Shown here piece by piece: positions 1 to 64,000 of a stretch of 64,000 nucleotides of DNA. Within the stretch, counting starts at the first letter, position 1. The number at the start of each line of letters is the position of its first letter. The stretch is taken from the IMG/VR virus record IMGVR_UViG_3300002835_000013. The stretch is one strand, 5' to 3'. The position numbers and the translations under genes were made by a program. The DNA comes from a virus. The notes beneath the pieces are model-generated. The model made no database searches, was not told where the DNA came from, and was given only the letters and a program-made list of their open reading frames with translations.

Positions 1-1174
1 TAATGTCACCCGTTGGTGTGCCCAGAACATTTGTTAGTTTTAATTTAGAGTTTGAGAAGTCCCATTCAGTAACAATTCCTCTAAATGTGGCATTAGCCAG
101 ACTAGGTCCTTGATAAACCCATTCATCTTCTTGAAAATTAGAAGTTGAGGAAGATTCTGCCATCGTCAATACCGTCAACTGTGATACCGCTGTATTGGAA
201 ATTGTTCTCGATTCATCTTTAATCAATGGTTCTTCTATAATTGCAATTTGTCTATAATCGTTTTCAACCGTTAGAACGCCACCTTCTCTATTATTAATTT
301 TTGTATCAATCATTAAATATGATCCACCTAGTTCATACAGTGGATCGGATCCATGACCACCCGGTGGACTGATAATCGCTCTAGCATTTGCACCTGCACC
401 GGTGACAGATGTTATTCTGACGTTAGCAAATGTGTAGCCCGATCCCTTGCTGTCCACAATAATACTATCAATCTGAAAAGTTGTGATATTTCTGACCGCT
501 CTAGCATTAGCGAATAGACCATCGCCGGTAATATTTACTGTGATATTATTTCCAGTGTAACCTGCACCACGATTTAATAGAACAATATCATTAATTGAAC
601 CGTTTACAGCGTTATCTTGGACCTGATATTGGAGCGTGTTATCATCTGATAGGAGAGTTTTCACAGGTATAAAAGAATCAGTTAGAAATCTCTCCTGATC
701 TTCTGTTGAAACCGAAAACATGTATTTCCAGATATATTTGTCTTGTGTTTGAAACTGTCCTACTGGATTAGTGGATGTCGGTTTAGACGTGGAGGCATTA
801 CCATAGTTATTACTAATGCATTTATAGACATTGAACTCGTCGGTTAGCACATAAAATGCTGTATTAGCATTTTTATAATCTTTAGAGTCTGCCATATGAT
901 TATATGCGAAATAAACAGTATTGTTTGTCCAGTTAAAACGTGGCACAACATGACGAATATCGTTACCAGTAATACGCTTACCGCCGATCATATTATTCCA
1001 AACATCGATGAAAGTTGCCTCGGATGTATTAGCCGCCGGTGGATTAGAGTCGTTGGTCCAAGGATACGATCTACCAAAAGTCAGATATAGATTAGCTCCT
1101 GCTGGTTCAGAAACAGACTCACGAAACTGTTTTGCTAGAAATATACCAAAGTCTTTGGAACGAACTGATGCCAT
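1..1174 (-). CDS. gp8: Baseplate wedge subunit gp8 (3' end runs off the window)
   Basis: Translated by hand from ATG at 1174: MASVRSKDFGIFLAKQFRESVSE...LYLTFGRSYPW...VVPRFNW...YKCISN...WKYMF...GGHGSDP; downstream of gp6/gp7. Confidence 0.88.
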   Translation of the reverse strand, partial: MASVRSKDFGIFLAKQFRESVSEPAGANLYLTFGRSYPWTNDSNPPAANTSEATFIDVWNNMIGGKRITGNDIRHVVPRFNWTNNTVYFAYNHMADSKDYKNANTAFYVLTDEFNVYKCISNNYGNASTSKPTSTNPVGQFQTQDKYIWKYMFSVSTEDQERFLTDSFIPVKTLLSDDNTLQYQVQDNAVNGSINDIVLLNRGAGYTGNNITVNITGDGLFANARAVRNITTFQIDSIIVDSKGSGYTFANVRITSVTGAGANARAIISPPGGHGSDPLYELGGSYLMIDTKINNREGGVLTVENDYRQIAIIEEPLIKDESRTISNTAVSQLTVLTMAESSSTSNFQEDEWVYQGPSLANATFRGIVTEWDFSNSKLKLTNVLGTPTGDI

Positions 1175-1192
1175 TATTTTCTCTCTTTACCT

Positions 1193-1200
1193 TATTTATA
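1193..1200 (-). promoter_or_regulatory. T4-type late promoter TATAAATA upstream of gp8
   Basis: Exact T4 late consensus shortly before the gp8 start. Confidence 0.75.
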
Positions 1201-4117
1201 TGCCAAATCTGCGACGATCTTTATTGAACAATGTTTGTATTTCGGTATTCGATAATACTTTATTATAGATTTCAACGGATGCAACCTTACCTTCGAAGTT
1301 ATATTGTTGGAAACCGGCAAAGCCACCGATGATTAGGTTGCCCGTAGTGTCAGTAATACCATTTGCTGTGCCTGTAGAGATTGCTTTGAATACACCATTT
1401 GAGTACCCACGAATCTTAGAACCATCATAGGTAAATGCCACATGCTGCCATGTATTGGCGTTAAGTGATGGTGTGATAGTTAGTATATTGTTGGCAACGC
1501 CAGGTCTGACCACAACGTAAGGTGCTCCACTACTTGTATCGATATCAAACCCTCTAACGGTTCCGCTTTGCTTAGATACAATTGTCTTAATACCGGAGTT
1601 GTTTGCAAGATTATACCATACAGAAACGGTAATAACGTTGGCAACATTCAATGTGCTAACGTGCTGCATCGTGGCATTACCGTTTGCATAAATGCCTAGA
1701 ACTTCGAGACCAGCAGCCGAGAAATATGCATTTCCTCTGACGTTTGCTCTCTGTGCAGTATTAGCAGCATTATACCAAACATTCTGAGTATTATATAGAA
1801 TATTACCTAGATTGGCTGCCGTATTGCCTGTACCAGTTCTCTTGTCAAATGTTAGATATGTATAGGTAGATGATGGAGTATAACTAAATGTATTTGATGT
1901 GCTAAACTTGGCAATCAAATTTTTGTATACTGAATCTGTTGTGATGAATGCATTGACAATATTCGCCGAGACATTTTCTTGATTTTTGTCTACATATTCG
2001 TGCTGACCAAACAAAATCATACCAGAAGGATGTGCCAGTTCTTTGATAGCTTTTCTATATTTTTCCAACGAAACATCGGATCTAATAACATAAGAATATG
2101 GCTGATAATAGTCTCTATCCTGAATAAAATTATATCCAGAAAGATGACCGTCGTCATTGATATATCTACCAGGATATGTGTAAATGCCTGTAACGATATT
2201 AGCGAATGCCTGTGCGGTACCGTCGCCTTGTGTAGATAGATCAAGAATTGGATTTGTTAGATATCCTGCGCCACCAGATACAATTCTTAATCTTTCAATC
2301 GTACCAATGACGTTTGATTGGGCTTCAAGTAGTTCACCATCGCCAATAATAGCGGTAACCATAATGTTAGCACCATTACCAGTAGTGGTAATAACATTTG
2401 CTCTTGGCAGATAAGCCTGTGAATATCCGGCGCCGCCTTCGTCATATCCAGGTCTTGTTGTAAATGCGACTTGCTGAATTGTACCATTGGCATCTACAAG
2501 AGAAACAACACCATTGGCTCCTTCGCCGTAGTCACCATATTGATTGATAAACTCGATAATGTTGCCTTGCTGATATCCTCGTCCACCGTCAATAACTTCC
2601 ATGCGACCAAGAATACCAAGAGAACGAACAAAGGTGTTTGATAGAGCGTCAACTGTAGGAAGTTCAACATATCCAGAACCTTGATTGATAATTGCGGTTG
2701 CTACGATAGGTCCGCAGTTATCATATGTCCAATATATCATCGAATCAGCAATGATAGTATTAGAGTTGGGCTTCTTTTTGATTATTAGACTTTGATTTGT
2801 CAATCCACCAGGTAGACCTGGAGATGATACTCTTAAATCAACTCCAAAACGATTGCTTTCGAGAATGATCAACTCGGTGTTAGCAACTACAATAATATCG
2901 CCTGTCTCGAAATAGACATTTGAAGTTTGCATATTACCAGATAGAGTAATCTCGGTAATACCAGATCCCGGAATTGTGTTAACTCTTAGATTAGATGTGT
3001 TTGTGTATATTGTCGCCAGATTAGTATAAGCGAATCCTTCGTTAGGATCGGCGACGTTGCAAATTATTGTGTTGGCCACATCGATAATTCTGGAGCCAAT
3101 AATATCATAATTCGCCGGATGAAATGTCTCGTCTGGATTTACAGAAAAGATATTTGCGGCGGCGTTCTTACCACCACCGCCAGTGAATAGTAGCTGATCA
3201 TTTGCTCTGAATCCTGCGCCAGGTAATGTTACTGTAACAGCCTTGATCTTACCTTCGAGATTAGCTCTAGCGACCTTCGAGATAAAAATCTGTCCACCAG
3301 AACCAGAATTACTAATAATAGGAACACCAGCACCCTGGACATAACCAGAACCAGGAGATGTAACAGTGGCAGAAATAATAATACCAGAGAATAGATTACA
3401 TGATAGAAACTTGACTTCACCGTTTTCCTCAAAGAAGGTGTATATCTGTTCACCATTTTCAAAGTCTTGCTCAACTGCCGAAACTTTAAGTTCGGTGACA
3501 AGAGTACCATTATCATAATACTGATCAACAGATTCCACATCACAAGTAGAGTTAGACGTAGCACCTCTAATTGTCTTGCTCTTGAATATAGAATATGCAG
3601 CATCGTTAGCCACATTATTGACAGCAAAGTCCTTGACATTTAGAGAACGCTCGATAAACCACTTACCGTCTGACGCACGAAGAATGTCATTTTTTGGATA
3701 ATAAAACTGGACCTCTTCTCCAAAGAATGCTCGCATAAGAAACTGAATCGAACGCTCTGAACCACGGGCTCTATAGAAGTCCTTGGCGTGCTTTAGAAAT
3801 AGAACCTTGTCTGCCAGAATAGTGTCAGGAATAAGAGATGCGTAATTATCATACATCTTTTGAAGGAAGGCATGATAATCGTTTTCTTCTTCTAGATAAT
3901 GTTCCTCACCAATCAACAAATCATGGTCAATGTCTGCCTTGATTTCATCGATGTCCAGATACTTTGGAAAGTTTTTGGAAACATACAACATGTTTCCGTC
4001 TCTTTCAAGAAACTTGTAATAATACTCCAAAAATTCCACAAATAGACCATGTTCGTCTCTAACGAATCCTGGTAGCTGTGATTTTACTAGAACTGAGGTT
4101 TTATTATTTGAACTCAT
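1196..4117 (-). CDS. gp7: Baseplate wedge protein gp7-like with C-terminal LamG/concanavalin-like domain
   Basis: QLPGFVR..F.EFLEYYY, FYRARGSERS..FL.R.FFGE, QDRDYYQPYSYVIRS, HPSGM motifs; C-terminal WQHVAFTYDG...YNKVLS. Confidence 0.8.
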   Translation of the reverse strand: MSSNNKTSVLVKSQLPGFVRDEHGLFVEFLEYYYKFLERDGNMLYVSKNFPKYLDIDEIKADIDHDLLIGEEHYLEEENDYHAFLQKMYDNYASLIPDTILADKVLFLKHAKDFYRARGSERSIQFLMRAFFGEEVQFYYPKNDILRASDGKWFIERSLNVKDFAVNNVANDAAYSIFKSKTIRGATSNSTCDVESVDQYYDNGTLVTELKVSAVEQDFENGEQIYTFFEENGEVKFLSCNLFSGIIISATVTSPGSGYVQGAGVPIISNSGSGGQIFISKVARANLEGKIKAVTVTLPGAGFRANDQLLFTGGGGKNAAANIFSVNPDETFHPANYDIIGSRIIDVANTIICNVADPNEGFAYTNLATIYTNTSNLRVNTIPGSGITEITLSGNMQTSNVYFETGDIIVVANTELIILESNRFGVDLRVSSPGLPGGLTNQSLIIKKKPNSNTIIADSMIYWTYDNCGPIVATAIINQGSGYVELPTVDALSNTFVRSLGILGRMEVIDGGRGYQQGNIIEFINQYGDYGEGANGVVSLVDANGTIQQVAFTTRPGYDEGGAGYSQAYLPRANVITTTGNGANIMVTAIIGDGELLEAQSNVIGTIERLRIVSGGAGYLTNPILDLSTQGDGTAQAFANIVTGIYTYPGRYINDDGHLSGYNFIQDRDYYQPYSYVIRSDVSLEKYRKAIKELAHPSGMILFGQHEYVDKNQENVSANIVNAFITTDSVYKNLIAKFSTSNTFSYTPSSTYTYLTFDKRTGTGNTAANLGNILYNTQNVWYNAANTAQRANVRGNAYFSAAGLEVLGIYANGNATMQHVSTLNVANVITVSVWYNLANNSGIKTIVSKQSGTVRGFDIDTSSGAPYVVVRPGVANNILTITPSLNANTWQHVAFTYDGSKIRGYSNGVFKAISTGTANGITDTTGNLIIGGFAGFQQYNFEGKVASVEIYNKVLSNTEIQTLFNKDRRRFGI

Positions 4118-6198
4118 GATGTCTCTGGAATTAGCTCAAGCTGAATGGCCTGAATATTGTTAGTATCAATTGCTAGAATACGATTTCTTAGTGGCTCAAT
4201 GACACCCTGTTCTGGAACAACATTGACGGTCAGAACATCCTGATCATAGAAATCATTTGATGGCATAGACTGAACCAATAGTGAATTTAGTGTGACACGA
4301 CCAGTGGCATAGTTAATATTTCCTGCATTTTCATTGACAAACACCTTTTCACCGTTTGACTTGAAATAATATGCTCTGAGCGTGCCTAGTGTGGATCTTA
4401 GTCTAACAGTTAGAACTGCTCCTGAACCATCAGCATCATTGATGGTCACGAAGGCTCGGGTATAATTGATGCCAGGATTCGTCACCTCAATCTTGACAAT
4501 TCTGCCATTGACAATAGTGGCGACTGCTTCTGCGCCAGTTCCGTCACCAGTGATAGTTAGCTTTGAACCAGAAGAATAATTGATTCCTGGTGCCACGATT
4601 TCAATCGAATCGATGCCAGTGAAGGACTCTGGTGTTTCTTCCAACAAAACATCTCGTCTAACATTGGTAATGTCATTGATACCTAATGTAGGATAAGAGT
4701 ATAGTTTAAAGTTATAGTCACCTTTTCTTAGAGGTGTATTATAGTTGAGAACATAATTGTTTCTGTCACCAATCTCAATCTTTTGTCTCTTTTGCATAAA
4801 GATATCGATATCGGAAGATGTGATTGATGGTTCTGCCTGCTCGATATAGCTCTGAAGTTTAGATAGCTTAAATGTTGATTTAAAAGTATATAGTTCTGTG
4901 ACGGCGTAATCGTAAATCGCTTCCTTAATAATATTATTGATCTGCCCCTGCGAGCGTGTGGTCAGATTAGGATTATATCTAACCTTTCCACGAATTAGTA
5001 GGAATATGAAGTCAGGATCGACAATCTCCGGATCGACAGTCAGAACATTACGGTTTCTGATAACTGTATTTCTGATTTCTTCTTTTTCAACATTTGTTAG
5101 TGTGAAATAGCCAGTGGTCTTTAGTGACATAAAGACTCTACCGTATACAGGTGGATCATTTTCCTCGCCGCCCCATACTGATACTGCCTCGATGTTTGGA
5201 TAATTCTTGGTTAGAATAGTCTCATAGTCCATCTTGGTGACAGCACGATTTTGTGCGACATAATAATTAGGCGCACGGAACTTGATCTGATCTACTGTTT
5301 CTTTTTCAGCGCCATTGATGGATGCTTCCACCAAAGTAATTCTAACATTATTCTTATAACCAGCAATACCGTCGCCATCAGTAGGAGCAAACTTGACAAT
5401 ATTATTTGCCTTAGTTCCTACTGTGTCAAGATATGTCACCTGAACGATATTTCCATTTGCTGGTCTCTTGCCGATAACATCATCACCGAAATAGATAGAG
5501 TAGTTTAGACTGTGATCTTCTTCCACGAAATAAACTGTTGAGTTGGCCTTGAGGTCAACAAAGTCTCCAGCAAGTGTGTATTGTGTAATCTGTGTGTTTG
5601 AGTTGGACTCCTGAACAGAAACGATAAGAGTTGATGTATCCACATTAGAAGATGGAATCTGAAATCGTCTGGCTGTATTATTTGCGGTAACAGGAAACTG
5701 ACGAGTTACAACTTCGCCCTGTCTAATAACCACGTTGGAGAAAGTAAAAGATCCATTTGTCTTGACAGCGGTGTTAGAATTGACTGCCACGAACGGATAG
5801 TTGACCTGATCCTTGTCAGCACCAAGAAAGTTCGTCCACTTGTCTAGTGTGATAAATTGTGCGTCCTGATCTTCATTAGGACCTGGAGTAACGACAACAT
5901 TGATCTTTGCCATAGCGCCACGCTTTGACATAGGAACATAGTTAACTAGCTTGGCATGAGATAGAACATTGTTTCGAATCTGTGCAGTATCTAGAAACGA
6001 CTCGTTAGCGGCCATGTTTAGATAAAAGGCATTGTAATATGTATTATAGGCCAGAATGTCAAGAAGCACAGACATACCAGAACCTTCGAAGTCATAGTCC
6101 TGAAATGTTGCTTGATTTCGGAGATAATCTTTAAGATTCTCACGAATAGAAAAGAAGTCTAGGTCTGCAACTTTGAGTGCATTATTGGAAGTTGCCAT
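4114..6198 (-). CDS. gp6: Baseplate wedge subunit gp6
   Basis: LDFFSIRENLK..FQDYDFEGSGMSVLLDILAYNT, FGDDVIGK, QNRAVT..DY, WGGEENDPPVYG. Confidence 0.95.
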   Translation of the reverse strand: MATSNNALKVADLDFFSIRENLKDYLRNQATFQDYDFEGSGMSVLLDILAYNTYYNAFYLNMAANESFLDTAQIRNNVLSHAKLVNYVPMSKRGAMAKINVVVTPGPNEDQDAQFITLDKWTNFLGADKDQVNYPFVAVNSNTAVKTNGSFTFSNVVIRQGEVVTRQFPVTANNTARRFQIPSSNVDTSTLIVSVQESNSNTQITQYTLAGDFVDLKANSTVYFVEEDHSLNYSIYFGDDVIGKRPANGNIVQVTYLDTVGTKANNIVKFAPTDGDGIAGYKNNVRITLVEASINGAEKETVDQIKFRAPNYYVAQNRAVTKMDYETILTKNYPNIEAVSVWGGEENDPPVYGRVFMSLKTTGYFTLTNVEKEEIRNTVIRNRNVLTVDPEIVDPDFIFLLIRGKVRYNPNLTTRSQGQINNIIKEAIYDYAVTELYTFKSTFKLSKLQSYIEQAEPSITSSDIDIFMQKRQKIEIGDRNNYVLNYNTPLRKGDYNFKLYSYPTLGINDITNVRRDVLLEETPESFTGIDSIEIVAPGINYSSGSKLTITGDGTGAEAVATIVNGRIVKIEVTNPGINYTRAFVTINDADGSGAVLTVRLRSTLGTLRAYYFKSNGEKVFVNENAGNINYATGRVTLNSLLVQSMPSNDFYDQDVLTVNVVPEQGVIEPLRNRILAIDTNNIQAIQLELIPETS

Positions 6199-6203
6199 GA
6201 TTT

Positions 6204-6605
6204 TTAACGAATCCTTTCGAGAAACAATGATGTTACTACAGGTAGATTATTGTTTAGTATAATATATTCCAAGCGAACGTTGAAGCCATATTCGTCTTCG
6301 TCGTATGATACCTCTACATTTTGCAGTCTGACTCTTGGCTCATAGTTTTCGATACAGACTCTAATAACTTTCTCCAGAACAATCTGTGATGCGGAAGTCG
6401 ATGGTTCAAACAATAATGATGTTACATCCGATCCAACTCTTGGACGAAAAGGTCTTTCATAAAAATTAGTCTTAATCAGATTGCGTATCGAACGCTTGAT
6501 CGCCGCTTCGCCTTTAATAACGTTAACGTCATTTGTAGATGGATTTCTAAGAAAGTCCATATCTAGGTCAGCGTAATCTGGTTGTCTGCTAATTTGACTT
6601 GACAT
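6204..6605 (-). CDS. gp25: Baseplate wedge subunit gp25
   Basis: AIKRSIRNLI.T...ERPF.P..GS, YEPRV. Confidence 0.93.
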   Translation of the reverse strand: MSSQISRQPDYADLDMDFLRNPSTNDVNVIKGEAAIKRSIRNLIKTNFYERPFRPRVGSDVTSLLFEPSTSASQIVLEKVIRVCIENYEPRVRLQNVEVSYDEDEYGFNVRLEYIILNNNLPVVTSLFLERIR

Positions 6606-6630
6606 TGAATGCCCTTTATATTTTTATTAT

Positions 6631-7842
6631 TTATGTTCTGTCCAGTTGATTGATCCATGGATCTTCTGGTTCTTCTTGCGGCTGACTAGCTCTTTCAGAA
6701 CGACGATCACCGACGCCCTGTGCTTGATCGCCAGTTAGGAAGTTAAATGCCAATTGACCCAAACCACCAAATGTTGGTGTTCCACCAGGTGCGAGATTTA
6801 ATAGACCGCCCAGAGGTTCGATATTTACGCCAGAGGAACCGCCAATAACGTTTGTTGTCGCTGTGCCATTTCCTACTGTTGTGCCGCCGCCTCCTTCGAT
6901 TGCAGCATGTTGTCCAGCGGTAACGTGAACATCGCTAGAGTCAGACTTAACTTCAACTTTACCTTGCATTGCTCTAGTAGAAATATTACCTTGATCGGCT
7001 TTATGCTGAATATTGCCTTGCTGTGATTGTACCGTATAATCTTGCTTGGCTGTAGTTGTAATACCCTTATTAGTAGAAGTTGTGGTGATTTCTTCGTCAG
7101 CCGTGTGATCTGTCTTACCGTCTTTGTGTAGAATTTTGACTTCTTTACCATTGCTGGCGTATTTCTGATCTGACTTGCCGTCTTTAGTCTCATGGAACAT
7201 ATCACCCTTTTCATTGAAGAAGGACATATCGCCTTCTTGTGTTACTGCACCATGTAGACCCGACGCTCCAGCCAAGAAAGTTGATCCTGCTTGTGAGGCT
7301 ACGGTAGTAGAATCTTTAGAAACATAAGCAGCCGCTCCATGTGCTTGATAGTTAATAGAGCCTTCGACCTTCTTATTGACGTTTTTGGCTTGCGTATCCA
7401 TGTTGCCACGGATCTGTCTGTTCATATTCTTGGATGTAACATTCATATCACCCATGACAGCCAGATTAAAGTTCTTATGGCATGTAAGATTATAGTCACC
7501 ATAGACACGGAGAGACGCATCACCTTTTACAGTGATATCTTGGGCGCCAGATATAGTAATGCGATTTTCGCCGAATGTTATTTCATACTTTGAATTATGT
7601 GCCGTAAGATGCATTGCACCATCAGGAAATAGTTCGACACCAGTTCCAGAACGATGCTGGAACCACATCGATTCGTGTCCCTTTGTAGCGTCAGCACCCC
7701 AGTTATTACCTGAGCGATCCTTCCAAGCAAAGTAATTAGGATTTTCACCAGCACCTTTACCTTTTCGTGCTGTCTCACGAATATTATATGGATCTTCTGG
7801 TGTTGTGCCTGCTGGCTTATCATTACTTTTGGCTGCCATCAT
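6631..7842 (-). CDS. gp5: gp5-like baseplate spike, C-terminal beta-helix part
   Basis: HRSGTGVELFPDG followed by V.GD..L.V.G beta-helix repeats; next to gp25. Confidence 0.75.
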   Translation of the reverse strand: MMAAKSNDKPAGTTPEDPYNIRETARKGKGAGENPNYFAWKDRSGNNWGADATKGHESMWFQHRSGTGVELFPDGAMHLTAHNSKYEITFGENRITISGAQDITVKGDASLRVYGDYNLTCHKNFNLAVMGDMNVTSKNMNRQIRGNMDTQAKNVNKKVEGSINYQAHGAAAYVSKDSTTVASQAGSTFLAGASGLHGAVTQEGDMSFFNEKGDMFHETKDGKSDQKYASNGKEVKILHKDGKTDHTADEEITTTSTNKGITTTAKQDYTVQSQQGNIQHKADQGNISTRAMQGKVEVKSDSSDVHVTAGQHAAIEGGGGTTVGNGTATTNVIGGSSGVNIEPLGGLLNLAPGGTPTFGGLGQLAFNFLTGDQAQGVGDRRSERASQPQEEPEDPWINQLDRT

Positions 7843-7852
7843 TTATCTCCTA

Positions 7853-9256
7853 TTAAAAATCGCCAAAGTTAAAATCGATACTAAATTGATCGGTTCCAAC
7901 ACCACCAGTCTTACTCTTATAATTTTCTTTCTTCAATGGCTCTCCGCCTTCTGCGGTCTCTTTATAAATCTCATGTAGTTTTTTGGCTGTTTCACTTTGA
8001 TTTAGAGTCTTGTGCATTTTCTTGGCTTCTTTTTCTTGTTTAGGGGAAAGTCTCTTAAACAACTCTTGCATAATTTGAGAAGACTTACCAAACATTTGCT
8101 GCATCATTGAGCCAGCTTGTCCACCTTGTCCTCCGCTACTTGGAGGAGGAGCAAAACCAGCACCACCAGGAGACTGCGTAGGACTTGAAATGACATTTGC
8201 CCAGCTATTCATATTGTTCATCGTATTACCTGTGTAAATAATACCGATGTTGCCTTCGAAATCTACAACTTGTGTGATTGCACCGTGGGCTGTGTCTAGT
8301 GTATATTCTACAGGCTCCAGCTTATCTTGACCAAATAGTTCTGTGTCCCACTGAAGTCTCTGCATCGTATTCATCAAATCATCGATGGTAGTGACTTGTG
8401 ACAGTAGATTAGCAGAGTTTTCTAGAAATGTTTCTTCGTGAACCACGCCGCCAGTAACGAACCCAATACCTTCAGATGTGTCTAGTCCTTGCACAAGTTT
8501 TGACAAACTATTGATAGCTGTACCAACTTGCGGATTAACGCTACTCATAATGCCTTGTATGTAGGTATTATTGTTATTACCTCCACGACCCTTGCTTGCT
8601 AGTCCCTGGAACATTTGCGCCATAGACATGACCTGTCCAGCAAGCTGCTGAAACATTTGATTGGTCATCATCTTGTCGTTTTTTGTTTTAGCTGTTGGAA
8701 CTTGTTTAATCTCTGGCTGAAAAAATCCAGTCATTTGGAACAAAGCGCCGTGAATTGGCAGTCCATCGAGCAAATCTAGAGAATGCTCTTCGCCTTTTTC
8801 TTTAATCTTTCGGATCCTTGCACCACGTTCTGTCGTCTCTTGAATCTGTGGTGGAATACTAACAGGAATCTTTTCGGACTTTAGCTGTTGCATGATTGGT
8901 CCGTTCATAATATCAGAACCACCACCTCCAGCGCCTTCACCACCTTTTCTGACAGTATTAGACATACCAAGAATAACACCACCAGCTTCGCCTGCCTGCT
9001 TCAATACATATACGATTGTTCCTGGATCAGGTGGTCCCATAAAGCTATTCTGTCCAAAAGCAGTTGGTAGTGCGGATAATCCAGAGAACCACAAATCTTC
9101 GAGATTAACATCTTGTTGAGAATGACGCATTGGATCAAAGATTGGTGCTGCACCATCTTGTCTTTCAGAAGTGCCTGTGACGCTATTCTTATTACCACCA
9201 GCGATGACCATTGGTGTAATTTCACCTTTAGGATGTGAAGGAAAACTCTTGCTCAT
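7853..9256 (-). CDS. Probable gp5 N-terminal (OB-fold-like) part plus Gln/Gly-rich helical region
   Basis: H....EDLWF...P..GTIVYV...G..ILG resembles the gp5 OB domain; start taken at MSKSF, overlapping the upstream stop. Confidence 0.5.
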   Translation of the reverse strand: MSKSFPSHPKGEITPMVIAGGNKNSVTGTSERQDGAAPIFDPMRHSQQDVNLEDLWFSGLSALPTAFGQNSFMGPPDPGTIVYVLKQAGEAGGVILGMSNTVRKGGEGAGGGGSDIMNGPIMQQLKSEKIPVSIPPQIQETTERGARIRKIKEKGEEHSLDLLDGLPIHGALFQMTGFFQPEIKQVPTAKTKNDKMMTNQMFQQLAGQVMSMAQMFQGLASKGRGGNNNNTYIQGIMSSVNPQVGTAINSLSKLVQGLDTSEGIGFVTGGVVHEETFLENSANLLSQVTTIDDLMNTMQRLQWDTELFGQDKLEPVEYTLDTAHGAITQVVDFEGNIGIIYTGNTMNNMNSWANVISSPTQSPGGAGFAPPPSSGGQGGQAGSMMQQMFGKSSQIMQELFKRLSPKQEKEAKKMHKTLNQSETAKKLHEIYKETAEGGEPLKKENYKSKTGGVGTDQFSIDFNFGDF

Positions 9257-10500
9257 TATACTATTCCTTGTCCTACAGTTGTTGCCACACAATCTAGCGT
9301 GGTTGTGGCATAACCACCAAGATAAATTCTATGTGACATAGACGAAATCATATAGTTACCTGAACCATATAGAAGCTGTGAACCCTCTTGCTTATCAAAT
9401 AATCTAAACTCAATAACATCGCCTGCGTGTAACTCTGGATTCCATGGTGCGATTAGACGCAATGCGATCTTGTCTTTTTCGAGTAGACCCATTCTGGCCT
9501 GTCTTCTCAATAGATGCTTTTCAACGTCCGTTTCGCAACCATTTTGCTGCTGCGCTGTGCCTTTATTTGTTAGCGATTGCTTGAAATTACCGTTCTGAAT
9601 ACAGCCAGACATGGTGCCATTTAGATAGCTACCAGTGGCATCTGACACATTTAGAAATGATCCTGAATTGATATTTCGTCCATTTTCATCTAGACCATTT
9701 AGCAAGTCAGACAATAGATCATAATCACAGGGGAAGCTGAAGTGAATAACTTTCTCGCCATCTTTGTCTCGCTGAAACGAAACATCTCCCTGATTATATC
9801 CCTGACCACCAGCATAACCTGTTTCTGTGTGATAGTATATTGCCTTCGGTGTTTGATTTGCTAATTGTTTTAGTGATTTAAAATGATGTCTGGCTTCCCA
9901 TCCGTTTTGTCTATTACCATATGTCATAAAGTGAACGAATGATGGATCATCGCCGTCAAGCGCCATATTTGCTTGCTGCTGGACAACCTGAAATGGATGA
10001 ATCATCTCGGCGATGTAGTCACGACCAGGACTAGACTCCTGAATATCTGGATTATTAGCACCAACACAACTCTCTAGAACATATCTGACGACCTGATCTG
10101 GTGTGGTACAACTCCATGATTTACTAACCAGCGTCTTGGCGTCTCTCAACAATGTAACATCGCAGGCATGAAAAGTCATTTCTTCTATCTGACCGACATT
10201 GATTTTTAGTTCACGATTATCCAGACGATAGATTGTCTGGGCGATTTTCATTTCATCGCCTATCTTGTTTCTCATATCCAAAAACATAACCTGATTTTTG
10301 GTCGCATCCCAGTTTTTGAATATACGATTATTATATACCTTAGACTGAAAAGTAGCGGAAGTCTGTAGTCCTGGTGTTAGTAGGCTCTCGGAAGCAGTTA
10401 TCTCTTTACAAATAATATCCTCATAGTTATCAGCACCACCCAGTGTTCCTGATATAGTAACCGTTCGTAGTTCATTATTCATGACAGAATTAGCCGCCAT
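9256..10500 (-). CDS. Baseplate hub protein (gp27/gpD-like)
   Basis: ESLLTP, C-terminal L.AGDVI...SGNYMIS...H; position between gp53 and gp5. Confidence 0.6.
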   Translation of the reverse strand: MAANSVMNNELRTVTISGTLGGADNYEDIICKEITASESLLTPGLQTSATFQSKVYNNRIFKNWDATKNQVMFLDMRNKIGDEMKIAQTIYRLDNRELKINVGQIEEMTFHACDVTLLRDAKTLVSKSWSCTTPDQVVRYVLESCVGANNPDIQESSPGRDYIAEMIHPFQVVQQQANMALDGDDPSFVHFMTYGNRQNGWEARHHFKSLKQLANQTPKAIYYHTETGYAGGQGYNQGDVSFQRDKDGEKVIHFSFPCDYDLLSDLLNGLDENGRNINSGSFLNVSDATGSYLNGTMSGCIQNGNFKQSLTNKGTAQQQNGCETDVEKHLLRRQARMGLLEKDKIALRLIAPWNPELHAGDVIEFRLFDKQEGSQLLYGSGNYMISSMSHRIYLGGYATTTLDCVATTVGQGIV

Positions 10501-11327
10501 TAGAAAACCCTTCTAATGTAAGATGGCTTATTGGACATCATTGCTTTTAGTTCGTCCTGAATCTGGACATAATACTCTTTTTTGATGACCTTAATCGATC
10601 GGCGCTCGTCATTCAGTCTTTTTTCGTGTTCGTATTGATACACAATTTCACCTTTAATAACAATTTCAATAGGTTCTCCATTGATAGTATATATTTCGGG
10701 TTGAATTAATTCTCCAGTGAGTGCTAGATTACCACGATCCAGAGATGCGCCGAATGGTTCGCCGTTGTCCAAGTCTGCTAGTAGATCGGGGGATTCGTTA
10801 TCGCTTTTGAAAAATGAGGAGTCGGCCGTTCTATATGTTGTGGACGTCCATGGTTCATAATAGCTGAAAGGAATTTCAGGTGGCATGTTCTCTGTTAGTC
10901 TTTCACCATTGACCACAAATCTTGTTACCGACTCAAATCCTGTTCTGGTATTTCTTCTTATTATTACTTTTTCATAATGATGCGGCGTTATCAAAGCATT
11001 CTCGATAGAACCATATTTCTCTATCACAAACTGATTGAAAGAATTTGGATCTAGTGGCCACTCAAACTGACCATCCATAATGTTATTCGCTAGTAGAATG
11101 AGCCAGAATCCACCAGCGTCGCCGTAGACTTTATGAGCCACAATTTCTGGTGTATCGCCATCCTCAATATCGTAAACAATATATGAGCCAATGTTATTGA
11201 TAACATCTCTAACAACGCCTAGACGATGAAAGATATTGGTGACCTGCTCATACTGTGGTTGGAGTCGTCTATTCTCAATATCATAATTGATTTTAGGAAA
11301 TAGATCGTAAAAACTACTGACTGCCAT
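10500..11327 (-). CDS. gp53: Baseplate wedge subunit gp53
   Basis: YDIEDGDTPE.VA.KVYGD...WLILLANNI.D..FEWP. Confidence 0.9.
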   Translation of the reverse strand: MAVSSFYDLFPKINYDIENRRLQPQYEQVTNIFHRLGVVRDVINNIGSYIVYDIEDGDTPEIVAHKVYGDAGGFWLILLANNIMDGQFEWPLDPNSFNQFVIEKYGSIENALITPHHYEKVIIRRNTRTGFESVTRFVVNGERLTENMPPEIPFSYYEPWTSTTYRTADSSFFKSDNESPDLLADLDNGEPFGASLDRGNLALTGELIQPEIYTINGEPIEIVIKGEIVYQYEHEKRLNDERRSIKVIKKEYYVQIQDELKAMMSNKPSYIRRVF

Positions 11328-11330
11328 TTG

Positions 11331-11831
11331 TTATCCTTTAATAACCCATTCGTCAATTCTTAGTTGAACTGCTTTTTCGTATTCTTCGGGTAATATTTGT
11401 ATAAATCTTGATCTAACATGAGTAAAAAGATATCTATGCACGGCTTCTGGCATAATCTTGTAAATTCTTCCTGTTTGTTCCAGTTCGCTTATCAGTTCTG
11501 CACCAACATCTATTCTGGATATGTCGCTTGTCTCTTTATAATCCTGAATAGACTTGACAAACTGTCTACGCTGACCCACTGGAAGATAGTGCATATTTAC
11601 TCCGAGAAATCCATTACCATACATTTTGATAGGAAATGTCATCGGATATTTGTCATAAATCGTCAGCGTCGCTTTGTGTTTTGGATCATACTTATAAAAA
11701 TACAAATTACCTATTATTGGGCTTGACCCTCTGTTACTATGCAATAGCCGCTTCTGAACCACACCAGACGTTAGATTCATGGCCTTGGTGTTGATCCATT
11801 TCGTCAATTCATCTTGGGTATATTCTGCCAT
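11331..11831 (-). CDS. gp2: DNA end protector gp2
   Basis: G.LYFYKYDPKHK.TL..YD.YP, GFLG.N.HYLP, RYL..HVRS. Confidence 0.9.
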   Translation of the reverse strand: MAEYTQDELTKWINTKAMNLTSGVVQKRLLHSNRGSSPIIGNLYFYKYDPKHKATLTIYDKYPMTFPIKMYGNGFLGVNMHYLPVGQRRQFVKSIQDYKETSDISRIDVGAELISELEQTGRIYKIMPEAVHRYLFTHVRSRFIQILPEEYEKAVQLRIDEWVIKG

Positions 11832-11844
11832 ATTATTATTTATA

Positions 11845-12291
11845 CTACATTTTGAATAAGTCTTCTTCGGTTATAAGTCTAAAAGTCCAGCCTCTATTCT
11901 CACAGAAATCTTCGGCAGCTTTCCATTTTGCTTGATTGATGCCCCAGGTCATGACTTCTGTAATATATCTTTTTGTTCTTCGTGACTGTTTCTTAGGCTC
12001 TTGTGTCTGTCCTCTGGGTTTTACTTCCAGAAGGTAGACTTGCTTATTGCCATTGTTATCCAGTGCTTCAACATAGAAGTCCACAAAGTATCGATGGTGC
12101 CTATTATCTATGGGTGAGACGTATGGTATAACCACTTCTTCGCTAGACCATGAAATAACGTTTTTATTCGTGTCACACCAGTTCATAACTTTCTTTTCCC
12201 AGCCAGACCGATATACGATATTGTTAGCGTCACCCTTATACTTTTCAGGAAATTGTGGTTTGAAAAATCCTTGCTTATACTCAAAAGCCAT
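11845..12291 (-). CDS. gp4: Head completion nuclease gp4
   Basis: KYKGD..NIVYRSGWE, WSSEE..IPY.SP.D...HRYFVDF, EVKP, NQAKW.AA. Confidence 0.93.
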   Translation of the reverse strand: MAFEYKQGFFKPQFPEKYKGDANNIVYRSGWEKKVMNWCDTNKNVISWSSEEVVIPYVSPIDNRHHRYFVDFYVEALDNNGNKQVYLLEVKPRGQTQEPKKQSRRTKRYITEVMTWGINQAKWKAAEDFCENRGWTFRLITEEDLFKM

Positions 12292-12334
12292 TTTATACCT
12301 CACTAAATATATGTAGCATTTTTGGAGTAATACC

Positions 12335-13120
12335 TTGAGATACGATCACGTTTTTCCAGCCGACTTAAATAACAATCCAGAATATGGACAAAAAGTCGTT
12401 TTCTATGCTTTCAAGTCGGAGGTACCTACTTGGATTAGTAGCCCTACCAATCAGCTAGTTCGATCCGTAACAGGAGGCGAGACATTCAACACTAAAAGAG
12501 AGATAGAGGATATCTTTGAAATCTATATTCCTGGTGGTGGTCAAGAAAGTATTATGACATGGGCACAAAATCATGTCTATGACGAGGTCAAGCTATCTCG
12601 TCTAGGAGCAACCGCTGTCGGTCTAGGCGCAGAGACTGGAGCGTCGGGACTAGTTGGTGCAGTTGCTAGATCGGCATTCAGAGGTGTTATCAATCCCGCA
12701 GTCGAGGTTCTCTATAGAAGCACCAATCTAAGAACATTTACCTTCTCTTTCGTGTTTGCACCAGAATCCAGTGCGGACGCCGATCAACTATTTGGAGCAA
12801 CAAATAGTGATAAGAGAGGTCTGCTAAACAGATTTAGATATCATGCTGCACCAGAGATTGCAGGACCTTTTGGTGCATTCTTTAAAAGTCCTTCTGAATG
12901 GGAAATCGAATTTCATTATAGAAAGCCTAACGGTCAGTGGGCAAAGAATGTTAATCTACCATACATCGCTAAGGGTGTTTTAGGTCGTGTCGATGTTGAT
13001 TATAATCCAATGTCAGAGTTTAGCACCTTCGAAGACGGAAGACCTGTAACTGCCAGACTTTCAATGTCGTTCCTAGAAATGGAAATCATCGACAAAAACA
13101 GAATCGAAACGGGATACTAA
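12335..13120 (+). CDS. gp48: Baseplate tail-tube cap gp48
   Basis: NP..EVLY....LRTFTFSF.FAP.S, DG.PV...L.MSF.E.E; CTAAATA late promoter at 12303. Confidence 0.8.
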   Translation: MRYDHVFPADLNNNPEYGQKVVFYAFKSEVPTWISSPTNQLVRSVTGGETFNTKREIEDIFEIYIPGGGQESIMTWAQNHVYDEVKLSRLGATAVGLGAETGASGLVGAVARSAFRGVINPAVEVLYRSTNLRTFTFSFVFAPESSADADQLFGATNSDKRGLLNRFRYHAAPEIAGPFGAFFKSPSEWEIEFHYRKPNGQWAKNVNLPYIAKGVLGRVDVDYNPMSEFSTFEDGRPVTARLSMSFLEMEIIDKNRIETGY

Positions 13121-13779
13121 TGGCTGCTAATATAACAAACGCACCGCTAAGAACTGAAATCAGTTCAATGATGGCTTCATTGGACGACAATTATAGTGTA
13201 GTCAAGGGTTGTAGATTTCTGGTTAGAATAAATCTTTCTGGTCTACTGCCTAGATTGAGTTACTCTAATAAAATAGGCACATTGATTTATGCTTGTGAAG
13301 CCGCACAGTTTCCTGGACGTGGATTTCAGACTGCCGAAGTCAGATACTACGGTCCAAAGCAAATGATGCCTACCAATACGACATATGGCGATGACTTCTC
13401 ATTGACCTTTCTTTGTCGTAGTAAAACACTTGAAAGACAATTCTTTGATGATTGGATGGACATTATTAATCCGCCAAACTCATATCACTTCAAATATCCT
13501 AACGAGTATTTTACAGACATTGATATATTCCAGTATGCTGAATATGGATCATTGGCAAATGCTTTCATCAATAAAGCAGATAACGCCACTGGTATACCGC
13601 CTACATCAAGAGCAAGCAATAGATATGTACCTGAGCCAATATATGCTTGGAAAATGAAAAAGTGTTGGCCTGTTTTAGTTGCTCCTCAGCAAGTATCTTG
13701 GGCAGAGAATGAAGTCCTAAGATTACAGGTTTCATTCGCATTCAAGAACTGGGAAAAACGAGTAGCAGCTAATATATAA
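13120..13779 (+). CDS. gp54: Tail-tube initiator gp54 (gp19 family fold)
   Basis: CEAAQFPGR, ER.FFDDW.D.I, WP..VAP..VSW; follows gp48. Confidence 0.7.
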   Translation: MAANITNAPLRTEISSMMASLDDNYSVVKGCRFLVRINLSGLLPRLSYSNKIGTLIYACEAAQFPGRGFQTAEVRYYGPKQMMPTNTTYGDDFSLTFLCRSKTLERQFFDDWMDIINPPNSYHFKYPNEYFTDIDIFQYAEYGSLANAFINKADNATGIPPTSRASNRYVPEPIYAWKMKKCWPVLVAPQQVSWAENEVLRLQVSFAFKNWEKRVAANI

Positions 13780-13807
13780 AAATTTTTAGATAAATTGGAG
13801 TTGTATT

Positions 13808-14533
13808 ATGACATTACCTAAGATTGAGGTGCCTACTTACGAATTGACGATGCCTATTAGTGGTGAAACGCTGACAGTCAGACCGTTCAATGTAAGAGAA
13901 GAAAAGCTATTACTGATTGCTTTAGAGTCAAAAGATCAAAATGAAATCGTAAATACAGTCAAGCAGGTCGTGAATAACTGTATCGTTACTGGTAAGTTTG
14001 ATGTAAATAAGTCGCCGTTCTTCGAGGTAGACTTTCTGTTCATCTTCCTAAGAGCAAAGAGCATCGGTGAAAAAGTAGCGGTAAAATTAACCTGTAATAA
14101 TGTGATTGAGGAAGATAAAGTATGTGGCAACATATTCTCTGCCGAGATGGACGTTTCAAACTGTGAACTAGTAAATGATAATCCTGTGCCTAACGACATA
14201 CCTCTAGGTGGTGGCAAGGGCGTCAAAATGAAATATCCTGGTTATGGCTCTATGAAGAAGATAGACGGCGGCCTTGATATCGATAGAACAGTAAATATCG
14301 TTGTCAATAGTATAGATTACATTTACGACAAAGATGGTGTTTACTCGGCAAAAGATTATAGCAAGGAAGAACTAAACGACTTTGTAATGGGTCTGACCGA
14401 AGAGAACTTTAGAAAGCTGGAAGAATATATCGAAAACTTTCCATCTTTCGTGGTCAACATAGAAGCGAAATGTAACAAGTGTGGATTCGATCATAAAGTG
14501 AGGTACAAGAATTTCGCTGATTTTTTTCTCTGA
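13808..14533 (+). CDS. gp26: Baseplate hub assembly protein gp26
   Basis: LPKI.VPTYEL..P.SG....RPF.V.EEK.LL.A.E, FLRAKSIGE, ends DFF. Confidence 0.9.
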   Translation: MTLPKIEVPTYELTMPISGETLTVRPFNVREEKLLLIALESKDQNEIVNTVKQVVNNCIVTGKFDVNKSPFFEVDFLFIFLRAKSIGEKVAVKLTCNNVIEEDKVCGNIFSAEMDVSNCELVNDNPVPNDIPLGGGKGVKMKYPGYGSMKKIDGGLDIDRTVNIVVNSIDYIYDKDGVYSAKDYSKEELNDFVMGLTEENFRKLEEYIENFPSFVVNIEAKCNKCGFDHKVRYKNFADFFL

Positions 14534-14535
14534 TA

Positions 14536-14754
14536 ATGTCCTATGAGGGTCTCTCGGGACATTTCAAGAATAACTTTAGTTTACTACATCATCATAAGTG
14601 GCCTTTGTCGGATGTTGAGAATATGGTACCATGGGAGCGACAAATCTATATTGAAATGTTGGCTCTGTTCCTGAAAGAGCAAGAGCAAAAGATGAAAGAC
14701 CTAGAGAATGAGCAAAGGGCACAACTACAACAAATGCTAAGAAAAAAGATGTAA
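14536..14754 (+). CDS. gp51: Baseplate hub assembly catalyst gp51
   Basis: NF.L..HHKW.LS.VENM.PWER.IY. Confidence 0.88.
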   Translation: MSYEGLSGHFKNNFSLLHHHKWPLSDVENMVPWERQIYIEMLALFLKEQEQKMKDLENEQRAQLQQMLRKKM

Positions 14755-17700
14755 ATGGCAAAGAAATCAAACTACTCAAAACTCGCCGAATTTAGATCCG
14801 AAGAAAGGGATAGACTAGTTAGGTCTAATCCTAATCTATTACAAGGTCTCACGCCTACACAGATAGCAGAACTCTTTCCTGATTATTTTAGAAGAGGAAC
14901 ACCAGATGTTGGCGGATTTAGAGAGGCTATCTCTAAAGAGTCAGCTAGAAAACAAAGTCTATGGCAAGGTAGCGTTGATACTCGTTTAGATCGTCAAGGT
15001 GGTATGCTATCGAGAATGCGCCAAGAATATGGCGGCGGTTCTTTCACTGATAGTTCTGTAGGAACAGGTAGTAAGCAGTTTCAAGCCTTAGCTCCTAGAA
15101 TTATGAAAGACTTGCAAAGAGATTTTCCAGGTTTAACAAAAGAAGACGCTGCTGCAATTGTTGGTAATCTTGGCGAAGAGTCTGGTGGATTCGGACAAAT
15201 GTCAGAAGCAGGCGGTCGAGGACCTGGTCGTGGATGGGCTCAATGGACAAGTCCAGATAGAAAAGCCAAATTCTTAGCAAACGTTCAGAAGTATGGCGGC
15301 GATTTAGCAAACTATCAAGCAAACTATGAAACACTAAGAGATGAGTTGAAAGGCGCATACGCTCCTGCACTTAGAGAGATGATGGCCGCACAAGGTTTGC
15401 AAAACAAAACTCATGTGTTTATGAGACGATTTGAAAATCCTGGTGTTGAAGCATTTGATGTTAGAATGCGTTATGCACAAAGAGCGGTAAATGTTTATGA
15501 AGCACCAGATACTACACCACAGCAAGGAAAAGGTGGAGCGACTACACCCCAACAGCAAGCAGGACAAGCAGGAACAGGAGCCACGACTCCTAGCGCACCT
15601 GCAGGTGATACGACAAAACAAGCAGGACAAAGAACAGAAGGTGCTAAGTTTAGTGTAGTATCTAACTACATTGTACCTAACGATAAATCGCTATACGACA
15701 CAAGAAACGCACAGCAATGTGCCACACTGTCAAAAGCGTTTAATCCTAATATTGGTAGATCGAACAGCTGGACGGTTGTTGATGGTGATATTAAAGCGGG
15801 TCAGATTGTAGCAACAAAACAATATAACAATCCAGGCGCAGATAGAGTTCACTCTGGTTATCATACAGGTGTCGCACTAACAGCACCAAATGAAAAAGGT
15901 GACTTTCTATTACTAGAACAATTCAATGGTTCTGGCGGTGCTAGAACGAAGTGGGTTAACAAGAATAGTTATCCAATCGGTAATACTGGTAAGACAACAT
16001 CATTTGGTCTAATCTCTTCTGGTGGTAAAGTTCATGACGAAGTTTCACAAGAAGCACTAGCATATGGTCAAGGACTCGGATCACCTGCACAAAAATCTGC
16101 GGTTGGTACCAACTCTGGAACACCAGGCACTGGCGGTGAATCTGCTCCTGGCGTCGAAGGTAATGTAGATTACGCTGGTGAACCTGGTAATATCGGCGGT
16201 GCATCTATGGGTGAGGCAGAACAACAATCCGCTTCACTAATGCAACCTGTAGCAATGATGCGAAATCTCATGGGTATGATGGGAGGAATGATGGGTGGCG
16301 GAACAGCATCTCCACTCGGCCTCATTACAACAGCAATGGGATTTATCATGCCACTGATAGGTTCTATCGCCGGTGAAAGATTATCTGGTGAAGGTATGGG
16401 TGACGCTGGACCAAGAGCATTACCAAGAATAAACATAAATCGTACCTCAGGTGGTAGAGGTGGTCATCGAGCAGCGTCACACACTCATGGACATACACAG
16501 ACAAGAGCAAGAAAAGCTGATACTTATTCTCCTAGTGTATCATCGTCAGGTCTAAATCAAAAAAGTAACTTGGCGAATTATACAAGTATTCATGCTGCTC
16601 CTGCTATTGGCGCATCTCAACAACAATATAATGCTTTTAGAGAAGCTGTAGCAAGTATTGAAAGTCGTGGTGGTAACTATAATCTTCGTGGTGGTTCAAG
16701 CAATCGTTTTGCTGGTGCATATCAAATGGGCGGCGGCGAGATTAAAGAGATTGCTAAGTTTCTAGGAGAGCAAGCACCAGTCGCAAGAATGAAAGGATCA
16801 AGAAAGATTGCGGCGTCTGACGAGTTTTTGCAAAATCCACAAATGCAAGAAAAGTATTTTGATGCATACGTGTTACAACATCATAATCACTTAATGAAGA
16901 ATAATAAAAAGTATGCTGCCATGTCTCCAGAAGACAGACTTAAAGTCCTTGGTTATGCTCACAATCAAGGAGCAGGTGGCGCTAATAAGTGGTTAAGAAC
17001 AGGTGCATCAAAAGCAGATGCATTTGGAACAGATGCAACGAAATACTCTTACAGAATCGGCAAGCAGTTTGAAGGATTACAAGTAGCACAAGCTGCCGAG
17101 AAGCAAGGAACACAATTAGCATCGACAACGCCTGCATCCTCAACAGGTCAAGTAGGACCAACACCTGCAACTCCGTCATCAACTATTGGTCCAACTACAC
17201 AGATGGCTCAAGCGCCAAAAACATTTATGGAAAGAATGTTTCCTTCTACGGGGGCTGCTGAAATCAATGCGACAACACCAAAATCAGAAGTTAGAACATC
17301 ACCAGCTTTTGCTGCACCCACTGTTCCTGTTTCTAGAGAAGCCAGAACTCCTCTTGGCATATATTCTAATCCTTCAAGATATGATGTTATGTCACAGTTT
17401 GGATATAGAAAACAACTAGACACAGCTTCGGTTATATCGCAATCTTCGTCTCCTGCGGTACCTGCTGCATCGACACCACAACAGACTACTGTGACAGCGA
17501 TGCCTCATGTTCATAATACACCAGGACCTGCTCCTGATATGACCAGTATGCAAATGAACCAGATTAGAAATCAAATGCAAATGATGACGCCTCAGGCGCC
17601 GCCACAAAATGTTATGCCAACAATACAAAATCCATCACCAGTGACACAGGTTCTAAATCACGATCATACAATGAATATGATACAGAATCCTGCGGATACA

Positions 17701-17793
17701 CCATCTGCTTATCGTGCATTTGCTAGAGCATATGGAAATGAAACGCCAGGAACATTTGGCGAAGGACACTTCAACTACGGTAATGCCAGATAA
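14755..17793 (+). CDS. Tail-associated multi-domain peptidoglycan hydrolase (tape-measure position)
   Basis: Phage tail lysozyme motif AAAIVGNL..ESGG...G.AQWT; Cys/His amidase-like QCA...HTGV; lysozyme/SLT-like IESRGGNYN...GAYQ; low-complexity linkers. Confidence 0.75.
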   Translation: MAKKSNYSKLAEFRSEERDRLVRSNPNLLQGLTPTQIAELFPDYFRRGTPDVGGFREAISKESARKQSLWQGSVDTRLDRQGGMLSRMRQEYGGGSFTDSSVGTGSKQFQALAPRIMKDLQRDFPGLTKEDAAAIVGNLGEESGGFGQMSEAGGRGPGRGWAQWTSPDRKAKFLANVQKYGGDLANYQANYETLRDELKGAYAPALREMMAAQGLQNKTHVFMRRFENPGVEAFDVRMRYAQRAVNVYEAPDTTPQQGKGGATTPQQQAGQAGTGATTPSAPAGDTTKQAGQRTEGAKFSVVSNYIVPNDKSLYDTRNAQQCATLSKAFNPNIGRSNSWTVVDGDIKAGQIVATKQYNNPGADRVHSGYHTGVALTAPNEKGDFLLLEQFNGSGGARTKWVNKNSYPIGNTGKTTSFGLISSGGKVHDEVSQEALAYGQGLGSPAQKSAVGTNSGTPGTGGESAPGVEGNVDYAGEPGNIGGASMGEAEQQSASLMQPVAMMRNLMGMMGGMMGGGTASPLGLITTAMGFIMPLIGSIAGERLSGEGMGDAGPRALPRININRTSGGRGGHRAASHTHGHTQTRARKADTYSPSVSSSGLNQKSNLANYTSIHAAPAIGASQQQYNAFREAVASIESRGGNYNLRGGSSNRFAGAYQMGGGEIKEIAKFLGEQAPVARMKGSRKIAASDEFLQNPQMQEKYFDAYVLQHHNHLMKNNKKYAAMSPEDRLKVLGYAHNQGAGGANKWLRTGASKADAFGTDATKYSYRIGKQFEGLQVAQAAEKQGTQLASTTPASSTGQVGPTPATPSSTIGPTTQMAQAPKTFMERMFPSTGAAEINATTPKSEVRTSPAFAAPTVPVSREARTPLGIYSNPSRYDVMSQFGYRKQLDTASVISQSSSPAVPAASTPQQTTVTAMPHVHNTPGPAPDMTSMQMNQIRNQMQMMTPQAPPQNVMPTIQNPSPVTQVLNHDHTMNMIQNPADTPSAYRAFARAYGNETPGTFGEGHFNYGNAR

Positions 17794-17799
17794 AAGAAA

Positions 17800-17819
17800 G
17801 GGGAGCATTTCTGCTCCCC
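17800..17819 (-). terminator. Intrinsic terminator between the convergent tail lysin and gp32
   Basis: GGGGAGCA-TTTC-TGCTCCCC hairpin followed by TTTCTTTT on the minus strand. Confidence 0.8.
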
Positions 17820-17826
17820 AATCTTC

Positions 17827-18795
17827 TTAGTCGTTTAGTAGATCACGAAATTCCTTTAGATCAGGATCATCGTCATCTTCGTCCTCAATCACAGGTGCCG
17901 CTGCCTTGCGAGCAACTGGCTTAGGATCATGGAAGGGAATATCCTCATCCTCATCAACAACCTTTGCTGCCTTGACCTTAGCGAGATTTCTCTCAAGGAC
18001 TTCATCGGTATATGTTGACTTGCCAGGTGTCAGACCTAGAACATCATTTAGACGAGCCTTTAGCTGGTCATATGTCTTGAAGTTCTTTGGATCGATAATC
18101 TCCTTGAGGGAGTATTCTGTCTTCCAAATCTGTTCAAGTTCACCATCATCCTCGGATAGAGGACCTGGAGTTAGGAACACCGATTCGTCATAGTTAGGAA
18201 AACCAGACTGACGGACCATCTTCAACTTGAAGTTAGCACCTTCCCAAAGATCGAATGGATTGATCTTCTTTTCTGAATCAAGGTCTGGATTCATCATCTT
18301 TGTAATCTTATCAAAGATTTTCTTACCATACTTGAATAGAAAGACCTTGCCTTCATTCTGAGGATTCTTAGGATCACTCACCACATAGATGTTAGAAACA
18401 TAGTGGAGGCGACGCTTCTGCTCACGGGCCTGCTTACGCTCTGGTGAGTTATCATCGGTCGAAGCATTCCATAGAGTAGAATTGTATTCAGAAACAGGAT
18501 CCTTGACGCCCTGACCAAGAGTGGTCAGTGACTTCTCAATATACCACTTACCGGTGAACTTGTTTTGAAAACCGTGATCCCAATACTGAACCCATGGAAG
18601 AGCATCATCGCCATCCGCTGCAGGACCAGGAAGAAAACGAATAACCGCAAGAGCATTGCCAGCCTTATCTTGTGTAGGCTTCCAATAGTTGTCTGTGGAA
18701 TCGTCTTTATCGTAGGTGGGCTTATTCATCTCGTCAACCTTCTTGAGAAGGCTGGAGAAGTCTTTGGATTGTTTCTTAAGGTTTGAAAAGTTCAT
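17827..18795 (-). CDS. gp32: Single-stranded DNA-binding protein gp32
   Basis: DKAGN..AVIRFLP, WYIE.SLTTLG..DPVSE.N, YGKKIFDKI, GANFKLK, acidic tail. Confidence 0.97.
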   Translation of the reverse strand: MNFSNLKKQSKDFSSLLKKVDEMNKPTYDKDDSTDNYWKPTQDKAGNALAVIRFLPGPAADGDDALPWVQYWDHGFQNKFTGKWYIEKSLTTLGQGVKDPVSEYNSTLWNASTDDNSPERKQAREQKRRLHYVSNIYVVSDPKNPQNEGKVFLFKYGKKIFDKITKMMNPDLDSEKKINPFDLWEGANFKLKMVRQSGFPNYDESVFLTPGPLSEDDGELEQIWKTEYSLKEIIDPKNFKTYDQLKARLNDVLGLTPGKSTYTDEVLERNLAKVKAAKVVDEDEDIPFHDPKPVARKAAAPVIEDEDDDDPDLKEFRDLLND

Positions 18796-18895
18796 TGTAT
18801 TTTCCTTGTATTTGCGTTGTATGTTTTCTTATCCACATCATCATAATAAAAATAGATAATAACACAAGAATCTCCTTGTGTCAAATGTTATTTAG

Positions 18896-19207
18896 TCACC
18901 AATCAATGGCAGGATCATGTAGATCCTCCCATTCCCATTTACCAATGAAGTCTCGTTTTGTCTGCTCAACTGCGGAGCATTCAAAGCGAATCTCTTGCCA
19001 CGTCTTATCTCCCCATACACGACGAGGATTACCACACCAAATGCAACCAGATACACCACAGTCCATTGCATCCATTTTATGAAAGCGATGTGGCTGAATA
19101 GTATCTCCATACTTATTGAACCAGTATGATGACTTTTTCACCTTGACTTGTCTATCGATGTGTCGCTTCTTTTGTTGGAATCTTCTCTGTCTTCTTTCTT
19201 TATTCAA
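18896..19207 (-). CDS. Basic hypothetical protein with CxxxxCxxC motif
   Basis: MDCGVSGCIWCGNPRR; TTG start inferred from overlap with the upstream stop. Confidence 0.55.
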   Translation of the reverse strand: MNKERRQRRFQQKKRHIDRQVKVKKSSYWFNKYGDTIQPHRFHKMDAMDCGVSGCIWCGNPRRVWGDKTWQEIRFECSAVEQTKRDFIGKWEWEDLHDPAIDW

Positions 19208-19382
19208 GAATAATCTCCAAATAGTGTTCCACTTCTTCATTTGGTAGATAACTAGTCTTTGTTTCCGTCTCATAGATTTCAATCTGCGAGACATGAGAAC
19301 CGTCATACTTATAGAACACTTCGTATCTTCCGTCAACCCACCCTTTCAATATGTCGGATGCGTTCCCTTCTAGTGTCTTCAT
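19200..19382 (-). CDS. Small hypothetical protein
   Basis: Fills the gap between gp59 and the next ORF; start uncertain. Confidence 0.4.
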   Translation of the reverse strand: MKTLEGNASDILKGWVDGRYEVFYKYDGSHVSQIEIYETETKTSYLPNEEVEHYLEIILE

Positions 19383-19971
19383 TGACCTTCTCCTTCAGTA
19401 TGGCTTTGAACTTCTCGGCATCATACTTTATGAACGGTCTAAACTTGCGGAGTTTCAAAGCAACTCTTGACCAGATGATATCATCATCGCCAAGGTATTT
19501 ATCAAACTTTGAAGCGTAAGGAACAAAGTCGTTTAGAATTGCCGCAGACTCCAGAGCAATAGACTTCCGCAGAATAAGAGTAACAATGAAAGGATACTCA
19601 CCATCGACAACATCAAAAGCATATTTACAACCATGCTCAAATACTTTGTCCACATCGTTTCTAAAAATGTATGAGAGGGATTGTCTTCTCTTTTCTGCCT
19701 CCCAGAATGTTCCATGCGCTTCTTCTCCTATCATCTCGGTAATGTAATGACGGTCCTCTAGCAGATTAGCAACGAAGAAGTTTTTGAGTTCCTCGGCATT
19801 GTATAGTTTCGCTACCTTCTCAAAGAAAGCCTTATCGTTGCGTTTTAGATATGACTCTTTCGTAGCACGGAGTTTACCGTTCATTAGAAAGAAGTCATAC
19901 TTGACCTTGGTGAAATGAGTTCGCAAGGCCAAGAATAACAGATATGCTCCATAACCAGAGAAGTGTTTCAT
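19333..19971 (-). CDS. gp59: Helicase loader gp59
   Basis: Y..FLAL.THFT...YDFF..NGK......Y.KRND..FFEK. Confidence 0.9.
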   Translation of the reverse strand: MKHFSGYGAYLLFLALRTHFTKVKYDFFLMNGKLRATKESYLKRNDKAFFEKVAKLYNAEELKNFFVANLLEDRHYITEMIGEEAHGTFWEAEKRRQSLSYIFRNDVDKVFEHGCKYAFDVVDGEYPFIVTLILRKSIALESAAILNDFVPYASKFDKYLGDDDIIWSRVALKLRKFRPFIKYDAEKFKAILKEKVNEDTRRERIRHIERVG

Positions 19972-21008
19972 TTTGTTTGTTTTAGATAGTCCAATGTTAT
20001 TTTAGTATCATTACGAAGTATATCATCCATTTCATTCATCGAATTAGGTCCGTATTTGCCTATAATGTCATCAAGTTCAAATGGCTTTTCGGTATCGCCC
20101 ATCGCATTTCTGGTGAGGTCATCAAGATAAGAATTGTTCCTATTAGCTATATTTTGTAGCGCCCGACTGAACGGCGCAACCGGACGTGCAGGCATATTCG
20201 CTCCTTCCTGAAAGTCCTGGAAGTTCATATTCATCGCTTTGACCGCAGGATTCTGCAAGGTCGACGCCGGCCAGACCTTATTATTATCAAGTTTCGTCGG
20301 AGCATCACACTTCCTATCTGGGACACGGACCTTACGGAGCATTTCCTCTAGTGACTGTGACTTTGACTTTAGTGGCTCGTCAATCATGAGGTCTTCTTTT
20401 GTCTTCCAATCACGGTGTCTAAACTTATCAAGGCGCCACTTCTTTACTTTCTTATTACCATTGACAATAAGGTGCTTGTTCATAATAGCGTTATAAGTCT
20501 GATGGCTAATGTAAAGTCTGCCGACATGATAGGATGCCATACAGTGAATGAAGTCAAAATGATCAATCAGTGTCTTGCGATCCGTGAAGTCGGTCTTGAT
20601 ATACTGGACATTTGAATCCTGATTGAGTGCAGTAGCAAAGATATGTTCATTGCTATAATCATCATCCTCGTCCAGATGATACTTTACTATCCAAGTACCC
20701 GGTTTATGCCTAATCATATTCTCAAGCATGTTGTGTTGTGTGGGATTTTTAGGATGGAATGATTCATTCTTTAGAAGAAAGGTATCAATGTCGTTGATGA
20801 GTTCATCCCTTAGCAGAGAACTAATACAACCACCAGCAACGATTATAAATTCTCTATTATAACCATCATCAGTGGATACCCCCTCACTTTTATCCCAACT
20901 TGGATGTCTTCTTTCATAAAGGCCAACGTCTTTGATTAGTATTTCTAGTTTCCGTTTGACATCGGCAATGTGCCGAACTTCTTTGTCGGTAAAATCTTCA
21001 CTAGACAT
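19968..21008 (-). CDS. Nucleotidyltransferase-fold protein (CCA/poly(A) polymerase head-like)
   Basis: IVAGGCISSLL....NDIDTF (GG...DxD) and FDFIHC motifs. Confidence 0.55.
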   Translation of the reverse strand: MSSEDFTDKEVRHIADVKRKLEILIKDVGLYERRHPSWDKSEGVSTDDGYNREFIIVAGGCISSLLRDELINDIDTFLLKNESFHPKNPTQHNMLENMIRHKPGTWIVKYHLDEDDDYSNEHIFATALNQDSNVQYIKTDFTDRKTLIDHFDFIHCMASYHVGRLYISHQTYNAIMNKHLIVNGNKKVKKWRLDKFRHRDWKTKEDLMIDEPLKSKSQSLEEMLRKVRVPDRKCDAPTKLDNNKVWPASTLQNPAVKAMNMNFQDFQEGANMPARPVAPFSRALQNIANRNNSYLDDLTRNAMGDTEKPFELDDIIGKYGPNSMNEMDDILRNDTKITLDYLKQTK

Positions 21009-21019
21009 GATGTAACCCT

Positions 21020-21244
21020 TTATAAAGGAAGTTGTGAGGTATTAGATTTCTTGAGAAAGTGGAGTTCTTCGGCTTCTAGTTTGATTTTGGATTTGAGAAC
21101 ACCCGAGACTAACTTTGCTGCGGTCTCTATCTCGAATCCTGTCTGTTCACAATACATAACGACGGCATCGATATAAGGAATGTCTTTCATATAGACCAGT
21201 TCCTCAATCTCTAAACTAAACTTTTGTATGTCTTCGGGGGTCAT
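21020..21244 (-). CDS. gp33: Late transcription coactivator gp33
   Basis: F..EIE......YIDAV..YCE.....E..AKL.S..LK.KI..EA..L.FL. Confidence 0.92.
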   Translation of the reverse strand: MTPEDIQKFSLEIEELVYMKDIPYIDAVVMYCEQTGFEIETAAKLVSGVLKSKIKLEAEELHFLKKSNTSQLPL

Positions 21245-21267
21245 TTGTTCCTCTGGTTCATAATATA

Positions 21268-21581
21268 AAAGGTGATTTTTCTGTTTCGAGGAAAACCACC
21301 AAACCCAATGAACTTACGCTGCTAGAGCGAAGTCAAATGGTACATTGTCGTTTGCTGCACCTGCAATTTGCCTTTGGTCTCCTTACGACCTTACTGTATC
21401 CCGTCGAACCTGTTCGCCCCCATCAAAGATACACTGTTGGACCCTCTGTCTTGTTCCAACTTTTCTCATAAAGAGTTGCGGGTTCCTATCTTTTCAGTCT
21501 AGGCAGTGTATCTATGATGGAGGCGGTGGGAATCGCACCCACGTCCAAGAAACCTATATTTCGTCTCTCAACGACCTCGGC
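21268..21581 (-). ncRNA. ssrA: tmRNA, circularly permuted two-piece form
   Basis: T-arm GTGGG-TGCGATT-CCCAC plus CGCCTCCA (ends 21518) precedes 5' GGGGGCG (starts 21421) with the Ala G3.U pair; tag frame ...ANDNVPFDFALAA-stop (21355-21314); terminal hairpin plus T run. Confidence 0.93.
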
Positions 21582-21591
21582 AATTCTATTT

Positions 21592-21754
21592 ATCGTCTCC
21601 ATCAAAGATACACTCTTAGCGTCAAAGTGATGGACTTGAACCATCATACCTTTCTTTGATATTCAGATATACCGAACGTTACGATATACCCTTAGTCGGC
21701 CAACTCGCTATGTTAGATAATTAGTCTAACGAGTGTATCCATGATGAAGACGAT
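21592..21754 (-). ncRNA. Unknown structured RNA closed by a ~24-bp helix, containing a T-arm-like hairpin
   Basis: Arms 21592-21615 and 21731-21754 are complementary; TGATGG-TTCAAGT-CCATCA hairpin; own TATAAATA promoter at 21763-21770; no credible ORF. Confidence 0.7.
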
Positions 21755-21765
21755 TCCAATTCTAT

Positions 21766-22050
21766 TTATAATGGGGCGAAGGTTTTATTGTGACCGTCGA
21801 TTGATAATGTGACTGCTCCAACGTAGCCACATTCTTTTGTTCCTGGAATGGAAAACTCACCGCTACCATGCCAGTGAAATGTAGGAGCGTTACACTCACC
21901 GCCGTTAATAGAAACCAACGAAACATCCATCACCTTCTTTGCTTTACAGTGGATGATATGGCTATCGCTAGCCTTCTTATCGCATGATATATCATCCGCT
22001 GCCATTGCTGTTCCACTCAATAATGATAATAATACTACAATCCGTTTCAT
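21766..22050 (-). CDS. Small secreted Cys-containing protein
   Basis: Signal peptide MKRIVVLLSLLSGTAMA; four Cys. Confidence 0.65.
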   Translation of the reverse strand: MKRIVVLLSLLSGTAMAADDISCDKKASDSHIIHCKAKKVMDVSLVSINGGECNAPTFHWHGSGEFSIPGTKECGYVGAVTLSIDGHNKTFAPL

Positions 22051-22053
22051 TTG

Positions 22054-23460
22054 TCAAGTCCTATTGTTGATGTATTCTAAAAGTTTTCCATGATCGGGCT
22101 TGATACTGACGGACATATCTCCTAGATTTGGTATGTGGATGATATCTGCCAACTCAACTCTTTTCATGTAAAAGCTGCTAATGTCGTTCCCGATATCACA
22201 ATCAGACAACATGGATTCATCTTCTGTTACAATATATAACAGATTACTAATCTCGTCAACCACTATCTCAAATCGACTTCTGGAATACTTTCTTTCCAAA
22301 AGTTCTATCAAGTCAAAAGAGTTGATATCAATGTCATTGATGCGTGGCAGTTTGTTTTTTCGGACAAAGTAAAAATCCTCTGTGACATAATCTCCAGTCT
22401 CTATCACTCTACCATCTGGCATCTTTACCGTTAGCATATTGTCTGGAGTCGTTATCTTATAAAAATCATTACACGGTTTACCTAACGATCTTGGATCAAA
22501 CTTTTCTGTGTTCTTGTCAATGTATGGAAGAAACAGTGGACCGCCAGTTTCACTACAACCAAAAACACTAACAATCTTTTTGATACTACCACTTTTGACA
22601 GCATTCAGCCATTTTGGATTTATGAATGATAGAATCATCATAGTGACAGCGGAAGCATCTATTTCACCAGACTCTAATGTAGAAAGTAACGAGTCTGTTG
22701 CTAAACCGTTTGGTGATAGTATTTTAGTTATGCCTTTTCTCTCACAAAACTTCATAACATTGTAGTAATAGCCTTTGTCCGCATCGGTGACGACACTAGC
22801 AAACAAATAATGCTCTTTACAAACAAGCATTGAGGGTAAGAAGAATATACAGATAGAGGATCCATGATTGAAGGACTCTAGATGAATCGCCGAATCATCC
22901 TGATTGAATCCGAGTTGCTCCCAGTTCATAGAACATAGGTCATAAAGAAAAGAATGTGTTTGACTTATTAGTTTAGGTTTGCCCGTAGTGCCGCTACTGG
23001 TACACAAAAGCAAATCACTATCTGGTGTGGCATATACACCAACATCATTGTCAGAGAAAGCAACATAGTTAGGTTCTAGTCTAATACTCTTCCATGAATG
23101 ACGAATGAAGAAATCGACCGCAAAGTTGTATTCGGGCGCATCTGGTAATCCGTATATGAACATATCCAAAGGCAAATGCGCCAGACATTTAGCACTGACG
23201 CAATCCTTTTCATTCATAGGTCTGGTTAGTATTACCATCTTTAGACCTAACTCAAATGCGGCAAATGTTATAGCCAGATATGATAACTCATAAGATGGAA
23301 TGGCTATCCCTATCTTTTGACCTGGTGTTATCCGTTCTTTGAGAAGTCTTTCTTTCCAGTGATTGATAGATAAGGCAAGTTGTTCAAATGTGTATGTTTC
23401 ATTTGCTGTATGAAATACACTATCTGGTCTAATCCATTTACGAGTAATAATCTTACTCAC
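22054..23460 (-). CDS. AMP-binding (ANL superfamily) adenylating enzyme
   Basis: TSSGTTGKPK loop, FGCSETGG, TGD motifs. Confidence 0.85.
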   Translation of the reverse strand: MSKIITRKWIRPDSVFHTANETYTFEQLALSINHWKERLLKERITPGQKIGIAIPSYELSYLAITFAAFELGLKMVILTRPMNEKDCVSAKCLAHLPLDMFIYGLPDAPEYNFAVDFFIRHSWKSIRLEPNYVAFSDNDVGVYATPDSDLLLCTSSGTTGKPKLISQTHSFLYDLCSMNWEQLGFNQDDSAIHLESFNHGSSICIFFLPSMLVCKEHYLFASVVTDADKGYYYNVMKFCERKGITKILSPNGLATDSLLSTLESGEIDASAVTMMILSFINPKWLNAVKSGSIKKIVSVFGCSETGGPLFLPYIDKNTEKFDPRSLGKPCNDFYKITTPDNMLTVKMPDGRVIETGDYVTEDFYFVRKNKLPRINDIDINSFDLIELLERKYSRSRFEIVVDEISNLLYIVTEDESMLSDCDIGNDISSFYMKRVELADIIHIPNLGDMSVSIKPDHGKLLEYINNRT

Positions 23461-23521
23461 CTATCACTCCACAGCGTTTTCGTAATCGTCTAAATCTGGT
23501 CCGTGTATACCACCGGGTCCA

Positions 23522-23641
23522 TCACTGGCACGGTCTATTAGAACTGTCCCATACAACGCACTTACCGACGGTCGCCAAAACGCAACCAGACAAACCCAAA
23601 CTAAGAAACACCAATGCTACCGCTAGATATACTTTTCTCAT
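23522..23641 (-). CDS. 39-aa lipoprotein (not in the ORF track)
   Basis: MRKVYLAVALVFLSLGLSG-C lipobox, then VLATVGKCVVWDSSNRPCQ; GAGGG RBS. Confidence 0.7.
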   Translation of the reverse strand: MRKVYLAVALVFLSLGLSGCVLATVGKCVVWDSSNRPCQ

Positions 23642-23786
23642 TTGTATTCCCTCATTTCTTTCTTTGCTTCCCTATATCTTTCTCTTTCCTTGAAGTTTTG
23701 TAAAACGCAACATTTACAGGAAAGAAGTTTATATTTTTTACCTTTTAGATCGAACTGACCAGCTACGTTTCTAATATGTAGAGATT

Positions 23787-24467
23787 TCATAGTCCTGTAT
23801 CCTCTCTAAACTTTTTTATCTTATACGCCAGTTCTGGCAAGTAATCTTTACGGTCTTTCACAAACACCTGCGGTTCTTCGTGGTCAACCGATATCAATAC
23901 CACAATCTGCTTACACTTGATGCCTGTCATTTCCTCATACATCAAAGAATAACAGGTACATTGCTCAAAGTAACTTAGAATCCAATCTTCTCTCTTAGGT
24001 CTCAAGGAAGTTTTGAAATCAACAATAGAAGGAACACCATCAAACTCGGCAATACAGTCTACTTGACCAGCGAGACCAAGAGTTTCAGAGTATAGCATAG
24101 TTTCTAGATAGTGAACATTATCAAGTCTATTGAGTATAGGAACAAACTGATTGAAGGCATGCCGCATATCAGGCATTACATCTTCGTTGAGGAACCCTTC
24201 CTGATTGTTGATATAAGATTCCATAAGAGAATGAAATTTTGTACCTCTTCGGCTTGCTCGTCCTGATATTTTGTTCGCTTCTTCTTCGCCAACTTTCTTC
24301 CTCCACTTTTGGATGGAGTCTCCTTTGAAGTGAGAGAGAAAGGTGGTAACCGATGGAAGAGGCCTGCCCGAAGGAGATATATAATATCGTTTTCCATTTT
24401 GTTCTTCTCTTTTCAGATTCACCAACACTGGGTCATTGTTTATATGTGTAAAAGTTTTCATTAGCAA
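23787..24467 (-). CDS. PD-(D/E)XK exonuclease
   Basis: PSVTT, RGT.FH, AGQVDC, IVDFKTS. Confidence 0.85.
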   Translation of the reverse strand: MLMKTFTHINNDPVLVNLKREEQNGKRYYISPSGRPLPSVTTFLSHFKGDSIQKWRKKVGEEEANKISGRASRRGTKFHSLMESYINNQEGFLNEDVMPDMRHAFNQFVPILNRLDNVHYLETMLYSETLGLAGQVDCIAEFDGVPSIVDFKTSLRPKREDWILSYFEQCTCYSLMYEEMTGIKCKQIVVLISVDHEEPQVFVKDRKDYLPELAYKIKKFREDTGL

Positions 24468-24533
24468 CCAACATCAAAATGTTCCTCATTTAATTTATAC
24501 ATTATATACTCCAAATATATAGTTGTCAACCTT

Positions 24534-25106
24534 TTAACTTATTGTTTGATAAGCACCGGAGATATCAAACTCACTTGTGTTTGATGTTGCTCCAACTGGT
24601 GTGGTATTTTTCCAGGCCAAATCTGTGGTACTACCTGAATAGTAGAGTTTCATGACTGTATTACTTATGTCTATATCTGTGATACCGGCGATGTGATATT
24701 TGGCGTCGCCATTTGCTTGATGTAATGTACCGGCTCTAGCCGTTATTGTTGCGATAGAAGGCGCTGGCAAAACAACCTGATACTGCCCACCAACATTGAA
24801 AGATGCGGCATTACAATTAGCAAAATCTATATTAATTCTAAAGTGTGTAATAAGACCTTGCTTTACATAAGACCCTGTAGCAACTACACCAGGAACGTTG
24901 GCACCATTTGCTGTAAATTGAGGATCAAAAGTTTGATTGATAGAAAGTATACTAAAAGGAATACCACCAGGAGTCTCTCCATCCGAAAGTCGGAGAGGTG
25001 TCTGACCATCTGTATCATAGAATATTTCACCGGGTCTTCCGATGTATTCGGTGGCCTGTGTTCCGCCCATATGGTCGGCAAACATTTTGAAAGTGACATT
25101 TGACAT
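24534..25106 (-). CDS. Probable virion fibre/structural protein
   Basis: GEIFYD....LRLSDG.TPGG fibre N-terminal motif; TATAAATA at 25136-25143. Confidence 0.55.
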   Translation of the reverse strand: MSNVTFKMFADHMGGTQATEYIGRPGEIFYDTDGQTPLRLSDGETPGGIPFSILSINQTFDPQFTANGANVPGVVATGSYVKQGLITHFRINIDFANCNAASFNVGGQYQVVLPAPSIATITARAGTLHQANGDAKYHIAGITDIDISNTVMKLYYSGSTTDLAWKNTTPVGATSNTSEFDISGAYQTIS

Positions 25107-25157
25107 TGTAGAAACTCCTGGTTGTAATTTACTTCTATTTATATAACATGTAAACTA

Positions 25158-25871
25158 TCATAGTCCCATTTCAGTTTTCTGAATGATGTATTCTTTGACG
25201 ACACCGGAGCGAACGATGTCCTCAATACCAAATTCGACATGCTCAAATGATGACATACGGCGAGTAATAGCCATCAGTTCTTTGATGCCAGTTCTATCAT
25301 GTGGTTTATGTAGATCGGTCTGGCGATAGTCACCACAAAAGATAATCTTAGAGTTATTACCAATACGTGTCATAACTGTATCGACCTCTTGGAAGGTCAT
25401 GTTGTTACACTCGTCAACAATGATAATGGAATCATTGAATGTAGTGCCACGAAGAAATGATGTAGTGGTAAACTCTACCATTCTCTTTAGTTTCAATATA
25501 CGCCATCCATCTCCACGACCAAATAAATCGTCACAAATTTCTTGGTAGGGTTGTTCGTAAACTTCCGCTTTTTGTTTATCGGTTCCTGGTAGAAAGCCCA
25601 TGTCTCTGGTTGGAACTACGGAGCGGATGATAACGACCCTCTTATATATGTCGTCTGATAACACCTCCTTTAGTGCTAGATATGATGATAGAAAGGTTTT
25701 ACCGGTACCGGCATAGCCATGCAGCATAAGATTGGAGCCATTCGAATATGCGTCCCACACTCTCTGTTGGTTTACTGTTAGTGGTTTAATGTGACGCAAT
25801 TGAAAGTGGTTATGCTCCTCAAAGTTTTGCTGATTTTGCTGCTTGCTATTTCTTCTATTCTTACGTGACAT
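25158..25871 (-). CDS. phoH: PhoH-family ATPase
   Basis: G.AGTGKTF, GFLPG, SFLRGTTF...IIVDE.NN, GD..Q.DL, DIVRSG. Confidence 0.95.
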   Translation of the reverse strand: MSRKNRRNSKQQNQQNFEEHNHFQLRHIKPLTVNQQRVWDAYSNGSNLMLHGYAGTGKTFLSSYLALKEVLSDDIYKRVVIIRSVVPTRDMGFLPGTDKQKAEVYEQPYQEICDDLFGRGDGWRILKLKRMVEFTTTSFLRGTTFNDSIIIVDECNNMTFQEVDTVMTRIGNNSKIIFCGDYRQTDLHKPHDRTGIKELMAITRRMSSFEHVEFGIEDIVRSGVVKEYIIQKTEMGL

Positions 25872-25980
25872 ATATTTTACCTTGTTGTTATTGTTAGTCA
25901 CATTATCATAAACAAAAGAGGTCGATGCCTTGTTACGGGCACGACCTCTAAACTTTTTTGAAGGTATTTCTTCTGACAGG

Positions 25981-26244
25981 TTAAATCTCCTTGGGAATAT
26001 CCCAACGCTTACTCGCTACGGCATCAGCTTGAGGCACCGAGTTTTTGATTCTGCCTAAAACGTATTTTTGGAAGTCGGAGGGAGGTTTAGTGACACCGAT
26101 AGTTACAGGATCGGCAAAGTTCACAGCAAGAATGACCTGTTCCCAATCTGGCTTATCGTCTAGATATGTGTCATGTTCTGCCATCGTCATCTGGACGGTG
26201 ACTTCTTCGTTGGTATTCTTATTGCGAAATGTGTAATATGGCAT
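25981..26244 (-). CDS. FmdB-like small protein
   Basis: MPYYTF.N..T.E N-terminus typical of this T4-like family beside phoH. Confidence 0.6.
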   Translation of the reverse strand: MPYYTFRNKNTNEEVTVQMTMAEHDTYLDDKPDWEQVILAVNFADPVTIGVTKPPSDFQKYVLGRIKNSVPQADAVASKRWDIPKEI

Positions 26245-26272
26245 AGTCCCTCACAGTATTCTGTATTTAGTA

Positions 26273-26830
26273 TTATTCAGTCGCCACAAATGTGAAACGA
26301 TAAGGAATCGAACTCAAAGTTAGTGGCGCTGGCTTATGTAAAATGTGGTTTTCAAATATGATGACTCTTCCTGGTCTAAACTCCGTAGCAATCTCTACCT
26401 CACCATACTTGTTACAAAACATAGTTTCGCCACCCCAATCCTTGTTCCAGGTTGTGTTGATGTAGTATAGTAAGGACTTCTTGCCTTTATGAGAGTTGTC
26501 GGGATGATAACTATATTCGGAAAGATGTGTTGATAAGACCATCCAGAAGTTTTTTGGATTTAGATTGATTTCATACTCGCTGGAGAAAACTTTCCAGTTC
26601 ATAGACTCAAAAAAGCCAAAGTTATAGACATCCTCTTCGGTGAATGAAGACCGAAGAAAGAAGTCCTTTCGGGATTCATAAATGCCTAGAGATGTGCCTT
26701 TGGTATGAAAGAGAGAGTGACCAGCATAGTGGTGCATTCTATAATGTTCATCAACATCAAAGATACCATCGTAAATGTCAATGATATCTTCTGTTGTTGT
26801 CATCAATCTTTTGTGAACTACACGGCTCAT
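26273..26830 (-). CDS. 2OG-Fe(II) oxygenase
   Basis: HPD, LYY.N..W..DWGGET.F, PGR.IIF....H, R. Confidence 0.85.
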   Translation of the reverse strand: MSRVVHKRLMTTTEDIIDIYDGIFDVDEHYRMHHYAGHSLFHTKGTSLGIYESRKDFFLRSSFTEEDVYNFGFFESMNWKVFSSEYEINLNPKNFWMVLSTHLSEYSYHPDNSHKGKKSLLYYINTTWNKDWGGETMFCNKYGEVEIATEFRPGRVIIFENHILHKPAPLTLSSIPYRFTFVATE

Positions 26831-26831
26831 G

Positions 26832-27383
26832 CTATAGTGTTACCTCATTTATCCACGCTGGCGCTTCACGATTCTTCCACTTGTGAAGATGTGCCTTACC
26901 ATGCTTGTAATAGTTCCGATAGTTGACCACTGGGTCTTCGGATATGATGTATTTAGTATCCATACAACTTGGCGGAGTAGTCGGGCCAATACGCTTGATG
27001 TTTTTTGGATGATCGGATAGTTTACCCAAAAGATTGGTTCGCTGAATCTTATGAATCTTGTTATAACGATGGGTATATTCTATACAATACTCGGCCATAA
27101 GATCCCACAACCACTCATAGTTGCTAGAAGACTCACGGGCCCACACAGCACAAGGATGATTGATATGGGTGGCAGAATAAAATTCTGTATCACGCCAGTC
27201 ATCGAGTCGCCAACGCTTTACATTGCGACCAGTCTTTGTCTTATCGGTATACTCTACACCATCAAGTACCCGATGTGCGGTAGATAGAAGTTGGGCACTT
27301 TCAAGGATCATCTTGACGCAATGAGAGTCAACAGCCCACTCGGCACATAATTTGGGGTCAGAGTGTAGATAAAATATATTCAT
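26832..27383 (-). CDS. Pyrimidine-dimer DNA glycosylase/endonuclease V-like protein
   Basis: MNIFYL..DP, H.VKMILESAQLLSTAH, H.NHPC..W, YR.YY. Confidence 0.8.
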   Translation of the reverse strand: MNIFYLHSDPKLCAEWAVDSHCVKMILESAQLLSTAHRVLDGVEYTDKTKTGRNVKRWRLDDWRDTEFYSATHINHPCAVWARESSSNYEWLWDLMAEYCIEYTHRYNKIHKIQRTNLLGKLSDHPKNIKRIGPTTPPSCMDTKYIISEDPVVNYRNYYKHGKAHLHKWKNREAPAWINEVTL

Positions 27384-27856
27384 TTGCTTCGTCCTCAGTA
27401 TAAAATGCTTTTAGCAACACCCAACCACCAGCAGAACCGAAGTCTCTCTTATAGACACCCCAGGCGTGGTTGTTTATCTTTTCGACTTTGTATAGTGGAT
27501 CATGCGTCATCAAACATATCCCAAAAACCTGTTTCCCACCAACCTTCTTCCCACATATCAGCAAGAACCTCCGAAACACCATAATAAGGACAGTCAATAC
27601 ACAACACATCATCAACGTATGCCTTTACGCCTTCGTTATAGGCGATTTGTTTCATTTCATCGGTCATAATTGACATCCTTTTAGGTCTGCGAGCAATCCT
27701 CTTAGCACGATACGAGTAAAAGCATCTTCGTTTTCATCCAATAGATTTTGAAGGTTCATGGCATAATATGCAGCATTATCACCACGAATAAACAAACCAG
27801 GCCAATCGTCGCCAAACTGTGTTGGTCCTGTTTCGACTCTCTTATCAAGTTTTACA

Positions 27857-28084
27857 TCAATTTTTCGTATTATCATTAGGTAACTCCGGTATTTCCATCC
27901 AATGTGTAGGCGCATCACCCTCTACTTGTGCGTATTGTGATCGTTCATTCGTGCCAGAATAATACCATTCTTTCTGTTGAGAATACCAACGACCAAATCG
28001 TATCCATTTCTTTTCTTTATGACAGAGAAGATAATGATTGAACGGATGATCGTATGGATATGTTTCAATCGGTTGCCATGTCAT
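27857..28084 (-). CDS. DUF551-like small protein
   Basis: WQPIET.P ... PTHWM..P. Confidence 0.7.
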   Translation of the reverse strand: MTWQPIETYPYDHPFNHYLLCHKEKKWIRFGRWYSQQKEWYYSGTNERSQYAQVEGDAPTHWMEIPELPNDNTKN

Positions 28085-29196
28085 AGATCACGCTTACCTT
28101 TCCAGAAAGCAACGATAACAGGAAAACGAAGTTTGCCGTCTTCCGTTTTGTTCTGATACCTCACGGTAACGTCCGTGCCGATATAATCATTAGCATTATA
28201 CAGCAAGTCCTTGAGCATGTCAAATGAGCCACGCACTCCCGAAAACTGTGTCGTTCCATCTTTCAAACGGATTTCCACACGCTTGGCAGCACCTGCCCAG
28301 TTACCTTTTCCTTCTTCGATAGAGACAATCTGGAACTCGTCGTCCTCAAACTCTTTATGCTTGATAAGGTTCTTAGAACGCTTGCCTTCATAAAGAGAGT
28401 CAGGAACACGGAGCATTTGGCCTTCGTAACCACTTTCGAGATAATGACCAAGCATTGTTTCAATTTCATTTTCGTTTTTAATCTCGAATGTCCTGACCAA
28501 ATTTATACAACTCTGAAAATATATTTTAAGGTTCGGAAAGAGAAAGTCGTAACGTTCTTCGAATGTGCCATCCATTATACAGTCATATACCCAATACTGT
28601 ATCATCTGCTTAGACTCTTCCAAATCAGCAGCAGTTGGCTTTGTCTTACGAGCCAGTGAAATGATCTTTTCAAAATCATTCTTGAGGTCATGATTATACA
28701 ACTCACCATCAAGAACCACATCAGGATATTTCTGAAAGAATGGTTCTAATGCCTCACGAATATGCGGAGCAGAGATGATAGACTTGCCATTGCGAGACTG
28801 CATACCATCTTTTGAAACGAGACAGCGAACACCATCAAGTTTCGGCTGTGAACAATACGGAAACTTGTTATGCTTCTTGGCATCATACTTGTCGGCCAGC
28901 ATACACTCATAGAACAAATCATCCTTCGACTTAGCAGCAGTAACGCTAGTATAATACTTGCCTTGAAACTGCTTCTTTACATAATGAGCATTTACTTCAT
29001 TAGCAACCTGCATAGCAACGTCGGTCGCATTGGCACGACCAACATTCTTTTCAGTAGGATACTGCCAACCCGAAACTACAATCTTGCCACCATCGATACC
29101 AGAATGTGTCCGATACTTCTCGCTGTCATGTTCGATCCACCAAACACGGGTCTTACCTTTAGTGTCAATCTTGTATAGTTTCGGAAGGCTAATCAT
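28081..29196 (-). CDS. ATP-dependent DNA ligase
   Basis: QPKLDGVRC (KxDG), LDGELY, YEGQMLR, K.K.F.D.E, LRFP. Confidence 0.95.
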   Translation of the reverse strand: MISLPKLYKIDTKGKTRVWWIEHDSEKYRTHSGIDGGKIVVSGWQYPTEKNVGRANATDVAMQVANEVNAHYVKKQFQGKYYTSVTAAKSKDDLFYECMLADKYDAKKHNKFPYCSQPKLDGVRCLVSKDGMQSRNGKSIISAPHIREALEPFFQKYPDVVLDGELYNHDLKNDFEKIISLARKTKPTAADLEESKQMIQYWVYDCIMDGTFEERYDFLFPNLKIYFQSCINLVRTFEIKNENEIETMLGHYLESGYEGQMLRVPDSLYEGKRSKNLIKHKEFEDDEFQIVSIEEGKGNWAGAAKRVEIRLKDGTTQFSGVRGSFDMLKDLLYNANDYIGTDVTVRYQNKTEDGKLRFPVIVAFWKGKRDL

Positions 29197-29348
29197 TACC
29201 AAAATCTCCTCACAAACAACGGCCCAAATCTGTAACTTCTATATGGGTTCCCACTGTTGAACCTTTCCACGATATGAAACGCCCAGTGTTTAGGATTCCA
29301 TATCCAGTGGATTTCAATCTTGTATAGTTTTAGAAGAGGATCGACCAT
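29196..29348 (-). CDS. 50-aa aromatic-rich hypothetical protein (not in the ORF track)
   Basis: MVDPLLKLYKIEIHWIWNPKHW...RRFW; stop overlaps the ligase ATG (TAATG). Confidence 0.55.
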   Translation of the reverse strand: MVDPLLKLYKIEIHWIWNPKHWAFHIVERFNSGNPYRSYRFGPLFVRRFW

Positions 29349-29698
29349 TTGCCCCATTTCTCCTTACCAACAGGCTTACCAAAGTCTACTTCTTTGTGAA
29401 GTCTACTTTTTTGTGCCGAGTCAAAGATAAACTCTAACTTCTTTTCTCTCGGCCATTCTCTTAGATATTCATTTTCACGGTCGAACAGTTCGATATATTC
29501 ATCTTCGGTAACAACATGGTGCGAAAAGACTTCTTCTGAAATATGATTTTGCGTGACCTCTGTTAGAGAACTATCAGGTAGATCGACATTCCATACAACA
29601 TCATCAATGGCATTTTGATTTGGTTCATCATCAGGCAGTCGCACAGCATATACATGCCGAAATGTTGAAACGGTTTCTACTAGGACAATCTTGCTCAT
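29330..29698 (-). CDS. Hypothetical protein
   Basis: GGAG RBS; co-oriented with neighbours. Confidence 0.6.
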   Translation of the reverse strand: MSKIVLVETVSTFRHVYAVRLPDDEPNQNAIDDVVWNVDLPDSSLTEVTQNHISEEVFSHHVVTEDEYIELFDRENEYLREWPREKKLEFIFDSAQKSRLHKEVDFGKPVGKEKWGKWSILF

Positions 29699-30232
29699 TT
29701 ACTTTCTCCGAATTGGTTGATGGTCGTGGGCCCGCTGCAACAAAGAGTGATAAGAACCATAAACAAAACAAGGACCCCATCCAAGGTTCTTTCGTCTTTT
29801 TATTACCATACTACGCCAATATCTTCTCGGCGGCACTCGACCAGCCGTTCTAGCCATCTTTTTCATTATTTAACTCCACATACCAGTGACGGCAATAGAA
29901 ATGGTCACCGCAGGCATCTATCTCATGCTGCGGATAACCATTCTCTAATAGCCATTTGATCGTGTCTGTAACATCCTCTGGAAGAACTTTTGGAAAACCG
30001 TAAAGCCAACCAGAAGGTGGATCAATCATCTTAACCTTTGACATTTCATTCACCCTGATTAAAGTTGAGGTTGACATTGTTATTGCGGAGATTGTTATTG
30101 ACCACATTATACTTGAAGCAAGCCTGGCTATTAGAGCTTCCGCTATTGATACAGTCTTGCATTAGAATGCCGTTATAAATAGCGGCAATAAGCGTAACGC
30201 CCATCAAAATCTTTACAAGAATGGAGAGTGTA

Positions 30233-30622
30233 TCATGGCGCATTTTTCAGACCTTTCTTGACTTCGTTTATATGAGAACACCACTTGCGATATCCGAAAG
30301 CCGTGCAATTACAAGAGAAACGTCCGAACGGACCGCTTGTAACCACATACTTTCTCTTTTCGCCATCGACCAGATATACACCGTCAGGACGATTTGATTT
30401 GTCAATCTTGATATCCGTTATATTGTTCTTATTGACGATGCGGACTGGGGCATCAATATCACCAGTCGTCAACATAAACTCGTCTTTGGATAGCCATGAC
30501 GGACGTGGCAGATAACGACCAACATATGTGTTAGAGTCTGGCTCATAACAAGCATGGGAACATTTATGCTTGTGAACATTTCTAACAGTAATCTTGATAC
30601 GTTTACCTACCAAGTCCATCAC
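30233..30622 (-). CDS. SWIM zinc-finger protein
   Basis: CNC..F..R..CSH. Confidence 0.75.
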   Translation of the reverse strand: MMDLVGKRIKITVRNVHKHKCSHACYEPDSNTYVGRYLPRPSWLSKDEFMLTTGDIDAPVRIVNKNNITDIKIDKSNRPDGVYLVDGEKRKYVVTSGPFGRFSCNCTAFGYRKWCSHINEVKKGLKNAP

Positions 30623-30633
30623 GGCACTCCGAG

Positions 30634-32090
30634 TTAAGCAGCCTTAGGCTTATTATACCACATATCTTTGTAATCTTCAAGGTTCATTGTGCCCATTCGA
30701 GTGTTATGTTCCGCACGAACCATCCGAATGTTGCTACGATCATTGGAACCACCTTCATCAAGTGGAACAATGTGTGCAGCATGAGCATCTTTGAACTTGA
30801 GCGGCTTACCATCAATATAGCATTTGTTATCCTGACTCTGTAGAATTTGCTCACGCAATTCCTTGGTAAGGGTTTTGCGTGATTGTTTCACAACAAGAAT
30901 ACCATCTTCAATAAGGGTATCACAGTCCATAAAGCGATTTTCGATCCACTTGATATTATCAAGCCAACGATTTACGCTACCCTTACCGTGATTGTCTTTG
31001 AACATGGCAAAGCGATTGCGCTTTTCTTTGCTGTTATCATAACCATTGAGTAGCTGCAACGCATAGGCATCAAAAGTGTCTTTATGAAAGCGGATCCAGG
31101 CAAGACGGAACTGATCATAGTATCTATCCATGTCAGTAATCTTGAACGAGTCATAACGAGACTGATAAGTGAACCATAACCGAATAAGCATGATGCATTC
31201 ATCTTCGGTCATTTTCGCCTTAATGTCTGCTAACTTGTTTTCTGCCATTGCAAAAAGAAAATCAAGAACCTCTGTGACTTTCTTTCGCATAATGTCAGCC
31301 TGAGCCTGTGTTATGTTAGTATCATAATACATCTTTTCAATGTCAGGATCATCCACATTGCATGGCTTGGAACCATTATACACGATAGTAGCGATGCGAG
31401 CAACCAGACGATCATAAGTCAGACGATTAGGAGTGAACGTCAACCATTCACCAATCGTATCACCCTGGGTACCTTGCTTAACATCGAAAAGATCGTGACA
31501 GAAAGTCTTGGTCTTACGATCGGTACGAGCCAACTGACGAATAAGATTGGCAACAGGAACATCGCCAACGCCATTTACCTGCTCTTGATGATTAAGAGCC
31601 GTAAAGTTATTCGAGGTAGCCCACAGCATCGCTTTCTGTGTCGGCGACAGATTACGATAGATCACGATACGAACCTTGAAATTAAGGAACATATCACGTT
31701 CTTGGTCGGTCAAATCCGAATATTGCTTGTAACCGATCATCTTAGTTTCATAAGGATTGGTACAAAACTCTCCACGAAAGAATGCTCGGATCGCACGTTT
31801 GCGATGACCACCATCGATGGACTCATACTTTTCACGATACTTTAAACGCTCTTCTGGAGTGCGCTCATTGATCTTGATTTCACCAATGTCTGTGCCTTTA
31901 AAGATAGAAGACACGATACCCTGCCGTTTCGTGGCAGTCTTCTTCTTATCAGACTCAAACTTATCGTTGGTCGTATCAATTCGCTGATGGACAGGAAGGA
32001 CATCAATGTCCGCCATTAGATCGATAAGTTCTCGAATGGTGATGATTTTCATCTCCCATTCCATAAGATTTCTATCATAAAGCGAACTCA
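30634..32090 (-). CDS. DUF262 (ParB-like) plus HNH protein, GmrSD-like
   Basis: P.HQR, SIDGGHR, F...N motifs; C-terminal HIVP...GG.N...N.....HN; start codon uncertain. Confidence 0.72.
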
Positions 32091-32148
32091 TGCGGGAGAT
32101 TTGCGAAGACGTAGACATTATATATTATCCTTTCACATTCAATTTATA

Positions 32149-32718
32149 TCAGAGAAGGTTCTTGAGGTCAAGACCTTCGACCGAGTCCCAGTCACCATCG
32201 ACATTGAAGGACGTACCGACTTCACCAGTCGTGCCGAAAGTCTCGGTCACATCATCGAACTCACGGACACGCTTTGCCAGCTTCTTATGAGCGGCACCAA
32301 CTTCCTTGAGTTTAGCAAGATTAGCTGCCTTGATTTCGGCAACAGACTTGGTGGGCTTAGTCTTAGCAACGACAGGAGCAACAACCTTTTTGGTTGCAGT
32401 CTTAGTCTTAGCAGCGGGTGCTGCCTTAGTCTTAGCCGTCTTAGCTTTGGTGCCACTGCCCTTGCTCTGGGCCGCAGCCACCAGCGCCGCAGCATTTGCG
32501 GGCTCTTTGATAAGGGTGTAGGATACGACATTGCGGCCGCTCTTAGCAACCGAGAAATCATAACCAAGGATCTTGAGATAAAGGACATGCTTGGCAGCAT
32601 AGTTGCCCTTGCCGACATGGTCGTTAATCTGCGACGGAGACACAGGCACGCCGGGCTTGGCAATCTCAAGGACCTTGAGAAGGGTAGGAGAGAGACTGGA
32701 AAGAGTATTGTTAGCCAT
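32149..32718 (-). CDS. Early protein with an Ala/Lys/Thr-rich histone-H1-like linker
   Basis: AKTAKTKAAPAAKTKT repeats; first gene after an early promoter cassette. Confidence 0.7.
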   Translation of the reverse strand: MANNTLSSLSPTLLKVLEIAKPGVPVSPSQINDHVGKGNYAAKHVLYLKILGYDFSVAKSGRNVVSYTLIKEPANAAALVAAAQSKGSGTKAKTAKTKAAPAAKTKTATKKVVAPVVAKTKPTKSVAEIKAANLAKLKEVGAAHKKLAKRVREFDDVTETFGTTGEVGTSFNVDGDWDSVEGLDLKNLL

Positions 32719-32744
32719 TTAGAACCTCACTTTTCGACTTTATG

Positions 32745-32817
32745 GACATATTATAGCACATGGAATGGAAGATGCAAGCGAAATCGTATGTCAACGACTG
32801 CGACAGGTTGTCGCACC
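32745..32817 (-). promoter_or_regulatory. Early promoter cassette 1 (palindrome plus sigma70 promoter)
   Basis: TGCGACA-N3-TGTCGCA (32799-32815), GTTGACA, ACGATTT, CTTGCA...TATAAT. Confidence 0.85.
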
Positions 32818-32849
32818 CATAGTCTATAGAATGGGTAGAGTGTATACAA

Positions 32850-33945
32850 TCAGCATCCAGGGTCATAATCGTGCCACTCTAGAATTTCGTCGGGCTGACC
32901 ATCGTCCTCGTCCGTTTCCTCGTCATCAAAACCAAAGGAATTGTAAAAATCCTTTACATCGGACTCGGACATATAGTTAAGAAGGTCCCGGATCAATTCA
33001 TCTCGATCCCAAAGACATTCATCAACCATTTCGATTATCTTATTCGTGTATTTACGGACCATTTTCATCACCTCAGTTGTAAGAAGTAAAGTCGCCAGGA
33101 GCATCCTCACCGAAAAACTTTTCAAGGACACTCTCAACAAACCACATACCAACTTCGACCGGCATACGCTCATTTACATATTCAAGGACGTCTCGGTCAG
33201 ACATTACACCGGGTTCCGACATAGCATCAATCACTAGATTTTCTGCCATAAGAACCAAATCAGACATACGTGACATATTAGTCCTCCGAATTAGAGAAGA
33301 TGGTGAGAATAGCAAGAAAGCAGATAGGACCGCCTAGCATTGATATAAAAATCTGAAAGGGAAGGATATCCCAATCGGTTTCATCTTTTAGATAGATGTC
33401 GGGATATGTGCGTTTCATTAGATACATAAAAACGCCCTGACCGATTAGACCGACGATAACCCAAGCTAGAATGAAAAGCATTTATATCTCCTTGTTCCAA
33501 CCAACTTGAAGATAACCATATAGAGCCATATCACGATTGAAAATTTTATACCTCATTTTGGCGGTACGTTCGGACAAACCATAAAACGTATGCCGCTTAC
33601 CATGCTTATCGACAAAAAAGAAAGAATACACTTTGTTGCTCCATATACGATTGATTGTTTCCGCATCGATAAACTTAACTTTCATTTTATTTCTCCTTAC
33701 GCATTCCAGCCGAGCATATCTTCCAGAGCCTTCTGGTCGATGGTGTTAGCATTAGCAGAACCGATCCACTTATTGATATGCTTGGACGTGGTGCGAGAAA
33801 ACTTGGTAGCGGTACGGAAATAACCCATGCCGCAGATATAGACTGCCACAGGCGTCTTGTAAGAAATAAGAAAGCGGTTATAACCGTGCTGGATTTCAAG
33901 CTGGTTGGAACCGATGGACTGGGCACGAATAGCGATGGATGACAT
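32850..33945 (-). CDS. Cluster of about five small early hypothetical genes (ORF-track entries ending 32850, 33073, 33278, 33482, 33697)
   Basis: Abutting minus-strand ORFs with strong RBS behind cassette 2. Confidence 0.6.
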
Positions 33946-33964
33946 GTTAGATCCTTTCTCGATT

Positions 33965-34041
33965 ATGGGAATATATTAACACATAGGAAGGAAAGAGTCA
34001 ATGGGAATCGTTTGTAAACAACTGCGACAGGATGTCGCACC
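33965..34041 (-). promoter_or_regulatory. Early promoter cassette 2
   Basis: Palindrome 34023-34039, GTTTACA, ACGATT, TTGACT...TAATAT. Confidence 0.85.
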
Positions 34042-34217
34042 TTAGGCATAGCCGTTTACATTCCTCCAGAGCGGGCTGGAGAAACCGAGCATTGGACAGC
34101 TATATACGCACCAAAACGACCAGGACCGCTCTCCAGCCGTCGCTGGCCTCAGGCGATCCTGGTCTATAAGCACCCATTGGAATATAGAATGCGCTCCGAA
34201 TGTCTACAGATCAAAGT

Positions 34218-34331
34218 CTATAGTTTTGGTAGCCTTTTGCGATTGTATACAGTTTTCTTGTCTACAATCACCTTTTGTCTACATTGAGGTTGTCGGAGTG
34301 CTTTCGCTACTGGATTCGGTTTTCGTTTCAT
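34218..34331 (-). CDS. 37-aa basic ArfA-like peptide (not in the ORF track)
   Basis: MKRKPNPVAKALRQPQCRQKVIVDKKTVYNRKRLPKL; AAGGGG RBS. Confidence 0.55.
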   Translation of the reverse strand: MKRKPNPVAKALRQPQCRQKVIVDKKTVYNRKRLPKL

Positions 34332-34356
34332 TTTACCCCTTCACATTCTATGTTTA

Positions 34357-34424
34357 CTAAATAGTAATGTCCGTCACGGTGTTGACGCACCCACGGACTC
34401 TAATACTGTATAGGAGTATCAGCA
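34357..34424 (+). promoter_or_regulatory. Late promoter plus two-hairpin leader occluding the RBS of the HNH gene
   Basis: CTAAATA; GTCCGT/ACGGAC, GGTG/CACC and ATACT/AGTAT helices. Confidence 0.75.
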
Positions 34425-35024
34425 ATGTTATTTATATCCAACAAGTATACCACTTGGTATTTCTCCCTTATAGAGAATCGCAAATCAACTATTCCAGAAG
34501 GATATGTTGAGAAGCATCATATTATCCCCAAATCTATCGGAGGAACCGATGACTCCGATAATCTTGTCGCATTGACCGCAAGAGAACATTTTTTAGCACA
34601 TTGGTTACTAACCAAAATGACTAAAGATAATGAACAAGTAAAAATGAAACATGCTTTGGGTGGAATGACTGGTAATAATCACAATGGAAGGACTCTATCA
34701 TCTTATCAATATGCGATTTGTAGGCAATCATTTAGTGAAGCACGAAAAGGCGTTATTTCACCCCATATGCTAAGATCGGGTGAAGATCATCATATGTTCG
34801 GAAAGAAAAGACCAAGACAATCACTCCTTATGAGCGGTGAAAATAATCCAAACTATGGCAAGTTTGGTGAAAATCACCACTGTTATGGTAAGAAACATAA
34901 AGACGATAGGACAGAGAGAATGACTAAAACTTTACAGTCATTAGGCAAACTACCCTGTCCTAACTGTGGCGAAATGATTTCACCGTTGAACAGTCAACAC
35001 AAAAGACGTTGTATCAACCTTTGA
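34425..35024 (+). CDS. Free-standing HNH homing endonuclease with NUMOD3-like repeats
   Basis: EKHHIIPKS.GG.D...NLV.LTAREHF.AH.LL; SGENNPNYGK. Confidence 0.9.
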   Translation: MLFISNKYTTWYFSLIENRKSTIPEGYVEKHHIIPKSIGGTDDSDNLVALTAREHFLAHWLLTKMTKDNEQVKMKHALGGMTGNNHNGRTLSSYQYAICRQSFSEARKGVISPHMLRSGEDHHMFGKKRPRQSLLMSGENNPNYGKFGENHHCYGKKHKDDRTERMTKTLQSLGKLPCPNCGEMISPLNSQHKRRCINL

Positions 35025-36240
35025 TGTTGACCACCTGACGGAGACGGTGGACAATCTCAACAAGGTCATCCTGGGCAGCCATGACCGCACCGATATCCTT
35101 GTAAGCAGCCGGCGACTCGTCGATAACATCGGCATCCTTACGGCACTCGATACCCTCGGTCGCCTTGATATGATCCTCTAGCGTGATAGCCTTACGTGCC
35201 GCATTGCGAGACATACGACGACCAGCGCCGTGAGAACATGAACAAAACGACTCATGATTACCAAGACCACGAACGATAAACGAACCCGTTCCCATCGAAC
35301 CCGGTATGATACCGAGGTCGTTCTTACGAGCCCGAACAGCACCCTTGCGGGTCACATACACATTTTCTCCAAAGTGGTTCTCCTTGGAGATATAGTTGTG
35401 ATGGCAGTTCACAGCCTTTTCGTCAGATACAACGAATGCCGGCAAACGCCCACGAAGAACCTTTAGCACAGCGTCCATCATAACCTGACGGTTGAGGGCA
35501 GCAAACTCCTGTGCCCACGATACAGCCTCCACATAATCATCGAATAGCGTCGTGTTTTCTACCAGATAGGACAAGTCCTGATCCGGCAGATACGGCAAGA
35601 TATGATAGCGTTCCATCTCACGCTTTGCAGCTTCGATGAAATACTGACCTATCTTGTTACCAACACCACGAGAACCAGAGTGTAGCATTACCCACACATA
35701 GTCGGCCTCGTCCAGACACAATTCGATAAAGTGATTACCCGTGCCAAGCGTTCCCATAAACTCGAAGGTCTTATGAGAAGCAATCTTCGGATGCTTTGCT
35801 AAGATAGCGTCATAACGAGACTTCAACACCGCCCAAGCATCTATGGCAGAACGGGACGCAAAGTTCGAGTTCCACGTTCCTTCGTCGTTCTTACCACCGT
35901 TGTCCGTGCGACCATGCGGCACTGCGGCCTCGATAGCAGAACGAAGCGGAGCAAGATTATCCGGTAAATCGTTCGCCGTCAGTGACAAGCGAACAGCCAT
36001 CATACCGCAACCGATATCAACACCAACCGCAGCCGGAACCACAGCACCCTTCGTTGCTATAACAGAACCAACCGTAGCACCCTTGCCAAGATGAACGTCC
36101 GGCATAACCGCTACATGCTTATACACGAACGGCAAGGACGCTATATTTTCCAACTGCGTGCGAGCGTCGGCTTCGACCTCAACACCTTCGCACCACATCT
36201 TGAGCGGCGCACCACGACCTTGGACGAACTGATAAGCCAT
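35014..36240 (-). CDS. rtcB: RtcB RNA ligase
   Basis: MPDVH.GKGA.VG, VGVDIGCG, GTLG.GNHFIE, HSGSRG, HHNY, PGSMG, SHGAGR. Confidence 0.97.
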   Translation of the reverse strand: MAYQFVQGRGAPLKMWCEGVEVEADARTQLENIASLPFVYKHVAVMPDVHLGKGATVGSVIATKGAVVPAAVGVDIGCGMMAVRLSLTANDLPDNLAPLRSAIEAAVPHGRTDNGGKNDEGTWNSNFASRSAIDAWAVLKSRYDAILAKHPKIASHKTFEFMGTLGTGNHFIELCLDEADYVWVMLHSGSRGVGNKIGQYFIEAAKREMERYHILPYLPDQDLSYLVENTTLFDDYVEAVSWAQEFAALNRQVMMDAVLKVLRGRLPAFVVSDEKAVNCHHNYISKENHFGENVYVTRKGAVRARKNDLGIIPGSMGTGSFIVRGLGNHESFCSCSHGAGRRMSRNAARKAITLEDHIKATEGIECRKDADVIDESPAAYKDIGAVMAAQDDLVEIVHRLRQVVNIKG

Positions 36241-36562
36241 TTTATTTCTCCTAACGAGCCTCTACATAAAAATCGGGCTTGATATACTTATTGAGATAAT
36301 ACTTTTTATATCGTTCAACAGCAACCCGTGAAATGCCACGGAATGTTATGGTCGTGCTATCAACAAAATAGACCGACAGATTGTAGGTTTTCACATTAGC
36401 CATTTTATTTCTCCACACAGACATACTGGATCATAGCCTGATGATACTTATCAGGATATATACGAATAAGGGCTTCACCCGCCGCTTTACATTTGTCTAG
36501 CGAACTAAACTCCGCAGTAATTCCTGCCTTATAATATAAAAGAGCGATTAGAACGTAGGTCA

Positions 36563-36892
36563 TTATTCTTTCACTCCTTCAGGAAGCATCCAAATGTTTA
36601 CACCGTGAACCATAAAGTCCTTGGCATCTTTAAGTCCATACCCAGTAGCATGACGCACAGCCTTAATGGCATTGATGAACATGCGATATTCTTTTGAAGC
36701 ATGAGTACGAATCTTTAGATCATACTTAATACCACGCAGAAGTCCCATAAGGACAGCGTTCTGTAAGTCCTCGCCCATTCCTTCTTTCAGTGAACGCCAC
36801 ATCTTCATGCCCTGCTCGTCTCCGTAATACTTTGTGATATCACGGAGAAGGTTGCGAGCACTAACAATAAGACTTGTAGGAAGCTCAGCCAT
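36563..36892 (-). CDS. Protein with a ribosomal bL12 C-terminal-domain-like segment and a W-x-x-P tail
   Basis: INAIKAVRHATGYGLKDAKDF resembles bL12 CTD. Confidence 0.6.
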   Translation of the reverse strand: MAELPTSLIVSARNLLRDITKYYGDEQGMKMWRSLKEGMGEDLQNAVLMGLLRGIKYDLKIRTHASKEYRMFINAIKAVRHATGYGLKDAKDFMVHGVNIWMLPEGVKE

Positions 36893-37071
36893 AATATTGA
36901 ACCTTTTCTTCTAGCCACTTTTTATAATCGTCGTGACTGAGATAATATTCAAGCACTACTTCAATAGCATCTCTCAAGTCATCCTCCTCTGGCATGGGAT
37001 TTACAGCCATTGAACGATAATCATGTTTTAGATTTTCTACAACCAAATAGTCCACTTGGTCTTGATCTAAA

Positions 37072-37503
37072 TCAACTGTCATTATCCTCTTCATGTTCCT
37101 CATCCTCATATAGTTCGTTTATAGTCTTCTCGTATTCAGTAGGTAGGCGTTCGCATGTTACGCTCTCACTGTAGTAGCCGTTTGAAGTTCCCAACCAACG
37201 AACAGTTACAGATCCCTTAATGGTACGAAAGTTATAGAAAGTCCAAGTGGCACTTTCATAATCCGCACCACCGTCCTGCGAGTCCTCACGAGCCTCAAGA
37301 ATTGGCACTCCTACAAGGTCGTTAAGATCACCTACAATGTCCTCAATGCGAACACTCTCGCAACAATCCTGCTCGTGATAGAACTTAAAGGAAGGAGTAT
37401 CGCCTGCTCCAACGAACAAGAGAACATCGTTGTCCTTTTCACCCTCGACATGGTGAAAGGTTAATCCTTCCATTTGGCTTAGATTATCAGCAAAATACTT
37501 CAT
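37072..37503 (-). CDS. Phage hypothetical protein
   Basis: H.QDCCESV.IEDI.GD, TWTFY...T.KG.V..RW.G.SNGYYSE. Confidence 0.75.
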   Translation of the reverse strand: MKYFADNLSQMEGLTFHHVEGEKDNDVLLFVGAGDTPSFKFYHEQDCCESVRIEDIVGDLNDLVGVPILEAREDSQDGGADYESATWTFYNFRTIKGSVTVRWLGTSNGYYSESVTCERLPTEYEKTINELYEDEEHEEDNDS

Positions 37504-37748
37504 TCTACAACCTCAACTCTATCTTCTGCCTTCATATACCAATCGGGAGCAGTATCGCTAACATTAGTCATTATCTATCTCCTTCTCATGCCAATCGACG
37601 AGGATGCTTTCCTTGCAATGCATGTCTCTTTGCCATTGTATGGCATGGTTAAAATCCCAAAGCACACCATTGGTCGCCTCAAGAGAACTATCCGCGGTAA
37701 CTACATAAACGTATCTGCGTTCTTCCACTAGTGTCACTTCATACGTCG

Positions 37749-37898
37749 TCATTCAGGCACCATCCAAATGTTTACACCGTGAACCATAAAGGTCTTAGTG
37801 TAGATTACGACACCGACATTACCATAAAGTTCGGCAACAGTCGGCAGAAGTTCGGTGACAGGAACATAAACAGTTTTGTCCAGATTTGCTTCTGCCAT
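37749..37898 (-). CDS. W-x-x-P family microprotein, 49 aa
   Basis: MAEANLDK...FMVHGVNIWMVPE; AGGTGA RBS; stop overlaps the next ATG. Confidence 0.6.
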   Translation of the reverse strand: MAEANLDKTVYVPVTELLPTVAELYGNVGVVIYTKTFMVHGVNIWMVPE

Positions 37899-38129
37899 TT
37901 CTCACCTATTGATTTGCCGAGTCGTCAAAAGCATTGACGTTCGGAACTGTATATTCATTGCCAGTCGCAAAGATGACCGTGTCGCCTTCAACAACTTCCG
38001 CAACCGCACGAAGGTCCCAAAAGCGATGCCAGAAGTCCGGCTTGCCAAAGACCTTGAGGGCGTTATATACACGCTCGTCCTTGAAACCGACAAAGTGGAC
38101 AGCCATCGTTTCCTCATTTCTCATTCTAT

Positions 38130-38204
38130 GGACATATTATAGCACAAGGAATGGAAGATGCAAGCGAAATCGTATGTAAACGGGTGCGACATTCTGTCGC
38201 ACCC
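38130..38204 (-). promoter_or_regulatory. Early promoter cassette 3
   Basis: Palindrome 38185-38201 extended by GGG/CCC; promoter nearly identical to cassette 1. Confidence 0.85.
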
Positions 38205-38209
38205 TTAGT

Positions 38210-38335
38210 CTATTGATTTTGTAGCAAGATTGTATTAGGCACATACCAAATGCTGGATGCGGTATATGGGCAGGTACTATAATCATAACTCACCCGAATT
38301 CCAGCACCATAGAGACTGACATAAAACCGAGCCAT
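38210..38335 (-). CDS. W-x-x-P family microprotein, 41 aa
   Basis: MARFYVSLYG...SSIWYVPNTILLQNQ; GGAG RBS. Confidence 0.6.
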   Translation of the reverse strand: MARFYVSLYGAGIRVSYDYSTCPYTASSIWYVPNTILLQNQ

Positions 38336-38440
38336 TAGTTTACTCCATCAAGAGCCATGATAAGAACGATACCGAAGATTAGACCGACAGTAACAACACC
38401 AAGGGCCATAATCTGAACCATTTTACTTTCGTCTAACATT

Positions 38441-38557
38441 TTAGTCCTCCAGAGTGCCAGGAACAACCCATATTGAACATGAAGTAAACATATTACCACC
38501 AAAGCTAGCATATGCTACACAATGACCATATGAAGGAATATACCTATGAATAACCAT
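38441..38557 (-). CDS. W-x-x-P family microprotein, 38 aa
   Basis: MVIHRYIPSYGH...SIWVVPGTLED; GGAGG RBS. Confidence 0.7.
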   Translation of the reverse strand: MVIHRYIPSYGHCVAYASFGGNMFTSCSIWVVPGTLED

Positions 38558-38558
38558 A

Positions 38559-38684
38559 TCATGCCTCCAAAGTTCCGGGAACAACCCAATAAGATTGATG
38601 ATCACTATTAGCAGCATATGCCACAACATGACCAAACACACCGAGATTGGCGTATATCATCAGATGATTAACATATACTATCAT
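38559..38684 (-). CDS. W-x-x-P family microprotein, 41 aa
   Basis: MIVYVNHL...SYWVVPGTLEA; GGAGG RBS. Confidence 0.7.
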   Translation of the reverse strand: MIVYVNHLMIYANLGVFGHVVAYAANSDHQSYWVVPGTLEA

Positions 38685-38685
38685 A

Positions 38686-38814
38686 TCAATCCTCCAGAGT
38701 GCCGGGAACAATCCAATAAGAGATATCAGCATCGGGATAGATTTCATCCTGAAGCCAGGTGATAGCAGAATAACCACGGTGACCATCGTGATAGATAGAA
38801 TAGAAAACTGTCAT
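38686..38814 (-). CDS. W-x-x-P family microprotein, 42 aa
   Basis: MTVFYSIYHDGH...SYWIVPGTLED; GGAGGT RBS. Confidence 0.7.
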   Translation of the reverse strand: MTVFYSIYHDGHRGYSAITWLQDEIYPDADISYWIVPGTLED

Positions 38815-38895
38815 TTCAGACCTCCGTCAGAATAGCGACAAGCGCAAGAGATATAGGCGCACCGAATAGAACGAAAAAGAGAATAACGTCGGACA

Positions 38896-39018
38896 CTATC
38901 GGTTCTCCGCATTAGAGATAAGATCGGGATATAACCACACACAAACACCGTGCCAAATCAACTGGTGCTCGGCCCAGTTATTGATCTGGGCAATGATGTG
39001 AACTGGGATATTATTCAT
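38896..39018 (-). CDS. W-x-x-P family microprotein, 40 aa
   Basis: MNNIPVH...HGVCVWLYPDLISNAENR; GGAGG RBS. Confidence 0.55.
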   Translation of the reverse strand: MNNIPVHIIAQINNWAEHQLIWHGVCVWLYPDLISNAENR

Positions 39019-39245
39019 TATGCAGCCTCCTGACCGAGTTTATCCGTATCATACACAATCGACTCGCCGAGAAAGTCTTCGTTGGCACGGGCACCAACTA
39101 CACGGCGAGAGATAATATAACGACCATACGCTTCACCCTCAAAATCGACCAGAGCCGATTGGGCATCTGCCAGCGAATAATAAACGCCGAGCATATAATC
39201 ACCCTCATAATCGATGCAACCGAAGAGAACGAAAACTTCCATCAC
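39018..39245 (-). CDS. Small early hypothetical protein
   Basis: DYEG...LGVY.S...A; AGGAG RBS. Confidence 0.65.
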   Translation of the reverse strand: MMEVFVLFGCIDYEGDYMLGVYYSLADAQSALVDFEGEAYGRYIISRRVVGARANEDFLGESIVYDTDKLGQEAA

Positions 39246-39412
39246 TTATCTCCTACTTTGATATTTTTACCAACCGTGAAACCACGCTTCGGACGTTTAG
39301 ACGATTTCACCTTGGTGATTTTACCACCGTTTTCAGCCCAACGAAGAAGGGCGAGACGCAAAACCACATCTTTGCCGTCTTGGTTTTTGATATGAAAGCG
39401 AGTATTTGACAT
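39242..39412 (-). CDS. 56-aa basic early protein (not in the ORF track)
   Basis: MSNTRFHIK...ENGGKITKV...; first gene after cassette 4. Confidence 0.6.
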   Translation of the reverse strand: MSNTRFHIKNQDGKDVVLRLALLRWAENGGKITKVKSSKRPKRGFTVGKNIKVGDK

Positions 39413-39431
39413 GTTGGAACCTTTCTCGATT

Positions 39432-39527
39432 ATGGGAATATATTAGCACATCGGAACGGAAGGGTCAACCAAAATCGTTTGTCAACGACTGCGACAGGTT
39501 GTCGCACATTGATCGCAGTCGTTGACA
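39432..39527 (-). promoter_or_regulatory. Early promoter cassette 4 with an extended inverted repeat
   Basis: Palindrome 39490-39506 overlapping TGTCAACGACTGCGA...TCGCAGTCGTTGACA; TTGACC...TAATAT. Confidence 0.85.
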
Positions 39528-39771
39528 TTCTTCTATCAAATATCAACATAGCGAATGGTAACATTGTCGATATTATATTCAACAATTTCGACGCTATATT
39601 GATCTAGATCAATCTTTTCTAAGACTTCTAGTAATACTTCTACGGATTCACGAAACTCTTTTGCTTCGGTCAGATTGTTGAATAACGGATCAAACTCTTG
39701 ACGGATATTGTCGTTTATGTGATCATAAACAAGAATGGAATAATAGTTGGACATGATTTTTCCTTTCATCA

Positions 39772-39847
39772 TAGGAACATAATACCACGGTAAAAGGAAG
39801 GAGTCAATAGAAATCTAATTGTAAACAGTGCGACAGGATGTCGCACC
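39772..39847 (-). promoter_or_regulatory. Early promoter cassette 5
   Basis: Palindrome 39829-39845, GTTTACA, TTGACT...TATTAT. Confidence 0.8.
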
Positions 39848-40090
39848 TCAGCTATTGCCAAGCTCAAGGCTCCGGCGCATCTTCCAGACCAGCTTTCTTT
39901 CTAGCTGATAAACCCGTGCCTGCGACAGGCCAAGCTCCTCGGCGATGGCATCGATGGTCTGGTTCTGATAGAAACGACGGACGGCGATGAATTGTAAACG
40001 TGGGCTAAGGCATTCGATAGCCCGTTTACAGACAACCTTACGGTCAAGGTCATGCATATTGATAAGTTGGAGAAAAGTTTCGTTTACCAT
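39848..40090 (-). CDS. Stand-alone sigma70 region-4 HTH protein
   Basis: AIECLSPR.Q.I...RFY...T...IAEELGLSQARV.QLE. Confidence 0.8.
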   Translation of the reverse strand: MVNETFLQLINMHDLDRKVVCKRAIECLSPRLQFIAVRRFYQNQTIDAIAEELGLSQARVYQLERKLVWKMRRSLELGNS

Positions 40091-40410
40091 TATCGGACGT
40101 CCGTATTGAGGGCAGGAGAGAGTTCACGGATAAGCTCACGCTCACGGATATGGGCAGCGGACTTGCCACGCACCACTTCGTAATAGCAGACTTCAAATGC
40201 GTCTGGACCATACTTGCGGATCGCTTTACATAGGGCCCAGTCACGTCCCTCGGTCAGGGCACGGTTTACATGCTTCTGCCAGCGACGGATAACAGACTTG
40301 GACACAGCCGACTTGTCTACATACGTCACGCCGATATATTCCAGTCCGTTTACAGACAAGGAATAGATGACATGCTTACGGTCGGTGCGGGCTTTGCGCT
40401 TCTTGATCAT
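40090..40410 (-). CDS. Small GIY-YIG nuclease-domain protein
   Basis: IY......EYIG.T, R...H, AIRKYG..AF, E.ELI....LN. Confidence 0.75.
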   Translation of the reverse strand: MIKKRKARTDRKHVIYSLSVNGLEYIGVTYVDKSAVSKSVIRRWQKHVNRALTEGRDWALCKAIRKYGPDAFEVCYYEVVRGKSAAHIRERELIRELSPALNTDVR

Positions 40411-40411
40411 G

Positions 40412-40484
40412 GTCACATTATAGCACAATGGAACCGAGATGCAAGCGAAATCGTTTGTAAACGAGTGCGACAGGTTGTCGCACC
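40412..40484 (-). promoter_or_regulatory. Early promoter cassette 6
   Basis: Palindrome 40466-40482, GTTTACA, ACGATTT, CTTGCA...TATAAT. Confidence 0.85.
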
Positions 40485-40547
40485 TCTAAGTGACTGATTT
40501 CATTAATGATTTTATAAGTGATTGATTATAAAGCGATTTTATCTTAG

Positions 40548-41627
40548 TCAATTCTTCGATAGTATCAGATACTCCGCATTAGGTTCATTGACCTCGTTTT
40601 TACAATTACCTGACTTGATTGCAAATGTCTGACTATTTGGTTTATGATCAAACTTAAATATATTTATCAGTTTTTGATGATCGCCAATAATTTCTATTAG
40701 GTTATCTATCTTTACTTTGGAACGATTACTATATGATATAAGTGTGTATTCTGTATCAAACTTTGTCAATAAAGATTTGAAAGAATCCTCGACGACAGAA
40801 TTGTTTGTGCTTTCAAATTCCGAGATAGCACCTTTGATCTTATCACTCGATACATCATATCTTCTTTTAGACGATCCGACTAAAACAGGACAGTCGTTCT
40901 TACATACTGTTGTCCATAGATGATAATAAGAAAAGTATCTTACTCGGGTCGTCTTTGTTTTTTCATTTGATGTTCCATATGGAGGATCGAAGTAGCAAAG
41001 ATCAAAACTATCCTTAACATCGAAGACATTTTTAGTATAAACTCTATGATCTAGATTATCTATTACATAGTTAGGAACTTTAAGATGTAAAGGTTTATAC
41101 GTTTTTGAAGACCAATTCTTTAGATATGAGACCTGATGACCCATATCATTTGATACATTATCTAGAGCCAACAACAGACTTGTTAATAACACGGATTTAT
41201 CTATACAATCCATTGGATAAAGAATGTCTATCTCATTTCTAATTGCATCCAATTTTTCCGTAACATGCATTTGGAACGGTCTTTTAAAGCCATCTTCTTG
41301 AATCGAAGATCCATCTCTATCATAACCTCCGTAATTGATAGAGAACCATCCAACTGTTGGCGTTAAACTATTTAAATGATCTACAATAGACTTATAATAA
41401 CTATGAGGCTGTCTTGCTAACAAATAACATTCGGCAATATGTTTGGAATAGATTGCCATATCATTGCTAGTCGTAACGAATCCTTTGTGTTTGAAAAACT
41501 GTGAGACTCTGGTGCTACCAGAAAATCCATCGAGGACATTTTTTAAAGAAATGTCCTCAAGAATTAGATCAATCTTTGGTAGTATCTTATTCTTACTGCC
41601 AGAGTATCTTATAGATTCATATCTCAT
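40548..41627 (-). CDS. N6-adenine DNA methyltransferase (D12 class)
   Basis: RYSGSK, D.FSGS..VS, ND, YFDPPY. Confidence 0.9.
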   Translation of the reverse strand: MRYESIRYSGSKNKILPKIDLILEDISLKNVLDGFSGSTRVSQFFKHKGFVTTSNDMAIYSKHIAECYLLARQPHSYYKSIVDHLNSLTPTVGWFSINYGGYDRDGSSIQEDGFKRPFQMHVTEKLDAIRNEIDILYPMDCIDKSVLLTSLLLALDNVSNDMGHQVSYLKNWSSKTYKPLHLKVPNYVIDNLDHRVYTKNVFDVKDSFDLCYFDPPYGTSNEKTKTTRVRYFSYYHLWTTVCKNDCPVLVGSSKRRYDVSSDKIKGAISEFESTNNSVVEDSFKSLLTKFDTEYTLISYSNRSKVKIDNLIEIIGDHQKLINIFKFDHKPNSQTFAIKSGNCKNEVNEPNAEYLILSKN

Positions 41628-42153
41628 TAACTATTTTTCCCACTCTTGAAACCCATGATAGAGGATAATTGATTGTATGTTCTTTATTCTTCGAATTGGC
41701 ACCACGGCGAGTTAGATTGTCTTCTGTGTAATCTAGAAATGCCGTGGTACTTACCTTATAAATGTATTTGAGTGTTAGTCCTTCAAACACACCACAATAA
41801 AATGCTTTATTTCTGGTGATGCGTTCAAGACTATCAGGCTTTCTTTCAGGATCGGAGAACATGCAATCGATAGCAAAAGTTCCCGACTTTTTTCCATTGT
41901 TAGCAACTTTTTCCTGACAAGAAAGATACTCATAATAATTGATACCATCAGTAGCATCGGGGAGATGCTTGTTCTTAATGATCTTATGACCAAGACTATC
42001 TGCCATGATAACTTCTTTGATAAGACCTGGTTGTGTAATGTTATCAATTCCAGATTTTCTGAAAAGTTCTTGTGCTTTGTTTAGATGTTTAATTGCTTCA
42101 CGAATGTCATCTGTAACATCGATCAGAATAGCGGATTCACTTATATTTCTCAT
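41617..42153 (-). CDS. PvuII-like restriction endonuclease homologue
   Basis: QEL..K.GI..I.Q, PDA.D....YE, F.G..L..IY, P..WV...G pattern resembles R.PvuII as recalled; overlaps the MTase start. Confidence 0.55.
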   Translation of the reverse strand: MRNISESAILIDVTDDIREAIKHLNKAQELFRKSGIDNITQPGLIKEVIMADSLGHKIIKNKHLPDATDGINYYEYLSCQEKVANNGKKSGTFAIDCMFSDPERKPDSLERITRNKAFYCGVFEGLTLKYIYKVSTTAFLDYTEDNLTRRGANSKNKEHTINYPLSWVSRVGKIVNEI

Positions 42154-42387
42154 AACGACACCTTATAAAGTTATTCAATGCTCGTAAAATTCGTCCACTT
42201 CGTCGTAATCATCGACATGTTCCATCCACGCCTTGGTCAGATTCCGAATAGGACGCTTCTTGGTCATGTCAGTCTGCGGACGCTCAATTCGCTTTCCGCC
42301 ATACTTCTTGTCCTCTTCATATAGATCGACATAGAGAGGATCGATTTTGCGAGTTGGAGTCTTATTTTTCATAGAATGATATCCATG

Positions 42388-42819
42388 TTATGTTGGTAGC
42401 AGACCTTCGAATGCTTCACTAACGATTGCTGGCGTTAGATATGGCACCTTTAGATCCTTTCTAATCATGTTAGCATACACCTCGGCCTCTTTTGGCTCCA
42501 GTGATTCAAGAATCTGAATCAATAGTTCCTCTTTGCGCTTTTCTGTCAAAGTAGGAGGACACTGAGGATGATCCTTCACAAAAAGATATACACGGCGCAA
42601 GGCGTCAGTGATATGATTATAAGACATACCTGGCGGCACATCTTCGCTCTTGTATTCTGGGATTTTCTTGATACAAAATTCCACGTTAGGTGAGAATGCT
42701 CCCTGTAGAACACTCATTAGAGCAAAGTTTTTGTTTTTGCGAAGAACCTCAATTCTCTCCGCCTTTGTTTTAGCGTTTTTGAAATCATCAAAAACTTCAT
42801 ACACATTCTTAATAGCCAT
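42388..42819 (-). CDS. T4-like hypothetical protein
   Basis: K.ERI.VLR, LY.F, K.E.L.IQ.LE.L...EA pattern; downstream of rnh. Confidence 0.7.
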   Translation of the reverse strand: MAIKNVYEVFDDFKNAKTKAERIEVLRKNKNFALMSVLQGAFSPNVEFCIKKIPEYKSEDVPPGMSYNHITDALRRVYLFVKDHPQCPPTLTEKRKEELLIQILESLEPKEAEVYANMIRKDLKVPYLTPAIVSEAFEGLLPT

Positions 42820-43676
42820 TAGAAGTCTCCTATTGACTCAATCATTGCCTTGAGTCCTTTGTCAATAAAATAGTTTAGCATCTTCTCTTTTGTAGCAGGC
42901 TTTGATTCCTCAAAAGCCACTACAATCTTCTTCTGAATTTCATCAGGTATATAGTCAAAATCAACCAGCATTTGATTACGCTTAAACCCACGAAGCATAT
43001 CAGCGTTACAAAAATCCGTGGCATCTTTCTGAACCCATTCAGAGAGTTTCTTACTGTTTATCGGCTTCTGACGTTCACCAGCGGCAAAGCAGTTGTCAGG
43101 CGATAGAAAGTTTGGAATACCATCACCACGATCACCCTTTAGAATATGCTCACGAATGAACGTCTTAGGATCATCAATCTTGATGAACCGCTTTAGAATA
43201 GGAGAATACTGTGAAACGTTTGGATACTTCTGTAGTTGTGCGAAGTCTTTGTCCGATGACAAAATGAGAACACTGCCATGCGGAGCCAACCGAGCGGTTA
43301 GAACGGCAATAACATCGTCGGCTTCGGCACCTTCGACATTTAGAGTCTTATAGGGAAAGTTGTCACGCAGTTCATCTCGGAGACGATTTAGAACATCAAA
43401 GATCATGTTCCAATCCAGACCAGATGCCTCTCGGTCGTGCTTACGATGCGCCTTGTAGAAAGGAAACACATCACGGCGCCAGTAATGCTTGGAGTCGCAG
43501 CAAAGAATAACGTTATTGTATTTCGACCGAAACTGTTTTACATTGGATCGGATTGTATTGATACACATATGGCGAATAAGGTCTTCGCTCATTTCATGTT
43601 GTTTGGCCACAAACTTTAGATGCTGCATCAAGTTTGAGATAAGAACCTGGTTAAGGTCGATTAGCATGTAAGACAT
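42819..43676 (-). CDS. rnh: T4-type RNase H (5'-3' exonuclease)
   Basis: D.NQ, YWRR..FP.YKA.RK, EADD.I, SSDKDF.QL, GD.GDGIPN. Confidence 0.95.
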   Translation of the reverse strand: MSYMLIDLNQVLISNLMQHLKFVAKQHEMSEDLIRHMCINTIRSNVKQFRSKYNNVILCCDSKHYWRRDVFPFYKAHRKHDREASGLDWNMIFDVLNRLRDELRDNFPYKTLNVEGAEADDVIAVLTARLAPHGSVLILSSDKDFAQLQKYPNVSQYSPILKRFIKIDDPKTFIREHILKGDRGDGIPNFLSPDNCFAAGERQKPINSKKLSEWVQKDATDFCNADMLRGFKRNQMLVDFDYIPDEIQKKIVVAFEESKPATKEKMLNYFIDKGLKAMIESIGDF

Positions 43677-43708
43677 AATATTTCCTTATTGAGTGAATAG
43701 ATACTATA

Positions 43709-44107
43709 TCACTCTTCCTCGTCAGTGTCAAGATTATCTTTTGCTTGTGTCAATTCCAACATAATCTTTTCGATCTTTTCCTTAATCTCTTCCTTGGTCA
43801 TTCCTTCACCACCTTCGATTAGCTTGACATTGTTATCCACAAAGTCATGGAGATGATGATCGATTCCAAATGACCGATATACACAAGCCTTGAGTGCGTC
43901 CGCTACCAGAACAAAGTCTTTGGAGAACTGTTTGTTTTCCACTTCGACCATACAGTTGTCAAGTTCCGTGATTAGCATTCCCGTTAGGTCATCAACAATA
44001 GCATCGGCCAACTTTTGGTCAGCCTTTGCTTGTCGTGCTATAAGATGCTCTTGTGGAACTTCTCGAACCACCTTATGTTTTGGAAACTCGATTACTTTGT
44101 CGGTCAT
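43709..44107 (-). CDS. Hypothetical protein
   Basis: VIEFPK N-terminus; upstream of rnh. Confidence 0.65.
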   Translation of the reverse strand: MTDKVIEFPKHKVVREVPQEHLIARQAKADQKLADAIVDDLTGMLITELDNCMVEVENKQFSKDFVLVADALKACVYRSFGIDHHLHDFVDNNVKLIEGGEGMTKEEIKEKIEKIMLELTQAKDNLDTDEEE

Positions 44108-44844
44108 TTGTTATCCTTGAAAACTGATTTGTCATTGTAACAAGTATACGTCACATAGCTCCATATTCTGTTAGCATAGTAGAAAGCAGCCTTTTCTGTA
44201 ATATAAAGCATGTTATCACGAAACGGAGAACTCTCGATATTTAGAAACCTCTCGCCCATTCTCATACACGCTGCCACAATATTGTCCGTGATATCTTCTC
44301 GGTCAATATATCGAAACGGACATCTATTAGATGCTAGATGCTTTTCTAAGGAGGCATCGGTATCTGTAACAACAAACACTCCGTTGGAATCAAGCACTCG
44401 CCGAACTTCAATCAAAAACAGTTGAGGGTTATCATAACAATGCATCGACTCAACATTTGTTACGATATCGAACGTAGAGTTATTGAACGATATGTTATGA
44501 GCATCCATAACATAATAAGAATCGTCCTTGAATACCCTATTAGCAAACGAGATATTGTCCTCGCTGATATCGATCCCTGTGGCGCCAGCGAAACCATAGT
44601 TTCCTGTTTTGAACATATTGACCGCACCGCCACGACCACAACCAACGTCCAGAATATTCTTGTTTTCGGTCACAAGATTTTTCAGTAGATGTTGGTATAG
44701 GGATTTCTGATAGCCATTGAAGTAGTCGGATGATAGATCGACCTCAGGATCTTCTGTATAATATCCATGATTGAAAAAGGTCAGGATATCAGGACAGATT
44801 TCATTGAAGTGTTTATAATGTTGTATTGTATCTAACGGGTTCAT
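44104..44844 (-). CDS. Class I SAM-dependent methyltransferase
   Basis: N.GY, ILDVGCGRGG, GID, FD.V.NVES.HCY. Confidence 0.88.
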   Translation of the reverse strand: MNPLDTIQHYKHFNEICPDILTFFNHGYYTEDPEVDLSSDYFNGYQKSLYQHLLKNLVTENKNILDVGCGRGGAVNMFKTGNYGFAGATGIDISEDNISFANRVFKDDSYYVMDAHNISFNNSTFDIVTNVESMHCYDNPQLFLIEVRRVLDSNGVFVVTDTDASLEKHLASNRCPFRYIDREDITDNIVAACMRMGERFLNIESSPFRDNMLYITEKAAFYYANRIWSYVTYTCYNDKSVFKDNK

Positions 44845-45962
44845 TTTACTACTCTCAATAGAAGTGTATCAGTGTTGATACGACCAGTTGCTTTTTGTTC
44901 TGTTGTGGTGATGTTATCCATAACCTTGCGAAGATAGATTTTGCCACCTTCGAGAAGAGGTTTGATTACCGCTTCTGGCTTACGGAGTTTCTTTGTGACC
45001 GAAGTTGTCTCGTCAAATCCTGTAAGCGTAGACCCTCTGACCGAAAGGCCAGAATGACCCACGGCATTATACACAGAAAGATTACGAGTCTTAGCATTAT
45101 AAACCCAAAGTTGCGAAGCACCAATAATCTCCTTAGGATCGATACTCTTATATTCATCATTGTTAGGTAGATAGTTCATCTTGGAAACCAGCACACTCGC
45201 TGGCTTTACCTTCTTCTTGCGTGGCTTACGAATAGTCTGACCAGCAGAATCCAGTTCTACCATATGATCGATTAGTCGCTTGATGAAAAGCGCCATGATT
45301 TTAAGAACTGGCTTACGCCAACCCTTATACGACTCAGCCAACTCTTTGTCTTTGCCTTCGAGGGCTTCGGTGATTTCATTGTATTGAGGACGGAAGTGTT
45401 CTGCAATCCTCTTCGCAATTTGCGGTTTAATTCCCTTCTCAAGGGACCACTTCTTAACATCGAACTGAATAACTCCTTCTTGGAAGAACACGTCCAACTG
45501 TTCTTCCAACTCGCCGATTAGATCGGACGCTTTATTGTTGATACGGTCCTGGATTGATACGATCTTGACAACTGCCGCTGGTTCTTCGTCGTTATCGATT
45601 GTAACAGCAGAAGCAAGTTGTTTGATTCTGGAATAGCAACGATCCCAAACACCATCAGGCAGATTACTGCCATTATGGAGCAAACGGCAGTTCCAACCGA
45701 TGTTATGAAGATCAATGGCATTTACTTTAGAGAGTTTTGTGATTGTGTCTTTGTTGTATTTGATATACTTGAGGTAGGAGATTGTGAAGTTTTTGGCGTC
45801 CTCACTATTATAGAAATAGTTGAACCATGTGTATGCCCTGGCCATATCGCCCTGCGTGGCCTTTTCGGTGACTGTGGGTTCCGGACCCAGATACTTTTCA
45901 TCAGCAAATTTAGGTCGTCTTACGGTAGCCGACTTTCTCACCTTTTTCTCCTTGTCTTTCAA
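44841..45962 (-). CDS. T4-like hypothetical protein
   Basis: WFNY, SI.P..IIGA..LWVYN.KTR, S..K.LRKP, GRIN.D..LLR. Confidence 0.75.
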   Translation of the reverse strand: MKDKEKKVRKSATVRRPKFADEKYLGPEPTVTEKATQGDMARAYTWFNYFYNSEDAKNFTISYLKYIKYNKDTITKLSKVNAIDLHNIGWNCRLLHNGSNLPDGVWDRCYSRIKQLASAVTIDNDEEPAAVVKIVSIQDRINNKASDLIGELEEQLDVFFQEGVIQFDVKKWSLEKGIKPQIAKRIAEHFRPQYNEITEALEGKDKELAESYKGWRKPVLKIMALFIKRLIDHMVELDSAGQTIRKPRKKKVKPASVLVSKMNYLPNNDEYKSIDPKEIIGASQLWVYNAKTRNLSVYNAVGHSGLSVRGSTLTGFDETTSVTKKLRKPEAVIKPLLEGGKIYLRKVMDNITTTEQKATGRINTDTLLLRVVK

Positions 45963-46407
45963 GATGTTGTTTCCAAAGTTCGTAAAGTTCTTTTTCTAGT
46001 TGTGCTGCTTCTATTTCCCACGGCAGCTTTTTATAATCGACCATATGCTCATTGAACATAGTGCCTTGCCACTTTTGATAACTGCCATACTCCATATCTA
46101 TAAGTTCTTTTCTAGCATACTGTTTGACGTGGACAAGTTCATGTGCCAGTGTCCGAAATAAAAATACAGGTCCAAGGTCTGCGTCAATTTCTATTTCAAA
46201 CTTACGATGGTTCCTTGTTTCGTCATCTGTCCATGTAGCGAAACCAAAACACTTAGTATTCTTATATAGATTTTTCTTGAGTTTGATTTTGACATGGACA
46301 TTTCTACTTAGGCGTTTCAAGAGGTAATCGCAAAAAAAGTTTGCTGCGGATCGAATTGATCTAGTATGAACCTTTTTTGCGCTACCTATGATCTTGATTG
46401 TTGCCAT
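45910..46407 (-). CDS. HExxH metallopeptidase-like protein
   Basis: TLAHELVHVKQY, Y...PWE.EA. Confidence 0.75.
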   Translation of the reverse strand: MATIKIIGSAKKVHTRSIRSAANFFCDYLLKRLSRNVHVKIKLKKNLYKNTKCFGFATWTDDETRNHRKFEIEIDADLGPVFLFRTLAHELVHVKQYARKELIDMEYGSYQKWQGTMFNEHMVDYKKLPWEIEAAQLEKELYELWKQHLERQGEKGEKVGYRKTT

Positions 46408-46408
46408 G

Positions 46409-46702
46409 TTATCCGAAGATGTATCCGTAATCTTTGAAGTCGTTGATCACACAGATACCATCCTCAGTTTCGCCTACATCATACTCCAATGCCTCGGCAA
46501 AGTCAATAGCCTGGTTAAGTGTATGAAATACTTCGCTTTCACCAAACGTTTCCTTGATAGCGGAAAGATTTCCTTCATATAATGCCTTATCAGCATTCCA
46601 CTCACCATAGATGTTTCCAATGGAATGAGAATAAGAGACACGATATTCAGGACCCTTTTCTGTTTCCGTTAGAAGGACATAGATTCCGTTATCAACCGAC
46701 AT
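46409..46702 (-). CDS. Hypothetical protein
   Basis: Coupled ORF in the operon. Confidence 0.6.
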   Translation of the reverse strand: MSVDNGIYVLLTETEKGPEYRVSYSHSIGNIYGEWNADKALYEGNLSAIKETFGESEVFHTLNQAIDFAEALEYDVGETEDGICVINDFKDYGYIFG

Positions 46703-46959
46703 TATTCTTCTCCCTCGTCACCATCATTCATAAAAGTTGATTTGAACAAGCGAACAAACCAAGAGAACATGAAAGGTGCCCAAAGCGGAGCAGTCACCTC
46801 TACCCATGTCCAGTTCTGGAGATGGTCGGTCAACTTTAGACCAATGAACAGTAGTGCTAGACCGTCCATAAAGTTGATGCCATCGGACGAGGCTGACACG
46901 TTGATGATTTTGCTATTCTCGCTCAAGTTCTTCACCTTTGTTGGTAGATCCATAGGCAT
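46702..46959 (-). CDS. Small membrane protein
   Basis: L.LLFIGLKLT....W.W..V.APLW. Confidence 0.65.
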   Translation of the reverse strand: MPMDLPTKVKNLSENSKIINVSASSDGINFMDGLALLFIGLKLTDHLQNWTWVEVTAPLWAPFMFSWFVRLFKSTFMNDGDEGEE

Positions 46960-47057
46960 TACTTCTTCTTTCTTCCTTTGAGACGACGGGCTTTGCGTTT
47001 TGTTGAACCAATCTTACGACGACCCTTGCGAGGTCTATTCTTATGTGGATGCGCCAT
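46959..47057 (-). CDS. 32-aa extremely basic peptide (not in the ORF track)
   Basis: MAHPHKNRPRKGRRKIGSTKRKARRLKGRKKK; GAGGGAG RBS; TAATG coupling to the next gene. Confidence 0.7.
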   Translation of the reverse strand: MAHPHKNRPRKGRRKIGSTKRKARRLKGRKKK

Positions 47058-47059
47058 AC

Positions 47060-47335
47060 TTACTCCCTCAATAGTGTTTTCACGGTTTTCACGGAATCAT
47101 AACGAAAGGATCGCCATCCATCTGCGTCAATATCCCATACTACCTGAACATCATCATTCAACTGCCGAGCAGGCTTTGCTACCTGTCCATCATATTCTGA
47201 TAGCATCTGCGGTAGCGGTACATATAGATCAGAAAGAGTGGCACGCATGGTGCGTTCCGTTCCATCTTTCTTCTCAAAGACAACGGTAACAACACCGTTC
47301 TTCAAGTCTTCTTTTAGTCCATACTTGTCAATCAT
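47060..47335 (-). CDS. WYL-like/SH3-fold small protein
   Basis: V.F.KKDGT.R.M.ATL, VWD....GWRSFR. Confidence 0.75.
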   Translation of the reverse strand: MIDKYGLKEDLKNGVVTVVFEKKDGTERTMRATLSDLYVPLPQMLSEYDGQVAKPARQLNDDVQVVWDIDADGWRSFRYDSVKTVKTLLRE

Positions 47336-47565
47336 AGTTTTCCTTCCTCATGTAGATTGGAAAGTTCATTATAGCCGCCAATGTAACGACTGTCAATAGT
47401 GATTACGGGAAAGGTTTTGGCAGTAGGATATAATGCCTTGATAGTCTCTCTGGAAAAGTCTCTTTCTAGTTTATATTCAATAAAGAACTTTCCTTGACTT
47501 CTTAGAAGTTCCCTGGCTTTGTCACAGAAGGAACATTCATCTTTGGAATAAATTACGATAGCCAT
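47332..47565 (-). CDS. Glutaredoxin
   Basis: CSFC, TFP.I, IGGY.EL. Confidence 0.9.
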   Translation of the reverse strand: MAIVIYSKDECSFCDKARELLRSQGKFFIEYKLERDFSRETIKALYPTAKTFPVITIDSRYIGGYNELSNLHEEGKL

Positions 47566-47631
47566 GTTTACCTCATTGTCTTATATAATAGCAGAATCAT
47601 TTTGGAATGTCAAGTGAAAAATCTAAAAACG

Positions 47632-47698
47632 CTAAATAGATGTAGGTCGCAGGATTGCCGTCCTCACCTACTCTAACGCTAAACAGGAGCGCCAGCAT
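47632..47698 (+). promoter_or_regulatory. Late promoter plus two-hairpin leader of the GIY-YIG gene
   Basis: CTAAATA; GTAGGT/ACCTAC, AGGA/TCCT and CGCT/AGCG helices. Confidence 0.75.
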
Positions 47699-48193
47699 AT
47701 GTCTTACTATATATACGCCTATATTCGTCAAAACGGAACTCCCTATTATATCGGTAAAGGAAAAGGTAAACGAGCCTGGAGTATTCATCCTGGTGTTTCT
47801 GTTCCTAAAGATCCTTCTCGCATAGTCATAATGGAATCAAACCTAACTAATGTGGGCGCCTGTGCTTTGGAGCGCCGATATATTAGATGGTTCGGTCGCA
47901 AAGACCTCGGCACTGGTATTCTCATAAACAGAACCGAAGGAGGTGATGGTAATACTAGTCCTCGTTCCGACGAATGGAAAAAAGAACATAGTGTAAAAAT
48001 GTCAGGATCTAATAATCCTATGTTTGGTAAAACAAGAAAACCCATTGATCGTTCATATATGAAAACCGAAGAATATCGTAAGAAGATAAGTGAAGCAAAG
48101 AAAGGTAAACCTAATCTAAAACTCCGTGGTCGTGTTTTCACCGAAGAATGGAAAAGAAAGATTAGCGAGTCCAAGAAGAAACCCTTACTTTAG
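47699..48193 (+). CDS. Free-standing GIY-YIG homing endonuclease with NUMOD3 repeats
   Basis: [16 protein letters not shown]...R, E...[29 protein letters not shown]. Confidence 0.88.
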
Positions 48194-48586
48194 TGCTTTC
48201 ACATGAGTTCGCCTAACTCTCAAAAAAATCCAATCGTTATAATAGTCCTCGGAAATCAAAGCGTTTCGGTCAAACTGTTCCTTCGCTTCCATATACGAAG
48301 CCTCGCCTTTACTCTTACATAGATAGAGGATTTCTCTTGTGAACTTTTCTTTGCCGAATAGATCAACATGCGAAAGGAGTTCTTTGTTTGAACCATAGTA
48401 ATCCAGCCAATCCGAATCAACCTGTTTCTTCACTCGCTTACCTTTTCTCTTGGTGCTGCGAGTGAAACGAAACAGTTTCTTGCCTACATATTTCTTATCA
48501 GTGACCGTGTTTGTTATCAGATAAACAAACGCCACATATCCATCTGGTATTTCAGTAAGTGGTTCTTTGTTGTATGTCCATGCCAT
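48185..48586 (-). CDS. Seg-like GIY-YIG protein
   Basis: FVYLITN....KKYVGKK, W..YYGS, F.REIL, YYN. Confidence 0.85.
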
Positions 48587-49257
48587 ACAGATATATAGTC
48601 ATCGATTTATAAACCAATCATATATCTTGGCAGAAACAACAATCAAAATACCGTAGACTATTACCAATAGAGGTGCGATAAAAAGAAGATATGTCCATGC
48701 GTCAATCTTCAAAGGCTTCTACCTCTGGCGGATACTTTTCGTTCCACACTACATCAAATGCCGGATCGATATCAAGATATCCTTCCATGCCTTTGACTTC
48801 AAACTCTTCCAAAACTTCTAATAGAATCCTGTATGTTTCTTCTCGTTCTAATACACCAACATCGCTTTCAACATACTGTTCAATAAACTGTCCAAATATG
48901 GCCGCTCTTTCTCCGGTCATCCTTCTTTATCCTTTCTGAAATAAGACATGTAACTTGTGACAGAATCGGAGAACATCTTATAACTGAAAGCCGCTGCGAT
49001 AAACACATTTCTATACCATTCATAAACTAGATTTCTAGCCAACAAGTCCGACTCTTTTATTTTCTTTCTTCTGGGTCTTTTCTTTAGTAAAGACTTATCT
49101 TCTATCATAGTCTCAAAAAACTTTATTCTTCCTTCTATGTAAAGTTTGCCCTTCTCCACTTGAGGATCATTTCTCAAAAGTTTAGAAACTCTCCTTAGAT
49201 GCTTTCTATTTCTCATTGAAATGTGGAGTTGTTCAAGTAAGATTTCGTCAAGTTCAT

Positions 49258-50256
49258 TCATACCAAATTTTCTACAAACTGATCGGTTGCTGCTTCCCAT
49301 GAGAAATGCTTTGCTCTCGCTACAGCATCTTCTCGTTTGAGATGGAATGCCCTACAAATGGCATGTTCCAGATCATCATCAAGATAACCAGACTTGCCTT
49401 CTTCAATGATATATTCATTCACATCATTATAAAAAGCAGCAACAGGTAGACCACATGCCATCGCTTCAAGCACGACAAGGCCAAATGTATCTGTCATGGA
49501 TGGCCATGCGAACACATCTTGTACCTGTAATGTTCTAGCGATTTCTTCTGGAGTTTTTCTGCCTAGGAATATGGCATCTGGATATTTTGCTTTGTATTCT
49601 TCTAACTGTGGACCATCACCAATAATAAACTTCACAATACTTTCATTCGGTATCTTTAGAAATGCTTCTAGGTTTTTCTCGGCTGATACTCTACCTACAT
49701 AGATAGCACGAATGACCTTTTCTACTTCCATCTTCTTCCAATTCGGATCGGGTTTGAAAAGGTCAGTATCAACACCACGAGACCATAACTTTAGGTTTTT
49801 GATACCCAATGAATTACAGTAATCAACCATGGCGGGGGTAGGAACCATAACACAATCGCTGTTTCTATGGAACCAACGAAAATACCGACCAGTAATTCTT
49901 GGTGGTATATAAGCATGTTCATAAAGATAATCTGGATACTTAGTATGGAACGATGTGGTATAGCGTCGTTTATACTTCTTGCAATAATGTCTAGCGGCAA
50001 GACCTATGCTTCCTTCTGTTGCTATGTGAATGTGGTTCGCATTCTTCACATATTCATCAGCGATACCCATAGGCAAAAGTGGCATATAAATGCCCGTTGA
50101 TGGTTGTAGTGGAACTGTCACCTTGAACATACCAGGATGGACAACTTTTACATCATAACCACGCTTTTCAAGATGCTTGATTGTCGTCTTTAGTGTAGTG
50201 ACAACTCCATTGATTTGTGGTTCCCAAGCATCGGTAAAAATTGTAATGTTCGTCAT
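49258..50256 (-). CDS. agt: GT4 glycosyltransferase, Agt-like (diacylglycerol glycosyltransferase)
   Basis: TDAW.PQ.NGVV.TL, HIATEG..G, TTSFHT..P.Y, WSRGVD, VGRVS.EKN, S.TDTFGLV.LEAMACG. Confidence 0.8.
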   Translation of the reverse strand: MTNITIFTDAWEPQINGVVTTLKTTIKHLEKRGYDVKVVHPGMFKVTVPLQPSTGIYMPLLPMGIADEYVKNANHIHIATEGSIGLAARHYCKKYKRRYTTSFHTKYPDYLYEHAYIPPRITGRYFRWFHRNSDCVMVPTPAMVDYCNSLGIKNLKLWSRGVDTDLFKPDPNWKKMEVEKVIRAIYVGRVSAEKNLEAFLKIPNESIVKFIIGDGPQLEEYKAKYPDAIFLGRKTPEEIARTLQVQDVFAWPSMTDTFGLVVLEAMACGLPVAAFYNDVNEYIIEEGKSGYLDDDLEHAICRAFHLKREDAVARAKHFSWEAATDQFVENLV

Positions 50257-50996
50257 CGTCTTATAATCTCAAACTTTCCATTATAGTGTTCAACAAGTGC
50301 GGTGCAGGATTCTACCCAATCGCCGCAGTTCATATACTCAACATCATCAAAAGAACATATATTAGCATGATGAATATGACCGCAAACCACACCATCTACG
50401 CATCTCCTTTTGGCAGCATCAGCAACTACCTTTTCATAGTCACCAATAAAGTTTACTGCTTCCTTGACATTTTGTTTCGCCCATGCCGAAAGAGAAAATC
50501 CATTGATGCCAAAATAATTATATATGTTCTGTAGATATCTGTTTAGATCAATCATTCTATCATACAACCAACCGCCGATAAGAGCAAGCCACTTGGCGTT
50601 TGTTGTAATCAAGTCAAACTGATCGCCATGAATTACGAGATATCGCTTACCACTTTCACCATGATGGATAGTTTCATTCACCAATCTGATATTACCCATC
50701 TCGGTGCCAGCATACTCACGAAGAAACTCGTCATGATTGCCAGTTACATAATAGACTTCTACTGACTTCTTGGATTGCTTTAGAAAGAACTGAATGACTT
50801 CGTTATGTGCCTGAGGCCAATAGACTTTGTTTCGCATCATCCATCCGTCAATAATATCACCAACCAAGTAGTATCTATCGGCTTCGGTTTCTTTGAGAAA
50901 CTCCAATAGCTTTTCAGCATTGGAGTATTTTGTGCCCAAGTGAACATCTGATATAAAGATAGCACGATACTTCTTTTTCTCTTTGTTCTTCAACAC
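50253..50996 (-). CDS. plcP: PlcP-like phospholipase C (LpxH-like metallophosphoesterase)
   Basis: FISDVHLG, LVGDIIDGW, WP..HN.V, GNHDE, HGDQFD, SLS.WAK..VK.AVNFI, CGHIH, N.GDWVESCTA. Confidence 0.8.
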   Translation of the reverse strand: MLKNKEKKKYRAIFISDVHLGTKYSNAEKLLEFLKETEADRYYLVGDIIDGWMMRNKVYWPQAHNEVIQFFLKQSKKSVEVYYVTGNHDEFLREYAGTEMGNIRLVNETIHHGESGKRYLVIHGDQFDLITTNAKWLALIGGWLYDRMIDLNRYLQNIYNYFGINGFSLSAWAKQNVKEAVNFIGDYEKVVADAAKRRCVDGVVCGHIHHANICSFDDVEYMNCGDWVESCTALVEHYNGKFEIIRR

Positions 50997-51021
50997 CGCT
51001 CCTTTGGTTAGAAGGCAAGAC

Positions 51022-51029
51022 TATTTATA
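51022..51029 (-). promoter_or_regulatory. Late promoter TATAAATA upstream of plcP-agt
   Basis: Exact consensus, followed by an AAGGAG RBS. Confidence 0.7.
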
Positions 51030-51161
51030 AAGCTGAAAACAAAAGGGCAGTAATCGTGATAAGCATGACTAATGAGAATGCCCAGTTAGTTGCCAGTCCT
51101 ATCATACCAAAGATTGTGATTAGTATGATGAGAGACATGATGGTGCGAAACTTTTCGTCGG

Positions 51162-51566
51162 TCACGGAACAATCCTAATAGTTGTGTTTGGATCATGCTT
51201 TACAATTTCATATAGAGTGGCAGCATTAGCAGGATGTAGCCTGACACAGCCATGAGAAGCAGGCCGACCAAGATTGCCAACATGGGGAGTAGCATGAATG
51301 GCATATCCACCAGAGAAGAAAATAGAGTTCGGCATAGGTGCATTATCATACTTCTTTGAGTAATGCATTCTCTGTAGAGAATACGGATGAAATGTGCCAG
51401 TTGGTGTATAAAAGCCCTTACGAGCCGTAGACACAGGCCACTGATAAGAACCATAATCACTATCAACCTGCATCATCTGGTGAGACTTGCTAACAGTGAT
51501 ATTGGTTTCAGCAAACGCCGGTGTAGTCAGCAACGTTACGAGGGCTAGACTTAGCAACTTCTTCAT
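51162..51566 (-). CDS. L,D-transpeptidase (YkuD family) with signal peptide
   Basis: VST...G..TP.G, AIHAT...LG.PASHGCVRL. Confidence 0.92.
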   Translation of the reverse strand: MKKLLSLALVTLLTTPAFAETNITVSKSHQMMQVDSDYGSYQWPVSTARKGFYTPTGTFHPYSLQRMHYSKKYDNAPMPNSIFFSGGYAIHATPHVGNLGRPASHGCVRLHPANAATLYEIVKHDPNTTIRIVP

Positions 51567-52045
51567 TCTCTTTCTCCTTCACAGTAAGTTCAAGTGGTAC
51601 AACAAACTTTTGCCATGCCATAAAATCCTTATTAGATTCTTTTATGGCATATATGATATGTGGTTGATAGTTTTTCCGATCAAAATACTGTGACACAACC
51701 AAAAGATCATCTACTGTATAGTTGCGTAGATGATCCCTTTTCATCATGTTATCAAGTTCTTCTCTGGTATTGATAACTCTTGCCTTGAATGATAGTTCTA
51801 TTTGACTCATTTACTTCTCCATTAGCATGTAATCTTACCAGGACATTTGTCGTGCGGACAAACATATCCCATAGGTAATAGTCTGCCAAGACCATCTGTA
51901 AAAGAAATACCACAGATTTTACATTTCACTTCGCCATAATCAGTTGGAAGTTGGTGTTGAGAAGGGACCGTCCAGTCCCTCCATAGTTTTCCTATTTCCA
52001 TACCATCACGAATACCTTGTTTGTATCCTTCTTTCCAATCTTCGC

Positions 52046-53938
52046 TCATATTTCACAACTTCCTGAGGTACAAGCCAAAGTCTGAACACCTTCAACATTA
52101 TCTTCCATTTCAACCAGAGAGTCCCAATCGAGAGACTTTGGAATAGATGGTAGCATTAGATTATAAAGGTCTTCGGTGATTTCCTCATATGGTGCCTGAC
52201 GATATGAACCACCATCATGTGGCAAGAATGATACGCCAGACATTTCATCAAAATGACGATACACCCACGCACCAACATCCATCCATTCATGCTCTCTTAC
52301 ATTGATGGTAACGGATGGCTTGTGTTCGCACCATGCCTCCTGATATACTGCCCAAAGTTCAAGGTGCTTGATGGCGTCAATGTCGTCTCTAACGACAGCG
52401 CCCTTTGGCGCTTTCATTGGGAATGAGAAGACAGTTGTGGATTCTGGCTTCATAACATCTGGTTCCCATGGCACACCCTTGTCCTTCATAAACCGTGTGA
52501 GAGGATCTTTATTATCAGCCCGAACACGACGAATATAGAAGTTAGAATGGCGAGGATGGATACCACTGGCCGAATCGCATAGTTGAGATACAGTACCAGA
52601 AGGTTTAACGCAAGTAATAGCAGCAGCGGGATTGATTCCAAGAGTAGTTGCGAGTCCATTGTTTACCTCAATAGCAAAGTCACGGAGAGAAGCAAGACGC
52701 TCCTTGATGCCTTTGTCTTCTGGATTGTTGAATAGTTTGGAGTCATAGATGCCTGTGAGAGATACACCAAGTAGTCTTTCTTCCTCAGCATTCTTCTGCC
52801 AAATCTTTCTTAGGTAGGGAAAATCCGTAAGAGTAGACTGAAAAGTACCAAGGATAGTCGCAATCTCAATTTTGTCACGAATAGTTTCCATGGTGTCTCC
52901 GGCTCTAATAACAACCTCGGTAAGATTACAAAAGCCATACGGTCTAAGGATGATTTCAGAGCATGGGTTTGTTCCAAAAAGTTGGTCAGCATTTCTGCGG
53001 CCATTTCGCTTTGCGATTTTCTGACATGCTTCACGACTGAATAGACCTCTCTCACCCGACTTGGAATCATATAGTGCTAGCCACTCGGACATGAATGATC
53101 CGATTTCCGGCTTCTCGTTATAGACCGCAGAGTTGTTAGACAATGCTCGCTGTGGATTTGCTTCCCACCAAGCACCTGCCTTAGCATGTCTCATACGATC
53201 ATCGGAAAGATTAGACAAGGAAATCATAGCAGAACGGCGAACACCACCGACTACCACAACCTCTCCGATTTTACACATAATATCATGGCACTCTAAGGAT
53301 GTCAAGCGGCGTCCATGAGCATTCCTGAAAATCTTTACAACAAACTTGAACAGTTCGGAAAGTGGACCAGGACCAGAAGAACGACCGCCAAATGTCTTTA
53401 GTGGAGCACCAGCAGGACGAACCTTTGTTAGGTCCCACTTTGGAACTTCACCAGCATAAAGAAGTGAGATAAGCATACGAAGTGCCTTTGCCCAACCTTC
53501 CTTAGAATCACGAACAGAAATGATAGTTTCGGAATCAAATAGTTTTTCTGGAATCTCTGGTAGCTGATTGATAAACTGGCGCTCAACAGAGAAGCCAACA
53601 CCAGTGCCACAAAGAAGAATAAACATTGCTTCGTCAAATGCCTTAGGATCATCAACAGGCAAAAACGAACAGTTATAACCACAAGTGTTATCACGCTCTA
53701 ATGCCTTGCCAGCAGTCATCAAGGCACGCATAGAAGGCATAACCTTGAGGTCATACATGGCGTTATAGAGACGAGGACGAATGTCTTTGATGTTGTAGTT
53801 GTATTTGCTTTGGAGATGATTCTCCATGAAGTCTAGGTATCTATTGATAGTCTCGCCCCAGTTCTCACGGCGATTTAGTTCTGGTAGGTATCTTGAGTAT
53901 CTGCTTTTGTAAATAAATTCCTGATAAAGTGATTCCAT
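52046..53938 (-). CDS. nrdJ: Class II (B12-dependent) ribonucleotide reductase
   Basis: PSMRA, YNC, G.GVGFSV, VGGVRRSA, TNPCSEI, CNLTE, KPSGTVS, C-terminal C..G.CEI; no beta subunit adjacent. Confidence 0.9.
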   Translation of the reverse strand: MESLYQEFIYKSRYSRYLPELNRRENWGETINRYLDFMENHLQSKYNYNIKDIRPRLYNAMYDLKVMPSMRALMTAGKALERDNTCGYNCSFLPVDDPKAFDEAMFILLCGTGVGFSVERQFINQLPEIPEKLFDSETIISVRDSKEGWAKALRMLISLLYAGEVPKWDLTKVRPAGAPLKTFGGRSSGPGPLSELFKFVVKIFRNAHGRRLTSLECHDIMCKIGEVVVVGGVRRSAMISLSNLSDDRMRHAKAGAWWEANPQRALSNNSAVYNEKPEIGSFMSEWLALYDSKSGERGLFSREACQKIAKRNGRRNADQLFGTNPCSEIILRPYGFCNLTEVVIRAGDTMETIRDKIEIATILGTFQSTLTDFPYLRKIWQKNAEEERLLGVSLTGIYDSKLFNNPEDKGIKERLASLRDFAIEVNNGLATTLGINPAAAITCVKPSGTVSQLCDSASGIHPRHSNFYIRRVRADNKDPLTRFMKDKGVPWEPDVMKPESTTVFSFPMKAPKGAVVRDDIDAIKHLELWAVYQEAWCEHKPSVTINVREHEWMDVGAWVYRHFDEMSGVSFLPHDGGSYRQAPYEEITEDLYNLMLPSIPKSLDWDSLVEMEDNVEGVQTLACTSGSCEI

Positions 53939-54565
53939 TATTCTTCCTCTTTCTTATTCGTATATACTATCTGCTCATCTTTAGGTTTCTCAATACGATT
54001 GATCACTTTATATGGAGCATTACTGACACATTTGTTTGAATGTTCCATATACATATATTCCCAACCACTGTTCTTTGTCAACTTTGCAATAGTTAGTTTC
54101 TGTGATCTCTCATACTGGATGACCCAATAGAATCCTGGAGTATAGTTACTCATTATTCTTCCTCTTTCTTTTCCATTTCCATAATCTGTTTATACTGTTT
54201 CAGACCTTCTTCCTTGCCGTGAATAGCTTGAAGGTCTTTGTGTAAGTCGCTATCACTATATTCTCGTCTATACTTTTTATATGTTTTGTTCGCCTCTGAA
54301 ATCGTTTGGTCAAGTTTTGTCAATGCTTCGTCAATCATGACCGAAATTCCTTGCGATTTGCGATTCTCGTCAGATCCTCATATGAATAAGATGTTGGTTG
54401 TCCCCAACCTTTTTCCATTCTTTTGTGGATGACTATGATAGTATCATTTGTCATACCAATACTTCTTCTAAACTCAAATAGAATGTCTAAACATTTTCTA
54501 TCAGGATCACTGTAATAGTTCTTTAGATATTCTGCCGCATCCCTCATAACATTAGGATCAATCAT
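53938..54565 (-). CDS. Three small hypothetical genes between thyX and nrdJ (53938-54153, 54153-54338, 54335-54565)
   Basis: Translationally coupled ORFs. Confidence 0.6.
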
Positions 54566-55374
54566 GACCAAAACTTCCACCAAGGTTTCTTTTCAATGAG
54601 AGGTACCTCAACAAATTTATTATCCCAATAATCCCAAAGAGAAGGAAAGTGCATTAGAATTTGCTCTTGTGCGGAAAGAGCAACCTGACGGTGTTCCTTC
54701 TGTGTGCCTGGTTCGGCTCTAACGTCAATGTAATGAATCCAAGAACGAAGTGTCCCTGACATATATAGACGGGTTGTGGTTAGACCTTCTGGTAGAATTG
54801 CTCTGGCTTGTTCTTTGGCCATGCCCCAACTTATAGCGTTTTTATAACGCTCTTTAGCAAGATCAGTTATTTCTTCCTGAACACTATTCCATTGAAACTT
54901 TAGACCGGAAGCATCGATATCTCCAATAGACGAAGAAATCGTTTCATCTGTAATCTCAATACTATTCTGACGATTCTTGGCATCCTGTAGTCTTGCTTCT
55001 CTCGTTACAAACTGCATGTCCTTAGTAGGATCAGCATAACGCTGGCTAAACTCTTGGAATGAGAATGAACGATGGCGAATGATCTGGTGAGAGATATCAC
55101 GGGTTGTATTGATTTCCATTGTGATAGACACCATCTCAAAAGGACTCCAGTGCTTATGTTCAATGAGGTACTTTAGAAGTTTTGGTGCGGTTAGTGTGTT
55201 GTGTTGATTAGATGGATTAGATACTCTTGCCGTGTAGGCGATAAACTCTTCGGCAGACATATCTTTTTGATAACTAGATGTATGATTTCTGCCTGTTGCT
55301 TTACAAAATTTAGTCTGTTCAACAGTAGTTTTCATAAGCGGTTGTGTAATAGCAATAATCTTAGCGTCGTTCAT
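54562..55374 (-). CDS. thyX: Flavin-dependent thymidylate synthase
   Basis: ARVSNP, HWSPFE, RHRSFSFQEFSQRY, E.AR..LP, R....TQKEH. Confidence 0.96.
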   Translation of the reverse strand: MNDAKIIAITQPLMKTTVEQTKFCKATGRNHTSSYQKDMSAEEFIAYTARVSNPSNQHNTLTAPKLLKYLIEHKHWSPFEMVSITMEINTTRDISHQIIRHRSFSFQEFSQRYADPTKDMQFVTREARLQDAKNRQNSIEITDETISSSIGDIDASGLKFQWNSVQEEITDLAKERYKNAISWGMAKEQARAILPEGLTTTRLYMSGTLRSWIHYIDVRAEPGTQKEHRQVALSAQEQILMHFPSLWDYWDNKFVEVPLIEKKPWWKFWS

Positions 55375-55555
55375 TCTTTATGTCCTCAATCAATTCTGCC
55401 ATTTCTTCAATTAGTTTAGGTAATAATACAAAAGCAGCGCCCCATGTATGTTTATTCATAAGGTGCTTATAACGCTTCACATATTCGTGTGGTGATATAT
55501 GTTTTAGTTCTTGTTCAACCCACTTAGCATCATAGATGATCTTAGCGTCGTTCAT
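55361..55555 (-). CDS. Small hypothetical protein sharing its first 7 residues with ThyX
   Basis: MNDAKII...; ATGA overlap with the primase stop. Confidence 0.6.
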   Translation of the reverse strand: MNDAKIIYDAKWVEQELKHISPHEYVKRYKHLMNKHTWGAAFVLLPKLIEEMAELIEDIKNERR

Positions 55556-56556
55556 ACTCTGCTCCACTGGTTCATTTTCATTGTCGCTTCTAATCCTGCA
55601 AAGGTATTAGTATCTATGATGTGCTGGATATGGGAAGGATGCATTCCTGCCAATACCATTTCATTGATATCTTTCTCTTTGATATCCGTAGGCCATACAC
55701 AAATCTTTCTACCCATGTCGATTGTCTTCCGCATGTTGCTTACGATTTGCTTGTTTCGAGGTTCATTATCATAGACGAAAACATAGTCGTAGTCAAGACC
55801 TACGATACTAGCCGCAACATACAAACTTGCATCCATAGTAGCCAGGCTATTGTCAATAAAAAGAGAGTCGATGGGACCCTCAACCACATACATAGTGCGA
55901 CTAACATCAACTCTATCCCAACCAAATATCTTAGGAACTGTTTCATCTGCCTTGATCGTTATGTATTTGATTTTGGAAGGACCGATTGCTCGACCTTGAA
56001 CGCCTAGAAGATTGCCTTCTTTGTCATGGAAAGGAATGATGATGCGTTCTTCTTTATATAGTTGTTTGTCGTTTTCAGGAAATAGGTCCTTGACAAACTT
56101 TGAGAAGTCGTCCGTATAGAATAGATGGTCGATAGGAACTTTTCTATCTTCCATATACTTTCTGGCATGATGCTTTGGACTCAACTCCGAAAGTTTGGTG
56201 GTTACAATAGTCTTAGGCTTGGAAACAAACACAGGCTTGGACACAAAGTCATTTACATCCACTTTGGTGTTTGTTGTATTGGACTGAACAAACGATTCCA
56301 ACTGATACTCATTATAGAGAACAGGATCCACATAGCGAATGAACTTAGACAACGCCATAGTGGAACCGCAGTTATGACACATAAAGCCAAAGTGTTCCTT
56401 TCGCTTATAGATGTAACCACGGGTCTTGATTTTGTTCTTTTGGGAATCGCCACAAACTGGACAACGGAAGTTCCATAAAAATTCTCCCCGCTGCTTGAAC
56501 TGTGAAAGTTTAGGAGCGAGGAGAGAAATATACTTTTTATCGATGTATACCGACAT
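55552..56556 (-). CDS. gp61: DNA primase gp61
   Basis: NFRCP.CGDS, CHNCG, IIPF, QGR, VEGPIDS.F, DNEPRN, KDINEM. Confidence 0.96.
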   Translation of the reverse strand: MSVYIDKKYISLLAPKLSQFKQRGEFLWNFRCPVCGDSQKNKIKTRGYIYKRKEHFGFMCHNCGSTMALSKFIRYVDPVLYNEYQLESFVQSNTTNTKVDVNDFVSKPVFVSKPKTIVTTKLSELSPKHHARKYMEDRKVPIDHLFYTDDFSKFVKDLFPENDKQLYKEERIIIPFHDKEGNLLGVQGRAIGPSKIKYITIKADETVPKIFGWDRVDVSRTMYVVEGPIDSLFIDNSLATMDASLYVAASIVGLDYDYVFVYDNEPRNKQIVSNMRKTIDMGRKICVWPTDIKEKDINEMVLAGMHPSHIQHIIDTNTFAGLEATMKMNQWSRV

Positions 56557-56612
56557 AGATCACCTGTTCATAATGAAGTTCTATTCTATATTATCCTTGA
56601 CGCTGTGTCAAG

Positions 56613-57005
56613 TTATTTCTTTAGGTATGGCTTCATTTGTTGGAGAACTTCCCTTAGACTATCGATTTCCTTTCTAAGGTCTTGACGGTCATTGTCCACT
56701 ACAGGAATACGAGAATCCAACTTTGACTTGATGGAATCTACGGTTTCTTCTATGCGAGTTACCTTTGTTTCAAGGTAAGTTACTTTTTGTTGAAGTTCCA
56801 GGTCCTTCATTTTGAAGTCGCCAATGGTCATAAAGTAGGCAGCAATAAGACCACCCACCGCAATAATGGCGGTGATAAAGTGTGGAACTTTCTCTACGAT
56901 ACCACCAACCGCATCATTATCGTCGTTGGTGTTGTTGTTAACCATTGTTGCTTCCATTCCTTTTCTTGTCCTGTCTATCTCTTCTTGGGATAGCGAGCAT
57001 AACAC
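56613..57005 (-). CDS. Single-TM coiled-coil membrane protein
   Basis: FITAIIAVGGLIAAYF followed by heptads; true start probably downstream. Confidence 0.6.
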   Translation of the reverse strand: MLCSLSQEEIDRTRKGMEATMVNNNTNDDNDAVGGIVEKVPHFITAIIAVGGLIAAYFMTIGDFKMKDLELQQKVTYLETKVTRIEETVDSIKSKLDSRIPVVDNDRQDLRKEIDSLREVLQQMKPYLKK

Positions 57006-57394
57006 ATTTCACCGGTGCTTTCATTTCTCAATACAATCCCTCTCCCAGGATTCTTTGCGGCATATTCTCTAATCTCGGCAAAACAATCATCTTCATCTAG
57101 GTACTTGCGCCAATGTTTACCTCTGCGCTTTTCCATCTTGGCATTATGAAAAACTTTTGATGACACCTCGAAGACAACCGAACCAGCAAATGTTTCACAA
57201 TCTTCTACAATAGGATTTGGTGCTTTTCTTCTAAGCATATTTATAACGACAGGTGTAGGAGTTGATTTCTCATTACGCTGTCTTCTTCTTTGTGCTTTCT
57301 TAGAAACACCAGGTTCGCCCATTGGTCCGATACCTGCACCGGCGATGGCACCAGAACCTACATTGTTTGTCGGCGCATCTTCTTTGATTGTCAT
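56975..57394 (-). CDS. Hypothetical protein, possibly head-associated
   Basis: IKE-DAPTNNVGSG N-terminus. Confidence 0.6.
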   Translation of the reverse strand: MTIKEDAPTNNVGSGAIAGAGIGPMGEPGVSKKAQRRRQRNEKSTPTPVVINMLRRKAPNPIVEDCETFAGSVVFEVSSKVFHNAKMEKRRGKHWRKYLDEDDCFAEIREYAAKNPGRGIVLRNESTGEMCYARYPKKR

Positions 57395-57777
57395 ATTTTC
57401 CTCAATCTATCTGCTATGGATAAATCCACAGGTATTTCTTCTTGCCTGACATAGTATTTATCAAACGAAGCCTTTAGATGGTCGGGCATATAGTTCAAAT
57501 ATATCAGTATTGTTTTCAGAACAGGATAATCTTCTTGATCTATTTTGTAAAATAGCATATTGACGGTGGGTTCAACACCAAAGACATTGGCTAGAATGAT
57601 AACGTGGTTTAGAACAAGTCTCTCCTTGAACTCACCAGTTTGTTTATACTTTCTCAAAAGGCGCTTGATATACTTGATGCGCTTTAGATCGTCCTCAAAC
57701 TCCGATTGGATGATGTGAGGACGATCATAGCATTTCGCCGCATATATCAAGAAGTTTCCATCATTTAGATCAAGCAT
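57391..57777 (-). CDS. T4-like hypothetical protein
   Basis: NF..YA.K.Y..P.....EF..DLKR.KY.KRL...Y...GE.KERL.LNH. Confidence 0.8.
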   Translation of the reverse strand: MLDLNDGNFLIYAAKCYDRPHIIQSEFEDDLKRIKYIKRLLRKYKQTGEFKERLVLNHVIILANVFGVEPTVNMLFYKIDQEDYPVLKTILIYLNYMPDHLKASFDKYYVRQEEIPVDLSIADRLRKI

Positions 57778-57780
57778 TAC

Positions 57781-58065
57781 TTAGTTCTTACTTCGTTTCA
57801 TTTCCTTCATGATCTTATACTGATAATGCCTATTAGAATGATTATACAATCTTCTATAGAACATTTCGATTATTGTCTTGGCAGTTGTTCCCTCAAATAA
57901 CGATGGTATAAGACCATGAACAATAGAAGCAATACCTGTGCCTATTAGGATGAAGCCAGCATATACGGCCCATTTGAGGTGAGCCGTATATGTAGTATTA
58001 CTTTCTTTTAGATGATCACTTATTTTCTTCACGCTTCTTTGCTTTCCATGCTGTAGCGTAAGCAA
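57781..58065 (-). CDS. DUF6356-like small membrane protein
   Basis: HL.....TY..HL..A, IVHG..P..F; start uncertain. Confidence 0.6.
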   Translation of the reverse strand: MLTLQHGKQRSVKKISDHLKESNTTYTAHLKWAVYAGFILIGTGIASIVHGLIPSLFEGTTAKTIIEMFYRRLYNHSNRHYQYKIMKEMKRSKN

Positions 58066-60172
58066 TAGACTTTTCTTTGGCAGTTAGACCGTCCTTAGAA
58101 TAGCCTTTCTTGATGTGCTTTACCATGCGCTCAAACTTTGCGCCTGGAGGTGCCTTTTCTTCTAGTCTATCAGATACTCTTTCAAGACCTTTCTTTCTTT
58201 TCTTGATGGCGTGCTTGAACTTGCCTTCTGTGTCAAGGCCTTTTCTAACAACTTCTTTACTTACATTGCGGTCTGCTTTAGCCGCACTCTTGTATGCTTT
58301 GAGAGTTGCCTGCTTTAGTTCATCAATCTGTGTTTCTTCTTTAGCATGAACTTTTACATTCTTGCCTTTGATCTTGTCTTTAGCAAGGTTAGGAGATAGC
58401 ATTCCTTTACGAAAAGACTCGGGTGTTGCGTAATCCTTGTTTCGATCTTTCTTCTTCGCAAGGTAACTTCTAAGAGTCTTTTTAGAAACCTCATCAATCT
58501 GTTCTTCTTTGACTGGCACACAGTTAGGCACCTGGCGGCCGCCCTTCTTCTTCATGCCAACCATTTCATAACCCTTCCAGCAAGGATCTTTATCTTCTTC
58601 CATCTTATTGGCAGCATACTTAGCAAACTTGATGCCTTGCTTGTTCTTCTTTTCGCCTTTATGGAATGCCTGAACATAAGAATACATATCAGGTTCTTTC
58701 TGGGCATCCTTCTTCATCTTATCGGACTTTACATAAGCATGATGGGCAGCACGGCTAGCAAGACCAGCGGATACTTCATCAATCTTTTCTTCTTTTAGAC
58801 GCTTATGTGCCATGGTTAGACCTTTTAGTCTTTTTCCAATGGTCTTTTCGTCTTTTGCCTTTTCTGATTCTGGTCTATCCTTAAACTTAGGTTTACCAAA
58901 AACGTCCGTCATATCTTTGCCGGCCCTTTCGTGAAAGCGGTCATCTTCTCTCTTACCAGCAGCATATGTATAGGAGGCGTGTGCCCTCTTTCTATATCTG
59001 TTTGCTAGTTCCTTAGAGATTTCATCAATCTGGGTTTCTTCCATGTAAGCATTCTTAGGCATAGAAGCATTTACTTTTGCCTTGCCTTTCATCTTCTTAT
59101 CAGCAAGAGCAATACCTTTTTCTCTTTTTCTTGCTAATGCCTTAGAAGGAGAAGGATCATCACCCATAGATTTGGTGAACTTAGTTTCCCAAGTAGCATC
59201 GCCATGGGACTTTTCAGCACCTCTCTTATAGCGAACAAGTTTGCCTAGAGATACTTCGTCAAGTTCAACTTCTTCTTTTTGATTGGCACGCTTTGTCATT
59301 TTATCATACCAAGCTTGGCTTTTCTTTTTACCAGACCTGACAACATCTTTTATCTTATTCTTAGCAACGATTTTTTGAATCGCTTTAGTTGAATCATCTT
59401 CGTCAATCTGCTTTTTCATCATAACTTTGATGGCAGACTGGGTGCTTGGTGAGTCTCCTTGGCTACAGTCGCAATCGTCTAGAACAGTATGTGCCTTTTC
59501 TTTTGGTGCAGCGGCCTTAGCAACTGCCTGACGGACGGCAGCATCGGTTTCTTCTCCAAAAACATCACCAACTTTTTTACTAGGCGAATTACCCAAAAAA
59601 TGACTTCTTGGATTTTTGGAATTTAATTCCTTCATCTTTTTCATCATTTCTTTTTTACTGCCCTGAGCAACAATTTTTTTACTATCGGCATGAACAACTT
59701 TATGTGAAGTTGAATGACGAATCGCTTCTTCTAATGTTTCCTCAGCGACCATACTTTCAGCCGCACCAATCTTGGATTCTAGTTCTTTATCATCCACAAT
59801 CTTGGCTTGTAGATAATACATGGAACCGACTAGATGATAGTGAAAGAAAAGATAATACTTGGCAGGAACTTGATTGATCCATTCACCTGTATCGGTGAAG
59901 CCCATCTTGTTACCAAACTGATTTACTTCCCATACTTCAATACCATGTCTACCCTCTAGATAGACTTTCTTTGGTAGATGAATGTGGAAATATGCTAGAG
60001 CCTTGCGAACCTTATTGAGTGAAGCATAAGGTGTTACACATGGTCTGGCAGCGATACCAGCTAGAATGCCATTTACTTCGTCTCTAACGGCGTCACGCTC
60101 AATGTCGATGCCCCCACTAGCGAGGGCACCGATTGTGATTTCTTCGTTTAGGTGTTCACGGAAAGTTTTCAT
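58016..60172 (-). CDS. Modular basic protein with repeated EE-x(1,3)-(I/L)DE junctions; probable internal head protein
   Basis: MKTFRE start; several EETQIDE-type motifs separating Lys-rich blocks. Confidence 0.65.
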   Translation of the reverse strand: MKTFREHLNEEITIGALASGGIDIERDAVRDEVNGILAGIAARPCVTPYASLNKVRKALAYFHIHLPKKVYLEGRHGIEVWEVNQFGNKMGFTDTGEWINQVPAKYYLFFHYHLVGSMYYLQAKIVDDKELESKIGAAESMVAEETLEEAIRHSTSHKVVHADSKKIVAQGSKKEMMKKMKELNSKNPRSHFLGNSPSKKVGDVFGEETDAAVRQAVAKAAAPKEKAHTVLDDCDCSQGDSPSTQSAIKVMMKKQIDEDDSTKAIQKIVAKNKIKDVVRSGKKKSQAWYDKMTKRANQKEEVELDEVSLGKLVRYKRGAEKSHGDATWETKFTKSMGDDPSPSKALARKREKGIALADKKMKGKAKVNASMPKNAYMEETQIDEISKELANRYRKRAHASYTYAAGKREDDRFHERAGKDMTDVFGKPKFKDRPESEKAKDEKTIGKRLKGLTMAHKRLKEEKIDEVSAGLASRAAHHAYVKSDKMKKDAQKEPDMYSYVQAFHKGEKKNKQGIKFAKYAANKMEEDKDPCWKGYEMVGMKKKGGRQVPNCVPVKEEQIDEVSKKTLRSYLAKKKDRNKDYATPESFRKGMLSPNLAKDKIKGKNVKVHAKEETQIDELKQATLKAYKSAAKADRNVSKEVVRKGLDTEGKFKHAIKKRKKGLERVSDRLEEKAPPGAKFERMVKHIKKGYSKDGLTAKEKSIAYATAWKAKKREENK

Positions 60173-60182
60173 ATAACTCTCC

Positions 60183-60794
60183 TTATGGTGTTGTTACGGC
60201 AGCGTTTGCGGATGTAACTGTGTTTGCTCCAGCTGCGGAAACTAGAACACGGAAGGTGTTTGCGTTTGCGACTGCGGCATTTGCGACAAGAGTTGGTGAA
60301 GTATTGTTGAAGTAAACACCAGCTGTATTTGGAACAGATATCCAACCAGCACCAGCGTTACGCTGCCATGTATAGGATAGTGTAGCGCCTGTTGGTGTTG
60401 ATGCAGCAGCAACAGTTAGATTGACATTGCCGGCACCATTTGCGCTTGTTGGCTGTGTGGTAATGCGTAGTGTAAAGTCTGGGAAGTTAGTGTCATCGGA
60501 ACCATCGGTAGCGATAGAACCTGTAGCAACTAGAACTTCGTATGTTACACGACCAGCACGAAGACCGGTGCCTTCTTTACGAAGAACCCAACCGGAGTGT
60601 GGGATTCTTGGATTAGCACGGACTTCGTTTGTGTCTACAGCAAACTGTCCGATTGCTAGATTTGTTGTGATGGCAGACATGGTAACATTGCCATATAGAT
60701 TGGCACGATTACCAGGTGTGGTTGCCTGATTGACCTGAATTGTTGCTGCAATGTCTGAATTGGCAGCGTTGTCTTTATTACCCCATAGTGGCAT
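60183..60794 (-). CDS. Virion structural protein with a C-terminal Ig-like domain
   Basis: MPLWG..D, H.GWV......GRV.YEVLVA; ITTQP...LSY.WQ. Confidence 0.7.
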   Translation of the reverse strand: MPLWGNKDNAANSDIAATIQVNQATTPGNRANLYGNVTMSAITTNLAIGQFAVDTNEVRANPRIPHSGWVLRKEGTGLRAGRVTYEVLVATGSIATDGSDDTNFPDFTLRITTQPTSANGAGNVNLTVAAASTPTGATLSYTWQRNAGAGWISVPNTAGVYFNNTSPTLVANAAVANANTFRVLVSAAGANTVTSANAAVTTP

Positions 60795-60805
60795 TGTAGT
60801 TTCCT

Positions 60806-60976
60806 TTAGTTAGTTAGAGAGGTGTTCTGCATACCCTGTTTTGCTGGATCCAATTCTACAGGATCAGCGGGTTTGCCCGTCTCGGTTGTATTTGCTTTTA
60901 TTTGTTGTCTCTTAGAGAGGACTTTTTTACGATCCTCTCTTACGAGTTTCTTTACATCATACGGATGTTTCATCAT
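60806..60976 (-). CDS. 56-aa hypothetical protein (not in the ORF track)
   Basis: MMKHPYDVKKLVRE...TGKPADPVELDP; ATGA overlap and ATAAATA upstream. Confidence 0.55.
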   Translation of the reverse strand: MMKHPYDVKKLVREDRKKVLSKRQQIKANTTETGKPADPVELDPAKQGMQNTSLTN

Positions 60977-61698
60977 ACTATCCTATATTTATTTGCACCA
61001 ACGGACACGACAGACTCAGCAATTTGACTATTTTGAGAAGTTCTGTTCTTTGCCTCTTTTTCATTATCAAGACCAGCACCACCTTGATGCCTTGATCCAC
61101 TTACAGGTGAATTGGTACGATCAAGAGGATCACTCTCTCTACCATAATTAGGAGTCATAGCATCCGAGCCACCTTTTGGTGTAGTGACTGCTGTAGATGC
61201 TCCAGGAACGCTACTATCTGTTCTTGGTGTTGCTGGAGCGGGTGCTGCTGACTGCTCTGGACCTTGTGCTTTTTCAGCCTTTGAAGGATCAAAGGCCTTT
61301 AGTCCCTTAGGATCAAGTCTCTTTTGAATAACAGAAGGATCATTTGCACCACCCTTACGTGCTGTCAATCCTTTAAGATCATTCATATACTGACCTAAGG
61401 TAGCATTCGGATTACCTACGTTTTTTCTATATGTATCTAGATCAGACTTAGAAACAACGCCGGGTTTTGTTGCTGTTGATGCAGCAGGCGGTCTTGTAGT
61501 TGTGCCAAGACTAGTAGGTCTTACTGGTGGACGTGGAGCCATAGTTACTGATCCGCTACCACCAGCATTAGTCGATCCCGCAGGTCTAATGTTTTGTGAG
61601 CCTACTGCCTGTGTGCGTCCAACTTGTGCTGCGGCCGGCGCCGCTGGCTTTGGCATACTATTTAATTTAGCCAACGCTTGTGCGGCCGTAGGTCTCAT
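60973..61698 (-). CDS. Pro/Ala/Ser-rich low-complexity protein
   Basis: 241-codon ORF with a weak RBS; may be a frameshift extension of the upstream gene. Confidence 0.6.
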   Translation of the reverse strand: MRPTAAQALAKLNSMPKPAAPAAAQVGRTQAVGSQNIRPAGSTNAGGSGSVTMAPRPPVRPTSLGTTTRPPAASTATKPGVVSKSDLDTYRKNVGNPNATLGQYMNDLKGLTARKGGANDPSVIQKRLDPKGLKAFDPSKAEKAQGPEQSAAPAPATPRTDSSVPGASTAVTTPKGGSDAMTPNYGRESDPLDRTNSPVSGSRHQGGAGLDNEKEAKNRTSQNSQIAESVVSVGANKYRIV

Positions 61699-61733
61699 TT
61701 GCTCGGATACCGACTTACCCGTTTCCGGTGCGC

Positions 61734-63062
61734 CTAGAAAGACGAATCTTCCTTCATATGCTTGGCACGGATTCTCTTTAGAATAGCACCGGCAACTTTC
61801 TTGCCACGCTCTTCGGATCCATACTTCTCACCAGCTTTAGCAGCAATCTTAGAGAACATCTTGCCTGGCTTACCAATATCTTTACCAGCACGGGCAGCCT
61901 TTGCTGAATATGCCGCTTCGTCAAGTTCATAACCTTCTGGTAGATTTGGTTTTGTATGTTTTCCAAGACGACTTTTGATATCGGCCTTTGTGTCTTTGGT
62001 TGCAGACTTAGTAAGTTTGCCTTTTTTAGTAAAATGGCCTGAATATCCATCCTTATGAAAATCTGTATTGCTAACATCAGGAAGTTTTGCTTTTCCTGTT
62101 GGCTTTTGATTTCTTGCACTCTTGCCAGGAAGATTCTTTTCTTTCCATCTATAAAGACGATTACTTCTATTCCAGTTGCCATCCATGTCATCATGCGTTT
62201 CTGCACGACGATATGCCTGCATTGCTGTCTTAGCAGTTGGCTTCTTTAGTTCATCAATCTGTATTTCTTCTTTAGCAAGTTTTCTATATTCCTTTGCCTT
62301 GTTCTTAGCAGCCTTAAGATCGGACGATGCCTTGGCACGATCCATCAAAGCCGATGCACGACCTCTCTTAGCTGCGGATTTTTCTGCACTTCTTTCATGC
62401 CCAACTGCCTTCCCATAATGACGCTCGAATTTTTCATCATCGTCTTTTTCATCAGCCTTGTCAGCTTCACCATGATGAAAATTGGCTCTGGCTTTATGTG
62501 TTTGATAGTCGTCAGAATGTTTGCGACGAATATCTGGTAACTTACCCTTACCATAAAGTTCATCGATCTGTTCTTCTTCCATCTTGCCTGCCATCTTAGC
62601 AGCACGGAAGCGAGAACCCCAAACTTCGTCCTTTGGAGACTCTATCTTGCCGTCCTTGTCATAGTCTTTGTCGGCTTTTTCTTCTTTGGTAACACCCTGC
62701 TTCATAAGTTTGCGACCATGTTTTAGCATACTTACGGGAGCATTGTAGTTATTGTTGCGACCTTCGGGATTATCGTGACCGAGTTTCATAGCAACGGCAT
62801 CACGCTTACGACGATTTATATCATCTTTCTTTGGACGATCACGTATTTCATCAATCTGTTCACCTTCCTTCATGCACTTATATGCTTCCTCAAGGCGAGC
62901 ATCATAAGCAGCAAGATCCTCACGGACAACTGCCTTACGAGAATAGACACCGAACTCCTCGTTTACAAGGGCTTCGGCCTTACGACGAATCTCACCATCC
63001 TGCATGGCGGACTGGACTGCTTCTAATAGCGGGTCCTTCTTTGTTAGAAATGGATTACTCAT
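61734..63062 (-). CDS. Modular basic protein with EQIDE-type junctions; probable internal head protein
   Basis: EGEQIDE, EEEQIDE, EEIQIDE and YELDE separate Lys/Arg-rich blocks. Confidence 0.65.
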   Translation of the reverse strand: MSNPFLTKKDPLLEAVQSAMQDGEIRRKAEALVNEEFGVYSRKAVVREDLAAYDARLEEAYKCMKEGEQIDEIRDRPKKDDINRRKRDAVAMKLGHDNPEGRNNNYNAPVSMLKHGRKLMKQGVTKEEKADKDYDKDGKIESPKDEVWGSRFRAAKMAGKMEEEQIDELYGKGKLPDIRRKHSDDYQTHKARANFHHGEADKADEKDDDEKFERHYGKAVGHERSAEKSAAKRGRASALMDRAKASSDLKAAKNKAKEYRKLAKEEIQIDELKKPTAKTAMQAYRRAETHDDMDGNWNRSNRLYRWKEKNLPGKSARNQKPTGKAKLPDVSNTDFHKDGYSGHFTKKGKLTKSATKDTKADIKSRLGKHTKPNLPEGYELDEAAYSAKAARAGKDIGKPGKMFSKIAAKAGEKYGSEERGKKVAGAILKRIRAKHMKEDSSF

Positions 63063-63105
63063 TTTTGTTTCCCTTTTAGTTTCTTATAATATAGAAAACT
63101 CTATC

Positions 63106-64000
63106 TTATTTAGTCTTTTTGTATTTTCTTTTTCCAAACAATGCTGTTTTTTCAAACTCTGCGTTCACATCAGGTTTTACTTCATCTTGACTCATTGTGT
63201 TTGGAGTCATGCCCATTGATCCCATATAAGGGTCAATCAGGCTTTCTTTTCTCACTTTTTCAGCCGTTTCTTTCATCTTTTCTTCGGCTAGTTTGCCATA
63301 CTTTGCTTTGAATCTTCTACGAGTTTCTTCTTTCATCATCCAACGGTCAATAGGAGACCATAGCTGATTTGGTTCACCAGTAATGAAAGGATTATCATCG
63401 CTTGTTATATCACCGACAAATGAAGGATTCTTGGCAGAGGTAAATGTCTGACCAAGGCGATCCGCTTTGATGGGTAGATTGCCAAAGACTTTAGTTTCAT
63501 AATAACCCATATCTCTTGTCTTACCTGGCTCCTGACCTGGCGTATCTTTCTTATAACGATCTGTTAGCTTAGGTGTGCCCCAGTTTCCTGCGCCACCTAC
63601 TGGATTGCTCTTTGCCTTTGGTGAGAAGTCCGAATACTGTTCTAGCATATTCTCAAAGCGGCGGTCCATATCACTGGATAGAAACTCTTCCACTTCTTTG
63701 GAAATGGAGTCAACGAACTTATTGTATGTCTCAACAATAGTATTGGCGTCAAGGTCATTCTTTACCTCAATAACCTTCTCAAATAGCTGGTCATAACGAT
63801 TTAGATTGAACTGTGCCTTGCTCCACTTTTCATAACGCTTTTCTTCGGCAATGACACGACCACCAGTGGTTGACCTTGCTTCGTTACGCTGTCTGGATAC
63901 ATCATTGCTGGTATTCACAAATAGCATAATCGTCTTGTAACCGGCACTCTCAAGGATATTCTTGATTTGTCTTGTTGCTTCATAGTCTGCCATGGTGCCA
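63106..64000 (-). CDS. P-loop kinase-like (zeta-toxin/AAA-like) protein, 5' end outside the window
   Basis: GY...MLFVNTS..VS..RN..R motif; frame open to the window end. Confidence 0.55.
   Translation of the reverse strand, partial: GTMADYEATRQIKNILESAGYKTIMLFVNTSNDVSRQRNEARSTTGGRVIAEEKRYEKWSKAQFNLNRYDQLFEKVIEVKNDLDANTIVETYNKFVDSISKEVEEFLSSDMDRRFENMLEQYSDFSPKAKSNPVGGAGNWGTPKLTDRYKKDTPGQEPGKTRDMGYYETKVFGNLPIKADRLGQTFTSAKNPSFVGDITSDDNPFITGEPNQLWSPIDRWMMKEETRRRFKAKYGKLAEEKMKETAEKVRKESLIDPYMGSMGMTPNTMSQDEVKPDVNAEFEKTALFGKRKYKKTK

Follow-up and report, generated by a model that had tools for sequence, protein, structure and literature searches.

A portable 5' module of homing endonuclease cassettes in uncultivated T4-like phages, apparently encoding a cis-antisense RNA

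The DNA analysed here, called the window throughout, is the 64,000-nucleotide stretch of IMG/VR virus record IMGVR_UViG_3300002835_000013. The presence of a gp6-type baseplate wedge identifies it as part of a T4-like myovirus, and among cultured phages its gp6 comes closest to that of Pelagibacter myophages (34-39% identity). An earlier reading, made from the letters of the DNA and here called the sequence-only reading, had described two plus-strand nuclease genes in minus-strand surroundings, each preceded by a look-alike leader. The gene map agrees with this arrangement, and both leaders were found at the positions given, by reading the sequence and aligning the two copies (copies A and B, Table 1). 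They share one order of elements, namely CTAAATAG, a 6-bp helix (P1), a C-R-C bulge, a 4-bp helix (P2), a single C, TCTAA, a third helix with the AGGAG Shine-Dalgarno (SD) sequence (P3), CAGCA and ATG. The helix changes between the copies had been called compensatory, and this was confirmed for P1, P2 and P3. The apical loop TTG(A/C)CG, which had been considered as kept, is not conserved across the wider family.

The two cargo genes had been assigned as HNH and GIY-YIG. The first assignment was confirmed by Pfam. For copy B, Pfam calls only NUMOD3, and the GIY-YIG part depends on a motif (N-terminal YIYAY...YYIGKG), on PHROG families and on related proteins, as the product clusters with relatives that match SegE_GIY-YIG. 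A second GIY-YIG gene of the SegE type (PF19835, 1.4e-33) is found at window positions 48185-48586 on the minus strand, which is the host strand there. It is kept in relatives that do not have cassette B, and its top PHROG hit carries the annotation 'NAD synthetase'. It has no module, so that use of the cassette is not universal among the nuclease-like genes here. Similarly, a 494-aa protein with a C-terminal HNH/endonuclease VII-like domain (PHROG ~1e-8), encoded at 30634-32118 on the minus strand, has no module.

Table 1. Positions of the features of the two module copies in the window.
Feature	Position	Strand	Basis or remark
Copy A, putative sense late promoter CTAAATA	34357-34363	+	Sequence read; relatives show [A/C]TAAATA including TATAAATA
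Copy A, P1	34369-34374/34393-34398		Sequence and two-copy alignment
Copy A, P2	34378-34381/34388-34391		Sequence and two-copy alignment
Copy A, P1/P2 hairpin	34369..34398	-	11 bp on minus strand including G-Y pair 34376/34392; covariation
Copy A, P3 as plus-strand helix	34404-34407/34415-34418	+	Holds AGGAG 34412-34416
Copy A, P3 extended	34400..34422	-	8 bp on minus strand vs 3-4 bp on plus; encloses SD AGGAG
Copy A, CAGCA, then ATG	34420-34424; 34425	+	Sequence read
Copy A, putative inverted late-promoter box	34429..34436	-	TATTTATA on plus (codons 2-4); perfect TATAAATA on minus (34436 to 34429)
Copy A, predicted cis-antisense RNA	34357..34423	-	About 60-67 nt; two hairpins and U-rich tail; ends predicted from promoter spacing and U-rich tail
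Copy A, cargo: HNH + NUMOD3 homing endonuclease gene, 199 aa	34425..35024	+	Pfam HNH 2e-5, NUMOD3; PHROG 655 homing endonuclease 6e-44
Cassette A insertion (module + HNH gene)	34348..35032	+	Absent from close relatives
Copy B, putative sense late promoter CTAAATA	47632..47638	+	3-nt spacer; predicted +1 at 47644, inside P1
Copy B, P1	47642-47647/47666-47671		Sequence and two-copy alignment
Copy B, P2	47651-47654/47661-47664		Sequence and two-copy alignment
Copy B, P1/P2 hairpin	47642..47671	-	Middle pair 47649/47665; covariation and fold
Copy B, P3 extended	47673..47695	-	Encloses SD AGGAG 47685-47689
Copy B, CAGCA; ATG	47693-47697; 47699	+	Sequence read
Copy B, degenerate or shifted antisense box	47702..47716	-	TCTTACTAT instead of TCTATTTAT; TATATATA at 47708-47715
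Copy B, cargo: GIY-YIG-like + NUMOD3 homing endonuclease gene, 164 aa	47699..48193	+	NUMOD3 1.5e-9; PHROG 15526, 10829, 314 (homing endonuclease, 4e-7)
Cassette B insertion (module + GIY-YIG-like gene)	47618..48203	+	Absent from one relative

Both window copies are the 5' edges of insertions of 0.6-0.7 kb, with the edge 9-14 nt from the module, and the comparison of filled and empty alleles that had been proposed found empty alleles for both. Site A is empty in L059, L061 and L073 (172-kb genome), where the equivalent of window position 35033 is joined directly to that of 34347 and RtcB abuts a 37-aa ORF. Insert A starts 9 nt before the promoter, and its far end re-supplies the last six RtcB codons (VLNVKG becoming VVNIKG). 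Inspection of window positions 35014-35032 and 34332-34356 places the HNH insertion within these six codons, with the HNH ORF overlapping the RtcB 3' end by 11 nt. Where the site is empty, the 37-aa ORF has its SD and start within an overlap with the RtcB stop (GGATAAAATG), so that insertion A uncouples the two genes.

Site B is empty in G001, which does not have ~47618-48203 and has the flanks joined with ~10 nt between them; insert B starts 14 nt before the promoter. In G003 (L106:2107-2694) the same site contains an unrelated 195-aa minus-strand ORF and no nuclease cassette. Site B is thus a variable hot spot. By eye, the 195-aa product looks like a 2OG-Fe(II) oxygenase. The intergenic region of site B separates the glutaredoxin gene from the SegE-like gene, and in L028 it is occupied by a related GIY-YIG cassette that points the other way; in a blastn comparison with window positions 47618-48203, the flank matches are inverted relative to the cassette.

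The edges of the module were also seen in an all-against-all blastn of the ±3 kb around modules, in which most pairs are similar only from 0 to ~+79, position 0 being the C of CTAAATAG and ~+79 the fourth codon. L002 and L021 share flanks and module and have different HNH cargo, and modules that are 90-95% identical head an HNH gene (window copy A), a GIY-YIG gene (L041) or NUMOD3-only genes (L050; L030 compared with window copy B). Relative to their neighbours, 26 cassettes are antisense and 21 co-oriented (60 contexts), which makes the cassettes autonomous units. As in free-standing homing endonuclease cassettes, presence or absence at a precise site between conserved genes was found for both A and B, and both genes combine a nuclease with a DNA-binding module (HNH and NUMOD3 in A, a GIY-YIG-like N-terminus and NUMOD3 in B). 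One of the two interpretations offered by the sequence-only reading, the end of a mobile expression cassette that swaps nuclease cargo, is therefore strongly supported by the empty alleles, by the similarity limited to 0 to ~+79 and by the near-identical modules with unrelated cargo. Both sites are copies of a portable module of ~80 bp that forms the 5' end of free-standing homing endonuclease gene (HEG) cassettes in uncultivated T4-like phages.

Many further covarying homologues, which the sequence-only reading had called for, were found in IMG/VR. A strict pattern confined to the conserved blocks, with any base allowed in the helices, matched 50 loci, and the relaxed pattern, without the promoter requirement, more than 119. 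Together, pattern and covariance-model searches gave more than 170 further copies, 138 of them distinct. The covariance model, built from 31 distinct copies, matches only copies A and B in the window (95 and 85 bits); on the relaxed-pattern loci it gave 123 matches in 100 loci, with up to three per contig. Four near-complete genomes of 162-172 kb carry one to three copies each according to the same model. The cargo ORF starts 0-2 nt past CAGCA and nearly always encodes a homing endonuclease, of which there are several unrelated kinds. These include two HNH types, several GIY-YIG types and a NUMOD3-only family, along with zinc-finger proteins and proteins of unknown kind, and PHROG homing-endonuclease families also dominate a second cargo set of 87 clusters. 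Tabulation of the downstream genes thus bears out the expected diversity of nuclease cargo (HNH, GIY-YIG, NUMOD3-only). A few modules are solo or head decayed ORFs. Solo modules were seen at L173:8803-8889, L185:7706-7793 and L151:126-210, with an intact head and a nuclease ORF cut to 4-15 codons; the one in L151 lies directly 5' of a terminase-large-subunit-like ORF.

A gathering-threshold scan of the window with Rfam 15 detected the tmRNA alone and the motif matched no family, so that the earlier proposal is not refuted on this point. Permissive Rfam E-value scans of the site and three related loci gave no relevant match. In cultured phages, no match was obtained by megablast/blastn of the region and three module variants against 50,697 phage records, or by the covariance model against Pelagibacter phages Mosig and HTVC008M and cyanophage P-TIM40. 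A scan of genome_contigs gave a single match, to a 2.2-kb MAG contig. The motif is not mentioned in the text of Fremin et al. 2023 (PMC10690425), whose catalogue of 10,006 viral candidate RNAs could include it.

The helices are well supported by comparison. In a MAFFT alignment of 31 distinct relatives, 98.8% of cells pair and double changes are found in 10 of the 14 pairs, while slid controls of the same alignment pair at only 30-50%. These helices are also recovered by RNAalifold without guidance. Among 107 other distinct copies, which form an independent set, pairing was 94.5% with double changes in all 14 pairs, P1 and P2 being paired at 98.3% and 97.3% with abundant covariation. Chance is excluded as the source of the shared architecture. 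P3 behaves differently on the plus strand, where its outer pair fails in 59 of these 107 copies; only the last AG of AGGAG is paired there, in a helix of 3-4 bp, and the energy of the region is ~-2.5 kcal/mol.

Covariation by itself does not give the strand on which a structure forms; the wobble pattern does. When 23 pairs are scored in the 138 distinct copies, 88.1% of cells pair if the plus strand is read and 99.3% if the minus strand is read. The cells that are not Watson-Crick comprise 300 A·C, which are G·U on the minus strand, against 10 G·U, and every one of these 10 falls at the innermost P2 pair, the least secure part of the alignment. Of the 300 A·C cells, 190 sit in pattern-fixed bases (CTAA/CAG), which leaves about 110 A·C against 10 G·U at free positions. 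For the 'internal loop' pair R26/Y43, the counts in the plus-strand reading are GC 84, AC 31, AT 23 and GT 0; this pair is thus always formed on the minus strand, and the state forbidden there is never used. Similarly, the P3 outer pair is CA in 60 copies, TA in 44, CG in 31 and TG in none, although the search pattern allowed TG. With CUAA/YCAG added, P3 reaches 8 bp on the minus strand.

Folding predictions point in the same direction. The RNAalifold consensus is -23.33 kcal/mol with 18 pairs for the minus strand and -16.98 kcal/mol with 14 pairs for the plus strand, and a 19-pair minus-strand structure is 99.1% paired. For the predicted minus-strand RNAs, folding gives a pair of neighbouring hairpins (z-scores -1.9 to -3.6), and the predicted antisense RNA of copy A folds in this way at -17.7 kcal/mol. 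Single-sequence hairpin energies differ little between the strands and are uninformative for the choice. Strand-biased mutation is an unlikely cause of the wobble pattern, because the cassettes sit in both genome orientations. By these comparisons, the fold that is conserved agrees with an RNA of the strand complementary to the nuclease gene. The other interpretation of the sequence-only reading, a cis-regulatory leader folded in the mRNA, is consequently not the best one: the wobble pattern, the 4 additional base pairs of P3 and the internal-loop pair fit only the opposite strand.

Promoter-like boxes are found at both ends of the module. In the wider set, the first box is TATAAATA, GATAAATA, CATAAATA or CTAAATA, and NATAAATA/TATAAATA is the late-promoter type of T4-like phages (PMC2984593). 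In the window, [A/C]TAAATA occurs at only 22 sites on both strands, many of them just upstream of genes including the tmRNA gene, and the inverted box of copy A is one of the 22. The tmRNA gene (21270-21610, minus strand; permuted, alpha-type, Rfam 90.9 bits) is preceded by a late-type box GATAAATAG (21587-21593, minus strand), with a predicted +1 at 21581, 5 nt before the start of the Rfam model. A second box, TATAAATAG (21763-21769, minus strand), lies 176 nt upstream of the first. These boxes suggest that late promoters drive small RNAs elsewhere in the phage.

Between the first box of the module and P1, downstream of it, there are 3-5 nt in 125 of 128 copies, and exactly 5 nt in 83. Under the T4 rule, which we assume to apply here, a 5-nt spacer puts +1 on the first base of P1, at 34369 in copy A. 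At the other end, 102 of 110 copies have TATTTA at a distance of 8-10 nt from the first C of CAGCA, and in 80 of 110 the inverted box is anchored at 9 nt; the anchor is CAGCA and not AUG. Read as its reverse complement, ATAAATA, the box shares the core of the sense promoter. TATTTA occurs in all three reading frames (ATG nnT ATT TAT, ATG TAT TTA and ATG ATA TTT AT). Of 85 copies, 78 use ATT as codon 3 (background 39%, p = 1e-24) and 79 use TAT as codon 4 (background 74%). A conserved MSIY peptide was ruled out, as the position of the box is kept in three frames and at synonymous sites; by this codon pattern, the apparent MSIY N-terminus is a nucleotide signal rather than a peptide signal. The position of this inverted late-promoter box in codons 2-4 also speaks against the leader as originally proposed.

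By the same T4 spacing rule, again taken as an assumption, RNA from the inverted box of copy A would start at ~34423, one base before the 8-bp helix. The consensus antisense box is missing from copy B and from roughly 15% of copies. With its degenerate box (TCTTACTAT, with TATATATA six bases on) and its 3-nt sense spacer, copy B may be a weakened or decaying form of the module. The minus strand beyond the second hairpin is rich in U (on average 6.4 in 12 nt, e.g., ACUUUUAUUUAU), and this tail is the complement of the sense promoter. The U-tract starts 4-6 nt past the stem in CTAAATAG-type copies, the window copies included; the bulged hairpin was not called by a simple terminator scan. A sigma70 scan gave nothing above shuffled sequences. 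We also considered an I-TevI-like read-through mask, in which RNA of the promoter pairs at long range with the TATTTAT box. It was rejected, as inspection of the listed copies showed no covariation of the base that follows TAAATA with the one that precedes TATTTA, and half of the cassettes also receive no sense read-through.

The best explanation of these data, to which we give a probability of roughly 0.6, is a portable module with face-to-face late promoters that makes a cis-antisense RNA over the SD and AUG; promoter activity, transcript ends, termination and repression are all predicted from the sequence. The sense promoter would make the HEG an autonomous late gene, transcribed from the foot of the first hairpin onwards. 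The inverted box, perfect in copy A and degenerate in copy B, would fire back over the leader and give an RNA of about 60-70 nt. The 5' part of this RNA would form the 8-bp hairpin, with CCU in the loop opposite the SD, followed one nucleotide on by the 11-bp hairpin with two bulged G and by the U-rich tail, which is probably a terminator. Such a cis-antisense RNA would be fully complementary to the SD and start region and most likely limits the translation or stability of the nuclease mRNA, with promoter interference possibly added to this effect.

An alternative that we regard as unlikely is that the element works as a sense-strand cis-regulatory leader. The helices would then act in the nuclease mRNA, P1/P2 being a 5'-terminal stabiliser from +1, P3 presenting or partly masking the SD, and the AU-rich box being a translation enhancer. 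The mRNA must indeed contain these bases and can form most of the same helices, and P1 and P2 are 97-99% Watson-Crick on the plus strand too. Moreover, the 5-nt spacer of the 83 copies puts +1 on the first paired base, and leader hairpins are known at T-even HEGs (PMC2988022). This reading does not account for the direction of the mismatches, since the plus strand never uses a G·U that would mismatch on the minus strand, yet it has at least 110 A·C cells at free positions. In about half of the copies the plus-strand form of P3 has just 3 bp, and in 31 of 138 the 'internal loop' has no pair on that strand. The box keeps its distance from CAGCA rather than from AUG and is identical to a late promoter in inverted orientation. 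A role of the sense strand, for instance as a 5' stabiliser, may exist alongside the antisense RNA.

Less probable still is a bidirectional promoter/terminator insulator, PeSL-like in spirit, in which the minus-strand hairpin and U-tract stop incoming transcription and the inverted promoter mainly restarts late transcription of the neighbour, with no antisense regulation. The U-rich tail after the minus-strand hairpin would suit such a role, as would the minus-strand host genes immediately beyond the module in both window copies and the solo modules that persist after nuclease loss, one of them directly before a terminase gene; T4 HEGs are also known to carry promoters for their neighbours (PMC2988022). 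In the approximately half of cassettes that are co-oriented, however, the inverted promoter faces the 3' end of the upstream gene and no minus-strand host transcript enters. A terminator straight after the promoter would also defeat promoter donation, and the conserved bulges, P3' helix and linker are unneeded for a terminator. Finally, a DNA-level element kept for cargo exchange or homing, either as a hot spot of recombination or as a hairpin in single-stranded DNA of the minus strand that a protein or nuclease recognises, is very improbable: it would agree with the sharp homology edges and cargo swapping at the module, with the recombination mediated by PeSL cassettes (PMC2839356) and with the pairing pattern, as G·T is the least disruptive mismatch in DNA hairpins too and a minus-strand ssDNA hairpin would give the same one, but recombination needs identity while the helices here diverge freely with pairing kept, and the SD, AUG and two promoter-like boxes at fixed spacing point to expression signals.

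Returning to the cis-antisense RNA, it is possible, though doubtful, that it also acts in trans. The module would then be an orientation-independent 'plug-in' for selfish nucleases, whose copies sense each other through conserved single-stranded segments. Multicopy inhibition would set in as the phage DNA replicates, the covarying stems would tune cognate versus non-cognate pairing, and the module would serve as a recombination handle for cargo exchange. Homing endonucleases would in that case be under a shared RNA network, an undescribed layer in the control of homing.

Homing endonucleases are the main selfish elements of large phages, and the known controls of their genes, which come from T4, are idiosyncratic hairpins and autorepression. 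Here, one homologous control module, apparently encoding an antisense RNA, is common to hundreds of unrelated nuclease genes. If the cis-antisense reading is correct, homing endonucleases carry a common and transferable regulatory system, which would explain their insertion in either orientation without reliance on host promoters and would represent a compact natural cassette of late promoter and antisense control.

Several known systems resemble parts of this module. In cyanophage S-PM2, a T4-like phage, the antisense RNA CfrI was experimentally detected opposite a homing endonuclease gene; it is ~225 nt long and links the nuclease gene to psbA (PMC2984593). CfrI is not a portable 5' module common to nuclease families and is a loose precedent. 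PeSL cassettes of T4-type phages have early sigma70-like promoters with an AT-rich upstream region, and an upstream stem-loop terminator on the same strand (PMC2839356, PMC4122927). Like the module, they are small repeated cassettes of promoter and stem-loop at junctions of modular gene exchange in T4-like genomes, and in our data homology ends at the module edges, with different cargo behind like modules. The promoter box of the module is, however, of the late type, [A/C]TAAATA, and its hairpin lies downstream of the sense promoter instead of forming a same-strand terminator before it. PeSLs also flank ORFans on both sides and contain no SD, AUG or inverted second promoter.

The T-even HEGs I-TevI, I-TevII, I-TevIII and segB, and mobE of Aeh1, have hairpins that sequester the ribosome-binding site and an internal late promoter (PMC2988022). 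As the T4 late promoter is inside the hairpin, late transcripts escape occlusion, and each hairpin is idiosyncratic (PMC2988022). Common to both systems are homing endonuclease genes driven by late promoters, RNA structure around the SD and restricted nuclease expression, the first and the last being predictions for the module. The analogy with these occluding hairpins, drawn in the sequence-only reading, fails in its defining geometry because the late promoter of the module lies upstream of all the helices. In addition, plus-strand pairing covers just half of the SD of the module, a single homologous element is used by many nuclease families, and the fold fits the opposite strand.

The predicted architecture is like that of RNA-IN/RNA-OUT of IS10, in that a selfish enzyme gene has a back-facing promoter at its 5' end. 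In IS10/Tn10, the outward-facing promoter in the 5' end of the element gives RNA-OUT, a structured antisense RNA of ~70 nt that is complementary to the translation initiation region, blocks ribosome binding and can act in trans (PMC5006887). The two have no sequence or Rfam relationship. In the module the gene is a homing endonuclease of a lytic T4-like phage, both putative promoters are late-type TAAATA boxes, and the RNA, predicted from sequence, has two hairpins and overlaps the whole leader. As for the stable, structure-selected fold of an IS10-type antisense RNA, the minus-strand fold of the module is 99% paired and has the corresponding G·U pattern.

Follow-up and report, generated by a model that had tools for sequence, protein, structure and literature searches.

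A phage-only family of tandem microproteins in a T4-like lake phage, with protein-level selection on a shared C-terminal motif

Introduction

When several very short genes stand in a row and end in nearly the same sequence, the shared end may belong to a protein family or may be a signal in the DNA or RNA. We examined this question at a locus in a window of 64,000 nt (IMG/VR virus record IMGVR_UViG_3300002835_000013), which is part of the genome of a large, uncultured T4-like lake phage and encodes a gp32-like SSB, a gp6-like baseplate wedge protein, primase, RNase H, ligase, RNR, RtcB, and tmRNA. The DNA of the window was found again in metagenome runs of lakes and other freshwaters dated 2016 to 2024, and a megablast search of INPHARED with the 2-kb region of interest returned no match to a cultured phage. 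Among the runs listed as containing the stretch there was no RNA run, which has no bearing on whether it is expressed.

An initial annotation, made from the sequence, had read this locus as a library of microproteins that vary at the N-terminus and share a C-terminal W-x-x-P motif. Regions of a comparable kind are known from T4-type phages, where the small ORFan genes of hyperplastic regions lie between PeSL promoter/stem-loop cassettes (Arbiol et al. 2010, PMC2839356; Comeau et al. 2014, PMC4122927). Here, we ask which of the ORFs belong together, at what level selection acts on the shared end, how the array changes between relatives, and what the proteins may do.

Results

Operon organization

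Between 37.5 and 39.5 kb, every gene lies on the minus strand. Reading from the first predicted promoter cassette, the genes follow in the order A-B-C-D-E-F-G-H-I, after which a second cassette precedes J-K-L. The features are as follows.

39440..39506, minus strand: promoter cassette 1, at the operon head; palindrome TGCGACA-N3-TGTCGCA at 39490-39506 and TTGACC-17-TAATAT with TG at 39468-39440
39242..39412, minus strand: gene A, 56 aa, first gene of the operon; kept in relatives (MSNxRF...YFENGGTI type)
39018..39242, minus strand: gene B, 74 aa, DUF7336/phrog_3002-like; kept in relatives
38896..39018, minus strand: gene C, 40 aa, ...CVWLYPD...; a genuine conserved gene outside the E/F/G family
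38816..38896, minus strand: gene D, 26-aa single-TM microprotein with a GTG start
38686..38814, minus strand: gene E, 42 aa, MTVFYS...DISYWIVPGTLED; the commonest family type
38559..38684, minus strand: gene F, 41 aa, family member, starting at the ATG at 38684
38441..38557, minus strand: gene G, 38 aa, family member, starting at the ATG at 38557
38335..38439, minus strand: gene H, 34-aa single-TM microprotein
38210..38335, minus strand: gene I, 41 aa, MARFYVSLYG...SSIWYVPNTILLQNQ; conserved, possibly a divergent family member
38135..38201, minus strand: promoter cassette 2, heading J-K-L; palindrome/hairpin at 38185-38201, 3′ of gene I, and TTGCAT-16-TGcTATAAT
37906..38106, minus strand: gene J, 66 aa; kept in relatives
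37749..37898, minus strand: gene K, 49 aa, ...GVNIWMVPE; a separate conserved microprotein family
38437-38476, 38555-38594, and 38682-38721 (span 38437..38721), minus strand: three copies of a 40-nt shared 3′ block plus junction, in which BLAST alignments switch

The -35 element of cassette 2 fell under the threshold of the promoter scan and was read by eye. The palindrome/hairpin at 38185-38201 is likely to be the terminator of the A-I operon. Six TGCGACA-N3-TGTCGCA palindromes occur in the window, against an expectation of 0; two of the six belong to these cassettes, and each of the two has promoter hexamers downstream.

Adjacent genes are separated by 1 nt or overlap by 1 nt. All eight ORFs noted initially (C-I and K) are present on the minus strand with a Shine-Dalgarno sequence 5-8 nt before the start, and the start-proximal ribosome-binding sites of the operon read GGAG, GGAGG, or AGGAGG. 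The initial annotation had described these ORFs as six RBS-equipped genes and two single-TM genes of ~27 aa; this description stands except for the length of H, which is 34 aa, as relatives also keep the N-terminal D-E-x-K-x-V-Q. Its remark that the ORF track mis-starts these genes also applies to the public gene calls, which give F as 75 aa and G as 61 aa, and its placement of the array behind promoters agrees with the sigma70-like cassette at the operon head.

Three genes of the array belong to one family

To define membership, we used an HMM built from independent metagenomic members with I-type sequences left out. Against the six-frame translation of the window (1799 segments), this profile found E (E-value 9e-24), F (1.7e-11), and G (5.9e-11), and none of 2000 shuffles of G reached the score of that gene. 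By these profile scores, E, F, and G are true paralogues of one stand-alone family.

Gene I scored 7 bits (E=1) against the same profile, and 19 of 2000 composition-matched shuffles scored as high (p about 0.01). In hhalign it reached 30% probability over 13 aligned C-terminal columns, and it shares with E the start M-x-x-F-Y-x-S-L-Y-G. We consider that gene I may be a divergent member of the E/F/G family.

Genes C and K were rejected as members. The score of C was reached by 479 of 2000 shuffles, which is chance level, and two of the three C orthologues seen (in loci L001 and L005) have Ser at the Pro position of the motif. For K, 609 of 2000 shuffles reached the score and hhalign gave 3.5%. 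Gene K forms a conserved family of its own, of 48-49 aa, and its C-terminal 16 residues copy the end of a bL12-like gene (36563-36892) at 81% identity; the corresponding last 48 nt form a direct repeat with 36575-36622 inside that gene. The six W-x-x-P members proposed initially are therefore reduced to three, or perhaps four.

Signature and distribution of the family

We collected 111 family proteins of 34-55 aa (median 43 aa). Their signature consists of M-[TV]-V-F-Y, a middle of ~20-30 residues, D-I-S-[YW]-W-x-V-P-G-T-[LI], and an acidic tail of 2-12 residues, which is three residues long in 61% of members and ends in L-E-D in 45%. The proteins are strongly acidic yet very hydrophobic, with 18% aromatic residues and a mean net charge of -4.6 across the 111 members, and have neither a TM segment nor a signal peptide. 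The motif is thus present in relatives, where the initial annotation had suggested seeking it with an HMM. The N-termini, which it had described as variable, are conserved as M-x-V-F-Y in the family at large, with pN near 0.

A profile search of 5.8 billion proteins returned 86 clusters at 90% identity, and a full HMMER pass over 1.84 billion representatives returned 52 matches at 50% identity. All family matches are 31-82 aa long, the longest being calls with a wrong start, which extend out of frame into the gene before; no fused, longer, or multidomain form was present among the HMMER matches of all lengths. The family occurs in at least 46 viral contigs of IMG/VR. Among 185,579 prokaryote genomes searched, there was a single match, on a contig of 1.5 kb that had been binned with a Burkholderiaceae MAG and is the sole hint at a host group. 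The family is phage-only in its distribution, and the members traced so far come from T4-like phages in lake and other freshwater metagenomes.

Neither Pfam nor PHROGs contains a family for any of the microproteins. A sequence profile search of the PDB gave 0 matches at E<=10, tblastn of E against INPHARED gave none at E<=1, and a literature search for the tail motif found no match. On these searches, the protein family is undescribed.

Selection acts on the protein

In 44 distinct DNA copies of the shared block, the Ser, Trp, Val, Pro, Gly, and Thr residues are invariant while their codons vary. Serine is encoded by TCT, TCC, TCA, TCG, and AGC, glycine by all of GGA, GGC, GGT, and GGG, and proline, threonine, and valine by three codons each. 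Per-column pS ranges from 0.2 to 1.0 and pN is near 0, at the N-terminal V-F-Y and in the C-terminal block alike. Because the residues are fixed and synonymous codons vary, selection acts on the protein and not on a DNA or RNA signal, as the initial annotation had proposed for the shared block on the basis of synonymous differences, which are real.

This pattern bears directly on the possibility that the block is a nucleic acid signal (a ribosome-binding context, a recombination site, or a palindrome) and the ORFs are incidental to it, a reading to which we give almost no credence. The GGAGG within the L-E-D codons is a genuine RNA signal, and GTTCCnGGAAC can form a palindrome; this palindrome requires Gly to be encoded by GGA, however, and is broken by the variation in Gly codons, for which we rejected it as a DNA site. 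Third positions are free where amino acids are fixed, Ser is encoded by both AGC and TCN, and 82 of the 83 motif matches across all loci fall at the end of an ORF, in its frame and on its strand. For S-x-W-x-V-P-G-T, an explanation by DNA or RNA alone is refuted; it holds in part for the final two or three codons.

The middle of the protein behaves differently across and within types. Across types, pN about equals pS; within orthologous types, pN/pS is 0 to 0.53, which indicates purifying selection. We detected no positive selection in the middle (pN/pS <=0.53), which weakens an arms-race reading. The initial picture of a diversified library, with a variable N-terminal specificity end and a constant C-terminal docking end, needs revision on both counts: it is the middle that varies, between two conserved terminal strands, and purifying selection on the middle within types points to a few old, specialized paralogue types present in 1-4 copies per genome. 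We also compared the family with the tag encoded by the phage's own tmRNA, AANDNVPFDFALAA, and rejected a link, as the two show no resemblance.

Tail codons and the next ribosome-binding site

The codons of the L-E-D tail, NTG-GAG-GNN, spell GGAGG, which is the ribosome-binding site of the next gene. The next ATG lies -4 to +2 nt from the stop codon in 41 of 44 copies, and in longer tails L-E-D is kept at the right distance from that ATG. The double use of these codons, noted in the initial annotation, is thus present but is not specific to the family: at every operon junction, the next ribosome-binding site lies within the last 3-5 codons of the upstream gene, whether or not that gene is a family member.

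Copy number and neighborhood

Close relatives differ in the array itself. The window carries E-F-G-H-I; locus L005 carries E-F-H, with neither I nor the second cassette; L061 carries E-H-I; L058 carries E, an unrelated 40-aa gene, and H-I; and L069 carries a G-like gene, an E-like gene, and then H. BLAST alignments to relatives change partner inside the 40-nt block. In lake metagenome contigs, which are fragmented here, we found a weak joint from 38439 to 38702, by which F and G are lost, in agreement with copy-number change in the block, and another from 38105 to 38337, by which I and the cassette are lost. Among the five records searched for copy counts, the three genomes of 164-169 kb that are at least 94% complete have 1-2 family matches and a 69%-complete record has three, always in one region. 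Across the family at large, genomes carry 1-4 copies.

In T4-type recombination, homology under 50 bp suffices, and shuffling is known to occur at PeSL cassettes (PMC2839356, PMC4122927). The array would be expandable by recombination because so little homology is needed and the breakpoints fall in the block. The proposal made initially, that copies are gained through the shared 3′ end, is supported by relatives that carry E only, E-F, or E-F-G with switches inside the 40-nt repeat. To judge from these sequence comparisons, the view that copy number shifts by ordinary unequal homologous recombination in the shared 3′ block holds.

The surroundings of the family genes are more constant. The order A-like gene, B-like gene, TM microprotein, family gene or genes, TM microprotein recurs in 26 distinct loci, and in about 20 of the 26 a TM gene of the D-like or H-like kind is either next to a family gene or separated from it by one gene. 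D-like genes stand immediately upstream of E-type genes in many relatives, and H-like genes stand beside family genes in most. In loci L006, L007, L072, and L078, the family genes have no adjacent TM gene. The adjacency may be inherited synteny and not functional linkage.

Predicted fold

We modeled E with AlphaFold2 using an 81-sequence alignment with E first. The model places strands at residues 2-7, 13-18, and 30-35, with less confidence in the tail; the best model has a pLDDT of 87 and the other four 66-72. A second run with a shallow alignment of the F/G subfamily gave an all-beta model with a pLDDT of 60, and as that alignment is too shallow it does not confirm the fold independently. 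We have moderate confidence in the predicted three-stranded sheet. Since the last strand of this ~40-residue sheet is conserved on both faces, the model suggests that the protein probably needs a partner or associates with itself.

Structure comparisons gave no significant relative. Foldseek searches of the PDB and BFVD returned nothing with E<1, a wide VIA-align search gave a best Z of 3.6 (phi29 p56) with no match significant, and the ESM Atlas gave no usable match. We rejected a GIY-YIG remnant, for which the top Foldseek row (1zg2) has an E-value of 4.6 and a probability of 0.09. We also rejected a WW domain (PF00397), a three-stranded antiparallel meander with two conserved Trp about 20-22 residues apart and a Pro three residues past the second: Pfam gave no match in 81 members at E<=10, and the first strand (V-F-Y) has no conserved Trp. 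The likeness to the WW domain extends to the W-x-x-P spacing only; the model is three-stranded, and no WW chain is among the best structural matches listed, in searches of a type that ranks small domains poorly.

Discussion

Proposed role

The reading that we favor, and hold tentatively, is that E, F, G, and possibly I are early effector microproteins that dock one partner through their conserved strands and tail and draw a second specificity from the middle. The analysis shows that the genes are real, which of them form the family, that selection is on the protein, how the genes are arranged for coupling, and where the copy-number breakpoints fall; the early timing, the partner binding, and the role in host takeover are what we infer. 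On this reading, E, F, G, and possibly I would be translated, early-expressed paralogues of a phage-only family, each adopting a three-stranded beta-sheet on its own or by folding with a partner. A constant surface would be made up of strand 1 (M-x-V-F-Y), strand 3 (D-I-S-Y-W-x-V), and the P-G-T-acidic tail; it probably self-assembles or docks to one conserved partner, for which a host protein and the adjacent single-TM microprotein are candidates. Further binding or blocking would depend on the second strand and the loops, which are particular to each paralogue type. The likeliest role would be that a host factor is inhibited or retargeted during takeover, because the proteins are small, very acidic, and predicted to be made early. 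Ordinary translational coupling would link the genes, the GGAGG of each being placed in the final codons of the one before it, and homologous recombination would add or remove copies through the shared 40-nt 3′ block.

A bolder version of this idea, which we think rather unlikely, is that the family is a minimal modular binder scaffold, in which invariant strands and tail dock one hub and the type-specific parts recognize different targets. The candidate hubs are a host machine and the phage's own TM microprotein. If this were so, a small adaptor set, adjustable by recombination, would use a single hub to recruit or block a number of host factors.

Alternative explanations

The recurrent TM neighbors raise the possibility that the family proteins join the neighboring D-like and H-like single-TM microproteins in a complex at the membrane, with the strands and tail binding the phage TM partner; superinfection exclusion, control of lysis timing, and interference with a membrane machine are candidate functions. 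The adjacency in about 20 of 26 loci extends across clades that share only ~55% identity and involves two TM families, and the hydrophobic, aromatic composition of the family is in keeping with such a complex. However, gene order is conserved over the whole region, so the adjacency may be mere synteny, four loci (L006, L007, L072, and L078) do without the TM neighbor, and the family proteins themselves combine strong acidity with the lack of any TM segment or signal peptide. We regard a membrane complex as doubtful.

If the gene products were regulatory leader or ribosome-arrest peptides, W-x-V-P-G-T in the exit tunnel would pause the ribosome over the next ribosome-binding site and so tune translation. 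The invariant Trp, Pro, and Gly lie 9-18 residues from the stop, and the position of GGAGG and of the next ATG in 41 of 44 copies would suit such a pause. Arrest peptides of the SecM, TnaC, and MifM type conserve only the C-terminal tunnel segment, at a fixed distance, and the family differs on both points: the N-terminal strand, for which tunnel-acting peptides have no need, is equally conserved at the protein level, and the distance from motif to stop varies from 2 to 12 residues. Moreover, the downstream genes are mutually unrelated, the same RBS geometry recurs at every operon gene, family or not, and AlphaFold2 gives a fold supported by covariation, all of which makes arrest improbable. 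Still less probable, to a degree that we consider very slight, is that the genes encode RiPP precursor peptides, with conserved recognition ends and a variable core. The small size, the tandem arrangement, and the conserved ends around a variable middle fit that description, and several types have Cys or His in the middle, but the positions of these residues are not conserved, a folded domain is predicted, and no gene for a modifying enzyme lies nearby in the window or in relatives: we found no radical SAM enzyme, YcaO, lanthipeptide synthetase, ATP-grasp enzyme, or protease/transporter among the ORFs of the window or in the small-gene neighborhoods of 26 relatives.

Comparison with known systems

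Among the structural neighbors of the model are phi29 p56 (a uracil-DNA glycosylase inhibitor, 2le2/8ail), T7 Gp2 (an RNA polymerase inhibitor, 2lmc), and T4 Dmd (an antitoxin, 5hy3). These are early, acidic, stand-alone proteins of 56-64 aa with a beta-sheet at their core, each of which binds one host or phage protein. The comparison is an analogy only, as Z-scores of 2.6-3.6 are under any level that would show common ancestry or function; there is no sequence similarity, and the three proteins contain helices and lack the M-x-V-F-Y / S-Y-W-x-V-P-G-T signature.

What is new here is the protein family, and what is known is the setting, that is, ORFan microgenes between cassettes in a T4-type hyperplastic region, with coupled translation. 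The E/F/G family is not described in the two PeSL papers (PMC2839356, PMC4122927). The locus resembles PeSL regions in its T4-like genome, in its short genes between repeated cassettes of a stem-loop and a sigma70-like early promoter (here predicted), and in a gene content that varies among close relatives through recombination at short shared sequences. It differs in the palindrome, which is TGCGACA-N3-TGTCGCA here and a G-run/C-run stem in the PeSL of RB49, and in that copy-number change uses the genes' own 3′ block and not the cassettes.

Phage small proteins are badly under-annotated, and this family is absent from Pfam, PHROGs, the PDB, and cultured phages. Without a function, it is a further orphan of the kind known from T4-type hyperplastic regions. 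The analysis adds a clean family signature, corrected gene starts, proof of protein-level selection, and about 110 members. With these, a search for a new host-takeover or inhibitor activity has in this family a candidate that can be worked with. The array is also a tidy natural case of tandem microgenes that gain and lose copies via a shared end of ~40 nt.

In translationally coupled cistrons, a Shine-Dalgarno site lies within the last codons of the upstream gene. The operon is alike in this respect: GGAGG falls in the L-E-D codons, and stop and ATG either overlap or are separated by 0-2 nt. The mechanism is the same; the twist is that a protein tail found family-wide shares its codons with the ribosome-binding site. 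The residue that follows the tail Glu is mostly Asp, which fits the need for a codon beginning with G at that position.

Genes accompanying the microprotein family

In most relatives, the genes of the MxVFY...SYWxVPGT microprotein family are accompanied by two conserved families of single-TM microproteins, one resembling gene D of the window (26-27 aa) and one resembling gene H (33-38 aa, with the C-terminal end ...LIAY(L/F)(D)GG). The RBS of the next gene also lies within the last codons of the D-like and H-like genes.

Single-TM microprotein genes (L numbers, here and below, denote loci outside the window that carry family genes, each in its own numbering)
Window 38816-38896, minus strand, gene D
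Window 38335-38439, minus strand, gene H
L001 4883-4999
L067 3892-3999
L079 3916-3999

An additional conserved small-gene family (49-53 aa, type MANVKTFNLS...FRGISR.A..RY) recurs in regions carrying family genes, in some cases as two tandem copies.

MANVKTFNLS-type genes
L001 5128-5289
L067 4264-4413
L096 546-707

The orthologue of family gene F (window 38559-38684) in L005, a close relative, encodes 34 aa (5001-5105), with a stretch of seven residues close to the N-terminus, VNHLMIY, missing. The F-type first strand thus tolerates an in-frame deletion.

Among 185,579 prokaryote genomes, the only family match was L096 (JALRAA010000411.1, 1478 nt), a short phage-like contig binned with a Burkholderiaceae MAG. 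This binning is a weak hint of a Burkholderiaceae host, or else an artefact.

Putative promoter cassettes and other genes of the window

The window contains six exact TGCGACA-N3-TGTCGCA palindromes, compared to a chance expectation of 0.

TGCGACA-N3-TGTCGCA palindromes, exact matches
Window 32799
Window 34023
Window 38185
Window 39490
Window 39829
Window 40466

At the two that we read, 39490 and 38185, a minus-strand sigma70-like promoter lies immediately downstream. Together, palindromes and promoters look like this clade's own version of the PeSL promoter/terminator cassettes.

One cassette upstream of the array of microprotein genes is a gene for a stand-alone 80-aa sigma-70 region 4 protein (39848-40090; PF04545, E 7e-9). 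The phage also encodes a tmRNA (21223-21607) with the tag peptide AANDNVPFDFALAA.

A common end in gene K and a bL12-like gene

Gene K, which encodes a separate conserved microprotein, and a bL12-CTD-like 109-aa gene have in common the C-terminal peptide FMVHGVNIWM[VL]PE, encoded by a 48-nt direct repeat (37749-37796 and 36575-36622, 90% identical). Because distant relatives keep K-type genes with the ...IWMVPE end, the bL12-like gene may have gained its end from K, or the transfer may have run in the opposite direction.
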